A stretch of DNA of 62,970 nucleotides, the filler included, from Reclinomonas americana ATCC 50394 (taxonomy: Eukaryota), in the NCBI GenBank assembly GCA_048213135.1. It is 4 parts of 4 records of this genome, joined end to end, with 100 filler letters (N's around TTAATTAATTAA, not from the genome) between each part and the next. Parts side by side here need not be neighbours in the genome. Positions count along the whole stretch, not along the records: positions 60,964 to 62,970 come from AFZH01017334.1; 3 more parts are not named here. One strand, given 5' to 3'. A program made the translations under genes and the position numbers. The notes under the pieces were generated by a model. The model worked only from the letters and a program-made list of their open reading frames with translations. It searched no databases and was not told the origin of the DNA. This document shows positions 1 to 62,970 of the stretch, one piece after another; the first letter of the stretch is position 1; every line of letters begins with the position of its first letter.

Positions 1-64
1 GTACGTACGTACGTACGTAGTACGTAGTACGTACGTAGTAGTACGTACGTACGTACGTGGTAGT

Positions 65-95
<31 letters not shown>

Positions 96-125
96 GGAGG
101 AGAGAGGAGGGGGCGGTGGATTCTC

Positions 126-2017
126 CTACATGTCGCACGCCGGATTGGGGGCCATGGCCCAGGGGGCGGTTTCAAGAGGAATGAGGATGCCGGGCGATGC
201 CAGTACGCCATTCAGCGTGATTTTACCGGTGGCCACATCGAACCCCCACATGACGTGCGGGCGTGTAGACCAGCCGTTGTCTGCGAAGGAGGACGGAGTT
301 TAGCATACAGGAGGAAGGAAAGTGCAAAGTACATCAAGATGAAGCTACTCGTGGCTACACGATCGCGAAAAGCATGCGAGCACCGACCGTATACGTAAGG
401 ATAAACTGGCAACAACAACGGAAGCTAACAGTCTCAGAGGAGAGAGAGCGACTGAAGCACTGCAGATAGTAAGACAAAGAGGTACAAGACGCCATCGAGG
501 CGGCCGTCAGGAAATAGCCTCATCTCCTCGCACTAATCTGCTGCACTGACGATCACCGTCGTTGTGTGATAAGTGAAAGTGGCACCCATCTATCTAGCAG
601 ATACACAGACGGGTGAACGGAATGGGAAAGTTTCGCGACAGTGTGGAACGCATTTCTCAAAATAATGCGAGACATGGTCAATATGCAGCAAGTGCGGAGA
701 AACTGCAACAGTCTTTGCTGCCACTGCAGAAAGCCATGGAGAGAGATGAGGAATGAGAGTGCACGTAAGAGAAGTGACAACTCACTCATGGCACACGTGT
801 AGGCATGCGTGGCGGCTTGGTATGCCTGCATGCAGTGGGGTAATGTGAGCGTCACGCAAGGCATCTACAACAAACCAGCAGACAGACAGGCACGAAACGC
901 AGGCGCTGACGGGAGGGAAACCGTCGCCACTCAAAAAGGTGGTCAGAGGACCGAGCTGAACAGTGGACTCCTGCACACAACCGCGTGAATCAGCACCTGT
1001 ATGATTTCTGCGCAGTACACAGCACAAACCTTTGCCGACAGCTTACCCCAGGTGAACGAGGCTTGGGGGTTCGAATTATAGGGCAACAGGCACAGGAACA
1101 TGATGTCGCCGTCGGTAGAGACACCAAACGAAGTGACGCCCACCGCTTGCGATTGCACTGACTCGGGGAACTGGACGACAAAAATTACAGTAAATCAAGA
1201 GTACATCGGTAATCACGATGCGTGCCCTCACAGACCTGCCACAGCGTGTACTCCTGCGTGTCAGTATTGATGGAGAAGGCATAGTAGGCTCGGGCATAGG
1301 TGTGCACATCCTTAATCACTTCGCACGTGCCGATGAGACGGTCGGCACTGGCGTTGTAGTCGAGCGCGGAGACACGACATCCGAGCCCCTCTTCATCGCG
1401 CAAGTACACCAAACCGGTGAACTTGGCAGTGCCAGCAACAAAATCGAAGCTCACCGAGCCCACACACGAAGCATCATAACCAACGATTTGATTCGCCCAC
1501 ACGGTGTTGGTCTTGGAGTTCACCACAATGCGGTCAATCACGTCGCCTGTCGTCGGGCGGAAAAATGCAAAAGACAGATCAGCAGAGCAGACGGCACAAT
1601 GATCACATACCTCGGTAGAGCACAGTGACATCCCACAGCGGACGCAGTGTGTGGATATCCACTGCCTGCAGCACTTGAGCGCTTGGGTACCAAGTTATTC
1701 CTCGCGTCTGGCTGACCGGCAACAAGTACACTGGCTGTGCCTTGGCCTCGGCCTGCGACAAGGACGACGACGGAGGCGTGTACAACCAAACAGGCAGCTT
1801 TTCGCTTCCCCACGCAAAGAGCGTCTGGAACTCGGAGTAGTCTCGCAGTGGTGGACGGGCAATTTGTGCGCCCTTGGTGAGTTTGCCGGTGGCAGGGTCG
1901 AGGTAGTTGAAGGCAGTGAAGTTGTAGGTGGGGGTGGCAGAACGATCGGGCCGCGTTTCGCTGATGAGGACCAGCGAGGTGGCACTACATCACGGAGAAA
2001 TGAGAGGGAATGCACCG

Positions 2018-2051
<34 letters not shown>

Positions 2052-2284
2052 AAAAGTTGCCGCAACGGTGTGCAGGCAGTGTGTGGCTCCACTTGGAGAG
2101 ACGAGCGGCGTGCTCGCATGCGCAGCACGGGTTCCGCGTGACCAAAGAGTGGGAGAGAGAGGAAATCCTCGTCGGTCTCACGCACGACTGGGTTGGGTGA
2201 GGTGCACGCAGCAAGCGTGCACAGGAACAGGAGAGTGGTACAGAGGAGTGAGAGGAAGACGACGCCGAGATGAGGGCGGATCAT
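126..2284 (-). CDS. Secreted, beta-rich (possibly beta-propeller) protein of unknown function, multi-exon
   Basis: N-terminal signal peptide MIRPHLGVVFLSLLCTTLLFLCTLAA. GT-AG-bounded exons join in frame (e.g. YNFTAFNYLDPATGKLTKG, VVNSKTNTVWAN, ALDYNASADRLIG, WGFDVATGKIT), and these segments resemble propeller blades. Middle exons between about 300 and 900 are not fully resolved. Confidence 0.55.
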
Positions 2285-2424
2285 GGTCGCGTAAAGTTAG
2301 ACCAAATGGCTTTGCGCAGATACGTAAGACTTCGAACTGGCAGGTGTTTGTCATGCACGTGATCGAAGTGCACGTCAACCGAAGAATGCTCAACCAAACA
2401 AACAAACAGCGTTGTCGTATATGA

Positions 2425-3421
2425 TCAAGCGGCTGCTGGCATCTTGCTGTGCTGGCACCATTCGGGGGCGTTCGTTTTCCAGAACACCATGGGCGTGTCG
2501 CGCAGCCAGGGGTACTGTGCGCCGGCGCGTAGGTGGTTGCTGGCTGGGATGTCGAGCCTGTAGCCCTTGGCTTCGACGCGATCGACCACGTACTGGTTCG
2601 TCCGCTCGTTGAAGTGGCCGTGACCGCCTTGGCCGGGAATCGCCCACGACAGCACGATTCCGCACGTGTTGTGGCGGTGCAGGTTGTCGATGAAGGTCTC
2701 CTCGAACTGTGGTGGCAGGTGCTCCGCCACCTCCAGCGACATCACCCAGTCAAAGGGTCCGTCGCTCAGTGCCAGTGGCGCCGACAGTTCGGCCCAGCGC
2801 ACAGCTCCGTTCGTGTACTGCTCGACGTTGAGCGAGCCCTCAATGGCGGTGTAGCGAATGTTGCCGCCGTGCGTACGCCAGTAGAGCCCGTACTGCGCAC
2901 ACATGCAGCACCGATGAATGACAACGACGCAGCGATTACACAGAAACGCGTCGGAATTTGGTGTGAAGCACCTGTCCGAGGCCAGCACCTGCATCGAGCA
3001 CAGAGCGGCCCTCGAAGAAGGTGAGCAGGTTGTGCGCCACATACGAGTCCACTGGCAAGTGCAACTTGGCCATGGGAAAGCCCGCCTGCGCGGTAAACTC
3101 GGGATACTGGTCCTCGGTCGGCCTCTCAAGACACCAGAAGCCGCTTTCGAAAACAGCCGGATACTCAATGTCAGGTCGACAGAACGAGCGCACAATCACA
3201 GCGCGCAGTGCCCGCTCGTTGGCCTCCATCTCGTCCAATCGACGGTGGAGGCGCTGAACGACGGAGAGCAGGGCGCTCTCGCTGGTGGCAGAGTGGATGC
3301 TCCCTGCAAGGAGAGAGTGAGGGGCGATGCGCGTCACTTCTCTGTTCACTCACTCACTCACCATCGACGAGGAGGGGCCTCTGTGATCCAAGGCCACCTG
3401 CGCACACTGTGAGTGATCTAC

Positions 3422-3478
<57 letters not shown>

Positions 3479-3586
3479 ATTCTCACCTGCAGTCTCTTGT
3501 GCGATGACATGGCATGCGAGGAGCAACAGCAGCAGCAGCAGCGACGATAATGAGGGTACACGTGCTGGTCGCTCGCAGGAGTGCAT
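2425..3586 (-). CDS. Class I SAM-dependent methyltransferase with N-terminal signal/anchor peptide
   Basis: Motif I SVLDAGAGLGQY, FDWVMSLEVAEHL and GIVLSWAIPGQGGHGHFNE; hydrophobic N-terminus SLSSLLLLLLLLACHVIA; short coiled-coil (LHRRLDEMEANERALRA). Confidence 0.8.
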
Positions 3587-3766
3587 CGTTGTATTTAGTT
3601 GTATTGAGTTGATTCGTCGGATCAAGGACCACTTGTTTTGATCGCTATTATGAACACCACACACTGTACAACAGCAGGCCATCATGGCGAGGCTTGGCGA
3701 GTCCTTCCGATCGCGCGCTTTTACCAACAGTACAAGTACTCACTTCCCAGGCAATCTGCAACCTAA

Positions 3767-6327
3767 CTACCAATCCGAGCCAGACGAATGACCCTTGTCG
3801 CTCTCCTCTTCCGATGAGTGGTCCACTCTCGTATTCCGAAACTGCGACAAGCAAAGCGCACTGTCAAAACCTCTTGTCTCCCACAGTTGCTCTCTCGCTC
3901 CGCAACTCTTTCTGCAAGTTGAGCGGCAACAGAAGTCGTGTCCACTGCTGGCTTGTACTTCTCCGGCTTGCCCACCGGTCGCAGCATCCCTCCTTTGACA
4001 ATGTCCAGAAGCAGATTGGCTCGTGAATTGGTTGGGCGAAGCGGTGCTGTGCCAACAGGTCGTCCTTGTCAGTAGCAGTGCCTCAAACCAAACACCTACA
4101 CACATGCACAACCCACCAGGTTCATCGTGCGGTTCCACCGGCGACGGAACAAAGTCCTGCGGAAGCGGATCGCGCGAGATATCAAACACAACCCGAGGTG
4201 TCAACACTTGGGTTGGTGAAAGCGCTGGCTCCACCGGCGACGGCTCTGGTGCTGGAGCTTCATCAAATACATTAGCCGGTGGCGCTGCATGAATGCAATA
4301 AGGATTGCGAAACTGCGATCAGAGAAGCAGCATACGACAAGGCAAACGCACAGAATTGGCCAGCGCCGGGGGTCGGCGGTTCGTCTTGGCGCAGACGACG
4401 AATGGCTTCCAGGAGCTTCGCCCGCTCCTGCTGTTGCGTCGGCAGCACTGTCCTCGCAACGAGAGTCAGGGGGATGCGAGTCCGAGTGGCTAAGATGGCA
4501 ATTTCAACTCACCAACAACAGGACGCAGAGGCAGTACAGGAGGCATGGGAGCAGGGGGAATGGGCATCGGCACCAAAGGAGAATGGTCGATAGAGCGGCC
4601 GGTATTATGTGAGTCATCGTGCAGCGGCTCCGGTTGAGGTACTTCGGTGTCTTCCTCTGCCTCCTCGTCTTCCGGCTGCACAGGCTCTGGCCGCACAGGC
4701 TCCGGCCGCACAGGTCCTGGACGCACAGGCTCCGGTCGCATGGATTCTTGATGCACAGGCTCTACCTGCGCAGGCGCCACGTGGGCCACCGTCACCGGCG
4801 ATGATTCCACGACCGCAGTATACAGGGGCCCATTCACGGACAGCGGAGCCAGTCGCATCTGCGACGCCAGGTTCTCGACCGAGCCCAGAGTCGACGGCAG
4901 CACCACTGGCACGGAGGTAGGTGAGCATCATCAACCAAATAACATCACAGACACCAATCACGCAACGAGGTGCAGGAGCAGAGGGCGCCGACAAGAACGC
5001 GTTGGCCAACGAGTGCGCACTGGCGGCCGCCGGTGATCTGGTGGACGTTGGGTGACCCGAATCGTGGCGAAGCAGGTGCGACTCTCGATGCAACGGGGGC
5101 ACAGCGCGCCGATTGGGCGACAGGGGAACCGCCGCTCGAGCATCCGCCTACCCCTTGGTCAGCATCGCACACAGTGGAAGCATCGCACAGAAACACACAA
5201 CAAACCCGCTGCTTCTGTCGCGTCTCACGATCACGCTGTCGTGCCTCTGCCGACGCCTCACGCGTCTGCACCCACTCGCTCGCAAAGTACGTCTTGTCGG
5301 TGTACCGCTGCAGGTTCGAGGTCATCCCCGGCGGCAGTCGCACAAACGCGTCCAGCGCATCCACCGGCGGCCTGCGCAACAAGAACCACCAATCAGGCGA
5401 CAAGACAGCAGCAGCGTTACACAACAACAACAACAACAACAACGCAACGGTCGCTCGGCATTGTTCACGGCGCTGTTGGCCAGTGTCGACTGCGTGTCAT
5501 TGACAAACGTCTGCGACACATCGAAAGCCGTCGACTGGAACTCTTGCCCTGTGGATAGAGTGTGGCGTGTCAGACAACAACCACAGCTTACGCCAGACAG
5601 GCACACGCAGAACTCTTGGCCACGTGCAGTCTCTGAGGGGCCACCAGAGGCACAGTGGCTGCGGCCACGTGTGAGGCATGCACCGCTCGTGTGGCTCGCT
5701 CGGACAGTGCGCTCAGTCGCTGCTGAGTCTCCTCCGCCACATGCAGCAGCTCGCGGAAGCTGCGGGCCCCCGAGTGAGAAGGAGAGAGAGAGAGAGTAAG
5801 GTGAGGGAGAGAGAAGGGAGGGACGCAACAGGCTGCCTGCATAGACGGCCAGCTCGTTGAGTTGTTGTTCCACGCCAATCATCTTGCACACATGAGAGAG
5901 TTTGTGTCGAGCCTGTGAACAGTGTGAGAGAGTGAGTCGAAGGGGAAGGGAGTGAGAGAGGGGAAGAGAGGGGAGGAGAAGGAGAAGGGAAGCGTGTTCT
6001 GTTTTCTCAGATCCCTTCATCTCATCTCAGATCCCTTCATCTCATCTCAGATCCCTTCATCTCATCTCTCCTTCTTCTCTCATTCTCCGCGCAACTTGTG
6101 AGCTCGTGTGCTGCTCCAACAGAGTGGCGAGTGATCGCTGAGGACCTCCGCGTCGTTGGAAAAGAGGGTCGCTCTCGGGCTGCGGAGAAACACGCCAGTC
6201 AGTAAAGCTGAGAGCAGAAACACACACAGACTCCACTCTCTTTCTCTCACACAGTGAGAGTGAAGACAAGAGACGTAACGAGACCGATCTTGACAGGATC
6301 CTCGATCACTTGGCGCACAAGCGACAT
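3767..6327 (-). CDS. WASF: SCAR/WAVE family Arp2/3 activator
   Basis: Spliced N-terminus MSLVRQVIEDP...EQQLNELAVYAGSLFRELLHVAEETQQRLSALSERA and ERPPPVDALDAF...QRYTDKTYFASEW match the SCAR homology domain. It is followed by a basic region, a Pro-rich middle, WH2-like LLDIVKGGMLRPV, central TSVAAQLAERVA and an acidic end SSEEESDKGHSSGSDW*. Confidence 0.8.
6006..6065. repeat. Exact 20-bp tandem repeat x3 (ctcagatcccttcatctcat), intronic in the WAVE gene
   Basis: Three perfect copies read directly from the sequence. Confidence 0.9.
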
Positions 6328-6522
6328 GATGAAAGGAAAACGAGTGGCGGACAGACTGACAACAAATCGATCATAGATCGTCAGACGTTCTTACAAGTAA
6401 ACCACATACGTTCATTGTCTTTCTCTTCCCTCCTCCTCCTCCTCCTCCTTATCCCACTCTCCACCTTGCACCTAACGAGTTACAGCTTCTCATTCTCTCC
6501 TTCGCCCCTCCTCTTTTTCGCC

Positions 6523-9500
6523 TTATGGTTCTGTGCCGCCAAAGCTGAAGCCACCGCCTCGTACTCGTGATGCGCCGAGCGGATGTTGCACCTTCAGGTC
6601 GGGCATCTCCTGCGAGGCGCCCTTGTCGCGCTGCATGTGCTCTCTCCGCTTCTGCTCGTAGTACTTCTTCTTGACATCCTGCATCTCCCTCGACAGTCGC
6701 TCGATTTCGAACTTGTACTCGTTGACTTGCGCCTGTCAATAGCCAAGCCAGTGAGTGAGGCTGCCACACACACTTCCCCTAATCCATCATCATCACACGC
6801 ACCTGGAACATGTTGAGTTCGGCGGCCATCGACTTCATCTGGTGCGTCTTCTCCTTGAGTGTGGACTGGTAGACGTTGAGCTGCTCGGCCACCTCCGGAC
6901 CGGGTTGGCGCGCCAGAATCTTCTTGAGCTCCACATACAGCTTCTCCTTCTCCTGGATCAGCATGTCCTTCTCGACCACCTCCTCGGTCTTCGCAATCAG
7001 GCGCTTTTGCAGCGTCTGAATCTTCTGGATCATCTCGAACGTCGATGGATCCGAGCCCTCCAGCTTGCGCCAGCGGTGCACGTTGAGCGGGTTGTCGAGC
7101 TCCTCTGAGAGGGCGCGCACACGGCCGCGCTCCTCGCGGAGCTCCTTTTGCAGTTGCACGACCTCGCGCTTCAGCTTGTCCACGTTGGAGACCGAGGCCT
7201 TGAGGATGTGCAACTCGCGGCGCAGCTCGTTGATCTTGCGCTTGAGGATCTTGATGTCGGTGAGACGGTTCGAGTACTGGATCTCGCCCTTGTTCAGCGT
7301 CGACTGTTGGATGCGGATCTTTTCGTACAGCAGCGCCAGCTCGTCATTTCTCCGAATCAGCTGCGTGCCGAGAATGTCACGCTCGTCCAGCACAATCTGC
7401 AATCGCGCGGCAAATGGTGAGCTTCACAGGAGGGCGAAAAGAGGGGAGGAGAAGGGGAGAGAGGGGTACACACCTCGTACTGCTTCTTCTGGCGCACGCG
7501 ATCGCGCTCGGCGTCGTGGATAATCGTCTGCAGGTTCTGGATTTCGGCCTTGTAGTTCTTGATGGAGGTTTCGGCGGCCTCCAGTTGCATCTTCAGGCGC
7601 AGCGTGTCGGCCATGAAGCCCTCCTTCTCCTTCTCGATCTTCAGCACCTGGAATTTCTCCTCGGCCAAAACTGCGCAGGGGGTGGAGGGAATGGTGAGCG
7701 GGAGGGGGAAGCACGCGACAATAGCAAGTATTCCCCGCCAAGCATGACAAGCATATCGATGCAGAAGCGAAAGCCCCAGAGTAGAATAGAGCGTGGAAGA
7801 AGCAAGCACACTCTCCCTCTTTCTCTCACGCATACAAGTCACCAAAAAGGCAGAGAAATATGAGAAAGAAACGCAAACAGACACACACACACACACAAAA
7901 ATCACAGAAAACTCGGGAAACGATGAGAACGACACACAAGCAGACACTCTCGCTCCCTCTTCAAGTGTAGTGCAGAAGGCTTATCCACATCAATCCCCTC
8001 ATCATCAAGATCAAAGACGGTGGAGACACACTCCCCTCACACTACACTCGTTCTGCAAGTCAAGCAAGAAGTGAACACAACTTTTTCCACACACACACAC
8101 ACACACTCATCCCACAGAACGACAACAATCCAAACTCAAAAATAAAGGTATAACTCTCCTTCATCTCTCAACTACGACAAAACAGAGCAACACAGAAGCA
8201 TCCACATGCACACTCTTCCTCGTTCCACAAGTCAAGAAGAAAGAGGAGAGCCCAGACTTTTCAAACACACACACACTAAGAAAAAGAAGGAAGAAACTCT
8301 CTTCCATCTCGTACTTCAAGAAGCAACACACACACACACCCCTCCTCATTACACATAACCACACAAATAAAGCGAAACCCCCTCTTTTCATCATGCCAAC
8401 AAGAACAGAAGCACACACTTCTCATACTACCACAGAACGACACCAATCAAGTGAAACCCCCTCTTTTCATCTTGTTCAGAAGGACAGAAGCACACACACT
8501 ACTCATAATTCCACAAACGACAACAATCTCAAGTCAACAAGAAGAGAACTCTGCTCATTTCATCACAAAACAAAGAGAAGCAACGGAAACATACACACAC
8601 GCGCGCGCACTCTCTCTCCCTCTTCCTCATTCCACAAAAGAGAAGAACCCTCACTTTACAAACACATACACTTGTAACCTCATTCCACAATTCGAAGTCA
8701 AGAAAAAAGAGAAACAACCACTTCCTCATTCTCCAAGATATGAATCTCCTCTCCTTCTTTCCCTTGCCCCCTCCCTTCCCCTTAACACCCCCTTGCCTTC
8801 CCCTCCCCGCACGCAACTCTTCTCCTTCGCGGCAATCTCATCCTTCAGCTGCTCAATCTGGTGGTTCATGATCTTGAACTTCTGGTGCAGCTCGGCAATC
8901 TCATCCTGCGCCTCGAGCAACTGCTTGCTGTACAAGTTGCGATCGGAGCGTACGGACTCGTAGAGAGCCTGCTGGTTCTTGAGCTTGACCTCGGACTCGG
9001 CAATGATCTTTTGCAGATCGAGAATCTCCATGTTGCGCATCTTGACGCGTTCCAGCGCTTTCTGTGCGTCCTCATGCGCACGCGAGGCCTCCTCAGCGTA
9101 CTTGTCCTTTTGCCGCTCCAGCTCGTTAATCTCGCGATTCAGCTGCATTGGGTGTCAGCACATGTGTGGCACACGACCTACAAACAAGTGGCGCTCTCTC
9201 CCGCAAAATCACCTGATGTAACGCCTGTCGATAGCCGCTCATCTCCTGCTCCATGTTCTTCTGGCGGCCCTCGGCAATCTTGATCGACGACTGTTGCTGT
9301 TGCGACTGGAACTCGCTCTTCAGCAAGTTCTTGTAGAGGATCTCCTTCTCGCGGTTGTACTCGGCGATCGTGCGCAGCGACTCCTGCAGCTTCTTCTTGG
9401 AGGCACCCAGTTCCTGATCTGCCGTCTCAATGCTGGCCTGCGCGTGAAAGGAACATTTTTCAGCAACGACAATCCCTTCCTCCTCAGCCCTCCCCCTCTC

Positions 9501-10813
9501 CTCTCTCCGCAACTCTCAGTTCGTGGTTCTCCTCCTCGATTTGCCGCTTGGCCGCCTCCAGCGCCTCGACCTTCTTCTTCAGGCCCTCGCTGACCTTGGC
9601 CACCTGCGCCTGTGTCCGCTTGACCTTGCTGATCTCCTCCTCCTTGACGCCCAACTGCGCCTGCATGTCCGAGTTCTGGGCCTGCAGGGTGGCGTTGTTG
9701 GAGATCTGGTTGTTCAGCTCGCCCTCGCGCTGCGACACGCGTTCCGTGGCGTCCTCGAGTTCACGAATCAGGCGTTCCGAGCGCAGCCTCTCGTCGGCCA
9801 CCTCGTCCTCCAGCTTCTTGATGATCTCCTGCTGACGGCCAATCTCGGCCTGCTTGCCGCCGACCTCGCCGGTTTGCACCTCAATCTGCTTGCGCAACTC
9901 CTTGATCATCTTCTCGTAGGTGGCCTTGCGGTTGTTCTGCACGTCGAGCTCGGCCAGCTGCTCATCATACTTCATGCGCAGCCGCGACACCTCGCTCTCC
10001 TTCTCCAGCTTCTCGTCCTCCAGCTGACGAATGCGCGAGCGCAGATCCACCGACTCCTTGCGCAGCGTGGCAATGAGCTGGTTCTGCGAGTCACGCTCCT
10101 CCGTCAACTCGGTCTTCACGCGCAGCAACTCGTTGACAGTGCTCTCCTGCCCCGCCGACAGATCCGCTCCCTTGCCCACGAGCTGCGACAGATGCTGAAT
10201 CTGCTGTTTCAGGTTCTGCACCGTCTCCTTGGCTCGCAGCTCACGCTCGTGCGCCGCCTCGTACATTCTCCACGCCTTGTCAATCTCCTGTGTATCGGAC
10301 ACACGCGATTTCAGATCATGATGCTCAAACGAGTTGCGTGTGTGTGAGGTGAATGACCTTTTGGAGAGCGGCAATGGTGTTCTGGTCATCCTGCGAGAGC
10401 TTGAGCGCCGTGTGTACCTTGGCGGCGTTGGCGACAATCTCCGAGTTGAGATCGTTGCACTTTTTGATCAGTCGCTTCTCCGACTCGCGCGACTTGCGCA
10501 GCGCCCGATGCAGCTTCTCATACTCAATGCGGAACTTCTCCAACGACTCGTCGCCAGAGAGCTCATTCAGCACCTGTGTGTGTGAGAGAGGGAGAGGGCG
10601 TGAGTGTGTGTGAGGCATGTCGTGTGGGGTTTGTGTGTGTGTGTAAACCTCTTGAAAGTCACGTTCAAGTGCCTCAAACGCGCCCTTACTGATCGCTCCA
10701 TCGTCGCCAACATCCGCTTTTTTCTGTGCGCGTGCACTGTGTTGTGAGTGGCCACACACACACACTCACACAGACAAGAGAGAGAGACAAACCGCGGCAG
10801 AAGTGTCGGCCAT
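6523..10813 (-). CDS. CFAP58: Cilia- and flagella-associated protein 58
   Basis: Highly conserved segments AFEALERDFQEVLNELSGDESLEKFRIEYEKLHRAL, YESVRSDRNLYSKQLLEAQDEI, ERDILGTQLIRRNDELALLYEKI, NPLNVHRWRKLEGSDP and LARQPGPE, with C-terminal GGGF. Confidence 0.95.
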
Positions 10814-10911
10814 TGCACCGCTCTCCCAATGTGCGCGATCAACAGAAGTAACTGCCAAGGAATGAGTCACCGGTGGCAATTGTCCACACGTTGTTTTTTT
10901 CTAATACACAA

Positions 10912-12593
10912 ATGGACGAGCTGCGTGCGCGCTACCATGCGTGTGGCGAGGCCGAGTACGCACTGGACACGGTGATGTCAACGGTGGCCGATGGACTGAG
11001 CGAGTTGTTAAATATCATGCGCGCGTCGGGTGATGAGAGCGGGCAGCTGGAGGGCTTTCGTCCCGTGGAGTGGCTGGCGCGCTTCCTCAAGTCGCGAAGT
11101 GCGAGGGCGCGACGTGCGGCAGCGTCGCTAGCGCGGGCGTCGGCAGGACGCCGGCGGGAGAGCAAAGAGTTGGAGAAGATTGCGCTGTTGCGTCGCAAGT
11201 TTCAGGCGTCGTTGCAGGCGGATCGAAGGACGCCTGAGGGGCAGTGGACGCGTCCAGTCGTGCAGACGCGCAATGAGCAGTTGGCGCAGGAGCTGGAGGA
11301 GTGGGAGGATGTGTTGACCGATGTCAGGAGCGCGTCAGGCGCATTGGTGAGAGACTCGCATTCGCTCACTTATTGTCTCTCTCTCTCGCCTCCTCACACC
11401 ATTTCTTTCTGCTAGTTCGATGGCGCGATTCGCAGCTCCGTGTACCTGCCACCAGTGGTGGTGGCCGACGATCAGCACCCGCGGATGCAGGAGTTGTACG
11501 CTGGGCAGGCGCAGACACGACGAGACTTGCGCGCCAAGCATGCGAACGAGGAGACGGTGAGCGAGAGCGACGCGTATGATCGCTGCGCACGAGAGAGAGG
11601 CTGATCTTTGTGTAACGGTGTGTAGGGGCTGCGTGCCGAGGCCAAGGAGTCGATGGAGCATCAGTTGGCCATGTTCGAGAAGCGATACAGTACGTTTCGC
11701 ACGCAGGTGCGCAAGACGCACGAGGTGTACCCGTTGGAGGAGCAGGCGAACAAGAAGGCGCTGAGTGCGCTCAACTCGCTGGTCGACGCCGATCATGATA
11801 TCGATCGGCAAGTGATTGTGGCGGAGTGCGAAAAGGCGCTGGAGGCGGCGCTGTTGGCGTTGCGGAACGAGCAGGCCATGGAGAATGAGGATTGCCAGGC
11901 GTTTTGTGAGCGCGAGCGGCTGCAGTTGCTGCATGAGCTGCGCGTGTCGGCCGAGAAGCAGGTTTGTCTGCAGAGTGGCGAGTGAGGTGAAGGGGTTTCA
12001 TCGCTCACTCTTCTCGTCGCTAGGCCATTGGAGAGGCTCTGCAAAGAGGCGATTTGCGCATCGAGAGCGTGCTGGAGACGATCGAGGCCATGCTGCGTCC
12101 GCGCCACGTGCGGCAACGGGAGGAGATGGACTCGTTGCATCGGAGCTCACTAGCGCGCTCGTTGGAGTTGGCGAGAAAAGAGTTTTACGAGCAGCACTCG
12201 GGCGACAATGCCGACGCAGTGGAGCAGTGGTGGCAGGAGGAGCAGCAGCGATTGACGGTGGAGACTGACGAGTATGATCACTACGAGCGGCTGACGCTAC
12301 AGCTGCGACAAAAGACGGAGATTGCCGAGTACCTCGACAGCTGCTTCCCACCAGTTTCGTATTTCCTGTTTGCTCCTGTCCCTTCTCGTTCCTCATCCTC
12401 ATCATCCATGTGTTAGGACAACGAGCTGGGAGTGGGCGAGCCAGGCACACCCATGGAGGCCATTCTACAACGCTCGCAGCAGGTGGCACTGGAAGACATG
12501 CCACAGCTGTCGCTGGACTCGGCACGAGTACGCCACTTGCCCGACGACACCACCTATCTCGACTCGAGTCGAAGCGTAACCTTTGCGCAATGA
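10912..12593 (+). CDS. Coiled-coil protein with an N-terminal Dpy-30/RIIa-like helical motif, unknown function
   Basis: Open exons with heptad-rich E/Q/R sequence; N-terminal VADGLSELL...FRPVEWLARFLK; GT-AG introns join in frame to a TGA stop at 12591-12593. Confidence 0.6.
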
Positions 12594-12714
12594 AACACGC
12601 ACACGTGCATTGCTACTGTACGAATCTCTCAAGTCACGCGCAATCTGCAACACCAGCTTACACTGTTGTTGTGGTTCAGATTGTAGGTGTTTTTGATGGT
12701 AGCAGTGGTATTGC

Positions 12715-13471
12715 TTACTCGTACAGCTGAGCCTTGCTGTGCGACTCCCACGCGACGAGCTCGTCCTCGCGGAACCACAGGCCGATCTCGCGGCGAGCGC
12801 TCTCCACAGCATCCGAGCCGTGGATGATGTTGCGGCCAACATCAATGCCAAAGTCGCCGCGGATGGTGCCCGGCGCCGACGTCAGCGGGTTGGTCTGGCC
12901 AATCATCAGACGAGCCGCAGCCACCACACCCTTGCCCTCTGCACCTCCCCTCCAACATGAGCACACTATGTAGACCCACACACTGAGACGAGGCGCATTG
13001 TGTAGACGCACCCCACACCATGGCCGCCACAGGGCCCGAGGTGATAAAGTCCACCAGTCCCTTGAAGAACGGGCGAGCAGCGTGCTCACCGTAGTGAGTC
13101 TCGGCGAGGTCGCGAGACGGGGTGAACAGCTTGAGAGCGACGAGCTTGAAGCCCTTGTTCTCAAAGCTGATGATGATGATGTTGTGTAAGTGTGCAAGTC
13201 ATGACTGTGCACAATGAGCAAGAGAGCGAGCTCACCGGCTGATGATGTCACCGACAAGTCCGCGCTGGACTCCGTCAGGCTTCACGGCGATGAACTGCGT
13301 GTGTGTGACAGAGAGAGTGCGTGAGCATGTGCACATGCCGACATTGTGTGTGACAACACGCAAACACACAAACACGAGAGAATCCAGCGACACGCCACAC
13401 AGAGACATTCACAAGGCACGACAGTAAGACACACACGCAGCAAAGCACAGAGCACGCACCGTCTGCTCCAT
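12715..13471 (-). CDS. NDK: Nucleoside diphosphate kinase (group I), 4 exons
   Basis: [32 protein letters not shown]...[11 protein letters not shown]...[21 protein letters not shown] (catalytic His) ...LYE*. Confidence 0.97.
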
Positions 13472-13535
13472 GGGTGTATGAGGATATAACTAAGCAGGAC
13501 TCGGGCAGGACAAGCCTTTCTTTTCTCGGCAAGCA

Positions 13536-16500
13536 ATGGACTTCCTGCTGCGTGTGCGGCAGTCGGCGACCACTGCCGATCTGCATGCACTGGCCGATTA
13601 CCCGGCTGCTGCAGTGCAGGATCAGATTGACAAGTTTGAAAAGGTGAAAGTCGACGTTCGCCTTTTCTCCCCCCTCCCTCTCTCTCCTCACTGTCTCTCT
13701 CTTGCGCACAGACGGTAACATCACGTCGCGGCAAGGACTTTATCGATGCACTGCGCGAGTGTCACATGATGTTGACGTTGATGCCACGGCACATTGACTA
13801 TTTCCCCGACTCAGCCAAGGCCTCTCTGTTGCGCTCTCTGCATCACTAAACCCCCCTTCTGCAACGCACAGTCACTCACTCATTTCCTCATCAATCACAC
13901 ACACGCAGAATGCAGCTGCTGATTGAGCAAAACATTGCATTTCCCATGATTCGTCTCGTGGTCAAGCTGCTGAAAGACACCTGCAGCACACTGCAGGAGG
14001 TGGCCGCTGAGCGACTCCAGTTACTTGACTGCTTCCTCTCTCTATCTCCGCGGTGACTCACCTGTCTCGCAGGCTGTCGCGGTACGATGTGGCCAAGTGG
14101 CACAGCTTGCTTCCGCTGGTCACCGCCCTCGGGCCCTCACAGGTGCGTGTGGCGCACGACAATGCCGACTGTGCGTTGCGGTTGTTGCGCGACGGAACCT
14201 CGCACGTGTCGCATGCACATGCGCTCAGCTGGATCGACTTGTTGGCGGCCGACGGCTACTTTGCCGGCAAGTTTGAGGAGTTTGTCGATCTGCAGGCCAC
14301 GTTGGGGCGCATGCTGATGGCCGGTGCCATCACGGTGCACGGACCGAACAGCAAGCGAGGTGAGGAGCATGCACGCGAGACTCGCCGTCGATGCGATTGC
14401 TCACGCAGCGCGCAGCGTTCTCGGAGCCCGGTGGCTCGCACGCCTGCTTGGAGCTCGATGGCAATCCCGCCGGCGACTTCTTCACTGTGCTCTGCCACTC
14501 TGCCTCCTACACCATGGATCAGTACTGCAGCGCGACTGTGTTCAGCGGCATGCTGCACTTCCTGCGTGCTCTGCAGGTGCACCACTCGACGGTTGTCGAC
14601 GTGCCACAATCGCAGGTGTTGGCACTGGAGAGCCCGCCGCCACCTCCTCCCCCATCATCGTCCTCATCTGCCCCGCCTGCACCGCGAGTGACAAGCGCCG
14701 CTGGCGGTCTGGGAGGGGGCGACGGACTGCAGTGGGATCGTGAGTTTGTGGGCCAGATTGGCGAGTACTGTTCGCGTGTGCTGACGCAGTCGGGCGCCGA
14801 CCGCATCGATCGCGAGCCGGCGACCACCATCACCAGTGGCATGGTCAATGCGTCGGCCTTTGAGGCGGCGCAGGTGCTGCGCTCGCTCGTGCGGTTACAC
14901 GTGCGGCAAGTGTCGCGCGTGTTCCCGATGATCAAGCGCTCGTTGCAGCGTCTCGGCTCCATGTTCAAGGTGCCGAATGCCAGCCTGCAACCGCCTCCCG
15001 ACGGACCCAGTTGCGTGTGACTCGCTGCACCATGCATTGTATGCGAGTGACTGACACAAGCGCACACATGTGTGTAGTGTCGCGCGGACGTGTGCTCGAC
15101 ACGTGCTTGTTGTCGTACAGTGCGCCGGTGCCGCCGCTGTATCCGCCATTTGCCACCAACGGACCGCAGGCCTCGTACCGCGTGGACACGCTGCATGGTC
15201 CCTATGGAGCATGTGTGGCGCTCCTGCCGCTCTTCATGTTCGTGATGGAGAACGCCGAGAGCGTGGTGTTTGACATGGAACCGCTGGTGAAGTCGTTCTT
15301 CAAGTTCGGCGTCGATGCTCTGCGTGCGTCACACCGCCCCCCTTGCAGTCTCTTTTCGCCAACTCCCTCACTCATCGTGGTTCTTCGCTCGCACAGACAA
15401 GAGCACCGTCTTCTGCTCCGAGTACCTGCGATGGGTGCCGGAGGCCTACTCGTACTTGTGCGATATGATTGGCGAGGAGGAGCTGGTGTCGCTGTTGCTG
15501 CCGGGTCTCTTCAAGTGTGCCGCATGGAATCCGCTCGTGTGCGCGCGTCCGCTCGCCGAGTTCCTGCCGCAAGTGATCACGCAGTCGGCGGTCGCGTCGG
15601 TGGAGGTGCTGCATCGCATTCTCGATCTTCCGGTGCTCACCGGCTGCTTGGAGCGTCTCGATCGATTGTACAATGGTGAGTGTTGCCGACGCAATAACAC
15701 CGCCTTGTTGGAGATGCATTCTCTAATTGCTGCGACGCAGTGTCGGCGCGCTTGAACAAGCCAAACATGATGGTACTGATGGAGTCGCCGCTGGCCGCGC
15801 GCATCGTCAACATGGTCTCCAATGGCACCGAGGACTACACCAACATGTGGCGCAATCGCAATTCGGAGGCGGTGACCGAGTACGCTACTCTGTGCGAGGA
15901 CATTCTGGGCACGGCGCGTGTGCGTGCCGTTATTCACATTGCGCCGCTGCTGCTCGAGCAGTGCTTCCGCTGTGTGCTGGCCTCCAACAGCTTGCCGCTG
16001 CTGGAGCGAGTGATTCCCGACGTGCTGTACCGCATCGACAAGGTGAGGCTGAAGCGACGGTGATGATGATGCTGGAGCGAGGGCGTGCACTCATTCTACA
16101 ATTGGTTGTTTTGATAGACGTATGGCGACCCGTCGTATCAAGAGGCTGTGGGTGACCTGGTGGTGGAGTTTGTGTCCACTGCCCTGCAACAGCACCCGAC
16201 ACTGCTGGCTTCACTAAAGGTGCGAGTCAGCTTGTGTAGGTGTTGTAGCCTGCTCTATGCTCACCCGGAGCCGCACGCAGGCATGTGTCGTCTCCTACCT
16301 GCAAGCGAGCAACGCGAAGAGTGCTGCTCGTGAGCAACTCCTCTTGTGTCTGTGCAATCTCGTCGGCGAGTGCGTGAACCCGACTGTCGATCCGCTCTTC
16401 ACCGCGGCCATTGTGTCCGAGTATTACGAGGTGAGGGAGTGGTGCGCGCTGCTCCAGTGCATTCATCGACTGCGCATTGAACGCCTGCGTCGCAGGTCTT

Positions 16501-17376
16501 TGAGTTGATTGTGTATGAGCGCATGGGTGCCATTCGAGCAGTGGAGAATTCGCGGTTTGTCTTCCCTGTGGCAGCAGGGATGTTAATGGGAGATCATTTA
16601 CTGATCGTCTACTTGTGCAGTGAGGCATCATTCCACACCAGACTATTCCACTCGCTGGCCAGTGTGCTGTGGAAGCTGGCAGCCGGCAGTCCGCAGGTTG
16701 CCGACCGCGCCATTCTCGCCCTCTCCAAGGTCTGCTCGATTCCGTCGCTTGTGTGTGCGTGTGTGCACTGCAATTCACACCACACGCGACGTACAGTTTG
16801 TCAAGTCCGGCAGCATCCTGCACCCGAGTCTATCACAGCGCGCCAATGAATGCATCCGTCTGCTAAAGTTCCCGAGGTACGAGGCTGGTGCGAAGCACCT
16901 GATATTATCGCATGTGCCGCTCATCACTCGTGCACGTGTGTAGTGTGGCGGCGGCGATTCTGAGTGGATCACACGCCGAGTCGCAGCGCGGGACCTCGTC
17001 GAGAGGTGTGCGGTCGGTGGCCTCGGCCTCCTCCCTCAGCTCAGCCGGTGGCTCGTCAGAGCCGTCTACGCCCACGAAAGATGTGCTGTCGCGCATGCCG
17101 AGCAGTCCCGGTTCGCCCATGTCGCCCGGCGCTGGTGTGCGTTCACCTTCGGGTCGTCGCCTGCCACTGGCGGCCGCCATTGCCGCGGCCGCCGATCCCT
17201 TCTCGATTGTGGTGTCCAGCAAAGCACTGCCGGTGCCGGTACAGCCCGACGACTACTCATCGCTGCCGTTCTTGCTGCAGGCGAACACGCTGTTCTCCTG
17301 CCCGAATCAACAACCGCTGCACCAGTTCAGTTTGCAGTCCATGCCCGACAGTGGCGACGGTGGAGCGACAACATGA
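13536..17376 (+). CDS. AP5Z1: AP-5 adaptor complex subunit zeta-1 (SPG48 family)
   Basis: Conserved blocks AGDFFTVLCHSASYTMDQ, PGLFKCAAWNP, EVLHRILDLPVLT, LCLCNLVGE and RANECIRLLKFPSVAAAIL. Confidence 0.88.
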
Positions 17377-17537
17377 GAGCGCGCACAAAAGTGAACATGT
17401 TTGCAAAACACATACATTTAACCGCTCCTCCCACTCACACAGACACACACACACACATACGTACGTACAAGCAACCAAACAGATAGAGAAAAGCAAAAAG
17501 AGAGAACAGAGAACAGAGAACGAGCCGGCGAAACACC

Positions 17538-20500
17538 TCACGGTCCTAATCGGTGATACACGTCGGAGGATGCGCCCTTCGGCGTGCTGCTTCGCTTGTT
17601 GCCGACAGACTTTCTGCTGTACATAGAGTCGCCGGCGAAACCGAGAGCTGCGTGCACGGACTGCGAGTGAGTGAAACAGACACGGATAAACACAAACGAA
17701 TCACACGCACCAAAGCTCGACTTCTTCGACAAGCGTCGCAGACTGCACGACGGCAGGGTGCTCTCGATTCGCTCCCACTCGCGACTGGCGCGCTTGAGAT
17801 TGCGTGTCAAGAAGTGCGAGGTGACAATGGTGTCCACGAGCAGCGAGATGAGAATGCAGCCGACCAGATTCAGTCCAACAATCTGTACACACGCCAGCAC
17901 GCAGGTGAGTACCTCAAGCATCACTGCTTCTTGCGCAACAAGGGCGTACGCAACACCAAACAAGGTGGCGACCTGCAACGGAGGCAGGGGCTGCAGGTTG
18001 AGCAGGCCGTAGTAGTAGTGGTAGTTGTCACCGAATGCCAGGTAGGCCACAGCAAAGATGGCCAGCAGCATGTAACCAAACAGAATGGCTGCGCAGTGTG
18101 TGAGTGAAACAGATGGCTGCAGCACAAGACAGCTCGCAGCTCACCGTTCCATCGTCGCCTGAATGGATTCTTCACCAGCGCCAATGCCACCGCAATGGCC
18201 ATAAAGTATCCGTTCAAGAAGTAAAACAGAATGGTGTTGGGTGGCGACGTGATGCCAGCAAAACTGTCGGCGAAGCAAATCATGCGGTAGCACTCGATGC
18301 GAGTCACTGCAATGCCATCGCACAGGATGTGTGTGTGAGAGAGAGATAGCGGAGGTACAAGGCAAAGGAGGTGTGACGCACAAAAGCCGTACACCGTGGC
18401 CGTGCTGAATAGCATGCCCATGAAAATATTGGCAAAGACCACAGTGACGACCTGAGGTGAGCTGAGTGCCGGCGCCGTGCGCAGCACGTGCAATCTCTTC
18501 TTTGGTCCGTTCATACACACTGTGGGAACGAGAGTGAGCATGTGTGTGCGAGTGCAAGAAATGGGCACGAGACGAGAGAAGAGAGACGCAACAAAAGAGT
18601 GCCAACGGGTACTCGATAAACACGTCGAACCACGACACTTGTGCTTGCGTGAAACCGGTGACACGATAGTTGAGCAGCAGCAGGATGGACCAGTACTTGA
18701 GGAACGAGACAATGGCCAGGTACACGAAGCCCTGGAGCGTGCCCGACTGCACGGCGCGGCCTTCGCAGATGAGGTCGATGATACCCTCGCACCCGGAGTT
18801 GCAGTGGAACGGCGCCGAGTTGGTATCGGCACCACTGACAGTCACTCCCACCTATCGTGCGGAGAGTGAGCAAAACACGATTGCTTCTTGCACGCTGGCT
18901 TTTGCACGACGACGCAACATCAGCCGAGTGCAACGCAATCGCATCATTCGAGCCGTCGCCAACCATTGCAATCTTGTGCCCTATGCTGCGCAATTCGTCC
19001 ATCAACTGACCCTTTTGCCACGGCAGGAAGCTGGCAAACACTTGCGTTCGTACGAGGACCTGTTTGCCATGTTGAGGTTAGCTGTGCTCTGTTGACATGC
19101 GAGAGGGAGAGAGAGGGGGCAGATGACGCAACTCGCTTCCACATCATGGCCTGCTCTGGGTCGGTGGTGTGTCGCAGCACGTCAAAGGCCGGGCCGGTGA
19201 TAACCAGCTCGACATTGTCGGAGGGGAACACCTGACGAGTGCAACCGTGAGAAAAAAGGGGCGGATACTCACTTTTCGTGATTCTCTGCACAAACCATCA
19301 ACTCTGGCAGCTCCTCCTCACTGGCCGTGTCGATGCGCTTCCACACAACACGTCGATGTTGCATCGCTTGGTCGCCCTGCACACCACAATGTCATCAATG
19401 GCACTTCCCCAGATATGCAATCACATTCTTGGGCAAAACAAACCTCATCGCCCAGACTGCCAAGGGACACCGGACCGCCGAGCGGCGCGGCCACTGTTAG
19501 TCGCCGATTGAACCAGGCGTGCGTCGTACCGGCTTCCGGGGCCGTATCACGCACTTCGGCGGCTAGTACAGGCACATCCTCGCGAATCATGCCTACTTGC
19601 CGCGCCACGGCAGCTGCCGTACGCGCCACATCGCCCGTGGCCATCAAACAACGGAATCCGGCCGCTGCGTTGCCATTATTGAGTCTTGCACATACACACA
19701 CTCACACACACGCAGACAACTCTTTGTGCTTGTTGTCACGCACCACGCAGACTGTCGACCGTCTCCTTGGAGGTCGATCGCAGCTCGTTGAGCACGACAA
19801 AGATGCCCAGCAGTGTGCAGTTGGTTTCACAAACGCGACGCGACAGATGCACACGCTCCTCGCTCTCGGCCTTCCACACGCGGCTGGCGCACGCAATAAC
19901 ACGGAAGCCCTGACTCGTGTATCGATCGACGACATCTCGGAAGTTGGCGGGCACTGGCACACAAACAAGAGTGAACACAACTGCGGGAGAGAGAGAGGCA
20001 GACAGTGGACGACAGTGAAACGCAACCAGTTTCAGGTCGGCAGCACTCGACCACGCGGTTCGGTGTACCCTTCATGAAGAGAGTGCGGTCGCCATTGTGT
20101 GTGGAAATGACCACCACACTCATGCGTTGCAAGGCGGCGGAGAAAGCGTACAAGCGATCCAGGATGAGGCAGTGGCGCGCACCGCGGCGTGTCACCACAT
20201 CGTCGGGCACGTACAGGTAAGAGCCCGCCAACTGAGAGACGGCGTGAGAATAAAGAACACGTGGAAAAAGAACGGAATGAGGACGCAACAATATCCTCGT
20301 GCGACACGGAACCACCGGCCACGGCGGTCTCGAGGATCTTGCGGTCGGTCGACATGGTGTAGCCGCTGCGTCGGAACAGCTCCATCTCCATCTTGTCGCC
20401 TTGGAAAACGTCGCCAGTCACAGCCTGGTGGAGCGGGAACGAGTGAAAAGTTGCACATCATAGCTCGCAGACACACACGCACAACGCACCTGCAGCGAGT

Positions 20501-22973
20501 GGCACGTGGCCATCACTTGCAGCATGCGAATGTCGCCCACGTCGGCAAAGTGGTTGTCGCAACTCGAGCCGAACCTGCGAATGCCGGGTGGGCGATCGAA
20601 AAAAAACTCCAGATGACACCAAGAGAAAAAACGCAACATGACATCGGCCGAGTTGGCTATAGGCACCATGTAGCGCAGCGTGAAACCGTGCGTGGTCAGC
20701 GTGCCGGTCTTATCAAAGCACACCGAATCCACAGTACCGAGCGCCAGCAATGAGCGCGGATTGCGCGCATAGATTGTGCCCTTCCACGCCAGACGTACAC
20801 GCGAGGTCACCACTGACCAAATCAGCAGCTGGAGAGCAAAGGTGAGTGAGGGCTGTGATTGACAGGAACAGATTTTATACAGCAAAACAACCGCACCGCA
20901 GGCAGCAGCGCCGGCACCAGCGGAGTGATCAGTTGAATCACACGGGCGCCCGGATCGGGCAGGCCCGACACGGACACCAGAGTGACAACAATACCGGCAA
21001 TGGCTGCGGCGTGCAAGCATAATGAATTAGGCGAGACGAGGAGAACCTTCCACTTTGCCCAACGGCAGACGCAACAGGCGACAAGCACGGCCAGCACAAA
21101 CTTCAATGCATCGCCCTCGTAGGGCAGCGGAATCTCCTTCGAGGACAGCACGTTTTGCACGAGCTGGCCACGCAGTGTGTGGAAGCCCGTTCGAATCACC
21201 ACCGCATACGTCTGTTGTGCACACATGTTAGTCAAATGGAACGACAGAGGATCGACAAGAGAGTCGACGCAACTGGGCGACCATCCGGGTTCGGTTGCAC
21301 GCCGAGCACACGGGCACCGTGATACAGCGTGTGCGGATCGAGAGAGGTGGTCGACACGTCCACACCACGAGTGGAGACGGAGCTCTTGATCTGCGTGGCG
21401 GCGTCACCGGTAATGGCGCTCTCGTCCACGTCCACCGATCTATGGGGGAAGGGGGGAAGGGGGGAAGGGGGTAAGGGGGACGGAAGGGAAGGAGGTGTGA
21501 GGAAAATGAACGGAGGAGGAGCAAAATGGGCGAGGTTCGCAGAAGAAGACAACGGAAACTTAGCCTCGCACACCAAGCATGAATCACTCCTCTCTCTCTC
21601 TCTCTCCTCGTCGCTGCTCGACTCACCCATGGATCAGCACCATGTCACACGGCACGTTCATACGACCAGTGATTTCGATGATATCACCCGGCACGAGTCC
21701 CGTACTGCCGCACAGGAATGCTGCGGTGGCCATCAACAACCAGGTGAGTCGCCGACAAGCACGTGGAGGAGGGGAAAACAATGAATCGAGCGCAACATTG
21801 CGAGTCTCGCACGACACGCAGTTCCTTGTGGTGGAACTTGGAGAGGACCTTCAGCGACTTGTTGACTTGCGACTGGTTGGCGATGTTGAGGGCCAGCGCC
21901 ACCAGCGTGGTGGCCAGCACAATCATGCTGAAGCCCCACTTGGCCATGTAGAAGAAGACGACCATGGGGATAATCTGGAACAGGTACAGCGGCTTGTAGG
22001 CCTCGCGCAGCGTGCGCACGAGCACCGAGTCCGACTCCACATTCACGTGGTTGACTCCAAACAAGATCAGCCTCCAGCGATGCGTAATTGGGTCCAGTCC
22101 GCGCTCCGTCTTGGTGGTGCGCGAGTTGAGCACCTCCAGCGGCGTCAGACGCGACTCCACAAAGCGCTCCTTGCTGGTGTCGAACACGTAGCGATGGCCG
22201 TGATGTTCAAAGATGCGGAACGTCATGCCGTCGTGCGAGTGCGGGTCGCCGACCTTGACACCGCGCACCGGAACTCGCACCCATCCGCCCGATACGTCCT
22301 AGATAGGCGAAGGGAGATGATTGAGCAAGTGAGAAAAAGAGAGAGTGAGAGAGAGAGACAGAGTGTGTGTGTGTGTTCATCAGCGAGTGTGTGTGCGTGG
22401 CGTTCTCTCGTGGAGTCTCTCAATCCTTAGTGCTCCGACAGCACTTCTTCTCCATTTCCCTCTCCCTCTCTCTTGCACACACACACACACACGCACACAT
22501 ACAGAGAGAGAACACGTCGCGTCTCAGTACTCCGACACCATTTCTTCTCCTCCCTCCTTCCCTCTCTCTCTCTCCTCTCTCCCCTCCATTCGCCCCCTCA
22601 CACGCAACAGGCAACACCACATAATCCGCCACCGACAACGAGCAGCGCACACCACGCAGACGCGCCATGAGTCGCGGATAAAAGAGGCACACGTACGGCA
22701 CAATGCCCGCACTCAGCACACATGTGAGATAAAAGATGAAAGTCTGCGCCTTGGTGATGCGGTACGGCTCATAGTAGCCAGTGTTGACTGGCTTGGCTTC
22801 CTGCGCGCAACAAGCAAAGGAGGAGTTGAGTGATGCAGTCACAGTCACTCATGCACACATTGATTGATTGATTGATGCGTGACTTTGGAGAATGCGCGAT
22901 ACGAGGGCGTGTTCACACGCGGAGTGTTCATTGAGTGGTCCGACTCGGCGCGCGACAGAAGCGGCGCACGCAT
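17538..22973 (-). CDS. P5-type (ATP13A-like) P-type ATPase, divergent; start codon uncertain
   Basis: LVPGDII, VPCDMVLIHG, DESAITG, VIRTGFHTLRGQLV, CFDKTGTLT, MATCHSL, FSAALQRMSVV, MATGD, MVGDGSNDAIALHSADVG, LICEGRA; multiple TM segments; about 17 or more short introns. Confidence 0.9.
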
Positions 22974-23355
22974 CTCGCCACTGCGTGAGTGAGTGACAGA
23001 GAGTGAGTGACATGGCCATCACTTTCTCTCTCTCTCTCTCCTTCTCCTTCTCGCACACACACACATGTATGCTAGTGGTGCTCCGTCACAGCAGCAACGT
23101 GCAAGAAAATGAAGAGAGAAAGTGGTCATGAGAGTGAACTTCTTGGACATAGTCACACCAACCTCGGAGCTCCGCCCTCCATGCTGCCTGCCTGCTTCAC
23201 TCGGTGCGCGCGTGGAGTGCAACAAGCGTCTCAGCGTGCGCGCGCGCACACACACACAAGTCGATTCACAGGGAAGGTGACGGGACGGAGGACGACAGCT
23301 TCATTCATCGACGTCTTCTCGCACAATGCGCGCGCGTTCAGTTGCGTTTGCTGGG

Positions 23356-23701
23356 CTACTCCTCCTGACCGAGCTCCTGCGCCAGGTTGTTATAGGGCAG
23401 CTCGCGCTCGACCAGTGGCTTGTGGGAGGGCATATTGCAGACGGAGGCGGCGGTGCCAATGCCCGCAAAGAGCACGAAACCGAGGCCCAGCATGCGTGCG
23501 GCGCGCGACGGTGACACCAGTCGGTCGCGGTCCAGGCACGGCTCGGGCACGTGGCGGCCGTCGTCCCATGTCAACTCGTCGTCCTCGGTGATCTGTGAGG
23601 GGGGGAGAGGGTGAGAACGGGGGAAAGGAATGGCCGGCGAGAGTAAGCATTGGCTGGCGTGGTACATTCCTCAACTCGCTGCGCTGCTCTCTATCTCCCA
23701 T
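23356..23701 (-). CDS. NDUFB8: Complex I accessory subunit NDUFB8 (plant/protist type); 5' end possibly incomplete
   Basis: EDDELTWDDGRHVPEPCLDR...TM...LPYNNLAQELG matches the plant-type NDUFB8 pattern (DEL.WD.G...PEPC.D...PYDNL..ELG). Confidence 0.8.
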
Positions 23702-23789
23702 CGACGCGCATGTAGCAAAGAACAACGCTCACGAAGAGGCACACAGTCTCGCGCATCATGCACACTGCAAGCTCTGTGAGGGTGTATAG

Positions 23790-24600
23790 AGCACAGAACG
23801 ACATGCAGCTGAGCATGCACGAACTAGCTGCGTTCTCGATCGTTCAACAAGAATGCTGCATCGTGACTGCCTGCTGTCACTCTCCCCGTGCGAGTACGAA
23901 GAGCTAAGAACAACGCACAGCTGCGCACGCATCTTGAGAGTGAATGTGCAAGTGACTGGTGGTCTCGACCGTTCAACAAGGGTGCTGCATCGTGAACTCT
24001 ATCTGCGTGCCCTCACTGCACTGAGTATAAAGAGCAAGAACGACGCACAGCTGAGCATGCATCTCGAGAGTGAATGTGAATGTGACTGGTGGACTCGATC
24101 GTTCAAAAAGGGTGCTGCATCGTGAACTCTATCGATGTGCCCTTCCTGCAAGCCATCACTCTCCCCGTGCGAGTACAGAGAGCACAGAAGGCGTGCAACT
24201 GAGCGTGCACCTCACGAGCAAGTGTGTGAAAGAACTGCGGTCTCAGTCGCTCAACGAGGGCCACTGCATCGTGAACTCTATCGATGTGCCCTACGTGTCT
24301 GCTGTCAACCCTCCCCGTGAGCGCACATAAGAGCAAAGAACTGCGGTCCCAGCGAGGGCTGTTGCACCACGCACACTATCTCTGCGCCCTTCGTGCCCGC
24401 TCTGTGCCTCTCTCTACACGACGGGTAACTCAGCCTGCGCGCAATCCTTTCCCACAAGTGCAAGAATGAGTTCATGATCATCGTGCTCTCCGCAAGCGTG
24501 CAAAGAGCAGACTGACTCACAGCTGAGCATGCATCTCAAGAGCAAGTGCGCGCGTCTTGTTCAAAAGAGTGTGCTGCTTCGTGCCTCCACACGTGACATG
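23790..24600. repeat. Degenerate tandem repeat, about 130-150 bp unit, 5-6 copies
   Basis: Core tgcatcgtga(actctatc) at 23857, 23986, 24116 and 24265 (periods 129, 130, 149). Recurring cagctgagcatgca and ctccccgtgcgagta submotifs. Confidence 0.8.
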
Positions 24601-24800
24601 CATCTCACAGCTGTTCTCGGTCATTCAAGTGCACACGCCTCTGTTGTGCCTTCCTCAGTGAGTGAATACCAACGAGACTCGTGTAAAGCAACAAACAGCA
24701 CTCAGCTCTCAGTCTCTTCGAGAGTGACACACACAAGAAGCGTGCATGATTGCACACTCGATCACTCGCTTGACGCGATGCACTATCCTGTCTCTCTTTG

Positions 24801-24843
<43 letters not shown>

Positions 24844-25324
24844 TATGTGTGCGTGTGTGTGTGTGTGTCTCTCTCTCTCCACGCGTGCTCACCGCTCGCA
24901 TCTCAACGCACACACAACGCAATCAACCTCTCTCTCTCACACACACACTCCCCACACTCTCCCCACCACCCTTCTCTCTCCTCCTTCCCTCTCCTTCCCA
25001 CCACACACACACACCTTCTGACGCCAATTTGGATCCGGTTCACCAGCCGCAAACCCACGCACACGCTGACTCACACCCAACACCGCCACTCGCCCACCTC
25101 CCACTTGACTGCCATACACAACACCGCTAACAACACGCCGTGCAAGCGCAAGACTCATTCGAAAAACACACACACACACAAAAGAAGGAAATTTTACTCT
25201 GTACTTGCATCACACGCAGAGAGAGAGCAAACGAGGTGCGCTCTTTTGTCAATGTGCGCATGTTACGCTGTTGCTCATCTCTGCTTTGTGTGCGCATGTA
25301 CGTGTGTGTGTTGTTGCAGGCGAC

Positions 25325-30007
<4,683 letters not shown>

Positions 30008-30134
30008 TGGCACACTCACATATACCCCCCCTAGACCAATAGAACACGGAGGAAGGAGAGGAGAACGAGAAGAAAAAGAAGAAGAACATCAATGTTTGCA
30101 ATGCACAAATCATGAACTAGTAGATCTATGGCAT

Positions 30135-30949
30135 TCACTGTTGTGGTCCCTTTGGTGGCGACGAGAGCGGATCCGCCAGTGGCGACGGAGTGCTCATCAT
30201 CGGAACCTGTGGTGGCACTGCTGCAGCTGCTGCCGATGTTGGAAGCGATTGATGATGAGACGAGGCAGCAGTAGCAGCAGCCGTCACACTGCCTGCACTG
30301 CCTCTCCTCTCCCTCGCCATGGCGTTCTCCTCTTGCAGCTGCCGTAATCTGGCCAGTCGATGCTCCACACGCACAAATCGTCGGATCTGTCGCTCATAGA
30401 ACCATCCGCGCACACCTCGCGCCAGGAACAGGTGTGTGGCTTTCAGTGTCTGCGGCCGCGGACGAGCATCGTCACACAGTGCTTCCTGCGCATGCACACA
30501 CGCAATCAGCAATCTCTCGCACACTCTCGCTTCTCAGTCGACACGGAACTTCAACAGATGCTGCCTGCAAGCTCGGCAGCAGTCGCTGACTCGTGTCGTG
30601 CGTGTGCGGACCCACCGGAGGCAGAGTGATTGTTGCCTGCACGCAACGGTCAGTTCGAGTCGGAGAGAGAACAGGAGGAGAGAACACGATGAAAAGGGAA
30701 GTGAAAGAGAAGTGTGTGTGCGTGAGAGAGAGAGAGAGAGAGCACAAGAGAGGGAGAGAGAGCCCAGAGAGGGAGAGCGAGAGAGGGCAGGCCAGGGACA
30801 TGATATCTTTCTCTCTCTTTCTCCCTCTTGCTGCGCACCGACGACGATGACGCCGACGACGACTTGCGTGCTGTCCACTGTCGTCCACGGATGACTGCAC
30901 AGGCGGCGCGATACAAGGAGGTGGCGGCGATCTCTCCGAGCGACTCCAT
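30135..30949 (-). CDS. Small hypothetical protein, about 3 exons
   Basis: Exons join in frame through GT-AG introns (MESLGEIAATSLYRAA...GWFYERQIRRFVRVEHRLARL...). No family recognised. Confidence 0.4.
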
Positions 30950-31663
30950 CGACGACAATATACATAACGGGCCGCGCGAACGGTCGAACACGCATTGAGG
31001 TTCAATAACGATAACCCAAGCTTTCCTGATCCTCGCCACGGTGGCAGCGTACATCAGGAGGAGTGAGCGCTGCTCTGCTGATGGTGTTCCGCGAAAATGG
31101 GAACGATACGTGCACCAAGAATGGCGAAAGCCAGCCGATGCGATATCGATGTATTGTATTCGATCGCGAAATGCCGGCGCCGGCGTCTGTGCACGGAGAC
31201 GAGCCATGGCTTGATTCTGCAAAGTCTGGTAGTCTCCGCAAGGGTAATGGAGTTCGCGCCGCGCTCAATACGCTGGTGTTCGGCTGCCAGCCTCGAACCG
31301 GGCATGTATGACTCGGTCCGTTCGAATTTGCTTCAGCAAGGTCTTTCACCCCGCAGGAAAACCACTTCACGCCACTGCCCAGCTCCCCAGCTGTCGTGTT
31401 GCACGAGGCCTGCAGAGAGTATCCGTGTGAAACGGATGAGAGGTGCAGTTTAGGCAACCAGCCACCTCTGAAGTTGGTTTCTCTCTCTCCACAATAAGCA
31501 ACTGCACGCGGTCGGCGACAGCGGGGAAGGGAAGTGCATGCGTGGAGCTCCACGAACCACTCGCCTCCACATGCACACCACCACCACAGCGTCGGCAGTG
31601 ACGCATGTTCGGGTTTCCGCAGCGGGACATCGATTGGAAAAGTTTTCCGTTAGTCATACTGCG

Positions 31664-33449
31664 ATGGATGCGGAGCGTTTCCTCCCCAACCCCTTCCTCG
31701 GGCAACATGCCAGCGCCCCCACCGACGAGGACCGCGCACGAGTGCTTGCCGCCATAAGCACTCTTCTCGGCTTTTACGACAAGCGATCCGCGCGCAGCCG
31801 CCAAGTTGCGCGCACGTGTGTGTGTGCGGCCGCCAGCCAATCAATCACTAAACACTCTCTCTCTCTCCTGTTCAGGACGACGGGTTGACGCTCTACACGG
31901 GCGCAGCAGGCATCGCACTGGCCATGCACATTGTGCGCAACGCACTGGAGCGCGCGGGCGACACGAGTCGACTCACGAAGCGAGTGCAGCAGCTGGCCGA
32001 GGAATATCGAGGCGGTGTGGTGGACTCGGCGGCGGCCATTGAGCGCCTGCGACCACACAGCTTTCTCGATGGATTGGTCGGTGTGCGGTGGATGCTGCAT
32101 GTGACACAGAGCAGTGAGGAGAAGGCGGAGCAGCTGCGCGTGGAGGTGCCTCCGCGCGGTGGACAAGTGGCGTCATATGATAACTCGGTGCGTGGGCGTG
32201 CACGTCTCTCTCTCTCTCTTTCTCTCTCACACGCTGTGTTCTCTCTCTCTCTCTCTCTCTCCCTGTTCTCTCTCTTGGCGTGGCATAGATTCCCTACGAA
32301 TTCCTGTATGGCCGCGCCGGAGTCTTGTTCGCATTGATCTCCGCGCAAGTGGAGGATGGCGAGGCACTGGCGCGACAACTCGCTCACGCCATTGTGGATG
32401 ATGGGAAGGCGTATAGTCGGCAAACACGGAGCACGAGTTGCGCAGTTTCCTCCTCATGTGATTGGTCGCATGGCAGTTTCCACCTGATTACGCTCGCTCC
32501 TCAGTTCCGCTCATGTACGAGTGGCATGACTCGCGGTACATTGGATGCGCGCACGGCGTGGCCGGTATCCTACATACGCTGATGGAGGCGTGGGAGGTGG
32601 TCTCGGAGGATCATCGGAGGCAATTGGTGGTCGACTCATTGCATGGGCTGGCCGCTCTCGAACACGACAAGAGCGGGCGCTTCCCGACCAAGGTGGCGAC
32701 GGCAGAGGGCGAGCAGCAGAGGTTCACTGTCGCTGTGTGGTGGTGTGCGCTGATTATTTCTCACTTTCTTCTCGCACGCAGAGCAAAGCTGCTGAACCAC
32801 TGGTGCCACGGATCGGCCGGCATGGTGTTCCTGTTTACCAAGGCGTTTTTGGTGTTTCGCGTGGAAGAGTTCCTGCGAGTGGCGTTGCGGTGTGGTGCGT
32901 GCACCGGAGCTTGCCGAGCACCTCGTTTGTTAGACACGCGCTCACTGCCAATATACGCAGGTCGCGTGGTCTGGGAGGAGGGACTGCTCACGAAGGGACC
33001 CGGCTTGTGCCACGGTGAGAATCGAGAAGTGTGACGTGCTGCTGTCGTCAGTCGGCCTCTCACCGTGTATGTCTCAGGTGTGGCAGGCAGTGCATTTGCC
33101 TTTTTGGCACTCTATCGTGCTCTGCCGACGCTGGCCAGTCCTCGTGCGTGTCTTCGTACCCAACAGAGAATTGTCGACAATCATGATGGCTCACATGCAC
33201 CCCCCCTACCGCCGTTGCGCAGTGGTGGATGTCGACGAGGAGGAGCTGTCGCCGACAACGTGGTTGTGGCGGGCGCACCGCTTTGGCGAGTTTATCGTGT
33301 CACAGGAGTTTGAGCACTACCTCGGCGAGCCCGACGAACCGTACTCGCTGTACGGCGGCGTCGGTGGCGCCCTTTGCCTTTTGGCCGCACTGCTCGATCC
33401 CGACCACCCGTCCAGTCGCTTCCCCGCTTTCGAGCTGGCGAGGTGGTAG
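31664..33449 (+). CDS. LANCL: LanC-like protein (LANCL/GCR2 family)
   Basis: ERFLPNPF, LYTGAAGIA, PYEFLYGRAG, PLMYEWHDSRYIGCAHGVAGI, HWCHGSAG, GLLTKGPGLCHGVAG (Zn ligands), PDEPYSLYGG and RFPAFEL. Confidence 0.95.
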
Positions 33450-33583
33450 CACCGACAAAAAAACAAGGAAAAATTACATACAGTGTGTTTAGTCGCCGAA
33501 ATGAAAGCGTGGTGTGGTGTGTGATTGGATTGCATGTTTTCACTCGCGCGGGTGTGTGTGAGTGTGTGCGCTCTGACCGTCGC

Positions 33584-34697
33584 TCACTTGTCCTCCTCGT
33601 CGACCACGATCTCGGGCATTGGTTCCCCGTCCATCCACAGCGGGATCAGGCGCTCCTCCACCAACCGGCCCGTGTTCCGCTCGACCGTGCACAGACAGGC
33701 GCCACAGAAGCGCTCACGTGCCGCCGAGCCGCACGGTCTCATCGTCTCCTCGTCCCACTGCAGCGGCACCGTGGTCGGCGGCACCACCCGCGCGTGAATC
33801 TTCCGCGCCGAGATTGTGTTGGGCGCGCGGTACGACAGCAACCGCGCATGATGCAAGTGGCCGTGGAAGACGCTCGTGGTGCGCCCGCTCTCCATCCACT
33901 CCAGCAGCTGATGCCGCCGCTCCACGGGAATGTTAAAGTAGCCCTGCGAGTGCTCATCGGCACGCCGCAAGTAGAACGGGATGTGCGAGAACACAATCGA
34001 CGGCTCCGGCGCCGTCAGCTGCTCCCGCGTCCAGTCGACCGCCGCCTGCGCCATCTCCGGCGCCGCCTTGCCATACTGCAACAGCTGACTGTTGAGGCAC
34101 ACAAAGCGCACACCGCCGCACATGAACGAATAGTAGTCGGGCGCCGCAAAGCGCTCGGCCCACGCGCGAATGTACTCAAAGCTCGGCTGATTGCCGACGT
34201 CGTGATTGCCGCACACCGGCAGCAGCGGGATGCTCGGATCCAATCCATCCTCAATCGCTCGCCTAAAGCACTCCAGCTCCGCCTTCACACGCCCATCGCC
34301 CGGCTCAAAGTGGTCCAGAATGTCGCCCAACACCGCAATGAACCGCGGCCGCGGCGTCGCCGTCGACAGCAGCTGCAACGCGCGCGAAAACGAACGCGTG
34401 TCTTCCTCCAGTCCCTCGCCCAGCGTCCCATCCGCGCCCTCTCCCCGCCCCCACCGCGAATCACCAAACCCCTGTCGACACACGCATAAGCCGGCAGACA
34501 GACAGAGGCAAGGCTGAGTCGCATGACGATACCAGTTGCGGATCAGCAATGAGGCCAAAGGAGAACGTCGACTGCTCATCGTCGCCTGCAGGCAAGCCAA
34601 TGTCCTCGCCTAAGCATCCCTGGTTGACAGACCACGCCATGAACCGCTCGGCGTCGCTGAACGGAAGCTGCCGCGCGTCCATCATTGGCGCCGACAT
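33584..34697 (-). CDS. CPPED1: Calcineurin-like metallophosphoesterase, CPPED1-like
   Basis: IADPQLG, VLGDILD, VCGNHDVGN, CLNSQL, FSHIPF and FHGHLH motifs. Confidence 0.85.
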
Positions 34698-34795
34698 TGT
34701 TGCAACCCGGAGAAACTTACACAAATGCGTCTGTCTGTCCTATGCACGCGCGTGCGTGTGACTGACCAACCATCGCTTTCTCTTGTGCGTGCGTC

Positions 34796-37700
34796 ATGGC
34801 TGCTGGTGCAGTGTCCGCGGCCGAGCAGGAAGTGCAACGCGTGTTGCGCGACTTTGACGCGGCGGTGGTGTCTGAGCGCGAGGCCGTCAGCTCGCCTCTG
34901 TCAGCCACATCATCGCCCTCTGCTGCTGCTGCTGCTGCTGCAGAGGGTGGCGTGTTTGATCGCCTGCTTCACCGTGGCACACAGACGTTTGTGGAGGCGT
35001 TTGCGCTGGCGGATAAGAGTTGCGTGCGCGTGTGTCATGACCATGCCCAACGTGCAACCACTCTCTCTCTCTTACATGTGTGTGCGCAGGTGGTGTGTCT
35101 CTGCGTGAGACGTATCTCACGTTTCTTGACTCGCATGCGCTGCCGCATGTGTTGCAAGGCGCGCAGCCGTCAATGCTCGCCTCTCCCTCGCGCGGAGCTG
35201 CAGGTAATGAATGCACGCAACGATCATGTGTGTGTGTGCGTGTGTTTCTCACACATAGAGTGTGTATAGGGTCGCCGAGTCACAGCACGTCGTATCTGTC
35301 GGCATCGACGGACTTTCTGCATCGCATGCCGCCGGTGATTCCGCTGACGACGCAGACTGTGGACGCGGTGTTGGATGCTCTTCTGCGCATGACCACGGAG
35401 CATCCGCAGCGCACGGCGCATCAGGCGCTTGGCGTGCTCAAGCATGTGTTGCAGTCGGACGATCGATTTCTGCATCGGTTCAAGCCCTCGAAGGGCAACA
35501 TCTTCAAGCTCAATCTCGCGCTGTGGATTCAGAGTCAGGGTCCGTCCGTGCTGCCTCTCTGTGTGTCTCTCTCCGCGTCTGTCTGTCTCTCTGTCTTGCA
35601 GGCTGCTTGGCTGTGTCTGTGTGTGTCTGCGTCTCTCTCTCTCTCTCATACACACACACTCTCTCTCTCTCTCTTTCTCTTCCTCTCTCCCCTCTCCTCC
35701 CCTCTCCTCCCTCCCCTTTCCTCCCCTCCTCCCCTCCCCTCCTCCCCTCCCCTCCCCTATCCCCTCCCCCTTTTCTCACTCTGTCATCGTTGTGCAGAGC
35801 CGAGGGATCGCGAGCTGGCCGTCGATTTCGTGCTCTTCCTGCTGTCGACGTACGATTACCTCGACATTGACGACATTACGAACAATCCGAGCGTCATCTC
35901 CAAGGTCACCTGGGCCGCTCGCCGGCAAGCCATGGAGAAGATGAAGAGGCAGGAGGCGGCCATTTCCGAGCTGCTGGAGGTTGTGCGCAAGCAGGTGACG
36001 TCCGTCTGTGTGAGCAAATGTGCCCTGTGTCGATGCATGTACTCACGCGTCGCGTTGTAGGATACAAGAATAGGCGATCTGAGAGCGCAGGCCGAGGTGG
36101 CCGATCGGACGATTGCTGAACTGCAGCTTTCTAACGAAGGTCTTCACCAGCGATTGTCAGATACGGAGCGGATGCTGTCGGAGACGCGGGGCGAGCTGAC
36201 TGTCACCAACGAGAGAAGGTCCGATGGCGGTAGAAGCGTGCACTTGACTCGACCTCATTAGCTCACTCCATCGCCTGCCACACGCAGTGACCAACACGAG
36301 ACGCAGCTGGGGAGTCACCACTCGACTCTGGAGTCGATCCTGGCGTGGCGCAAGGCGGCCGATGTGCGCTTCGACGAGGTCGATGGCAAGCTGCGGTCGG
36401 TGGACGCCTCGTTTGTGTCGGCCGAGGAGCGCTTGGAGCAGCTGGAGGGACGCCTGGTCGATCTGAGGTGTGTGTTGGGAGCTTCGTGTCCTTTCTACGC
36501 AGTTGTGGACTCATCCTCTCGCAGGCAAGAACTGTCGCAGTTGGTTGACAAGTTTACCGCCACGGCGGCGAGCATGGATGAGACGGCAGCTGGCTTTGAG
36601 GTGCGTTTCTTCCTCTGTGTGTGTCTCACTCACTGCCGTTGTTGGTGTGCTGAACCGTGTCGATGCAGGCCATTGATGTCGTGTTTAGAAAACTCGTCGA
36701 GCGCATCGGCCAATGCTACGAGGTGCTCGATCAGCTGTCGGACCAGGTCGCAGACTCGCGCGAGGAGAGTGTCGCGGGTCTGGCGCGTGTCTCCCGCTCG
36801 ATCGAGAGTCAAGAGGTGTGTGTGGAAGTGCGACGAGTCGCTCGCTGCTCTCCTCGAATCATTCATCCGTGTCTCTTCTTCTTGGTGTGCAGGCGGCTCT
36901 GGAGGCCCTGCGAGAGCAGACCACCGAGACGCTGGCCGAGATCCGACAGAGTCTGTGGAGCTGCGAGGGTGGCATCAAGGAGATGCAGTCGTCGTTCGAG
37001 GAGCAAGGCAACGCGGTCAATCGCATTCTCGATGCCACCAAGCAGGTGGAGGAGTGCAAGCGGCTAACCCGCGACATGGCCGACGGCTTCAACCTCATCA
37101 AGTCCGAAGTCGACAAGCTGTGGGGCTCGGTGAAGCGCCTGTCGTCCATCAACGAGAAGCGCGGCTCGCTGATGCCCGACGAGCTCGGTGCGTCTTGCGA
37201 TTGCATTTGATTGACAGGAAGCGTCTCACTTTCTCTTCCTCACTTTTTGGCAGAGTTGCGCAACGGCTCACCGGGCACGATCGACGCCAGCATGCTGCGA
37301 TCGGTCACCGACGCCGAAATCGAAGATCACGTGCGCAAGCTGCAGTCGCGACCCGACTTTGACGACCTCACCAGGCGCATGAGTCAGGCCACTGTCAATG
37401 TGGACTCGGAGCAGTTGCGTCACCACCCTGTGACTCCCGTGTCTCCACCACCTCACGCTGACTCGTGCACGTGCAGTCGCCGCATGTCGGTGGCGCAACC
37501 AAAGGTCCGCGAGCCCTCACCCATGCCGTCCTCGCCTCCTCGGTCACCGTCTCCGATCGAGAGTGTGGCGTCGGATGTGCACGGCAAGGTGCATTTTCGT
37601 GATGAACAACAACTTTATCGCTCTTGTGCTCACCTGCCTTTGTTCACAACATTTGCAGGACGACCTTGGCGCCCATCAAGCACTGGACGGCGGTCTGAAG

Positions 37701-39017
37701 CGCTTCGACATTGACCCTGTCACTGGCACTCTGACGCTGTACGATGTGACGGCCGACTTGCGCTCCGAGGCAGATCGCATGCTGCGACACTTGGCGCACA
37801 CCACCTTGGCAGTTTCGTCCGCTGTGCTATTTTACGCAACAGAGAGGCAAGTGAGTGGCTGACCACACACATCTCCGCCACAGACGCCCTACAAAATGGA
37901 GTGCCTCGTGTGGGTGTCGTCGAACATTGAGTGGATGAACTCGCCGGCTGTGATCGACGCGGTGACCACCTTCCGCAAGTTGGTGCAGAGCCAGCAGTCC
38001 GGTGCCTCGGGTGCCTCGGGCAGCGCAGCAGGCGGCAGCCCGTCGGCAGGTTCCTCCAAGGCCGTTCGCATGATCTCCACTGAGGTTTGCAGTGTTCTTG
38101 CTTCTTTCGTTTCTCTGCGCGCCGCGGGTCATGACACTCGCTGCTTGCGTGTGTACACGAACAGCCACGAGCTGTGGCGACACTGGTGGCCAAGATCCCG
38201 CGGTTGGACGGCGAGCGACAGCTTGCCGCTCTCGCCACACTCGAGTGCTTCACACTGAACGGTATCACCACTGATTTTGTGTTTCATGCACGACTTACCA
38301 CTTGCTGACTCTTGTCGTGCCCAGATTCCAACATCAATCCCGTGCTCGATCACAACGGTATCGAGGCGCTGCTGGCGGCCTGCCAGTCGCCGAATGAGGA
38401 ACTGGCGTTTGCGGCGCTGCGAAACCTGAAGGCGTGCACACGCAAGAGTTGCGTGCTTTGAAATAATGCAAGGCGTGCCAGAAGCACTGCTGACCTCTGT
38501 GTACAGGCTCCTGCATCCAGCGGCTGGTGCGGTGTCAGGGATTCAACATGTTGCACCAGTTGCTGGGCCACCGAAGCGACACGCTGGCAGCCGCCTCCGC
38601 GTCGGTGCTCCGTAGCTGTGCACGCCTGAGTTGCGTGTGATCTCCCTCTTCCCCTCTCCCCCGTCTTCTCCTTCTCTGATTGTTGCGGCTGCAGACGAAG
38701 TGATTCCGGTACTACTCGAGATGGGCGTGGTGGAGACGCTGCTGGACCTGCTCAAGTCACCCTCGGACGGTGTGCTGGAGCACGCGGCCGGCGCACTGCG
38801 CAACTGCGCGGACGGCGACGAAGCCATCACGCGCATCGTGCGCGGCAACGGCCTCAACCTGCTGCTGGACGTACTGAAGAACAACGCCAACCCCGAAGTA
38901 CAAAAGTGCGCAGCCGGCGCCCTCAAAGCCTGCGCCAAGAACGTCAAGGCGCAATACGCCCTCCAGCAACTCGGCGGCCTCGACTTGCTGCAGCTCAAGT
39001 ACCCGCTGCTCAAGTAG
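34796..39017 (+). CDS. Large coiled-coil protein with C-terminal armadillo repeats
   Basis: Long heptad segments at about 35900-37200. ARM repeats such as GVVETLLDLLKSPSDGVLEHAAGALRNCA and GLNLLLDVLKNNANPEVQKCAAGALKAC. Confidence 0.75.
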
Positions 39018-39580
39018 CACTCCTGCTCTCCTCAGCCTTCACCCCTGATGCGCATTTCCGCGCTGCTGTTGTATTTCATTTCCGACCCCGATTTTTTCTC
39101 CAAGTACACTAGTATTCTGATGTCGGGGATATCTGAAGGAAGGGAAGGGGGCGACAAGGCGCCAAGTACAATAGCGAACAATCCCAAATTGTGCTCTCCC
39201 GCGCTTCCGTGTGTTTGTTGTTTGTTTGCGTGGGTCACAACAAGCAGTGTGCGTTCCGTGCGTTGCAAGTGACAGACCGCGTAACTTCACCGGCGCCTCT
39301 GACTGGAGGCCACTCGCGCACCAGTCAGCTGGTGAGTGAAACACACACGCACACGTTTGTCTGACTCAGTGAAACTCCACTTTCTCACACACGCGTGAGT
39401 GCGAGTGTGAAACGCGCACACATTGAGAAAGAGAGTGTGAGTGTGAGTGTGAGAGCGAGTGAGAGAAAAAAGCACAAAAAACGCATTGATTGATGGGGTC
39501 ATTCACCGATGCGATTCTCACACTCTCTCACTCTCTCACTGTCTCACTCTCTCACACACACACAGAGACGACGCTCTTCG

Positions 39581-41482
39581 ATGTCGAACCTTGAGGCCGC
39601 ACTGGCGGCCGCAGAGTCGGATCATGTTGATGTCAACAACAGCAACAACCTTCATAACAACTTGCACAACAACAATCATCAGTCAGTGCCGCCCATTGCA
39701 GTCGGCGGGTACACTCGCGGTCGCGCACCTGTCGTGGTCACAGTCAGGTGCACTCTCGTTGACACACACACGCGCGCGCGAGGCAGACGCATGTGTTGCT
39801 CATGCTGGATTCCTTTGTGTGTCTTGCGTGTGATTTGTTTGTGTCAGGCGACCTCCGTCGGGTAATGCGGCAAGTGGCAAATCGCGCTGTCGGTGTCGCA
39901 TGCCGCGCACGCCTCTGCGCTTCCTGTTGCTGTTGATCATTGCAGTGGCGGGCGTGTTTATGCTGGCTTTCGGCGCCTCGCATGTGTACAAGTCGGCGGG
40001 CGAGTCGACCTTTGCGCACGCGCTCAATGATCTGCGGCAGGTGATTACGCGGTGGAATTCGGAGTTTATGCCGCAATACGCGGCCGCCACGGTCACCGCC
40101 ACCCTCGGCTCCTCCATGCCCTTTTCGTTGTCGCGCGTCACCGATATTCCCGACCCGTCCATGCTCTACTCCATCCCCGATAATAATGCCGATTTTCGGT
40201 TCACCAGCATGTGGTTCGAGGCCGACATGAGCAACATCATTGACCAGCTGGTGCCGTTTGGCCCCGAGGAAGTGTGGGACGATGTAGTGGCGACGCTGAG
40301 CATCAAGTTTCTGGCGACCGGTTTGTGTGATTCAGTTGTGACGTGTGTGAATTGCATGGGTTTTTGCTGATGATGTTTTATTTTTTCACAGAGCAAGTAC
40401 TGCCGGTCGGCAAGTTGCCGCTGACGACGACGGTGGCTGTCACCGATGTGGACAACCACAAGGACTGCTACTACCACAAAGATGGATTTTGGGATGCGGT
40501 GCTCAAAAAGTGCACCGTCTATCGCCTGCTCGAGCAGGAGTGCGTCAAGATCGCCACGCTGCCGAGCAAGCACGAGGGCGACGAGCGTCCGGTGAAACCG
40601 CGCCCGCCACCGCTGTACGAGGTCAGCGACTCGTACGGAGGCATTGGGTGCGGGCCGACGGGGCCGGCGTTCGAGTTCCCCAATCGGTGGGTCGCTCTGC
40701 GGCCGGCGGGCTTTGCTTCCGGACCGCCGACATTCGAGCGACCTGCTTCCGTGGTGCCGACCATTCGCCTGCAGCCGGTGGAGGATCCTCTGGTGTACTT
40801 GGCCGGCATCACTGGCGGCACGTTCAATCTCGGCGCCAGCACCCCGCAGTACGCCAGCTGGGGCGTGGTCATGATTGTGGCCGGCGCTCTTTGTCTGCTC
40901 CCGCTGGGCGTGTACGCTGCCTTGCAAGTTGGCGGATGGGCGAAGCGTCGTCGCACCCTGCTGCACTACGCTCGCATGCGCGCCATGGCCGACAGCACGC
41001 GCCGCTCGCCGTTCCGCTTCACTGGCGAAGGCGACGACGAGGAGACCGAGGACGACGTGTCGTCGTACGACAGCACCGGACGGGGCGGCAGCGGCACCAG
41101 TGGACAAGAAGCGCGCCTGGTGAGCGGCAGTGGTGTCATCGACGACGGCAGCAGCATCCGATTAAGCGGCGAGCTGCCGTCGGTGCCGACGTGCGAGACG
41201 CTGCACGACGACGAAGGCAGCGACCACAGCTCGGGATCCATTGACGCGCACATTGCGGAGGTCATGGAGAGAGTGCAGCGGCAGCGCCTGCAGCGCCAGC
41301 GGTTACGCGGCCGCCCGCCACCAGCCTCCGCCGCCGCCGAGCCGTACACCGTCACCACCACCACTACCACCAGCCGTGCAACGTCACCAATCGTACTCGG
41401 CCCGCCATCATTACCACCGTCGCCCGGTGGCCCGTCTCTTCCACCACCGCCACCCTCATTAGTGCCCGGTGATAATCGCTAG
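39581..41482 (+). CDS. Two-TM membrane protein with Cys-containing luminal loop and disordered C-terminal tail
   Basis: TM1 LRFLLLLIIAVAGVFMLAFG; loop containing CYYHKDGFWDAVLKKCTVY; TM2 WGVVMIVAGALCLLPLGVYAAL; long open last exon. Confidence 0.7.
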
Positions 41483-41593
41483 CTTATTCATTTTGTATGG
41501 TAGACTCTTTTTTGTGTGTGTGTGTGTGTCTCTTGAGAGGGAAAATTGAAAGAAAACAGATCACGATTTGCACAAGGGCAGCACCGTTTCGCA

Positions 41594-44119
41594 TTACGCA
41601 GTGCGAGTAGACGGCAACGGCGTGCGCAGCGGGTACTCGGTGACGTCGTACACACCGCACCAGCGCACCAGCAGCTTGGCGATGATGTGCGCGCACCGAA
41701 TGACCTCGCTGAGGCTGACACTCTCGTTGGCCTGGTGTGCCTCGGCGGTGGTGCCCGGACCAAACACAACGGCGGGGGTGCCGTGTTTCTGCACCGGTGA
41801 GGTGAGCAGAAGAGCACAAGAACACAATCGACGAGAACAACGCACCGTGAGCATGCCGCCGTCGGTGGCCCACGGTGCAGCCTGCACGGTCGCCTCGTCG
41901 CCGGTGACGTCCTTGAAGGCCTCGCTAGGGGAGGCGCAATAAAAGGGTTAGACACGCACGCAGTATAGCACAGCACAACGCACATCGACAGTGCACGCTA
42001 CCTCAGCATGTCGACAATCGGCGAGTCCTCGTCGACCTTACCGCCCGGCCACTGCGCACCCTTCCACTCGACGGTCGGTGGATGCGCTCGCAGCCAGTCG
42101 TCGTCAATCTCCGTCACCACACGCTCCAGCTTCTTCTTGGCGTCCGCCAACGACGTCTCCGGTGGCACGCCGTACCGCCCCTCGAGGATGCACTGGTCGG
42201 GCACCGAGCTCGGCCAGTTGCCGCAGTTGAACACGCCAATGTTGATGGGAATCGGAATGGTGATCTTTGAGTACAGCGGGTGCTTGTAGAGCGGCTCATT
42301 CTGCTCACGCTCGAGCTCCTCCAGACGCTGCATGATCTGTGGGGCGACAAAAAAGATGATGAACAGGAGCTTTTGATGGGAAAGGGGAAGTCGACGAGAC
42401 CTTGATGGCCTTGCTGACGGCGCTCACGCCCTCGTACCGCGTGGCACCATGTGCTCCCTTGCCGCGCACCGTGATGCGGAACCAGGCCTACCAGTCGCCC
42501 ACAACAAACACAAGGGAGGTTGGTGAAGAATGAGGGAGCTCTCCAACACAAAGCATGCACGCACCACACCCGGCTGCTGCGGGAAGATCTTCATCTGACT
42601 CGGCTCCGGCAACAGCGCAATGTCGGCCTTGTAGCCCTCCAGGGCCACCGCCAGTGTTCCTGCGCGATCCATGTAAGTGTAACAAGCGTGGTGCATGGCG
42701 CACTTGTCAGACACTCACCGGCACCACCGCGCTCCTCCTCGACCACCGACTCGTACAGCACGTCGCCCTTGAGCGTGATGCCCGAATCCACAATCGCCTT
42801 GATCGCCAAGTACGACGACATGTTGCCGCCTGCAGCATCGTTGAGCTCCCGTGCATTCTCTCACTCTCTACCTCTCTCACACACACGCACCCTTCATGTC
42901 CGTGGAGCCGCGGCCGTACATGCGGCCGTCCTTGACGTCGCCACCAAACGGCTCAACCTTCCACTCCGACTCTTGACCTGTGCAAGATCGCGTGAGACAC
43001 GACACGAACAATTTCCCTTCTCCCCTCCCCTCCCTCTCACTCACCCACGGGAACCACATCGACGTGGCCATTCAAAATGATACTGCGACCATTCTCCTTG
43101 TCGCGCCCATCCAGCGTGCCCACAAGCACCGGGCTGCCACGGAAATTGGTGCGCTCATTGACGAAATACTCGCTCTTGCGCAGCTTCTCAATGTCGGGCG
43201 TCCACAGATGCGTCCGCATGCCCAGATCGCGCAGCTGGCCCTCCAGATACACCTGCAGCGCCTCCTCCTGCGCCGGCAACGACGGGAACCGAATCCATTT
43301 CTGCAGCGCCTTGACCGTCTCCATCCACAGACTCCCCGACAACTCGCTCTCCTTCGCATCTGCTCACTAATATTGAGCGAAACACGCCTTCCCCTCCCCT
43401 CTACCCGCTCCGCGCCTCTGCTGCAGCACACACGCACCAGCAAAGTAATCATCCACTCGCTCCTCTGCCACCTCCGTGGCCTCGCGTCCATCGCGCGCTC
43501 CTCGCGTGGAGAAGCCGTGCTCTCGCAGCACCTGCTGGATGCGCACCGCTGCCATGCGCTCCGCCTCGCGCAACTCATCCAACACCGTCGGAGGCGCCTG
43601 CGTCAACGTGGCAGCATTCGCACGCGCCTGCGCAGCCGCCAGAGCCGCATTGACTCGCTCCGGATCATCAACATCCTGGTCGCGCGCACATGCAGAGCAG
43701 TGAGCCTCCTCTTCTCCCTGCGCCTCTCTTTCTCTCTTGCGCTCACTCACCGGATCAATGCCGCTCTCCTCCAACACACGACGCACTTGCTCTTTGACGG
43801 CTTGCTCTCGCGCGGCCACCTGCTCACTCACTTCCGCACTGGCCGCGCTGTTGTCCATCACCACTGCAGACACACACACATACACCAGTCACGCACACAC
43901 ACGCACGCACACTATCTTCCCGGGTGCGCTCACTCAACGAGTCTCTGCATCTCCGACGGGTGACGTGGCCGATGGAGAAGGCGGAGGCGGAGGCGGGGGA
44001 GGAGTGGCCTTCTTGGTGGTCTTCTTCTTCCTGGGCACGGCCGAGGCCGACTCGGCACACACCAGCAGCAGCACCAGTGCGGTGGCGAGGAGCAGCGTGA
44101 GAAGCGCTCGACGATGCAT
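41594..44119 (-). CDS. M20 (ArgE/DapE) metallo-deacylase, Bacillus YodQ-like, with signal peptide and N-terminal extension
   Basis: [67 protein letters not shown] and FGPG...AHQANE; N-terminal [27 protein letters not shown]. Confidence 0.9.
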
Positions 44120-44187
44120 GACGATCGCAAAGAATGAAACGAAATTGCATGGACTCTACGGTGGATAATGTTCACGTGCTCGTTGGC

Positions 44188-46948
44188 TCAGCGCACGATC
44201 TCTGCTTCCACTGCCTCGCCACTGTTGCTGCTGCTGCTGCTGCTGGCTGATGACTTGGCGTCGCCAGGCGGCGATGGGGAGGCGGGTGGAGAAGTCGAGT
44301 CGCTGTTGCTCTTCAGAGCGAGCTCCATCAGCGTGTTCAGGCGGTCGACCATGGAGCGCGAGTTGTCCATCAGACCGGCCACAATCAGCGCATTGTCAAA
44401 CACCTTAGGGGGTGGGGGGGGGGGGATGGCGCACGCAGTGAGTCACGCGAATTCACGAAAAGTGGCGAGTGTTGTTTTTTGCTGGGCACACCTGCTCGAC
44501 GACGGTGCGAGCCAGCTCCGGCTTCGCGTCCTTGTTCTCGAAGAGGCCGACAATGACCGGGTGCGACGGGTTGAACTCGAGGCTCTGCATGCCAATGTCG
44601 GGAGCATTGTTGGAGTCCACCAGCTGCATCATGCGGCGATACGACGCGTTGACGTGGTCCACGACAATGGCCGGCGCAGTCACCAGGCGCTTGCTCGGCT
44701 GCGTGCGCACGAGTCAGACGATTGATGCAAACCGTATCACTTTTCCCCCCAGCTGCTGCGTTTCCCAACCTTGGCCACCATCACTCGATCGCTCAGCGTC
44801 GACTGGATCCAGGCGCCGAGCTCCTTCGCTTGTTCGGGGGTCAGTGAGCGCGCACCGGCACGGTCCGGCTCCACGGTGTCGGTCGGTGCCTCCGACGTCT
44901 CAATGTTGATGATCTTCCTGCTCCCGCGCCCCCGAGCACGTCAGCATATATACACCACCGCGCAGGCAAGCAATCGCCTCCATCAACGCAACTTGCCCAT
45001 GAACTCGCCCAGCGAGCTAAAGACAAAGTCGTCGGCCGACTGGTAGCTGAAAATCACCTCGGTGCCCTGGCGCTCAAACACCTCAAAGTACGGCGACTTG
45101 AGGGCGAATTCGCGGTTCGGGGCCAACAGGTAGTAAATGTCCTTTTGTGTTGCCGGCATGCGGTCGACATACGACTGCAGTGATCCGCGCTCCGCACTCT
45201 TGCTCGTCTCGTACCGCAGCAGCTTGGCAATGTCGCCCTTCACGTCGGGATCGGTCACCAGGCCCTCCTTCAGGAAGTTGCCAAACTCGTCAAAGAACGA
45301 CATGAACCACTCGGGACGGTTGCGTCCCTCCTGCACCACCACCACCACGGTGAGATGAAAAAGGAGAGCACGCCGGGTCAGTCGGTCACATGCATTTGCG
45401 TACCTCTTCGAGCCAGCGAATGATGCGCTTGGTGAGAATCGAGTTGAGCTTGCGGATGAGAACCGAGTCTTGGAGGTGTTCGCGGCTGAGGTTGAGTGGG
45501 AAATCGTCGCTGTCGACCACGCCCTTGACGAAGCGCAGCCAGTCGGGCAGAATGATCTTGCTGCGCGACTGAATCAACACGCGGCGCGAGTACAGCGACA
45601 CGCCCGACTCCATGCGACCCATGCCGAAGCGCTCCGAGTGACGCTGCGGAATGTAGAACACAGCCGAGATCATGAGCGGCACATCGGTCTGGAAGTGCAA
45701 GAAGCCGCGTGGCGTCTCGTCCTTGCCGGCGTGCGTCAGGAAGCGATAGAATTCCTCGTGCTCCGCCTCTGTCACACTGTGTGAAACGACGTGAGTTGAG
45801 AGAGCGAAAATGTCGGTCGGTCTCCTGCCAGACGCACCTCTTGCGATCGCGACGCCACAGCGCACCGACCGTGTTCACCTTTTCGCTATTGACCGTCACG
45901 GGGAAGCTGACAAAGTTGGAGTACTTGCGCACAATCTCCTCCACCACCATCTTGTTCGAGAACTGCTTGCAGTCGGGTCGAAGCTTGATTACGATCTTGG
46001 TGCCGGGTGCCACTCCCTCCGCCTTTGCAATCGTGTACTTGCCGGAGCTGCAGCGTGAGCGACGGGAGGTGAGTGGGCGACTGGTCGAGCAGTGCGATCG
46101 CCGACAATGGCAAAGGGGGGAAACAAACCCGTCGGACTCCCACACGTAGCCGGGACTGTCGGGATGGAAGCTCTTCGAGTAGACCGTCACATGCTCACCG
46201 ACCATGAACGACGAGTAGAAACCGACGCCAAACTGGCCAATGATCGCATCACCAGCCGAGGCCGCGGCCGCCGACGATCCCTCCTTGGACTCCTGCCGCA
46301 TCTTCTCGATGAAAGCGCGCGATCCGGAGCGCGCAATCGTGCCGAGATTGCTGACCAATTCCTCCTCCGTCATTCCCACGCCCGTATCGATAATCGTAAA
46401 CGTATTCAGCTTATCATCCAGTCGGATCGACACGCCCAGCTCCGACGGCACCTGATTCGTCTCGTGCTGCTGCGACAGGTATCGGAGCTTCTCCAGTGCA
46501 TCACTGGCATTGCTGACAAGCTCGCGAATAAACACTTCCTTGTCCGTGTACAGCGAGTTGGCCACAATGCGCAGCAGCTGCTGCGTCTCCGCCTGGAAGC
46601 GATGCTCCTGTGCCTCGCCTGCACACAAACCCGTTGTGTAAGCGCGCGGCATTGCGTCATGTGCGCGCACACACACACACACACAAAGACACACGCACCG
46701 ACTGCACGCTCGCTTGATGCTGTCGCTGCTGCTGTCGCTGCTGCATCATCCGTGCCTGCGCTGCCGGTCGACAGGAACATGCGCTGGAGTGCACTTTTAT
46801 GATAAGTTTACATATCAGTGACTTTTTTCGTGTTTTTTTCCTCACTCACCGCTGTGCATGCTCTTGCAGCAGTGAACAGGTGTGGCGATGAGGCCACACG
46901 TACGCACTGCAGTGCGCGCGTGAGGAACATCGTTTCTTGCGATTTCAT
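44188..46948 (-). CDS. TRAP1: Mitochondrial HSP90 (TRAP1/HSP75)
   Basis: FQAETQQLLRIVANSLYTDKEVFIRELVSNASDALEK, LGTIARSGS, IGQFGVGFYSSFMV, PLNLSRE and LEFNPSHP; Arg/Ser/Ala-rich presequence-like exon 1; no C-terminal MEEVD. Confidence 0.95.
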
Positions 46949-47392
46949 CGTTCAACCGATCGACCGCTCTTCCCTCTCTCTTGTGCGCCCGTTTGCGCCG
47001 CCAACTTCCCTCTGTGTGTCTGCATTCTGGGTTGTTGTGCGTTGTGTGTGTGTGTCTCTCTCTCTGTGTGTGCGTGAGTGACTGACACAGCGCACGCACG
47101 CGCGCGTTCGTGTGTGTGTGCGTGGTTTGTTGTCTGGCGCATTTCTGCACCACACAACACACACTTTGCCTTCGCACACGCGCGTTTCTTTCACCCCAAC
47201 TTTCTCGCTCTCTCGCTCTTGAACGCGCGCTTGTCGTGTGTGTTTGAGTGAGTGAGTGAGTGAGTGAGTTGAGAGACAGAAAAGGGCGGCATCTCACACA
47301 CTCACGCCCAACTTGCCGCACCCTCGCACCCACGCACACGCGCACATTCACTTGTGTGTTTCGTGTGAGTGAGTGAGCGAGTGTGTCGAAAC

Positions 47393-50300
47393 ATGGAGCG
47401 ACCCTCGTCAACATCGCATCCACCACCTCCACCACCACCTGCGTCGTCATCATCATCGCGACTGGTGGCTGGTCTCTTGAGTGGAAGCAGTGGTGCGCCT
47501 GAGCAGCGCAGACCGCACCCACCACCTCCACCTGTTCCTCCTGGTCAGCATCATCATCATCATCAGCAGCAGCAGCAGCACCAGCCGCCACCTGCTTCTG
47601 GGAGTGCGTCATTACACCAGAAGCCGTCGCAGCAGCAGCAGCAGCAGCCACCACCGAGAAGACCAGAGGGCGGCAGCTCCACGGCATCGCAGTTGATTGG
47701 CAGGTAACGTATGCGATTGATTTTTTCTGTTGTTATTTTGTCGAACCGAATGTACTGGGGGCTGGGGTGGGCGCGTTGGCCTTTCCCGTGTCGCCTTCTT
47801 TTTCTCACCGCCTTCGCTCTCTTGTCGTTGGTTGTTGGTCCTGTCTTACCCGCTCTGTGGTGGCTGTCACATGCTCTTGCAATCTCTTGGCCGAGGCAGC
47901 AGTCAGTGAGTGAGTGAGAGGAGATAGAGAGCGAGTGGAAAGAACTCCTTGTCGAGTCAGTCGAAAGAAGAAGAAAGGGATAAACCACACACTCAGTGAA
48001 TTCTGGAGGGATCCACTCCTCCCTTTCTTGTCTACTTTGCCAGTTTGTTTGTTTCCACGTTGTTTTTTCTGCGCTGAGTCGAGAGAGTGAGAAGATTGAA
48101 GAAACACTCCCTCCCGAAGAGAAAAGAAGCGTTCCAGACCAGTCTCCCTCCCCCCTCCCTTCTCCTCTCATTGTCCTGCGACAGTGACTGAATACGACTC
48201 TCTTGCATCTCTGCGCAGACCACCGCCGTCGTCGTCGACAGCTCGATCGCCACGACCGGCTGGCAGTGCCATTTCACCGGCGGCACCTGGCTCGCGACCA
48301 GCACCTCCGCCGTCGACGGGAACCGTGGTGCAGTCGAGACATGCGGCGGCATCTGCTGCTGCTGCCGCCGCCGCCGCTGCTTCAGCCTCGGCAGCAGGTG
48401 GATCGCCGGTTCCTGTTAATGGACTGCGCACCCTGCCACCTCTGTCGCGCTCGTGGATTTTCACACGAGCCGAGGTGGAGAGCTCGCCATCGCGTGGCTT
48501 CATGACGGCGGAGGAGGAGGCTAGGAAACGGCGGGAGATGGTCATGTTTATCGCTGAACTCGGGCACGAAATATCAGTGTTGCGTCACCCCGAATCCCTC
48601 GCCCGCGATGTTCGACACGATGGTCGCTCACCCCACATTGCCCGCCATCACATCCCCCTTTGTGTTTGCTGCTGCTGTCTTGGGTTTCGCCATCACAGCG
48701 CGCAGTTGCCAATCGCCACTGCCGTGGTGTACTTTCACCGGTTTTATATGATTCATCCTTTTCCGCGCAAGGAGAATGAGCCGAAGGCAGAGGTACTGCC
48801 AGTGATTTTTTCTGCACTCTGCGTGTTGCAATGTCGGCACTGACGGTGTGCATGCGTGCGTCCACCAGGACATTTGCATCACCTCTCTGTTTCTGAGCGC
48901 CAAGGTGGAGGAGACGGCACGCAACCTGAAGGATCTCATCGATGGTTCGCACACTATTCAGATGAAGCGCCTCGGACAGCCGCTGGTGGAGCTCACCCCC
49001 GACGAGCTGTACAACCGACGCAACAAGTACTTGAGACTGGAGCGGCTGTTGCTGCAGACCATCAGCTTTGACCTGCAGATCGACCACCCGTACAAGTTCC
49101 TCATTGACACGCTGAAGAGCAAGTTCAACGGTGAGAGCGCGCGCCTATCGACCCGCCCTCTCGCTCCTCTTGGCTCTCTTCGTTTCCCCCCTCCGCGCAT
49201 ATGTGTCCGTGTGTGTTATGCGTGGCCTTGAGTCTCCTCTGCGAATGAGTTGGAAAGCGCGGCACGCTGACCCTCCATGGTGGGCCTTGTTCCCTGTGTA
49301 ATAGGCGACAAGGCTTTCGCGCAAGTCGCGTGGAACTTTGTCAACGACAGCCTGCGGACCACGCTCTGCCTCGAGTACTCGGGTCAGCACGTGGCCTGTG
49401 GTGCCATTTACTTGGCCAGCAAGTTCATGAAGCGCGACATCAACATTACCGACATTGCGCCTCCCGACGTGACAGTGGACCAGATTGCCGGTGCGGGCGC
49501 TGCGTGTCGTCGTTTGTACGCGTCTTGCGATGTTGACTGACGATACTGGGGGTGCGGTTGACAGAGATCACGAAGCGAGTGCTGGACATGTACGAAGACA
49601 CCAAGGTGACGCACATGTCCTCCCGATTTGCCTCGCTGCCTCCTGTCACTGACTTTGCTCTTGTACAGAATCAGACTCAAGATGCGGCACCGGCGGCCTC
49701 TGGCTCTGCGCAGCCACCGCCACCTCGTCCAGCATCAAGTGTTCCCGCGTCATCATCGGCCATGTCACTGGAATCCATGGATGGTATAGAGACAATTGCT
49801 CCTGTCGCTCTCGATGTGCCGCCCGCTGACCCGTGTGTCTCAGTGGATGCGCCTCCACCGGCTGCACAAGCACCACCACTACCTCCACCACCACCGCAGC
49901 ATCCGCATCCGCCGCCACCACCACCACCTCCGCCGCCGGTCGTGTCACACCAACCACCGCCGTACCCGCCACCACCACCGCCACCGCCGCCGCCACCACC
50001 TCCTGTGGCAGCGCACCAGGCTCCACCACCGCCTCCGCCTCCGCCAGCAGCAGCACACCAGGCTCCGCTACCTCCACCGCCTCTGCCACCACCGCCACCA
50101 CCACCAATATCGGTGCCGAGTGGGAACGGTCCGGTAGCTGGTGGTGCCTCTGTGTTATCGCCGGACAGCTTTGGCAAGGGGTCGCATCGGAGCCTTGACG
50201 GGCCGTCGTCTGCCTCCAAGAGTGGAAGGTGAGTCGTCTGTTGCCTGCGAGTGGAGAGAGTCGTGGTTACAAACTGTGTGTGGCAGCGACAGTCGCGGAG

Positions 50301-50768
50301 GTCTGCTGTTGTCGGCGGGCAGTCGGCGATCTCGTTCTCCTGGATCGTACCACAGCTCGAGGAGTCCGCCGCACTCGCGCCAGCGCACCGAACGCGATCT
50401 ATCCCCACAACACAGGTCGCGCGGGTCGCCGTCGCGAGAGCACGGGCGACCTGACTACTCGCCTCGTCGTCGCTCTGGTGGCGGACATCACAGGTGCGTG
50501 TATGTGTCTGCACTTGATGCACATACGCCGGTGCCTAATGATGCGGTTCTTTTGCAGTCCCGATCGACGTCACCGCGGGTCGCCCAGCCGCGGCGATCGT
50601 GACTACCATCGCGACCGCGATCGCGACCGAGACCGCTACAGCGATCGTGAACGCGACAGGGATCGCGATAGAGACCGCGGGCGTGACCGTGGTTATGAGC
50701 GCGACCGTGACCGTGACCGCGATCGACATGGTCGGAGTGACCGTGGCGATGGCCGATCGCGAAGGTGA
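47393..50768 (+). CDS. Transcriptional cyclin (cyclin K/T family) with poly-Pro region and RD/RS-rich tail
   Basis: [58 protein letters not shown] and [15 protein letters not shown]; poly-Pro; RDRDRDR tail. Confidence 0.9.
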
Positions 50769-51239
50769 GAGATAAGAGTGTGTGTGCATTTTCTTCTCCA
50801 AGTGGTCTATGCTCATCGACTATTGTTGCAGAGACGAGCCTCTTCCACCGGGTGCCGTGCCGGCGGAACTCGGCGCCGCCGATTCTGGCATTAAGAGACC
50901 CACTTCTACACCACCGAGACCTCCAGAGGGCAACGGCAGTGTGGCCGCTGCGCCTGCTGGTGATATCAGTAGTTAGAGCTGCCCTGGTGACTTCACGCCT
51001 CGCTCCATGCTTGCTCCACACCCCCTCCTCCTTCTTCTTCTTCTTCTCCTTCTGCTGTTGTAATCGCACTCTCCTCCTCCTCGCCTGTTCTCTGTTTTTT
51101 TTACTAGTTATGGAGCGGTGGCTGCACCAGTGGCAGCGAATTTTTTTTGCGTGTTGACTACACAAACACTCGAAACCTCAGAAAAAGAACCTATAACCCC
51201 ACCAATACAGAAAAATTGCATTCCTTGTTTAACATTTGC

Positions 51240-54200
51240 TTATAATCTCTTGCCGGGAGTGGACTTGTACGAGATGTGACCGAAACGCAACAGCGCAGAC
51301 GAATCGCGCGAGAACGCCGAAACGAAGACACGGAAGGCCTCGTTGTGCAGTCCGGCATTCTGCAAGGCCAGGCCGAGATTGTTCAGGGCGAAAATGTCGC
51401 TCGGACACAGCTTGACCACGCGCTCCAGGTCATTCATCGCCTCCTCGTGACGGCACAGCTGCCGGAACACGCATGAGCGGTTGACCAGTGCATCGGTGAG
51501 GGTGGGGTCCAGGTTCAACGCCGCACTGTGTCCACTTGTCAGCATACACAATCACATCCTTTGCAAAGCACCACACATGCACAACGCAACGTGTAGTCAT
51601 TCAGAGCAGCCGAGCGCAGACCCAGTCTCTCCGCCACGTAGCCACTGCATGAGTCGAGCACACAACTGTCAGGCACGGCAGGAGGCGGAAGAGTAATGCG
51701 AAAGTGACAAACCGATACTTAAAGTACAGCGCACACTGTGGCTTGGCCGCAATGGCTTCGGTGTAGGCCGCGTACGCACTCTCAAAGTCACCAGTCTCCT
51801 CGAGCAGATACGCCCGCACAGCAAGGACACGCGGTTCCTTGACACCACGTCTGTGACGGTGCAACAGAAGGTGAGCGAGCGCACACAGTAATTGAGAGAC
51901 AAACAGGCAGACAACGAACCGCACAGCAGAGTCCACATAGTGCAGCGCGGACATTGAGTGCCCGAGTTGATGCTCGACCAGGGCCAGGGAGACCAGAGTG
52001 GAGACGTTGCTCTCGTCCAAATCGAGTGCAAGACGGAAGGAGATGGCGGCCTCCAGCAGCAAGTTGAGATCGGCCTCGATGTGACCGCGCATAATGAGAC
52101 CAAGCGCGTTGGTCTCCAGCTCGTCGCCGACAGCCTCCAAGTCCTGCAGCGCCAGCTCGCGATGCTTGAGTTCATAAAGCAGCGCGGCGCGCTTGATCAG
52201 TGACTTGGCACGCTTCGGGTTGTGCTGCACGGCCACATTGTAGGCCTCCAGAGCCTCGCCCAGACGACCGAGAATGCGGAGCGCATCACCACGGCCAATG
52301 GCCACGGTGGCGTTCGGGCGCAACTTGAACGCCAGCTGGAAGTCCTCGGCGGCCTTCTCCCACTCCTGCCGGGCGACACATACCCACGCGCGACCGGCGT
52401 AGGCCAGCTCGTGTGGTGTCAGCACGATGCTCTGCGAGTAGTCCTCGTAGGCGCGATCGAGCTCGCCACGTGAGTGCAGCGCACAGCCGCGGCACAGATA
52501 CGCCTTCCAGTAGGTGTCGTCCAGCTGAATGGCTTGCGTGTAGTCCGAAATCGCACCCTCCAAGTCACCAGCCTCCTCGCGGCACAGGCCACGGCACATC
52601 CACGGCGCCGGCACCGACGAGTCTGCCGCAATCGCGCGCTCACTGCACGGAAAAACCAAGGTCAGGGAAAGGAAAAAGATAAGGACAGCGAGACGATTTG
52701 GCACGCAACAATTGATCCACTGCCTCCTCGGTGCGATTCTCCTGCGAGGCAATGACGCCCAGCGTGAAATGCGCAGTGGCACAATTCGAGTCAATCAGGA
52801 GCGCCTCGTTGAGGATGGCACGCGCGTCTTGCCGCCTGTTCATCTGCTCCAGCAGCAGCGCCTTGTTGCAGAGCAGTGTGGTCGAGCGCGGCTCCAGTGC
52901 CAGCGCCTGGTTGTAGTCGGCAAGTGCGGCCGACTTGAGGCCCATCTGGTGCTGCAGTACTGCGCGGTGCGCCCACGCATCAACGCTGCGCGGCGACAGC
53001 TCCACAGACATGCTGTACGCCTCCAGCGCGGCATCGCGATTGCCGAGCTAGCATGGGAGGGGGACCATGTCAGTCGAACAGGAAACATGGAAGAGTGGGG
53101 AAGGGAAAGGAGGCTGGCGCCGTACCGCTTCTTCGGCGAGTCCAAGACCCAGTCGAGCCTCAAAGAGGCGCGGTTCCAGTGCCACGACCTTCTTGTAGTC
53201 GGTCTGTGCGAGCGCAAAGCGCGCCAGTCGGAAATGCAGCTCCGCGCGCAAAAACAGCACCTGCAGCAATGTCGTCAGCTTGAGGTGACGAGACAGACGG
53301 AGAAAGTCTATGGAGGGGAGTGGCACGCAACATCGCTCGATGGTCCATTCAATTCCACACTGCCGTTGAGATCAAAGATCGCCGCCTGCATGTGACCTGC
53401 AAACTCTCGCGTCAGCCGCCCAACAAGACTGAGCAGATGAAGAAAACCAAGACAGACCTTGCTGGACATGCAGCTTGGCTCGTTGCAGGGTGGCTCGCTT
53501 GGCCATCTCCGGTGACCGCTCAATCACCAACGACAGATCGGCAATCGCCTGCGACGAGAGACTTGAGTGAGACATTTGACTGCAGTCAAGACGAACAGAC
53601 AGAGAGAGAACGCACCGGCTTGGGACGTGACAGGCGAATGTACAGTTGCGCGCGGTTGTAGTGCGCCGCCACATCGGCGTCGTCCAACTCAATCGCTGTC
53701 GTGTAGCTGGCCAAGGCTGCCTCACTGTGTAGACGAAAAAAGTCAGATCCAAGCTGACGGCCGACTGAGGACGGCGGGGGCACGCAACATGAGACCGAGT
53801 CGGGTCTCCACCAGGCCAATGTTGAAGTGGCAGCACGCCAAGATCTGCGTCTCCTGGCTGGACTTGGCCGCCGCGCGGAAATCCGCCAGCGCCTCTTCGT
53901 ACTTTTCCAGACGCTCAAAGCACACTCCACGGGAGAAGCGCGCACGTGCGTTATCTGTGAGTGCAGGGTTCAGTTTCCGCACAACCACCATCAACCATCC
54001 GTCACGTGCAAGCACGCAACTCGGCTCATTCTCCAGCGCCTTGGTGTAGTCAAAGATGGCGTCCTTCAGTGCACCGCGCTTCTCACGCAGCGCGCCTCGC
54101 GCAAAGAATGCAGTGTCCGCGGCCTGCTTCTCGCCACTCGGAATCAAATCAATGGCTCGCGAGTAATCGTCTTCGGCCTGCGTGTCCTTGCCGAGCTGCG

Positions 54201-54380
54201 CGTACAGCGCAGCGCGTGTGGTGTACACGCGGAACTCGGTACGCGTAAACGCAGCGCAGCGCGTCAGCGACTCCACAGCGTCCTCCAGTTTGCCGAGACC
54301 CTGCTGCGCCACAGCTCGTGCGTAGTACGCGTCGGCGCAGCGTTCGTTGAGAACGAGAGCTTGCGCCGCATCGTCCATGG
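51240..54380 (-). CDS. Multi-TPR repeat protein, 5' end lost at the gap
   Basis: About 20 TPR-like 34-aa units, e.g. AYLCRGCALHSRGELDRAYEDYSQSIVLTP and AWAHRAVLQHQMGLKSAALADYNQALALEP. Confidence 0.9.
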
Positions 54381-54385
54381 CTACG

Positions 54386-54451
<66 letters not shown>

Positions 54452-54573
54452 CGTAGTAGTCGTACGTCGGCGGTCGGTACGAACGTAAAGTAAGAGGAAG
54501 GACGGTCCGTCCCTACCGAGTACACCACCTACCTACGTTGAGTACGTACGTTGGAGGAGTAGTAGGAGCGGTC

Positions 54574-54673
54574 NNNNNNNNNNNNNNNNNNNNNNNNNNN
54601 NNNNNNNNNNNNNNNNNTTAATTAATTAANNNNNNNNNNNNNNNNNNNNNNNNNNNNNNNNNNNNNNNNNNNN
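54574..54673. other. Scaffold gap with TTAATTAATTAA spacer
   Basis: 100-nt N block containing the spacer, flanked by low-quality TACG-rich sequence. Confidence 0.95.
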
Positions 54674-54755
54674 CGAACGACGACGACGACGACGTACGAC
54701 GACGTACGACGTACGTACGCGTACGACGTACGACGTACGACGACGACGAGTAGAC

Positions 54756-54812
<57 letters not shown>

Positions 54813-55049
54813 TGAGCGCGGAATCCTGTCCGTGGCTTTGTTTGGGTGCCGGCGGGCGGTGCGTGTATTTGTGTGCGTTTTTTTCCTTGTTGCAGATAAC
54901 AAGTGTAAAGTTGAAACTGGTGGTTGTTGTTCAAGTACGACTGGCTGCGCATGCATGAAGTTTGTTCTTGTTCATTCTCTCACGCGTGGCACGTAGACAT
55001 TTCGACAACGGAGTCATACGGCCGTCTTTTGCATCACCGCATCGCACAA

Positions 55050-58000
55050 CTACTTTTTCAGTTGGTGGCAGCTGCCAGCAACCGGTGCGAGCTGCACGGG
55101 GTGAGTGGAGAGGATGACGCTCTGCGTGCATTGTGTTGGTGAGTGGCAGTCACGTCACTGGTGGGAGGGGGGCAGCAAACGCAACGTGGCAGCAGAAGAT
55201 GGAGGAACCATGCTTGAAGCCGAAATCAGCGGGCTGCGAGATCCGGGGCATCTGTGAGCTTGCCTGCCTGTACACAGGTATACAAGGTGCGTGTATGTAT
55301 GTGCACGACTTACCGGGCAACCCTGCTTGCCAACGTACTCGGTCAGGTACTTGCCCGGGTGAACAATGGCATTCTGTGCGGGTGCGGGGTGAGTGCGTTT
55401 TTTGTGAGTGAGAGCCATTCTTATCTGCTACATCCAATCATTACTGACCTTGCCAGGCTGGCCCGCGGGTCCGCGCTTTCCAGCCTGCAGCAGTGCGGGG
55501 TGAGTGAACAGCGCGGTGAGCAAAGAGACAAGTGACACGTACGCACCGGTCCGCGATGGCCAATGGGACCCGCCGGGCCATCAGCACCTCGTGCGCCGCG
55601 CTTCCCGGCCAGCCCCTGCTTTCCTCGCGGTCCAGTCTGCATTGGGAGGAGGGAGGCATGAGCGGGACTGGCAGGAGTGGTGCAGATATGTAACGTGTCA
55701 CACACCTTGCCCTTCTCTCCATCCTTGCCGTTCTTGCCGCTCTTTCCAGCAGGGCCAGCCGGACCAGGGGTCTGGCCGTGGTGCGCAAGTGAGTCTCTCA
55801 TGGTGTTGGTCAGCAATCAAAACTGACTCTGAAACTCACGTTGTTGTCCTTGCCAGGTGGTCCACACGGTCCCGCAGATCCACTCTGCGGACGCACATCA
55901 TGAGGGCACACCGCAACGCTGCTTCACAAGACGACGGATTGTGTTGCAACCTTGCCCTTCTTGCCGTTCTTGCCAGCGGGTCCCGGCTTGCCAGGGTGGC
56001 CTTCCTGGAAATTGCACGCAAGTGAGTAATGGTGGTGACAGCGAGCTCGTTGGATCACGACCTGCACATACCGGACCAGCCTTGCCGAGCGGACCCTTCG
56101 GTCCCGGCTGTGCAGACACAGATGCAGGCGATGAGATGACAGAGGTAGACTCTTCACGGGTCTCAGCATCGGGCTGTACCTTGCCAGGATGGCCGTCCTT
56201 GCCGGGCTTGCCGTCGTGTCCGGGAGGTCCGGGTGTCTGCCAGCAAGAATTCAGTACGGCTTACTCGTGTGGCAGGGAGCGTGCAACAAGAGCAAGGTAC
56301 ACACACCTTGTTGTCCTTGCCGTTCTTACCCGCCGGTCCGCGTGGGCCAGCAGGTCCATCCTGCGTGCATGTTTCAGTTGCTCATGTGCCTCTTTTCATG
56401 ATTAGGGAGCCGAACGCCCCAACACACCTTGCCGGGCTTGCCATCCTTACCGGGCTTGCCATTCTGCCAGTACATGACTGTGAGTGGAACGAGCGACGAA
56501 CCACAGGCTCAAGGGCACACACACCGCTCCATCCTTGCCGGGTTTGCCCGGGTGACCGCGAGGGCCAGTCTGTTTCGTGATGTTAGTGGACGACACTTCT
56601 GGAAGTGAGGAGGTACGCGCGCGGCATACCTTTCCGTTCTTTCCCTCAGTACCCGGAGGTCCTCGTGGGCCAGCCGGACCGCGCTGGCGAAAACAAGAGA
56701 GACCTCACTCAGCACGGTGAAGTGACAAGGAACAATGACAACTTTAGATTCGATCACACCTTGCCGTCTTTGCCATCCTTTCCGTCCTTGCCCGGCTTTC
56801 CGCTCTTGCCTTTCTTGCCGGCCGGGCCGCGCGGACCCGTCTCCTGCGCAATGCAGAATGAGGCACATCAATACGCACGTAGTATGTGCAGAAAACGCAC
56901 AAGATTGTCCTTGCCCGGTTTGCCAGCCGGTCCAGCAGGTCCCGCCGGGCCAGTCTGCCCACACGAACTGTGAATCAGTCCGTGCGCACCAATCGCGAGG
57001 GGAATGCACGAACACGATGCGCGCACCTTGCCTCGCTTACCGCGCTTGCCGGACTTGCCGGGATGGCCATTCTTGCCCGGCTGTTGGAGTGTGCGCACGA
57101 ATTTAGGTTGTGTCCACGATCGACATACAGCAGGCACCGAATGCGCAAGGGGGACGTCGACGCAAACCTCGCCGTCCTTGCCGTCCAGCCCCTTTGGTCC
57201 TTGGGGTCCAGGCTTGCCGTCCTAGCAGTAGGATTGCTTCTGCGTCAGTCACAACTGCTTCTTGTGAGTGTGTGGAAGTGCAAGTGCATACCTTGCCGTT
57301 CTTGCCGTGCTTGCCGTTCTTGCCATTCTTGCCAGCGAGCCCACGAGCACCGGGCTGTGCAGTTATTCACACGGCGTGAGTGCGTGCGCGAGTGAGACAG
57401 GAACAAAGCAACGACCACAGCGTCACACCTCTCCATCCTTGCCCTTCTTTCCAGCAGGTCCTCGTGTGCCGGCCGGTCCACGCTACGCATGTAAACCGCA
57501 GGTAAGTAACAAGCACGGTCGGCGTGTTTGTAAGTGGGCAAGAAGGGCACCTTGCCGTCCTTGCCATTCTTGCCATTCTTGCCGCGAGGGCCAGTCTGCA
57601 GCAAGGAGGTCAGCAAGCGCTAAGCGGAATCAAGACTACACACACATACAAGTGGGAAGGCGCACCGTGCAATAATCTGTGCGAAGCACCTCACTGGTCA
57701 GGGACTCACGACCACCAAGAAACGCAGTGACGCATGTATACCTTTCTCGTTGTCGGCACTCTCGGAGAACTGGAACTCCTCCTCTTCGTCCTCCTCACTC
57801 TCTTCCTCTTCTTCCTCCACCTCGGTAGCTTCCTCGTTGTTCTCCTCCTCCTCTTCCTCCTCCTCCTCCTCCTGCTCCTCGACAAAAAAGTCTGCTGCCT
57901 CTTCGTCGATAGCAGACTCGTCCTCCTCGTCAAGCAAGTCGTCTTGCATATCCTCGTCGTCCACGAAAAGCTCCTCGTCCACTACATGAGATCAAAGAGA

Positions 58001-58329
58001 GTGTGAAACGGTGAACGCGCGAAAATGAAACGCATGTGTGCGCGGGAAAAAACGCCGCGGCACACTCTCGCTCTTCCGCTTCTCTGTGTGCGGTATTGCA
58101 CTCACCGTTGCTATCCATCACCGCGTCCTCGAACATCTCCGCTTCCATTGTTTCCGCCGATGCTGTGTCTGCAACAGTCGCGCGCGCGCGCGAGTGAGTG
58201 TGGAGCTTTCAAGGGTGGGGGCAGCGAGTTCTCAGAACCGGAGGCAGACGCACGAGCAAAGCAAGCCACACACGTGACAGCCAGCAATGCTAGCAAGAGC
58301 CCAAATGTTGCCACCTTGGAAGACAACAT
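55050..58329 (-). CDS. Secreted collagen-like protein B: signal peptide, Glu/Asp-rich domain, about 325-aa Gly-X-Y region, short Cys-containing C-terminal domain
   Basis: Signal MLSSKVATFGLLLALLAVTCVACFARASA; acidic exon 57741-57982; 11-nt microexon 57666-57676; 18 Gly-X-Y exons separated by phase-0 introns; C-terminal NAIVHPGKYLTEYVGKQGCP-PADFGFKHGSSIFCCH-SVILSTHPVQLAPVAGSCHQLKK*. Confidence 0.85.
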
Positions 58330-58549
58330 GGCGTGCCTTCTCTCCAGATTTGTGCAAAGAGTAATTCAAAGTAGCCGTTGTGAGATTTTGGCGCGCAAAG
58401 AAGCAGCGGAGACGAGAAAAATCACACCAAGCCTCTCTTTACTGTCACCTTTAAAGCGGGCTGTGGCCTGATCGTTTCTTGCACTCCACTCTCTCGCACG
58501 CAGTCTTCATGATCATGCGGCGCCGTGCAACACGTACTACGCGTTGCTT

Positions 58550-60630
58550 CTACTTTCCACCTGCAGGGTGGCAGGTTCCCTTGATCGGGCGAAGCACATT
58601 CTTCGCGTCGAAGACGATGCCCTGCACGCAGTCGAGACCATCGTCAATCACGGCTTGAGCACGCAAGTCAATGAGACGAAGAGAGAAAAAAACACACCTC
58701 GCAGCACTTGAACTGCTTCTTGCCTTTAGCCTTGAAGGCAAACTCGCCATTCTACACGCGCGACAGCATAAGAGACAAATGGTGGCAACCGCTTGAGGTA
58801 AGACGAAACAATACCTTGCAGCCAGCAACTCCGATGCGATACACAAAATAGCTGCCATCGGTGGCCACAGCGTTCTGCGAGGGGGCGTGTACGCTTGAGG
58901 CGAGTGCAACTGAATGCGCGAGTGTAAAATACGCACCTTTCCGTTCGGGCCAGCTGGGCCAACCGGGCCGGCCTAGGAATGCAGCGTAGCGAGTAATGTG
59001 TTTGTCAGTGACACACTATGCTTGCATGCACGCAGAGTGCTGCATCACACCACTCACCGGTCCCTGAGCTCCACGCGGGCCAGGCGGACCAAGCTCTCCT
59101 TGCTTGCCGTCGCTGCCTGCAGCTCCTGGCAGACCTTGCGGTCCAGTCTGCACACACGATAAGCTTGTAAGTACCACTCCACACGCCAGTCTTCACACCA
59201 TGTTCGTGGCGAATGTACCTTGCCTGGCTTGCCGTCCTTGCCTGCTTTGCCCGGCTTGCCTGCGGGTCCACGCTTGCCCGGCTGTGCTAGTTGGTGAGCT
59301 GCAGAAAGGGCGTATTGCAGTGAACAGTGCAGGCTGGAAGCAAACGGACCTTGCCATCGGGGCCGGCGGGTCCGCGTGGTCCGTCAGCGCCATTCTGCAG
59401 GAGAGTTAATAACACGACCAATAATAGTCGACTGAACCGCCAAGACACACAAACACACCTTGCCAGGCTTGCCATTCGGTCCGGCAGGTCCTTGCGGTCC
59501 ACTGTGGCCGAGCTACACAAAAATAAAACAGTCGTGAGTTCAACTCCAGCAACGCACCACTTCGAGCACGCCCACCTTGCCAGCCTCGCCGCGCTTTCCT
59601 GGCAGTCCTTGCTGCACGCGCGCGCACTCGCGTGGTGAGCAACAACACACACACACACACATAGAAACACACTCGAAAGAGAAGAAAACTAACCTTGCCG
59701 TCTTTGCCATCCTTGCCGTCCTTTCCCGCAGGTCCACGAGCTCCTGGCTGAAACAGTGAAAGAAGGTGAGCACGATGGGCTACCCGTGGTTAGCGTTTTG
59801 CACACGCTCACCTTGCCGTCGTGACCAGGCTTGCCAGGCGGACCCGCCGGTCCGGGAGCACCGTTCTGTCGGCAAGCGCAAACTCGTGTGAGCGTGTGCA
59901 GATACAACTACGCGCACAGGAGTGCACAAACCTTGCCAGGCTTGCCATCCTTGCCATCGAGTCCAGGCTGGAGGTGCAGGCGACAAGGGATGAGTGAACA
60001 TGTCAAGGAGGCCAGAGTGCTTTCTCTGCACGCGCACACCTTGCCGTCTTCGCCTTTCTGTCCGGCGGGTCCGCGTGGCCCACGTCTGCCAGTCTTGCCC
60101 GCTATTCCCGCGGGTCCTCGAGGACCGGGTGGACCAGCCTGCATGGAAAGAGACGCGATGAGCCCGACATGCAACATTGCACGCAGCCAGCCGCGCACGC
60201 CATCTCCCAAACAGACACGCACCTTGCCAGGCTTGCCATCCTTGCCGTCCTTACCGTTCTGCGCCCTGCAGATTCAGCGAACAAGGGCAGCCACAATCGA
60301 GAAAAATGCAATATGAGCGATACCTTGCCGTCCTCGCCCAGGGGGCCAGCAGGTCCACGCGCACCAGGCTTGGGGTTTCTGCTGGTGAGCACACTGCAGG
60401 GTCGCTCGCCACACCGAACGTTCTGCTCACAAACCTTGCCATCTTTTCCAGGCTGGCCAGCTGGGCCACGAGGTCCGGGAGCGCCAGTCTGCACAACGCA
60501 GAACAAGGGGCGTGAGAGAGAGAGAGAGAGTGAGACGTCAACGAGTGCGACTGCGACACGAGCGACATAAACATGCCTCGCCACGCGGGCCTCGTTTGCC
60601 ACGAGCACCATCATGGCCGTCAAGACCCGG
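58550..60630 (-). CDS. Collagen-like protein A (paralog of B), 5' end lost at the gap
   Basis: 14 visible Gly-X-Y exons (252 codons, uninterrupted), then NAVATDGSYFVYRIGVAGCK-NGEFAFKAKGKKQFKCCE-GIVFDAKNVLRPIKGTCHPAGGK*, homologous to gene B. One GC-AG intron (donor at 60576). Confidence 0.85.
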
Positions 60631-60656
60631 CTGCATGCACGGCATTGTCAGCGCTA

Positions 60657-60765
<109 letters not shown>

Positions 60766-60863
60766 GTACGTACGTACACCTACCTACCTACCGTACCACC
60801 GTACCGTACCGTACCGTTCGTTCCGTTCCGTTACCGTACCGTACGTACCGTACCGTCCGTTCC

Positions 60864-60963
60864 NNNNNNNNNNNNNNNNNNNNNNNNNNNNNNNNNNNNN
60901 NNNNNNNTTAATTAATTAANNNNNNNNNNNNNNNNNNNNNNNNNNNNNNNNNNNNNNNNNNNN
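60864..60963. other. Scaffold gap with TTAATTAATTAA spacer
   Basis: 100-nt N block containing the spacer. Confidence 0.95.
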
Positions 60964-62438
60964 CAGCGCGGCCGGCAATGCGGTTGTGGGAGGCACTGCG
61001 ACTGTGACTGGTCTGGTGACTGGCGGCAGCTTGACGACGGCTGGTAATGTGAGCGCGGCCGGCAATGCGATTGTCGGCGGCACTGCAACTGTCACTGGGT
61101 TGGTTACTGGCGGCAGCCTGACCACGGCCGGCAACTTGAGTGCGGCCGGCAATGCGATTGTCGGTGGGAGTGTTGCAGTTGGGTCAACCTTGTCTGCAAC
61201 GGGTCTAATCACCGGCGGCAACGTGTCGACTGCTGGCTCGCTTAGTGCTGGTGGACTTGTGACTGGCGGTAGTCTCACAACGGCCGGCAATGTTTTTGCA
61301 GCCGGTTTATTGTCTGCCGGCGGCAATCTGTCGGTAACCGGAACTGCTACCATTACTGGTGGCCTCACTTCCGCCGGCGCAGTTAGTGTCAGTGGATCGT
61401 CAACGTTCACTGTTGGTACCGGCACCACTTCTCTGGGAGGCGCGTTGTCTGTGACAGGGACAACTACTATGTCTTCGACTCTGACTGTTGGTGGCTTGTT
61501 GGCTGCTGATGGTGGCTTGCGCCTTGCTTCCAGTGCGACTGCTATTGGTGCCACACCCTTTGTTGCTCGTCTCCAGTACATTGATTCGGGTGTAGATCAG
61601 GTGAGCAGCGTAATGTGTGTTGTTTGTGCCTCCCTCTCGCCCAGTTTTACTCACTTGCATATTCTGTTCGTTAGCTCTGGCTGCGTGGTGCTCATGCGTA
61701 TGTGGAGTTGACAACGACGGGCTCCGGCTCTCCCTCGGACTTGCGGCTGAAAACGAATGTTCAGAACATTGACGACGCTCTTGGCGCGATTCGTCGGCTG
61801 CAGGGACACACTTTTGATTGGGCCGAGGTGCGTCCGCTCTCTTACGCTTTTTGTTAGTTGGATTGGCGCCAATTGTTGCATTCTTTCGCCCGCAGACTGC
61901 CAAGGAGATTGGATATGTCCCTGGAAGGAAATCTATCGGATTCATCGCCCAGGAAGTGGAACAGGTATTCCCGCAGCTGGTCTCGCTGCAGACGCGCCCT
62001 GATGGATCGGTACGTGAAGTGGTATGCTTGGGTGTTTATTGGGGTCTGTCATGAGCTTAAGTCTTGTGTACACAGTCGATTCGTCGTGTGGATTACGGGC
62101 CTGTGGCTGCAATCTTGGTTGAGGCCGTGAAAGAGCTCGAGGCAAGAGCTGCGCCGGTGGAGCGCGTTGAAATTGCTGAAGCACGAGTAGATGCCGCTGA
62201 GACGCGGGTGGAGGCCGCTGAGACCCGTTTGAGGATTACCGAAAGCGATGCAAAGGCCACTGCTGACCGCCTTCAAGCTCTCGAGGCTCTGGTGCTGCGG
62301 ATGAACGCCGTAGATTCCAGTCAGCCGTGGTGGCGTGACGCCGCCCTGATCAACTTGCTTTGCTGTGTACTTTTGTGCATTGCTGCGCTGTTGTTCTGCA
62401 TCGGGGCGGTTGCTCGCCTTCGCGGTGGCAAGCAATAA
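60964..62438 (+). CDS. Fibre-like G/T/A/V repeat protein with Peptidase S74 (intramolecular chaperone) domain, coiled-coil and C-terminal TM; 5' partial
   Basis: 29-aa repeats SAAGNA(V/I)VGGTATVTGLVTGGSLTTAGN(V/L); SDLRLKTNVQNIDDALGAIRRLQGHTFDW; IGFIAQEVEQVFPQLV; VDYGPVAAILVEAVKEL; TM ALINLLCCVLLCIAALLFCIGAV. Introns at 61601-61674, 61828-61895 and 62010-62075. Confidence 0.88.
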
Positions 62439-62480
62439 ACAGATTAGCATGTTTTGTGTATTTTATTGGAGGGTTGTTAA

Positions 62481-62970
62481 TCATGAGAACACTGTGACGA
62501 GCTCGGCGCCAGAACCGCGAACCATGACGACGCGCTTCAGATTGTGCGTCAATTTCTCCATGTACTCCATGTCTGTGTGAAACAGTGTTAGTGCGTGTGT
62601 GTCGGGCGTGCATGTGTTTTGGGACGTAACAGTAGGAAGGTGGATAAGTTTCTTGCGGAGCAGGCATGTTGATGACCACAAGATCGGCTTCCGAGGAATG
62701 CGACAGAATGGTCTTGTTCAGTGTCTTGGCCGAGTGCGTAAACTCCTCACGCGAAGTGCGATCGCTGCAGAGCAATTGTGTCAACACATGACGACGCAGC
62801 AGATGGGCAAGGAAAAGCAGCGTGTGGCGCGAAACTCCAGTGTCGACTCGAGATCAGTGCCGCCATAAGTCTGTGCCATCAGCTCATCCATATCGAGCAT
62901 TGACTCGGCACGGCTCATTTGTGCCGACTCCATGTATCGGTGGCGGCTCTGTGATGCCTGATCCACGTAT
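62481..62970 (-). CDS. Cation-chloride cotransporter (SLC12/KCC-like), C-terminal exons only
   Basis: HSAKTLNKTILSHSSEADLVVINMPAP...YMEYMEKLTHNLKRVVMVRGSGAELVTVFS* is the conserved SLC12 C-terminus. Confidence 0.9.

What the first reader, a model, noticed from the sequence alone, without database searches (positions are those of the whole stretch)
55050..60630. Protist collagen genes built from phase-0, mostly 9n-nt exons with a 54-nt mode, echoing animal fibrillar collagens but in another register
Seen in sequence: gene A helix exons are 54, 54, 45, 36, 99, 36, 54, 54, 36, 54, 45, 63, 90, 36 nt. Gene B helix exons are 45, 54, 63, 54, 54, 54, 84, 54, 45, 36, 54, 57, 36, 54, 45, 66, 90, 36 nt. 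All introns are phase 0, 12 of 32 exons are 54 nt, and 29 of 32 are multiples of 9. Established: animal fibrillar collagen exons are 54/45/99/108 nt and begin at a Gly codon. Here exons begin at the Y codon and end Gly-X, usually GGC AAG|gt. Inference: convergent origin of the '54-bp exon' by exon duplication or by intron insertion at Lys-AAG protosplice sites. Such exons could also be skipped without breaking frame or helix register, allowing variable fibre length.
Basis: partly seen in the sequence, partly recalled or inferred. Interest (0 to 1): 0.72.

Follow-up and report, generated by a model that had tools for sequence, protein, structure and literature searches.

The report
Jakobid collagens grown by exon duplication
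A shell-dwelling flagellate, very distant from animals, has secreted collagen-like genes that grew by copying short exons in tandem, as animal collagens are thought to have done, but cut at a different point of the repeat and with no special 54-base unit; three of the genes have kept exactly the same helix length.

Summary
The genome's EF-1alpha equals that of Reclinomonas americana, a loricate jakobid. At least seven collagen-like genes lie in two tandem clusters, all cut Gly-X|Y in phase 0. The 54-nt mode fails: genes A, B and neighbour C descend from one 19-exon series (16 of 17 boundaries shared), where 8 of 19 are 54 (P=0.10); other genes peak at 63 or 36. Insertion at AAG sites fails: genes E1/E2 offer 270 AG|G sites in the animal register and use none. 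Tandem exon+intron duplication is shown: 73 of 90 introns of gene F have a within-gene homologue. New: A, B and C keep a 108-triplet helix despite about 40% X/Y identity and unalignable introns, each having lost a different intron (99=54+45), while a released copy of C changed length four times. That points to selection on length, against skipping. A lorica role and an ABC heterotrimer are inferences. The scan noted the register before on the adjacent contig (e1-7448815).

The parts
58937..60630 (-). Gene A, 14 helix exons in the window: 60630-60577 (54, GC donor), 60488-60435 (54), 60368-60324 (45, AAG acceptor), 60258-60223 (36), 60138-60040 (99), 59967-59932 (36), 59865-59812 (54), 59747-59694 (54), 59611-59576 (36), 59512-59459 (54), 59394-59350 (45), 59281-59219 (63), 59147-59058 (90), 58972-58937 (36). 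Signal peptide, acidic domain and four more helix exons lie on G000:C1864 (inferred join).
   Evidence: join: TG repeat at both contig ends; series equals that of gene B
60040..60138 (-). 99-nt exon of gene A = ancestral 54 + 45 fused by precise intron loss (the intron is present in B and C)
   Evidence: Pfam Collagen E=7.7e-6, 26 bits, just under the 27.2 cut-off
58550..58874 (-). Gene A C-terminal Cys-containing domain, 61 aa, three phase-0 exons 58874-58815 (60), 58751-58698 (54), 58621-58550 (72 with stop); presumed trimerisation domain
   Evidence: first exon aligns with B, C, D at 35-40%; no Pfam hit for the two exons long enough to scan, no PDB hit for the first-exon profile
58106..58329 (-). 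Gene B exon 1 (ATG 58329, hydrophobic signal peptide; donor most likely 58253, uncertain) and exon 2 (58168-58106); phase-1 introns
   Evidence: hydropathy maximum 2.5 at residue 6
57666..57981 (-). Gene B acidic domain exon 57981-57742 (240 nt) and 11-nt micro-exon 57676-57666 that carries a Cys just before the helix; residues 26-130 hold 56 Asp/Glu and 1 Lys/Arg
55449..57595 (-). Gene B, 18 helix exons: 57595-57551 (45), 57482-57429 (54), 57354-57292 (63), 57221-57168 (54), 57080-57027 (54), 56954-56901 (54), 56843-56760 (84), 56683-56630 (54), 56569-56525 (45), 56463-56428 (36), 56360-56307 (54), 56236-56180 (57), 56107-56072 (36), 56004-55951 (54), 55884-55840 (45), 55771-55706 (66), 55636-55547 (90), 55484-55449 (36); 108 triplets plus three extra residues, net charge +54
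56760..56843 (-). 84-nt exon of gene B = ancestral 45 + 36 fused by intron loss, plus one extra codon
55706..56954 (-). Three helix interruptions in gene B: an exon ending Gly-Lys-Asp-Asn-x followed by a 9n+3 exon (84, 57, 66). Two of the three make an N-x-T glycosylation sequon across the splice junction; gene C has one more
55050..55373 (-). Gene B C-terminal Cys-containing domain, 59 aa, three phase-0 exons 55373-55314 (60), 55233-55186 (48), 55121-55050 (72 with stop)
   Evidence: open frame, GT-AG; chosen by likeness to gene A among alternatives listed
60654..60863 (-). TG microsatellite inside the intron upstream of the first window exon of gene A, at the contig end; explains the assembly break

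Best explanation
These are members of a family of at least seven secreted collagen-like genes of a loricate jakobid (signal peptide, acidic domain, Cys motif, Lys/Asp/Pro-rich Gly-X-Y helix, Cys-rich C-terminal domain). Shown: the helix grows by tandem duplication of an exon together with its short intron, and exon size then drifts in 9-nt steps by recombination between triplet repeats. Inferred: one founding intron happened to sit in phase 0 between X and Y, behind a Lys codon that makes a strong donor; every copy inherits that cut, because only units that are multiples of 9 keep both frame and helix. So 9n and a fixed register follow from the mechanism, and 54 is merely near the middle of a broad size range. 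Genes A, B and C are old whole-gene duplicates of one 19-exon, 108-triplet gene; each later lost one different intron, and helix length has been held constant, most likely by selection. Inferred, not shown: the chains form triple helices about 93 nm long (0.286 nm per residue, recalled) stabilised by charge pairs, and are cross-linked through the Cys motifs into an extracellular structure, most likely the lorica or its spines (my odds about 0.45); the three equal-length chains may co-assemble (about 0.25).
For: Duplication: 73 of 90 introns of gene F, 10 of 32 of E1/E2 and 2 of 14 of D have a within-gene homologue above the maximum of 1890 between-cluster pairs, up to 0.94, with even spacings most common in F. 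Size drift: for intron pairs scoring over 0.5 the upstream exons differ by 9n in 12 of 12 (E), 25 of 51 (F), 1 of 1 (D). Register inherited, not chosen by site: E1/E2 have 270 AG|G sites at Y|Gly and 6 at X|Y, yet all 43 kept exons end at X|Y; 37 of 92 exons of F end in a non-AG codon, 36 of them Asp, still at X|Y. Non-helix exons of the same genes use phases 0, 1 and 2. 54 not special. Common 19-exon series, 972/981/975 nt; 16 of 17 boundaries shared in each pair, 0 of 50000 permutations reach that. Age: X/Y identity 37-43%, Gly third positions 41-48% against 36-41% expected, positional introns no more alike than others (44 pairs, P=0.55). Released copy of C (C211, 90% identical, and C569): four length changes and several Gly losses within 11 exons. 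Host: EF-1alpha 100% over 338 aa to R. americana, next Histiona 87%; lorica attached to the substrate (PMC11145212, passages) and bearing spines (PMC4772810, passage).
Against: No RNA or protein evidence for any junction. In A, B and C themselves duplication cannot be seen in the introns (0 of 49 have a homologue); it is carried over from D, E and F. For A-D alone the AAG-insertion model is only moderately disfavoured (53-83% of AG sites lie at X|Y anyway; chance of 18 of 18 is 2e-4 for the ancestor, 0.07 for D). The E/F exon sets were filtered for perfect Y-start 9n exons (10 of 53 and 4 of 96 parse calls dropped: gap-cut, junction, one-base-short or non-helix calls; none an intact exon in another register). 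Constant length in A/B/C could partly reflect less slippage in diverged repeats. The joins C1865-C1864-C1863 are inferred. A charge-pair count ranked AAA above every ABC order. Nothing ties the proteins to the lorica directly.
Confidence: 0.8

Rival explanations
1. 54 nt is a true building unit that arose convergently with animals, because six triplets suit helix folding or splicing.
Against: P=0.10 after removing pseudo-replication, 0.30 for any bin; E1 5 of 32, E2 1 of 11, F 7 of 92; 25 of 169 overall. Non-helix exons of the same genes are also 48-72 nt. No 108 in A-D.
Confidence: 0.1
2. An intronless collagen gene was split by many independent intron insertions at Lys AAG proto-splice sites.
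For: 141 of 205 exon ends listed are AAG; in A-D most AG sites are at X|Y; A, B, C introns show no mutual homology.
Against: E1/E2 ignore 270 better sites at Y|Gly; 37 of 92 F exons lack AG; the base after the intron is G in only 19 of 205 exons; homologous introns lie at regular spacing inside one gene beside homologous exons.
Confidence: 0.05
3. The in-frame exons are cassettes, skipped to make fibres of variable length.
For: Any 9n exon can be dropped without breaking frame or register (29 of 32). The long repetitive genes E and F could tolerate it.
Against: A, B, C keep 108 triplets over saturated divergence; introns are 57-88 nt, and exon skipping is low outside bilaterians and usually goes with long flanking introns (PMC6142364, abstract and passages; the same paper names exceptions where skipping goes with short introns); weak exon ends are offset by strong donors.
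Confidence: 0.1
4. The architecture is inherited from a collagen exon unit shared with animals, with the boundary slid by one codon.
For: Both use phase-0, 9n exons with 45/54/99 among the sizes (PMC2852846 passages).
Against: Jakobid host; no COLFI or C4 match in G000 (controls silent, genome fragmented); different terminal domains; all of some 200 junctions would have had to slide together; fibrillar collagens are held to have arisen in the animal stem (PMC2852846, passages).
Confidence: 0.03
5. The genes are dead or mis-parsed repeats and the regular exons are an artefact of looking for Gly-X-Y.
For: No RNA evidence; one GC donor and two AAG acceptors are needed; the parse rewards Gly periodicity.
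Against: Open frames from signal peptide to stop; Gly kept at 108, 105 and 107 of 108 positions while introns are saturated; branch points and donor compensation.
Confidence: 0.02

Closest known systems
Animal fibrillar collagen genes (Yamada 54-bp model; PMC2852846 and PMC4450265, passages read)
   Same: Helix built from short phase-0 exons that are multiples of 9, explained by exon duplication and unequal crossing-over; later fusion of exons (99 = 54+45); helix length fixed across paralogues.
   Different: Exons start at Y and end Gly-X, not Gly...Y; 36 and 63 are as common as 54; 324 residues, not 1014; about 60-aa C-terminal domain, not COLF1; acidic N-terminal domain; host is a jakobid. 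Works like them in gene growth; not a member.
Blastocystis ST1 secreted collagen-like proteins (PMC5608401, passage read)
   Same: A non-animal protist with four secreted paralogues, mid to upper 30s % identical, all with the same number of triplets (63): a precedent for fixed helix length among diverged paralogues.
   Different: Stramenopile; described as bacterial type; exon structure not given in the passage; homology to the jakobid genes not tested.
[quoted passage not shown]
   Same: Many charged residues at X and Y, said to stabilise the helix without hydroxyproline; a non-collagen trimerisation domain.
   Different: No introns; cell-wall anchored; no sequence link found for the terminal domains.
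Type IV collagen, including Ministeria vibrans (PMC5395295, PMC5560861, passages read)
   Same: Interrupted helix, tandem gene copies, presence in a unicell.
   Different: Split Gly codons and paired C4 domains; neither is found here.
Cnidarian minicollagens (recalled, not checked)
   Same: Signal peptide, pro-region, Cys motifs on both sides of a Gly-X-Y stretch, disulfide-linked wall of a capsule: a functional analogue for a lorica role.
   Different: Much shorter helix and a different Cys pattern as recalled; no homology tested.

Membership tests
Animal fibrillar collagen genes | Helix exons begin with an intact Gly codon and end with an intact Y codon | tested here: not met
   0 of 32 window exons start at Gly; genome-wide the Y-start pattern has 99 matches (controls 3), the Gly-start pattern 8 (controls 7)
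Animal fibrillar collagen genes | Exon sizes 54, 45 and their sums (99, 108, 162) | tested here: not met
   18 of 32 window exons fit; 54 is 25 of 169 over all genes, modes 36 and 63
Animal fibrillar collagen genes | Phase-0, 9n exons multiplied by duplication | tested here: met
Animal fibrillar collagen genes | C-terminal COLF1 propeptide | tested here: not met
   C-terminal domains are 59-61 aa against a 233-position model; no PF01410 match in G000 (control silent)
Animal fibrillar collagen genes | Uninterrupted helix of about 1014 residues, D-periodic fibrils | tested here: not met
   324 residues, B with three interruptions; fibril formation itself not testable
Type IV collagen | Paired C4 domains and split Gly codons at junctions | tested here: not met
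   no PF01413 match (control silent); all helix introns phase 0
Collagen-like proteins (PF01391, any kingdom) | Long Gly-X-Y run | tested here: met
   108 triplets, Gly at 105-108 of 108 positions; PF01391 hits
Collagen-like proteins (PF01391, any kingdom) | Forms a triple helix through a trimerisation domain | not testable with these tools
   the C-terminal domain is split over three exons of 16-24 codons and could not be folded as one piece
Collagen-like proteins (PF01391, any kingdom) | Prolyl hydroxylation at Y | not tested
   Pro at Y in 21-23 of 108 triplets; no search for a prolyl 4-hydroxylase was made
Proto-splice or introner-type intron gain | Introns spread over available AG|G sites, intron copies at unrelated places | tested here: not met
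   a genome-wide search for these introns outside collagen genes was not made
Heterotrimeric collagens | Equal-length chains with complementary charge register and chain-selecting domains | tested here: inconclusive
   equal length met; crude pair count favours AAA, ABC fifth of 27, BBB last

The most novel reading that the evidence does not exclude
A jakobid has evolved, independently of animals, a length-locked three-chain collagen: tandem genes A, B and C give one ABC heterotrimer of 108 triplets, aligned by their small Cys-rich C-terminal domains, kept soluble by acidic pro-domains and disulfide-linked into the lorica or its spines, while the giant genes E1, E2 and F supply long variable tethers. 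Animal collagen gene logic (exon-unit growth, intron loss, fixed length, chain sub-functionalisation) would then have a full second origin on the other side of the eukaryote tree.
Probability: 0.2. Interest if true: 0.85.

Novelty: new variant of a known kind. Interest (0 to 1): 0.6.

Why it matters
The 54-bp exon model of collagen origin has rested on one lineage in which the duplications are too old to align. Here is a second, independent case in which the process is still visible (introns up to 94% alike). It separates what the mechanism forces (phase 0, multiples of 9, one frozen register, exon fusion) from what was accident in animals (Gly start, 54). It also gives the first candidate proteins I could find for a jakobid lorica, and a three-gene set whose conserved length makes heterotrimer formation directly testable.

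Tried and rejected
RNA: no RNA holder listed for window 55000-60640, so no reads were laid; this says nothing on expression. Relatives elsewhere: a two-exon junction pattern in metagenome contigs gave 2 matches, both chance hits in WD40-like reading frames; the E/F C-terminal alignment found no confirmed locus in viral contigs (30 pattern matches) or prokaryote genomes (148); PDB sequence search gave nothing for the A-D first C-terminal exon and two hits at E 0.6-1 for E/F; the Atlas gave only scores under 0.8; the representative search with one F exon gave 5 hits, of which one unnamed 98-aa protein (P0243, 49%) looks real and four are repeat artefacts; its source could not be looked up. The TRAP1 search did not place the organism (about 60% to everything). 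Pattern hits at C58, C46, C152, C1113, C611, C1437 gave no exon chain; C5901 was fetched but not read; C1, C331, C732, C774 (Gly-start matches) were not examined, and 79 of 179 matches were not listed. The boundary permutation had a unit error and is replaced. still held one spurious 9-nt call and one over-long exon in F, corrected. Charge-pair scan: no support for ABC over homotrimers. Heterotrimer folding was not run because the domains are split over short exons.
Full report
Observation. Two collagen-like genes lie in tandem on the minus strand, 220 bases apart. With these boundaries gene B reads from a hydrophobic signal peptide through an acidic domain (56 Asp/Glu in 105 residues), 18 helix exons and a 59-aa Cys-containing domain to a stop, 516 aa; the window part of gene A reads 313 aa to a stop. 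All helix introns are phase 0 and 57-88 nt; the three N-terminal introns of B are phase 1. One GC donor and one AAG acceptor are needed in the window. Two signals that owe nothing to the Gly pattern support the sites: branch-like motifs before 30 of 36 acceptors (shuffles: mean 12, maximum 24), and stronger intronic donors where the exon does not end in AG (13 of 15 against 18 of 54 in A-D, P=3e-4; 50 of 53 against 46 of 151 in all genes). No RNA run was listed, so the junctions remain predictions.

Organism. EF-1alpha of G000 is 100% identical over 338 aa to the record named Reclinomonas americana; Histiona follows at 87%, Jakoba at 84%. R. americana feeds from a lorica attached to the substrate (PMC11145212, passages); the lorica bears spines and Histiona has one too, Moramonas not (PMC4772810, passages). 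It is a jakobid, not a relative of animals. I found nothing on what the lorica is made of.

Family. Contigs C1864 and C1865, left out of the window, hold the 5' part of gene A, a split gene C and a complete gene D. The joins rest on matching microsatellites at the contig ends and on the exon series below. Scaffold C538 holds three much longer, gapped genes, E1, E2 and F, with the same layout but another C-terminal domain of three Cys-rich repeats whose exons use phases 0, 1 and 2. Genome-wide a Y-start exon pattern has 99 matches (controls 3), 97 in these loci or their small contigs; the Gly-start pattern has 8 (controls 7), three of them internal Gln codons. Of 43 internal exons on twelve small contigs 35 were Y-start multiples of 9 with the crude caller.

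The 54-nt mode. A, B and C are copies of one series: 45, 54, 63, 54, 54, 54, 45, 36, 54, 45, 36, 54, 54, 36, 54, 45, 63, 90, 36 = 972 nt = 108 triplets. Each pair shares 16 of 17 boundaries; 0 of 50000 permutations reach that, and D shares only 3. Against a smooth distribution on the 9n grid, 12 of 32 gives P=0.05, 8 of 19 gives P=0.10 (0.30 for any bin); D has 4 of 15, E1 5 of 32 and E2 1 of 11 (mode 63), F 7 of 92 (mode 36); overall 25 of 169. The E/F counts follow the removal of 10 of 53 and 4 of 96 parse calls (cut by gaps, junction exons, two exons one base short in a base run, non-helix calls). The C-terminal exons of A and B, which are not helix, are 48-72 nt as well.

How the exons arose. 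Insertion at AAG sites predicts use of whatever sites exist. E1/E2 have 270 AG|G sites at Y|Gly, the animal register, and 6 at X|Y; all 43 kept exons end at X|Y. In F, 36 of 92 exons end in an Asp codon and keep the register. For A-D alone the test is weaker (2e-4 for the ancestor, 0.07 for D). Duplication predicts homologous introns in tandem: 73 of 90 in F (up to 0.94, mostly at even spacing, i.e. two-exon blocks), 10 of 32 in E, one adjacent pair in D, none in A, B or C. Exons upstream of homologous introns differ by 9n in 12 of 12 pairs in E and 25 of 51 in F, so size drifts freely. I infer a single founding intron at Gly-Lys|Y, copied with its exon ever since.

What is special in A, B and C. 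Their X/Y identity is 37-43%, Gly third positions are close to random expectation and positional introns no longer align, yet no triplet has been gained or lost; only four single residues were inserted, at interruptions ending Asp-Asn-x, three of which form N-x-T sequons. Each gene lacks a different intron: A 54+45=99, B 45+36(+3)=84, C 90+36=126; on any rooted tree at least two are losses. A natural control: C211 carries a 90% identical copy of the 5' half of C joined to other exons, C569 a sister copy; within 11 exons they share a fusion of exons 1 and 3 with loss of exon 2, 54 to 36, 54 to 42, 45 to 51 with a lost donor, and several Gly changes. Length change is thus easy when constraint lifts. 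Blastocystis ST1 has four secreted paralogues in the upper 30s % identity with 63 triplets each (PMC5608401, passage), so fixed length has a protist precedent. Constant length speaks against useful exon skipping, as do the short introns (PMC6142364, abstract and passages, with exceptions noted there).

How it most likely works. Inferred: secreted chains with an acidic leader, a basic helix (net +33, +54, +41; Lys 44-55 times at X, Asp 18-25 times at Y) and Cys motifs at both ends trimerise from the C-terminal domain, are stabilised by charge pairs as described for bacterial collagen-like proteins (PMC8968730, passage), and are disulfide-linked into an extracellular structure; the lorica or its spines is my first guess (0.45), cyst wall, stalk or prey-capture coat the others. 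Three tandem equal-length chains suggest a heterotrimer, but a crude charge count put AAA first and the best ABC order fifth of 27, so I give it 0.25.

Comparison and novelty. It works like an animal fibrillar collagen gene in its growth, fusions and fixed length, and fails membership on register, size set, helix length and C-terminal domain. No relative of the A-D terminal domain was found; one unnamed protein resembles that of E/F. Eight library searches showed no title or abstract start on jakobid collagens or on an X|Y exon register; the library lacks most subscription journals, PMC2784779 and PMC2362128 (which hold both words) were seen only as listings, PMC6492006 mentions collagen only for animals in the part held, and no supplements were read. 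The scan noted this register before: e1-7448815 (two genes, ten exons, 2461 letters) matches C1864:235-2695 in span and exon number, and e1-7397081 fits the C211/C569 copy.

Verdict. Observation confirmed; interpretation partly supported; a new variant of a known kind; interest 0.6.

Noticed in passing
window 60964-62438 (+): A gene cut by the gap: Gly/Thr/Ala-rich repeats, then a Peptidase_S74 intramolecular chaperone domain (Pfam E=3.7e-6, over cut-off), a coiled coil and a C-terminal membrane segment; resembles a trimeric phage-fibre-like surface protein with spliceosomal introns.
   Followed up: partly
G000:C538:11667-52870 (L070-L072, L037-L039): Three giant collagen-like genes (E1, E2, F; F has over 90 helix exons) with a C-terminal domain of three Cys-rich repeats; F switches midway from Lys-ending to Asp-ending exons with stronger intronic donors.
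   Followed up: yes
L099:3500-5100 (C211) and L100:4100-5200 (C569): Recent copies of the 5' half of gene C with a decaying helix, followed by Cys-rich and other exons; probably the collagen-haloperoxidase chimera of e1-7397081.
   Followed up: partly
L103:5030-5130 (C76) and L104:4980-5080 (C1051): A single E2-type helix exon with bits of its flanking introns stranded inside a repeated non-collagen sequence at two loci; looks like exon capture by a mobile element.
   Followed up: no
L007:6927-6269 and 4074-3540 (gene D, minus): Gene D has long Lys/His/Gly-rich tandem repeats on both sides of its helix, inside large exons; His-rich repeats might bind metal or silica (speculation).
   Followed up: no
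window 57666-57676: An 11-nt micro-exon restores the frame between the acidic domain and the helix of gene B and carries a Cys.
   Followed up: partly
L008 (C1864) about 760-720, minus: Gene A has a Lys-Arg-Arg stretch between its acidic domain and the Cys motif, a possible pro-protein convertase site; not seen at that place in B or C (read by eye).
   Followed up: no
Contig ends carry pyrosequencing-like noise.
   Followed up: partly
G000:C1, C2: Contigs over 1-2 Mb with long uninterrupted frames and an EF-Tu-like match look bacterial, so the assembly probably includes co-cultured bacteria.
   Followed up: no
C538:42660-42848: A short piece between two gaps holds F-type exon starts on the opposite strand; probably a mis-oriented piece of the scaffold.
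   Followed up: no

Follow-up and report, generated by a model that had tools for sequence, protein, structure and literature searches.

Phage tail spikes carry a self-cleaving chaperone domain, for which one cellular use in eukaryotes has, to our knowledge, been well studied, namely in the transcription factor MYRF, which is released from the ER. In MYRF, a large C-terminal region on the lumenal side follows the transmembrane (TM) helix. The Peptidase_S74 (ICA) domain of MYRF cuts the membrane-bound precursor and frees an N-terminal trimer, a self-cleavage in which a Ser-Lys dyad has its part (PMC3742443). Fibre genes that carry the same domain have already been described in viruses of eukaryotes, integrated copies included. 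It has been reported that fibre proteins with a C-terminal Peptidase_S74 domain are ubiquitous in polinton-like viruses (PLVs) from protist genomes, which span most eukaryotic groups, some of them being fused to collagen repeats (PMC12220804); a Heterosigma giant virus encodes a 1,529-aa protein joining an FhaB-like region to S74 (PMC13659346); and endogenous giant-virus elements of green algae contain 25-72 predicted spliceosomal introns (PMC9693826). The gene described here, from Reclinomonas americana, appears to merge both, the viral cargo (a fibre) having been kept, a membrane tether added and host-type introns acquired. The reading that we favour, with moderate confidence, is that of a nuclear eukaryotic gene of viral-fibre ancestry, which encodes a solenoid, an S74 domain, a helix and a TM segment, and whose product would be built at a membrane as a trimer and release itself.

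The window, that is, the whole stretch of DNA analysed (62,970 nucleotides), is made of four contigs of 28711, 25762, 6190 and 2007 bp, joined in descending order by three identical linkers (Table 1), and the fibre gene occupies the last of them, which starts at 60964. An initial, sequence-only reading had placed the missing N-terminus of the protein in a gap. That supposed gap is a contig-joining linker, identical to two more in the window, and the sequence to its left is therefore uninformative on the N-terminus; a collagen-like gene found there was considered as the missing part and rejected, as both its strand and its contig differ from those of the fibre gene. What is present on the last contig is the 3′ portion, encoding at least 421 aa, of a genuine protein-coding gene, in four exons separated by three introns predicted from the sequence. 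The gene is truncated by the contig start, with neither a start codon nor a signal peptide region on the contig. Each exon comprises a whole number of codons and all junctions are GT..AG; the three introns recognised initially were confirmed, and splicing them out reconstitutes one contiguous S74 domain.

Table 1. Coordinates, in positions of the window, of the fibre gene, its neighbour and the linkers between contigs.
Feature	Position	Strand	Remarks
Contig-joining linker	28712-28811		identical to that at 60864-60963
Contig-joining linker	54574-54673		identical to that at 60864-60963
Contig-joining linker	60864-60963		N44+TTAATTAATTAA+N44
Exon 1 (5′-truncated)	60965-61600	+	Gly/Thr/Ala/Ser/Val-rich repeats, 212 aa, modelled beta-solenoid
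87-nt (29-aa) tandem repeat	60965-61164	+	2.3 copies, 86% match
Intron 1	61601-61674	+	74 nt, GTGAGC...TTCGTTAG; exon-1 frame stops at 61711, exon-2 frame opens at 61675
Exon 2	61675-61827	+	linker and N-terminal half of Peptidase_S74
Catalytic Ser codon, tcg	61735-61737	+	read directly
Catalytic Lys codon, aaa	61750-61752	+	read directly
Intron 2	61828-61895	+	68 nt, GTGCGT...CCCGCAG; interrupts S74 domain
Exon 3	61896-62009	+	middle of S74 domain (GFIAQEVEQVFPQLV); PF13884 match
Intron 3	62010-62075	+	66 nt, GTACGT...ACACAG; in-frame stop inside
Exon 4	62076-62438	+	S74 end (VDYGPVAAILVEAVKEL), helix, TM helix, tail; stop included
Predicted long helix / coiled coil	about 62097-62315	+	73 residues, in exon 4
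Predicted TM helix	about 62340-62414	+	in exon 4
Stop codon TAA	62436-62438	+	fibre gene
K-Cl cotransporter (SLC12), last three exons	62481-62969	-	62836-62969, 62631-62764, 62481-62572

Exons 2 and 3 both score above the curated cut-off (22 bits) of Pfam PF13884, Peptidase_S74, with 31.6 bits over profile positions 1-31 and 27.9 bits over positions 37-57; these positions are consecutive, and the S74 domain is thus split by intron 2. A profile made from eight phage-like C-termini gave a single alignment of 50.0 bits with spliced residues 230-325 but only 25.2, 14.7 and 7.3 bits on the three unspliced reading frames. The two exons also fall on adjoining C-terminal positions of phrog_5668 (1465-1496, then 1497-1522), and at E<=0.01 exon 2 matches 13 PHROG families, all but one in the tail category. 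The SDLRLK, GFIAQE(VE) and VDY..ILVEAVKEL motifs noticed in the sequence-only reading were all found in the spliced translation, where SDLRLK aligns with the SD..LK of eight relatives, and the Ser and Lys codons that it had given are exact. The dyad is intact, and the fibre protein would be expected to trimerise and to cleave itself. As the sole query, exon 2 matched no solved structure at E<=1, nor did any of eight longer database proteins selected by exact 5-residue words reach that threshold; an S74 profile that included the exons of the window matched the MYRF ICA domain (7dc3, E 1.6e-6, 31.8 bits) and the tail-fibre chains 8jov and 6f45 (31.3 and 30.9 bits).

This domain sits C-terminal to 212 aa of repeats, of which the tandem 29-aa units begin right at the first contig base. 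Between units 1 and 2 there are 14 base differences yet only two residue differences (12 synonymous and two non-synonymous changes; pS 0.46, pN 0.033, pN/pS ~0.07), and therefore the protein has been under constraint since the duplication; the repeats are under purifying selection. AlphaFold2, given exon 1 as a single chain with an 18-row alignment, returned regular short strands (pLDDT 73.5, pTM 0.70), and the 212-aa region is accordingly modelled, in a single-chain prediction, as a beta-solenoid. Exon 1 has 202 relatives at E<=1e-3 (best 4.9e-57), which are large fibre or adhesin-like proteins, and it matches the tail fibre protein family phrog_4549 (E 2.7e-4); relatives of the repeats occur on viral contigs, the longest reaching 331 kb. 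When the solenoid model was compared with the PDB by Foldseek, none of 56 rows reached E<=1e-3, the weak rows being mostly generic beta-helices. Weak fold matches of the solenoid included proteins of Pyramimonas orientalis virus, Ostreococcus mediterraneus virus 2, Gaeavirus and cyanophages, with just two rows at E<=1e-3 and TM-scores of 0.28-0.39.

The element that looks new is the helix and membrane anchor downstream of S74. For exon 4, AlphaFold2 predicts a helix at residues 8-80, a break and a second helix at residues 84-117 (pLDDT 85.2), and Kyte-Doolittle hydropathy in a 19-residue window peaks at 3.05 over spliced residues 395-413. The putative TM helix is preceded by a net acidic flank, WWRD, and followed by only 7-8 residues before the stop, which form a basic tail, RLRGGKQ, with three basic residues. 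Profile matches, AlphaFold2 and hydropathy together bear out the domain order proposed initially, namely fibre repeats, an intact S74 dyad, a coiled coil and a C-terminal TM segment. We examined 18 relatives of viral or metagenomic origin, and S74 was followed by a hydrophobic segment in none of them. Among longer proteins in 5.8 billion clusters, exon 4 had 4511 candidates and no match at E<=0.01, and a HMMER search of 1.84 billion representative proteins found no homologue of the helix and anchor, its three matches at E<=1e-3 proving on inspection to be spurious (low-complexity repeats of the 'AAETRLD' type). A metagenome scan confirmed three of 599 pattern matches, all restricted to residues 3-36 (the S74 end), and a viral scan ten of 58, which covered residues 3-69 at most and had no TM segment in the six inspected; the ESM Atlas returned only short bacterial hypothetical clusters. 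For the S74-helix-TM part, the protein-cluster, metagenome and viral searches gave neither an orthologue nor a paralogue, and no paralogue of the fibre gene was found elsewhere in the window. Searches of the full-text literature brought up no description of an intron-bearing cellular fibre-S74-TM protein, with the proviso that the architectures in Fig. S6 of PMC12220804, a source available in part, might include one.

The sole other gene on the 2007-bp contig is the tail of a K-Cl cotransporter, which converges on the fibre gene so that their stops lie 42 nt apart. Two of its exons each matched 16 solved chains, without exception those of K-Cl cotransporters or SLC12A4-7; its last exon aligns end to end with the SLC12A6 C-terminus; the Pfam SLC12 score for the tail, 17.3 bits, is sub-threshold. 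Its introns (71 and 58 nt, GT-AG) are similar in size to those of the fibre gene, and the exon gaps of the collagen-like gene on the third contig measure 54-88 nt. Because the S74 domain is spliced and its neighbour is an intron-bearing K-Cl cotransporter, the DNA of the contig is eukaryotic, neither phage nor bacterial, and the initial argument against such contamination holds. The trinucleotide profile of the contig (correlation 0.84) lies above five of 29 2-kb pieces of the other contigs and inside their range. The G+C content of third codon positions, GC3, is 0.56 in the fibre gene and 0.65 in the cotransporter tail; 12 reading frames sampled on the two large contigs range over 0.69-0.86, and the value for the fibre gene points to a foreign or recent origin, to low expression or possibly to a different source organism. 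The gene had also been called domesticated, a term that is not supported as it stands, given a contig of just 2007 bp in a window of four joined contigs, a GC3 below all 12 sampled frames, the viral precedents for fibre-S74 proteins and the introns of endogenous giant-virus elements.

The GC3 value, these viral precedents and the introns of endogenous giant-virus elements make a second reading possible, if less probable than the one we favour: the gene would encode the attachment fibre of a eukaryotic virus that has integrated as a giant-virus insertion, a polinton-like virus or a virophage, or of what remains of such a virus. Its introns would then have been gained after integration or belong to the virus itself, with the cotransporter marking where the insertion ends. 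The weak solenoid fold matches to algal and giant-virus proteins and the relatives of the repeats on long viral contigs fit such an origin as well. Against it stand three introns within 1.47 kb that share the size class of those in the adjacent cellular gene, the closeness of that gene's stop codon and the post-S74 hydrophobic segment, which the viral and metagenomic relatives lack; nor was a viral hallmark gene, such as one for a capsid, packaging ATPase, polymerase or integrase, seen within the visible 2 kb.

For a nuclear gene of viral-fibre ancestry, the ancestor would have been a viral fibre gene such as those of cyanophages, algal giant viruses and polinton-like viruses, and an extended helix of ~70 residues would prolong the last helix of the chaperone. 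As a helix and a membrane anchor stand behind S74, the fibre is probably assembled on a membrane and then self-released. The C-terminal helices would hold three chains at the membrane, with the chaperone and coiled coil setting the register; the fibre would next fold; the Ser-Lys dyad would cleave at the Ser of SDLRLK; and the fibre would be freed, leaving a stub of chaperone, coiled coil and TM helix bound to the membrane. We infer trimerisation, cleavage and topology, as well as service to the cell or to an integrated virus. Only tentatively do we propose a cell-encoded, non-MYRF use of the phage chaperone, in which a membrane-anchored trimeric fibre precursor cuts itself to supply a surface or secreted structure.

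The basic flank of a TM helix faces the cytosol, according to the positive-inside rule. By this rule, the basic residues after the TM helix, together with the acidic WWRD flank before it, would put the C-terminus in the cytosol, and the basic tail RLRGGKQ thus speaks for a type I protein whose fibre is lumenal or outside, a topology that would require an N-terminal signal peptide. The opposite topology would make the protein tail-anchored, without a signal peptide, its fibre and chaperone being cytosolic, like the N-terminal part of MYRF, and cleavage freeing a cytosolic trimer. The TM helix does finish 8 residues ahead of the stop, a hallmark position for a tail anchor, and in MYRF, which spans the membrane in type II orientation, the ICA domain faces the cytosol (PMC3742443). 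We nonetheless regard this topology as unlikely, since the charges on both flanks oppose it and an adhesin-type beta-solenoid fibre has no obvious cytosolic role.

Two further readings fare worse. A functionless, decaying relic or assembly artefact might be suspected in a short contig that breaks within a tandem repeat and encodes a C-terminal tail for which no relatives were found, but it is improbable when all four exons are open, every splice site is canonical, neither the catalytic dyad nor the conserved motifs are damaged and pN/pS between the repeat units is so low. A MYRF-type membrane-tethered transcription factor, with its DNA-binding domain in the missing N-terminus, is the least credible reading: it would share the order of ICA, helix and TM, and the S74 profile does score the MYRF ICA domain on a par with the phage chains, but the protein is not an ordinary MYRF, an alternative raised at the outset, for the 212 visible residues immediately before ICA are solenoid repeats that reach the contig edge, with no NDT80/PhoG match at E<=1 in Pfam, and no domain, MRF_C included, follows the TM helix.

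Should the cell express the fibre gene, membrane-tethered self-release would have a second use, a structural one, and the gene would be a plausible stepping stone from viral fibres to MYRF. The fibre-ICA-helix-TM order would, if the cell-encoded precursor is real, be an intermediate of the sort that could have given rise to MYRF by swapping the fibre for a DNA-binding domain. If the gene belongs to an integrated virus, a viral fibre of known type would have been found in a membrane-anchored form, a result of more modest interest.

Set beside the known systems, the fibre protein resembles the S74-bearing tail fibres and spikes of phages, such as the long fibres of cyanophages, in which G/T/A/S/V-rich repeats likewise precede S74, the SDxxLK dyad and the GFIAQEVE and ILVEAVKEL motifs recur, and the PHROG tail-fibre families are the same. 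Its phage-type relatives (among them the metagenomic P0001, P0005 and P0010) nevertheless have no introns and end 0-6 residues past the S74 match in all nine examined, whereas the fibre protein extends another ~90 residues, which include a long helix and a TM segment, and its S74 domain has almost no exact 5-residue words in common with database proteins. The fibres of giant and polinton-like viruses are similarly large and modular, with a C-terminal S74 domain, and reside in eukaryotic DNA; the available parts of their descriptions mention neither spliceosomal introns nor a post-S74 anchor (PMC12220804, PMC13659346), and in the viral fibre loci examined, unlike the fibre gene, introns or such an anchor occurred in 0/6 and 0/1. 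MYRF and Dictyostelium MrfA, as the fibre gene does, place ICA between a cargo and a membrane anchor in an intron-bearing cellular gene, with the same logic of release by self-cleavage as proposed here (PMC3742443, PMC3828593). Their cargo is an Ndt80-type DNA-binding domain where that of the fibre protein is a fibre, and the fibre protein, unlike them, bears its TM segment at the extreme C-terminus, with nothing beyond and probably in the opposite membrane orientation.

The three GT-AG introns that the sequence-only reading had placed in the fibre gene are all borne out, with lengths of 74, 68 and 66 nt, donors GTGAGC, GTGCGT and GTACGT, and pyrimidine-rich tracts upstream of the acceptors; the frame shifts across introns 1 and 2, and intron 3 contains an in-frame stop. 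Homology lends independent support to the resulting four-exon model. Exons 2 and 3 match Pfam Peptidase_S74 (S74, a self-cleaving intramolecular chaperone domain) at positions 1-31 (31.6 bits) and 37-57 (27.9 bits), the cut-off being 22 bits, and match tail-fibre PHROGs at adjoining positions, as in phrog_5668 (1465-1496, then 1497-1522). Against a profile of eight phage-like C-termini, the spliced product aligns as a single stretch (residues 230-325, 50.0 bits), whereas the unspliced frames reach just 25.2, 14.7 and 7.3 bits. The boundaries of intron 1 are set by splice consensus and frame alone, the 17 residues that follow it having no homologue for comparison. No second copy of the gene occurs in the window.

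Exons of the fibre gene and of its neighbour on the fourth contig
Feature	Position	Strand	Evidence
Fibre gene exon 1	60965-61600	+	joined reading frames
Fibre gene exon 2	61675-61827	+	joined reading frames; Peptidase_S74 match
Fibre gene exon 3	61896-62009	+	joined reading frames; Peptidase_S74 match
Fibre gene exon 4	62076-62438	+	joined reading frames
K-Cl cotransporter (SLC12), C-terminal three exons	62481-62969	-	solved-chain matches

Profile match, catalytic dyad and position all place the fibre protein in the Peptidase_S74 family. The intact SDLRLK motif claimed earlier can be read directly from the sequence (Ser codon 61735-61737, Lys codon 61750-61752), as can the GFIAQEVE and VDYGPVAAILVEAVKEL motifs. 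Exon 4 extends the last S74 helix, and its AlphaFold2 model from a single sequence (pLDDT 85.2) has a long helix at residues 8-80 of the exon, with a heptad-like RVxAAET repeat; after a break of three residues comes another helix at 84-117. In it lies the 19-residue window with the highest hydropathy in the whole protein (LLCCVLLCIAALLFCIGAV, value 3.05), with WWRD before it and RLRGGKQ and the stop codon after it. The coiled-coil and C-terminal transmembrane segment (TM) proposed to follow S74 are both supported.

The protein is at least 421 aa long and lacks its N-terminus. Its residues 1-212 form a repeat region (22% Gly, 17% Thr, 15% Ala, 12% Ser, 10% Val and 10% Leu) opened by 29-residue units. 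The 87-nt tandem repeat that encodes them (2.3 copies, 86% match) begins at base 1 of the fourth contig and is probably the cause of the assembly break there. Between units 1 and 2 there are 12 synonymous changes against 2 non-synonymous ones (pS 0.46, pN 0.033); the duplication is therefore old, and the protein sequence has stayed conserved ever since. The supposed gap holding the N-terminus (60864-60963) proved to be a contig-joining linker (N44, TTAATTAATTAA, N44), so that neither the order nor the orientation of the contig beside it tells anything about the missing part. Three such identical 100-bp linkers (the others at 28712-28811 and 54574-54673) part the window into contigs of descending size (28711, 25762, 6190 and 2007 bp), the fibre gene sitting on the last (60964-62970), and adjacency across them should not be taken for synteny. 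Given 18 aligned rows of viral relatives, AlphaFold2 models the repeat region as a regular beta-solenoid (pLDDT 73.5, pTM 0.70). Foldseek matched it to no solved structure at E<=1e-3, the weak rows being mostly beta-helices, and a viral structure library gave only two rows at that threshold, with low TM-scores; the fold matches in that library mix cyanophage fibre/baseplate proteins with algal giant virus proteins.

Of 8000 candidates scored against the repeat region, 202 are relatives at E<=1e-3 (best 4.9e-57), large fibre/adhesin-like proteins 600-2000 aa long, several of which their source labels “filamentous hemagglutinin”; proteins encoded at 37 viral loci, on contigs of 6 to 331 kb, are also related to this region. 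PF13884, the S74 family, is present in 8 of the 120 relatives listed, and both the N-termini and the PHROG matches of these eight are those usual in phage long tail fibres. S74 and the tail are much more isolated in searches than the repeat region: exon 2 has exact words in common with only eight proteins, none of which scores; exon 4 has no real relative in a word search or a HMMER search of 1.84 billion representatives; and its matches in metagenome and viral scans are confined to the end of S74. The sequence after S74 was inspected in 18 relatives from three sets (9 + 3 + 6), the count for the nine not being independent, as the HMM behind it had been built on the very eight proteins that it then recognised. 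Fifteen stop within about 15 residues of S74, after a short helix, and three run on with further soluble sequence; a hydrophobic segment follows S74 in none of the 18 (maximum 19-residue hydropathy 1.16, measurable in the three long tails). Two of these three are identical proteins from a giant-virus bin with a second fibre-S74 module. On the viral contigs L046 and L047 (the latter from a giant-virus bin), a 1382-aa ORF reads fibre, S74, fibre, S74, both S74 modules being complete with SD(R/S)RLK; if both cleave, one precursor would yield two fibres.

All sequence requirements for self-cleavage are present in the fibre protein and, with a helix of about 70 residues and a membrane anchor on the part that would be left behind, they point to a membrane-tethered precursor that would release its fibre by self-cleavage, the best-supported reading. 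It is established (passages of PMC3742443; Schwarzer et al. 2007, as cited elsewhere) that S74 drives the fibre or spike ahead of it to fold and trimerise and then excises itself through its Ser-Lys dyad. The basic C-terminal tail favours a type I topology with the fibre outside, for which a signal peptide is required; where the TM lies would suit equally well a tail-anchored protein whose fibre is in the cytosol.

That the gene is part of an integrated viral element seems unlikely, though a real possibility, a judgement resting on 2 kb of context. Introns, earlier taken as proof of domestication, weigh less in the light of passages reporting 25-72 predicted spliceosomal introns in green-algal endogenous giant-virus elements (PMC9693826) and, in polinton-like viruses (PLVs) integrated in protist genomes, commonly large S74-ended fibres, some fused to collagen repeats (PMC12220804); a Heterosigma giant virus is likewise described with an FhaB-like plus S74 protein (PMC13659346). 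Composition is mixed: the low GC3 of the fibre gene (0.56; exons 0.51-0.63) points toward a viral element, compared with 0.65 for the cotransporter tail and 0.69-0.86 for 12 long frames of contigs 1-2 (stop to stop, possibly including some intron), while the trinucleotide profile of the fourth contig correlates with that of contigs 1 and 2 at 0.84, exceeding 5 of the 29 pieces of 2 kb taken from the other contigs. Against a viral element stand the intron density (three in 1.47 kb), the membrane anchor, found in no examined viral relative, and a cellular neighbour 42 nt away, stop to stop. This neighbour, the only other gene on the contig, runs toward the fibre gene and is typically cellular, its two GT-AG introns (71 and 58 nt) falling in the size class of those in the fibre gene; its translated tail ends MEYMEKLTHNLKRVVMVRGSGAELVTVFS, each of its last two exons matches solved chains that are all (16/16) K-Cl cotransporters or SLC12A4-7, and the last aligns end to end with the C-terminus of SLC12A6 (Pfam SLC12 is sub-threshold, 17.3 bits). 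Together with the fibre gene's own introns, this intron-split neighbour rules out phage or bacterial contamination, as previously argued. An AATAAA lies about 20 nt past the cotransporter stop, inside the 42-nt space where the fibre gene also has its 3′ end; the two genes must therefore have overlapping 3′ untranslated regions.

Elsewhere in the window, contig 3 carries a collagen-like gene (55446-60627, minus strand) split into 32 or more mini-exons that encode Gly-X-Y repeats. These measure 36-99 nt, many of them exactly 54 nt; most begin after CAG and finish ...AAG|GT, and they are separated by gaps of 54-88 nt and one of 1341 nt. On one frame, Pfam Collagen scores 33.1 bits. Such a pattern of 54-nt exons is reminiscent of fibrillar collagen genes in animals. 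CGTAC-type repeats close this contig, and long (CA)n and (GA)n microsatellites occur at 60640-60863 and in many introns of contigs 1-2, dinucleotide-repeat bases numbering 512, 420, 182 and 0 on contigs 1 to 4. Contigs 1-2 hold ordinary cellular genes in pieces (GC3 0.69-0.86), among them an HSP90/TRAP1-like ATPase (45378-46745, minus strand; HATPase_c_3, 39.1 bits) and, judged by eye only, a long coiled-coil protein (6779-10467, minus strand).

A search of the literature, covering abstracts and selected passages, gave no description of an intron-bearing fibre-S74-helix-TM protein. Membership of the MYRF family of membrane-tethered transcription factors is rejected, the visible upstream region being a fibre without a DNA-binding domain and nothing following the TM. 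The fibre protein nonetheless resembles MYRF in logic (cargo, chaperone domain, membrane anchor), S74 there being described, in passages of PMC3742443, as freeing an N-terminal trimer from a membrane-bound precursor, and it resembles viral fibres in its cargo.
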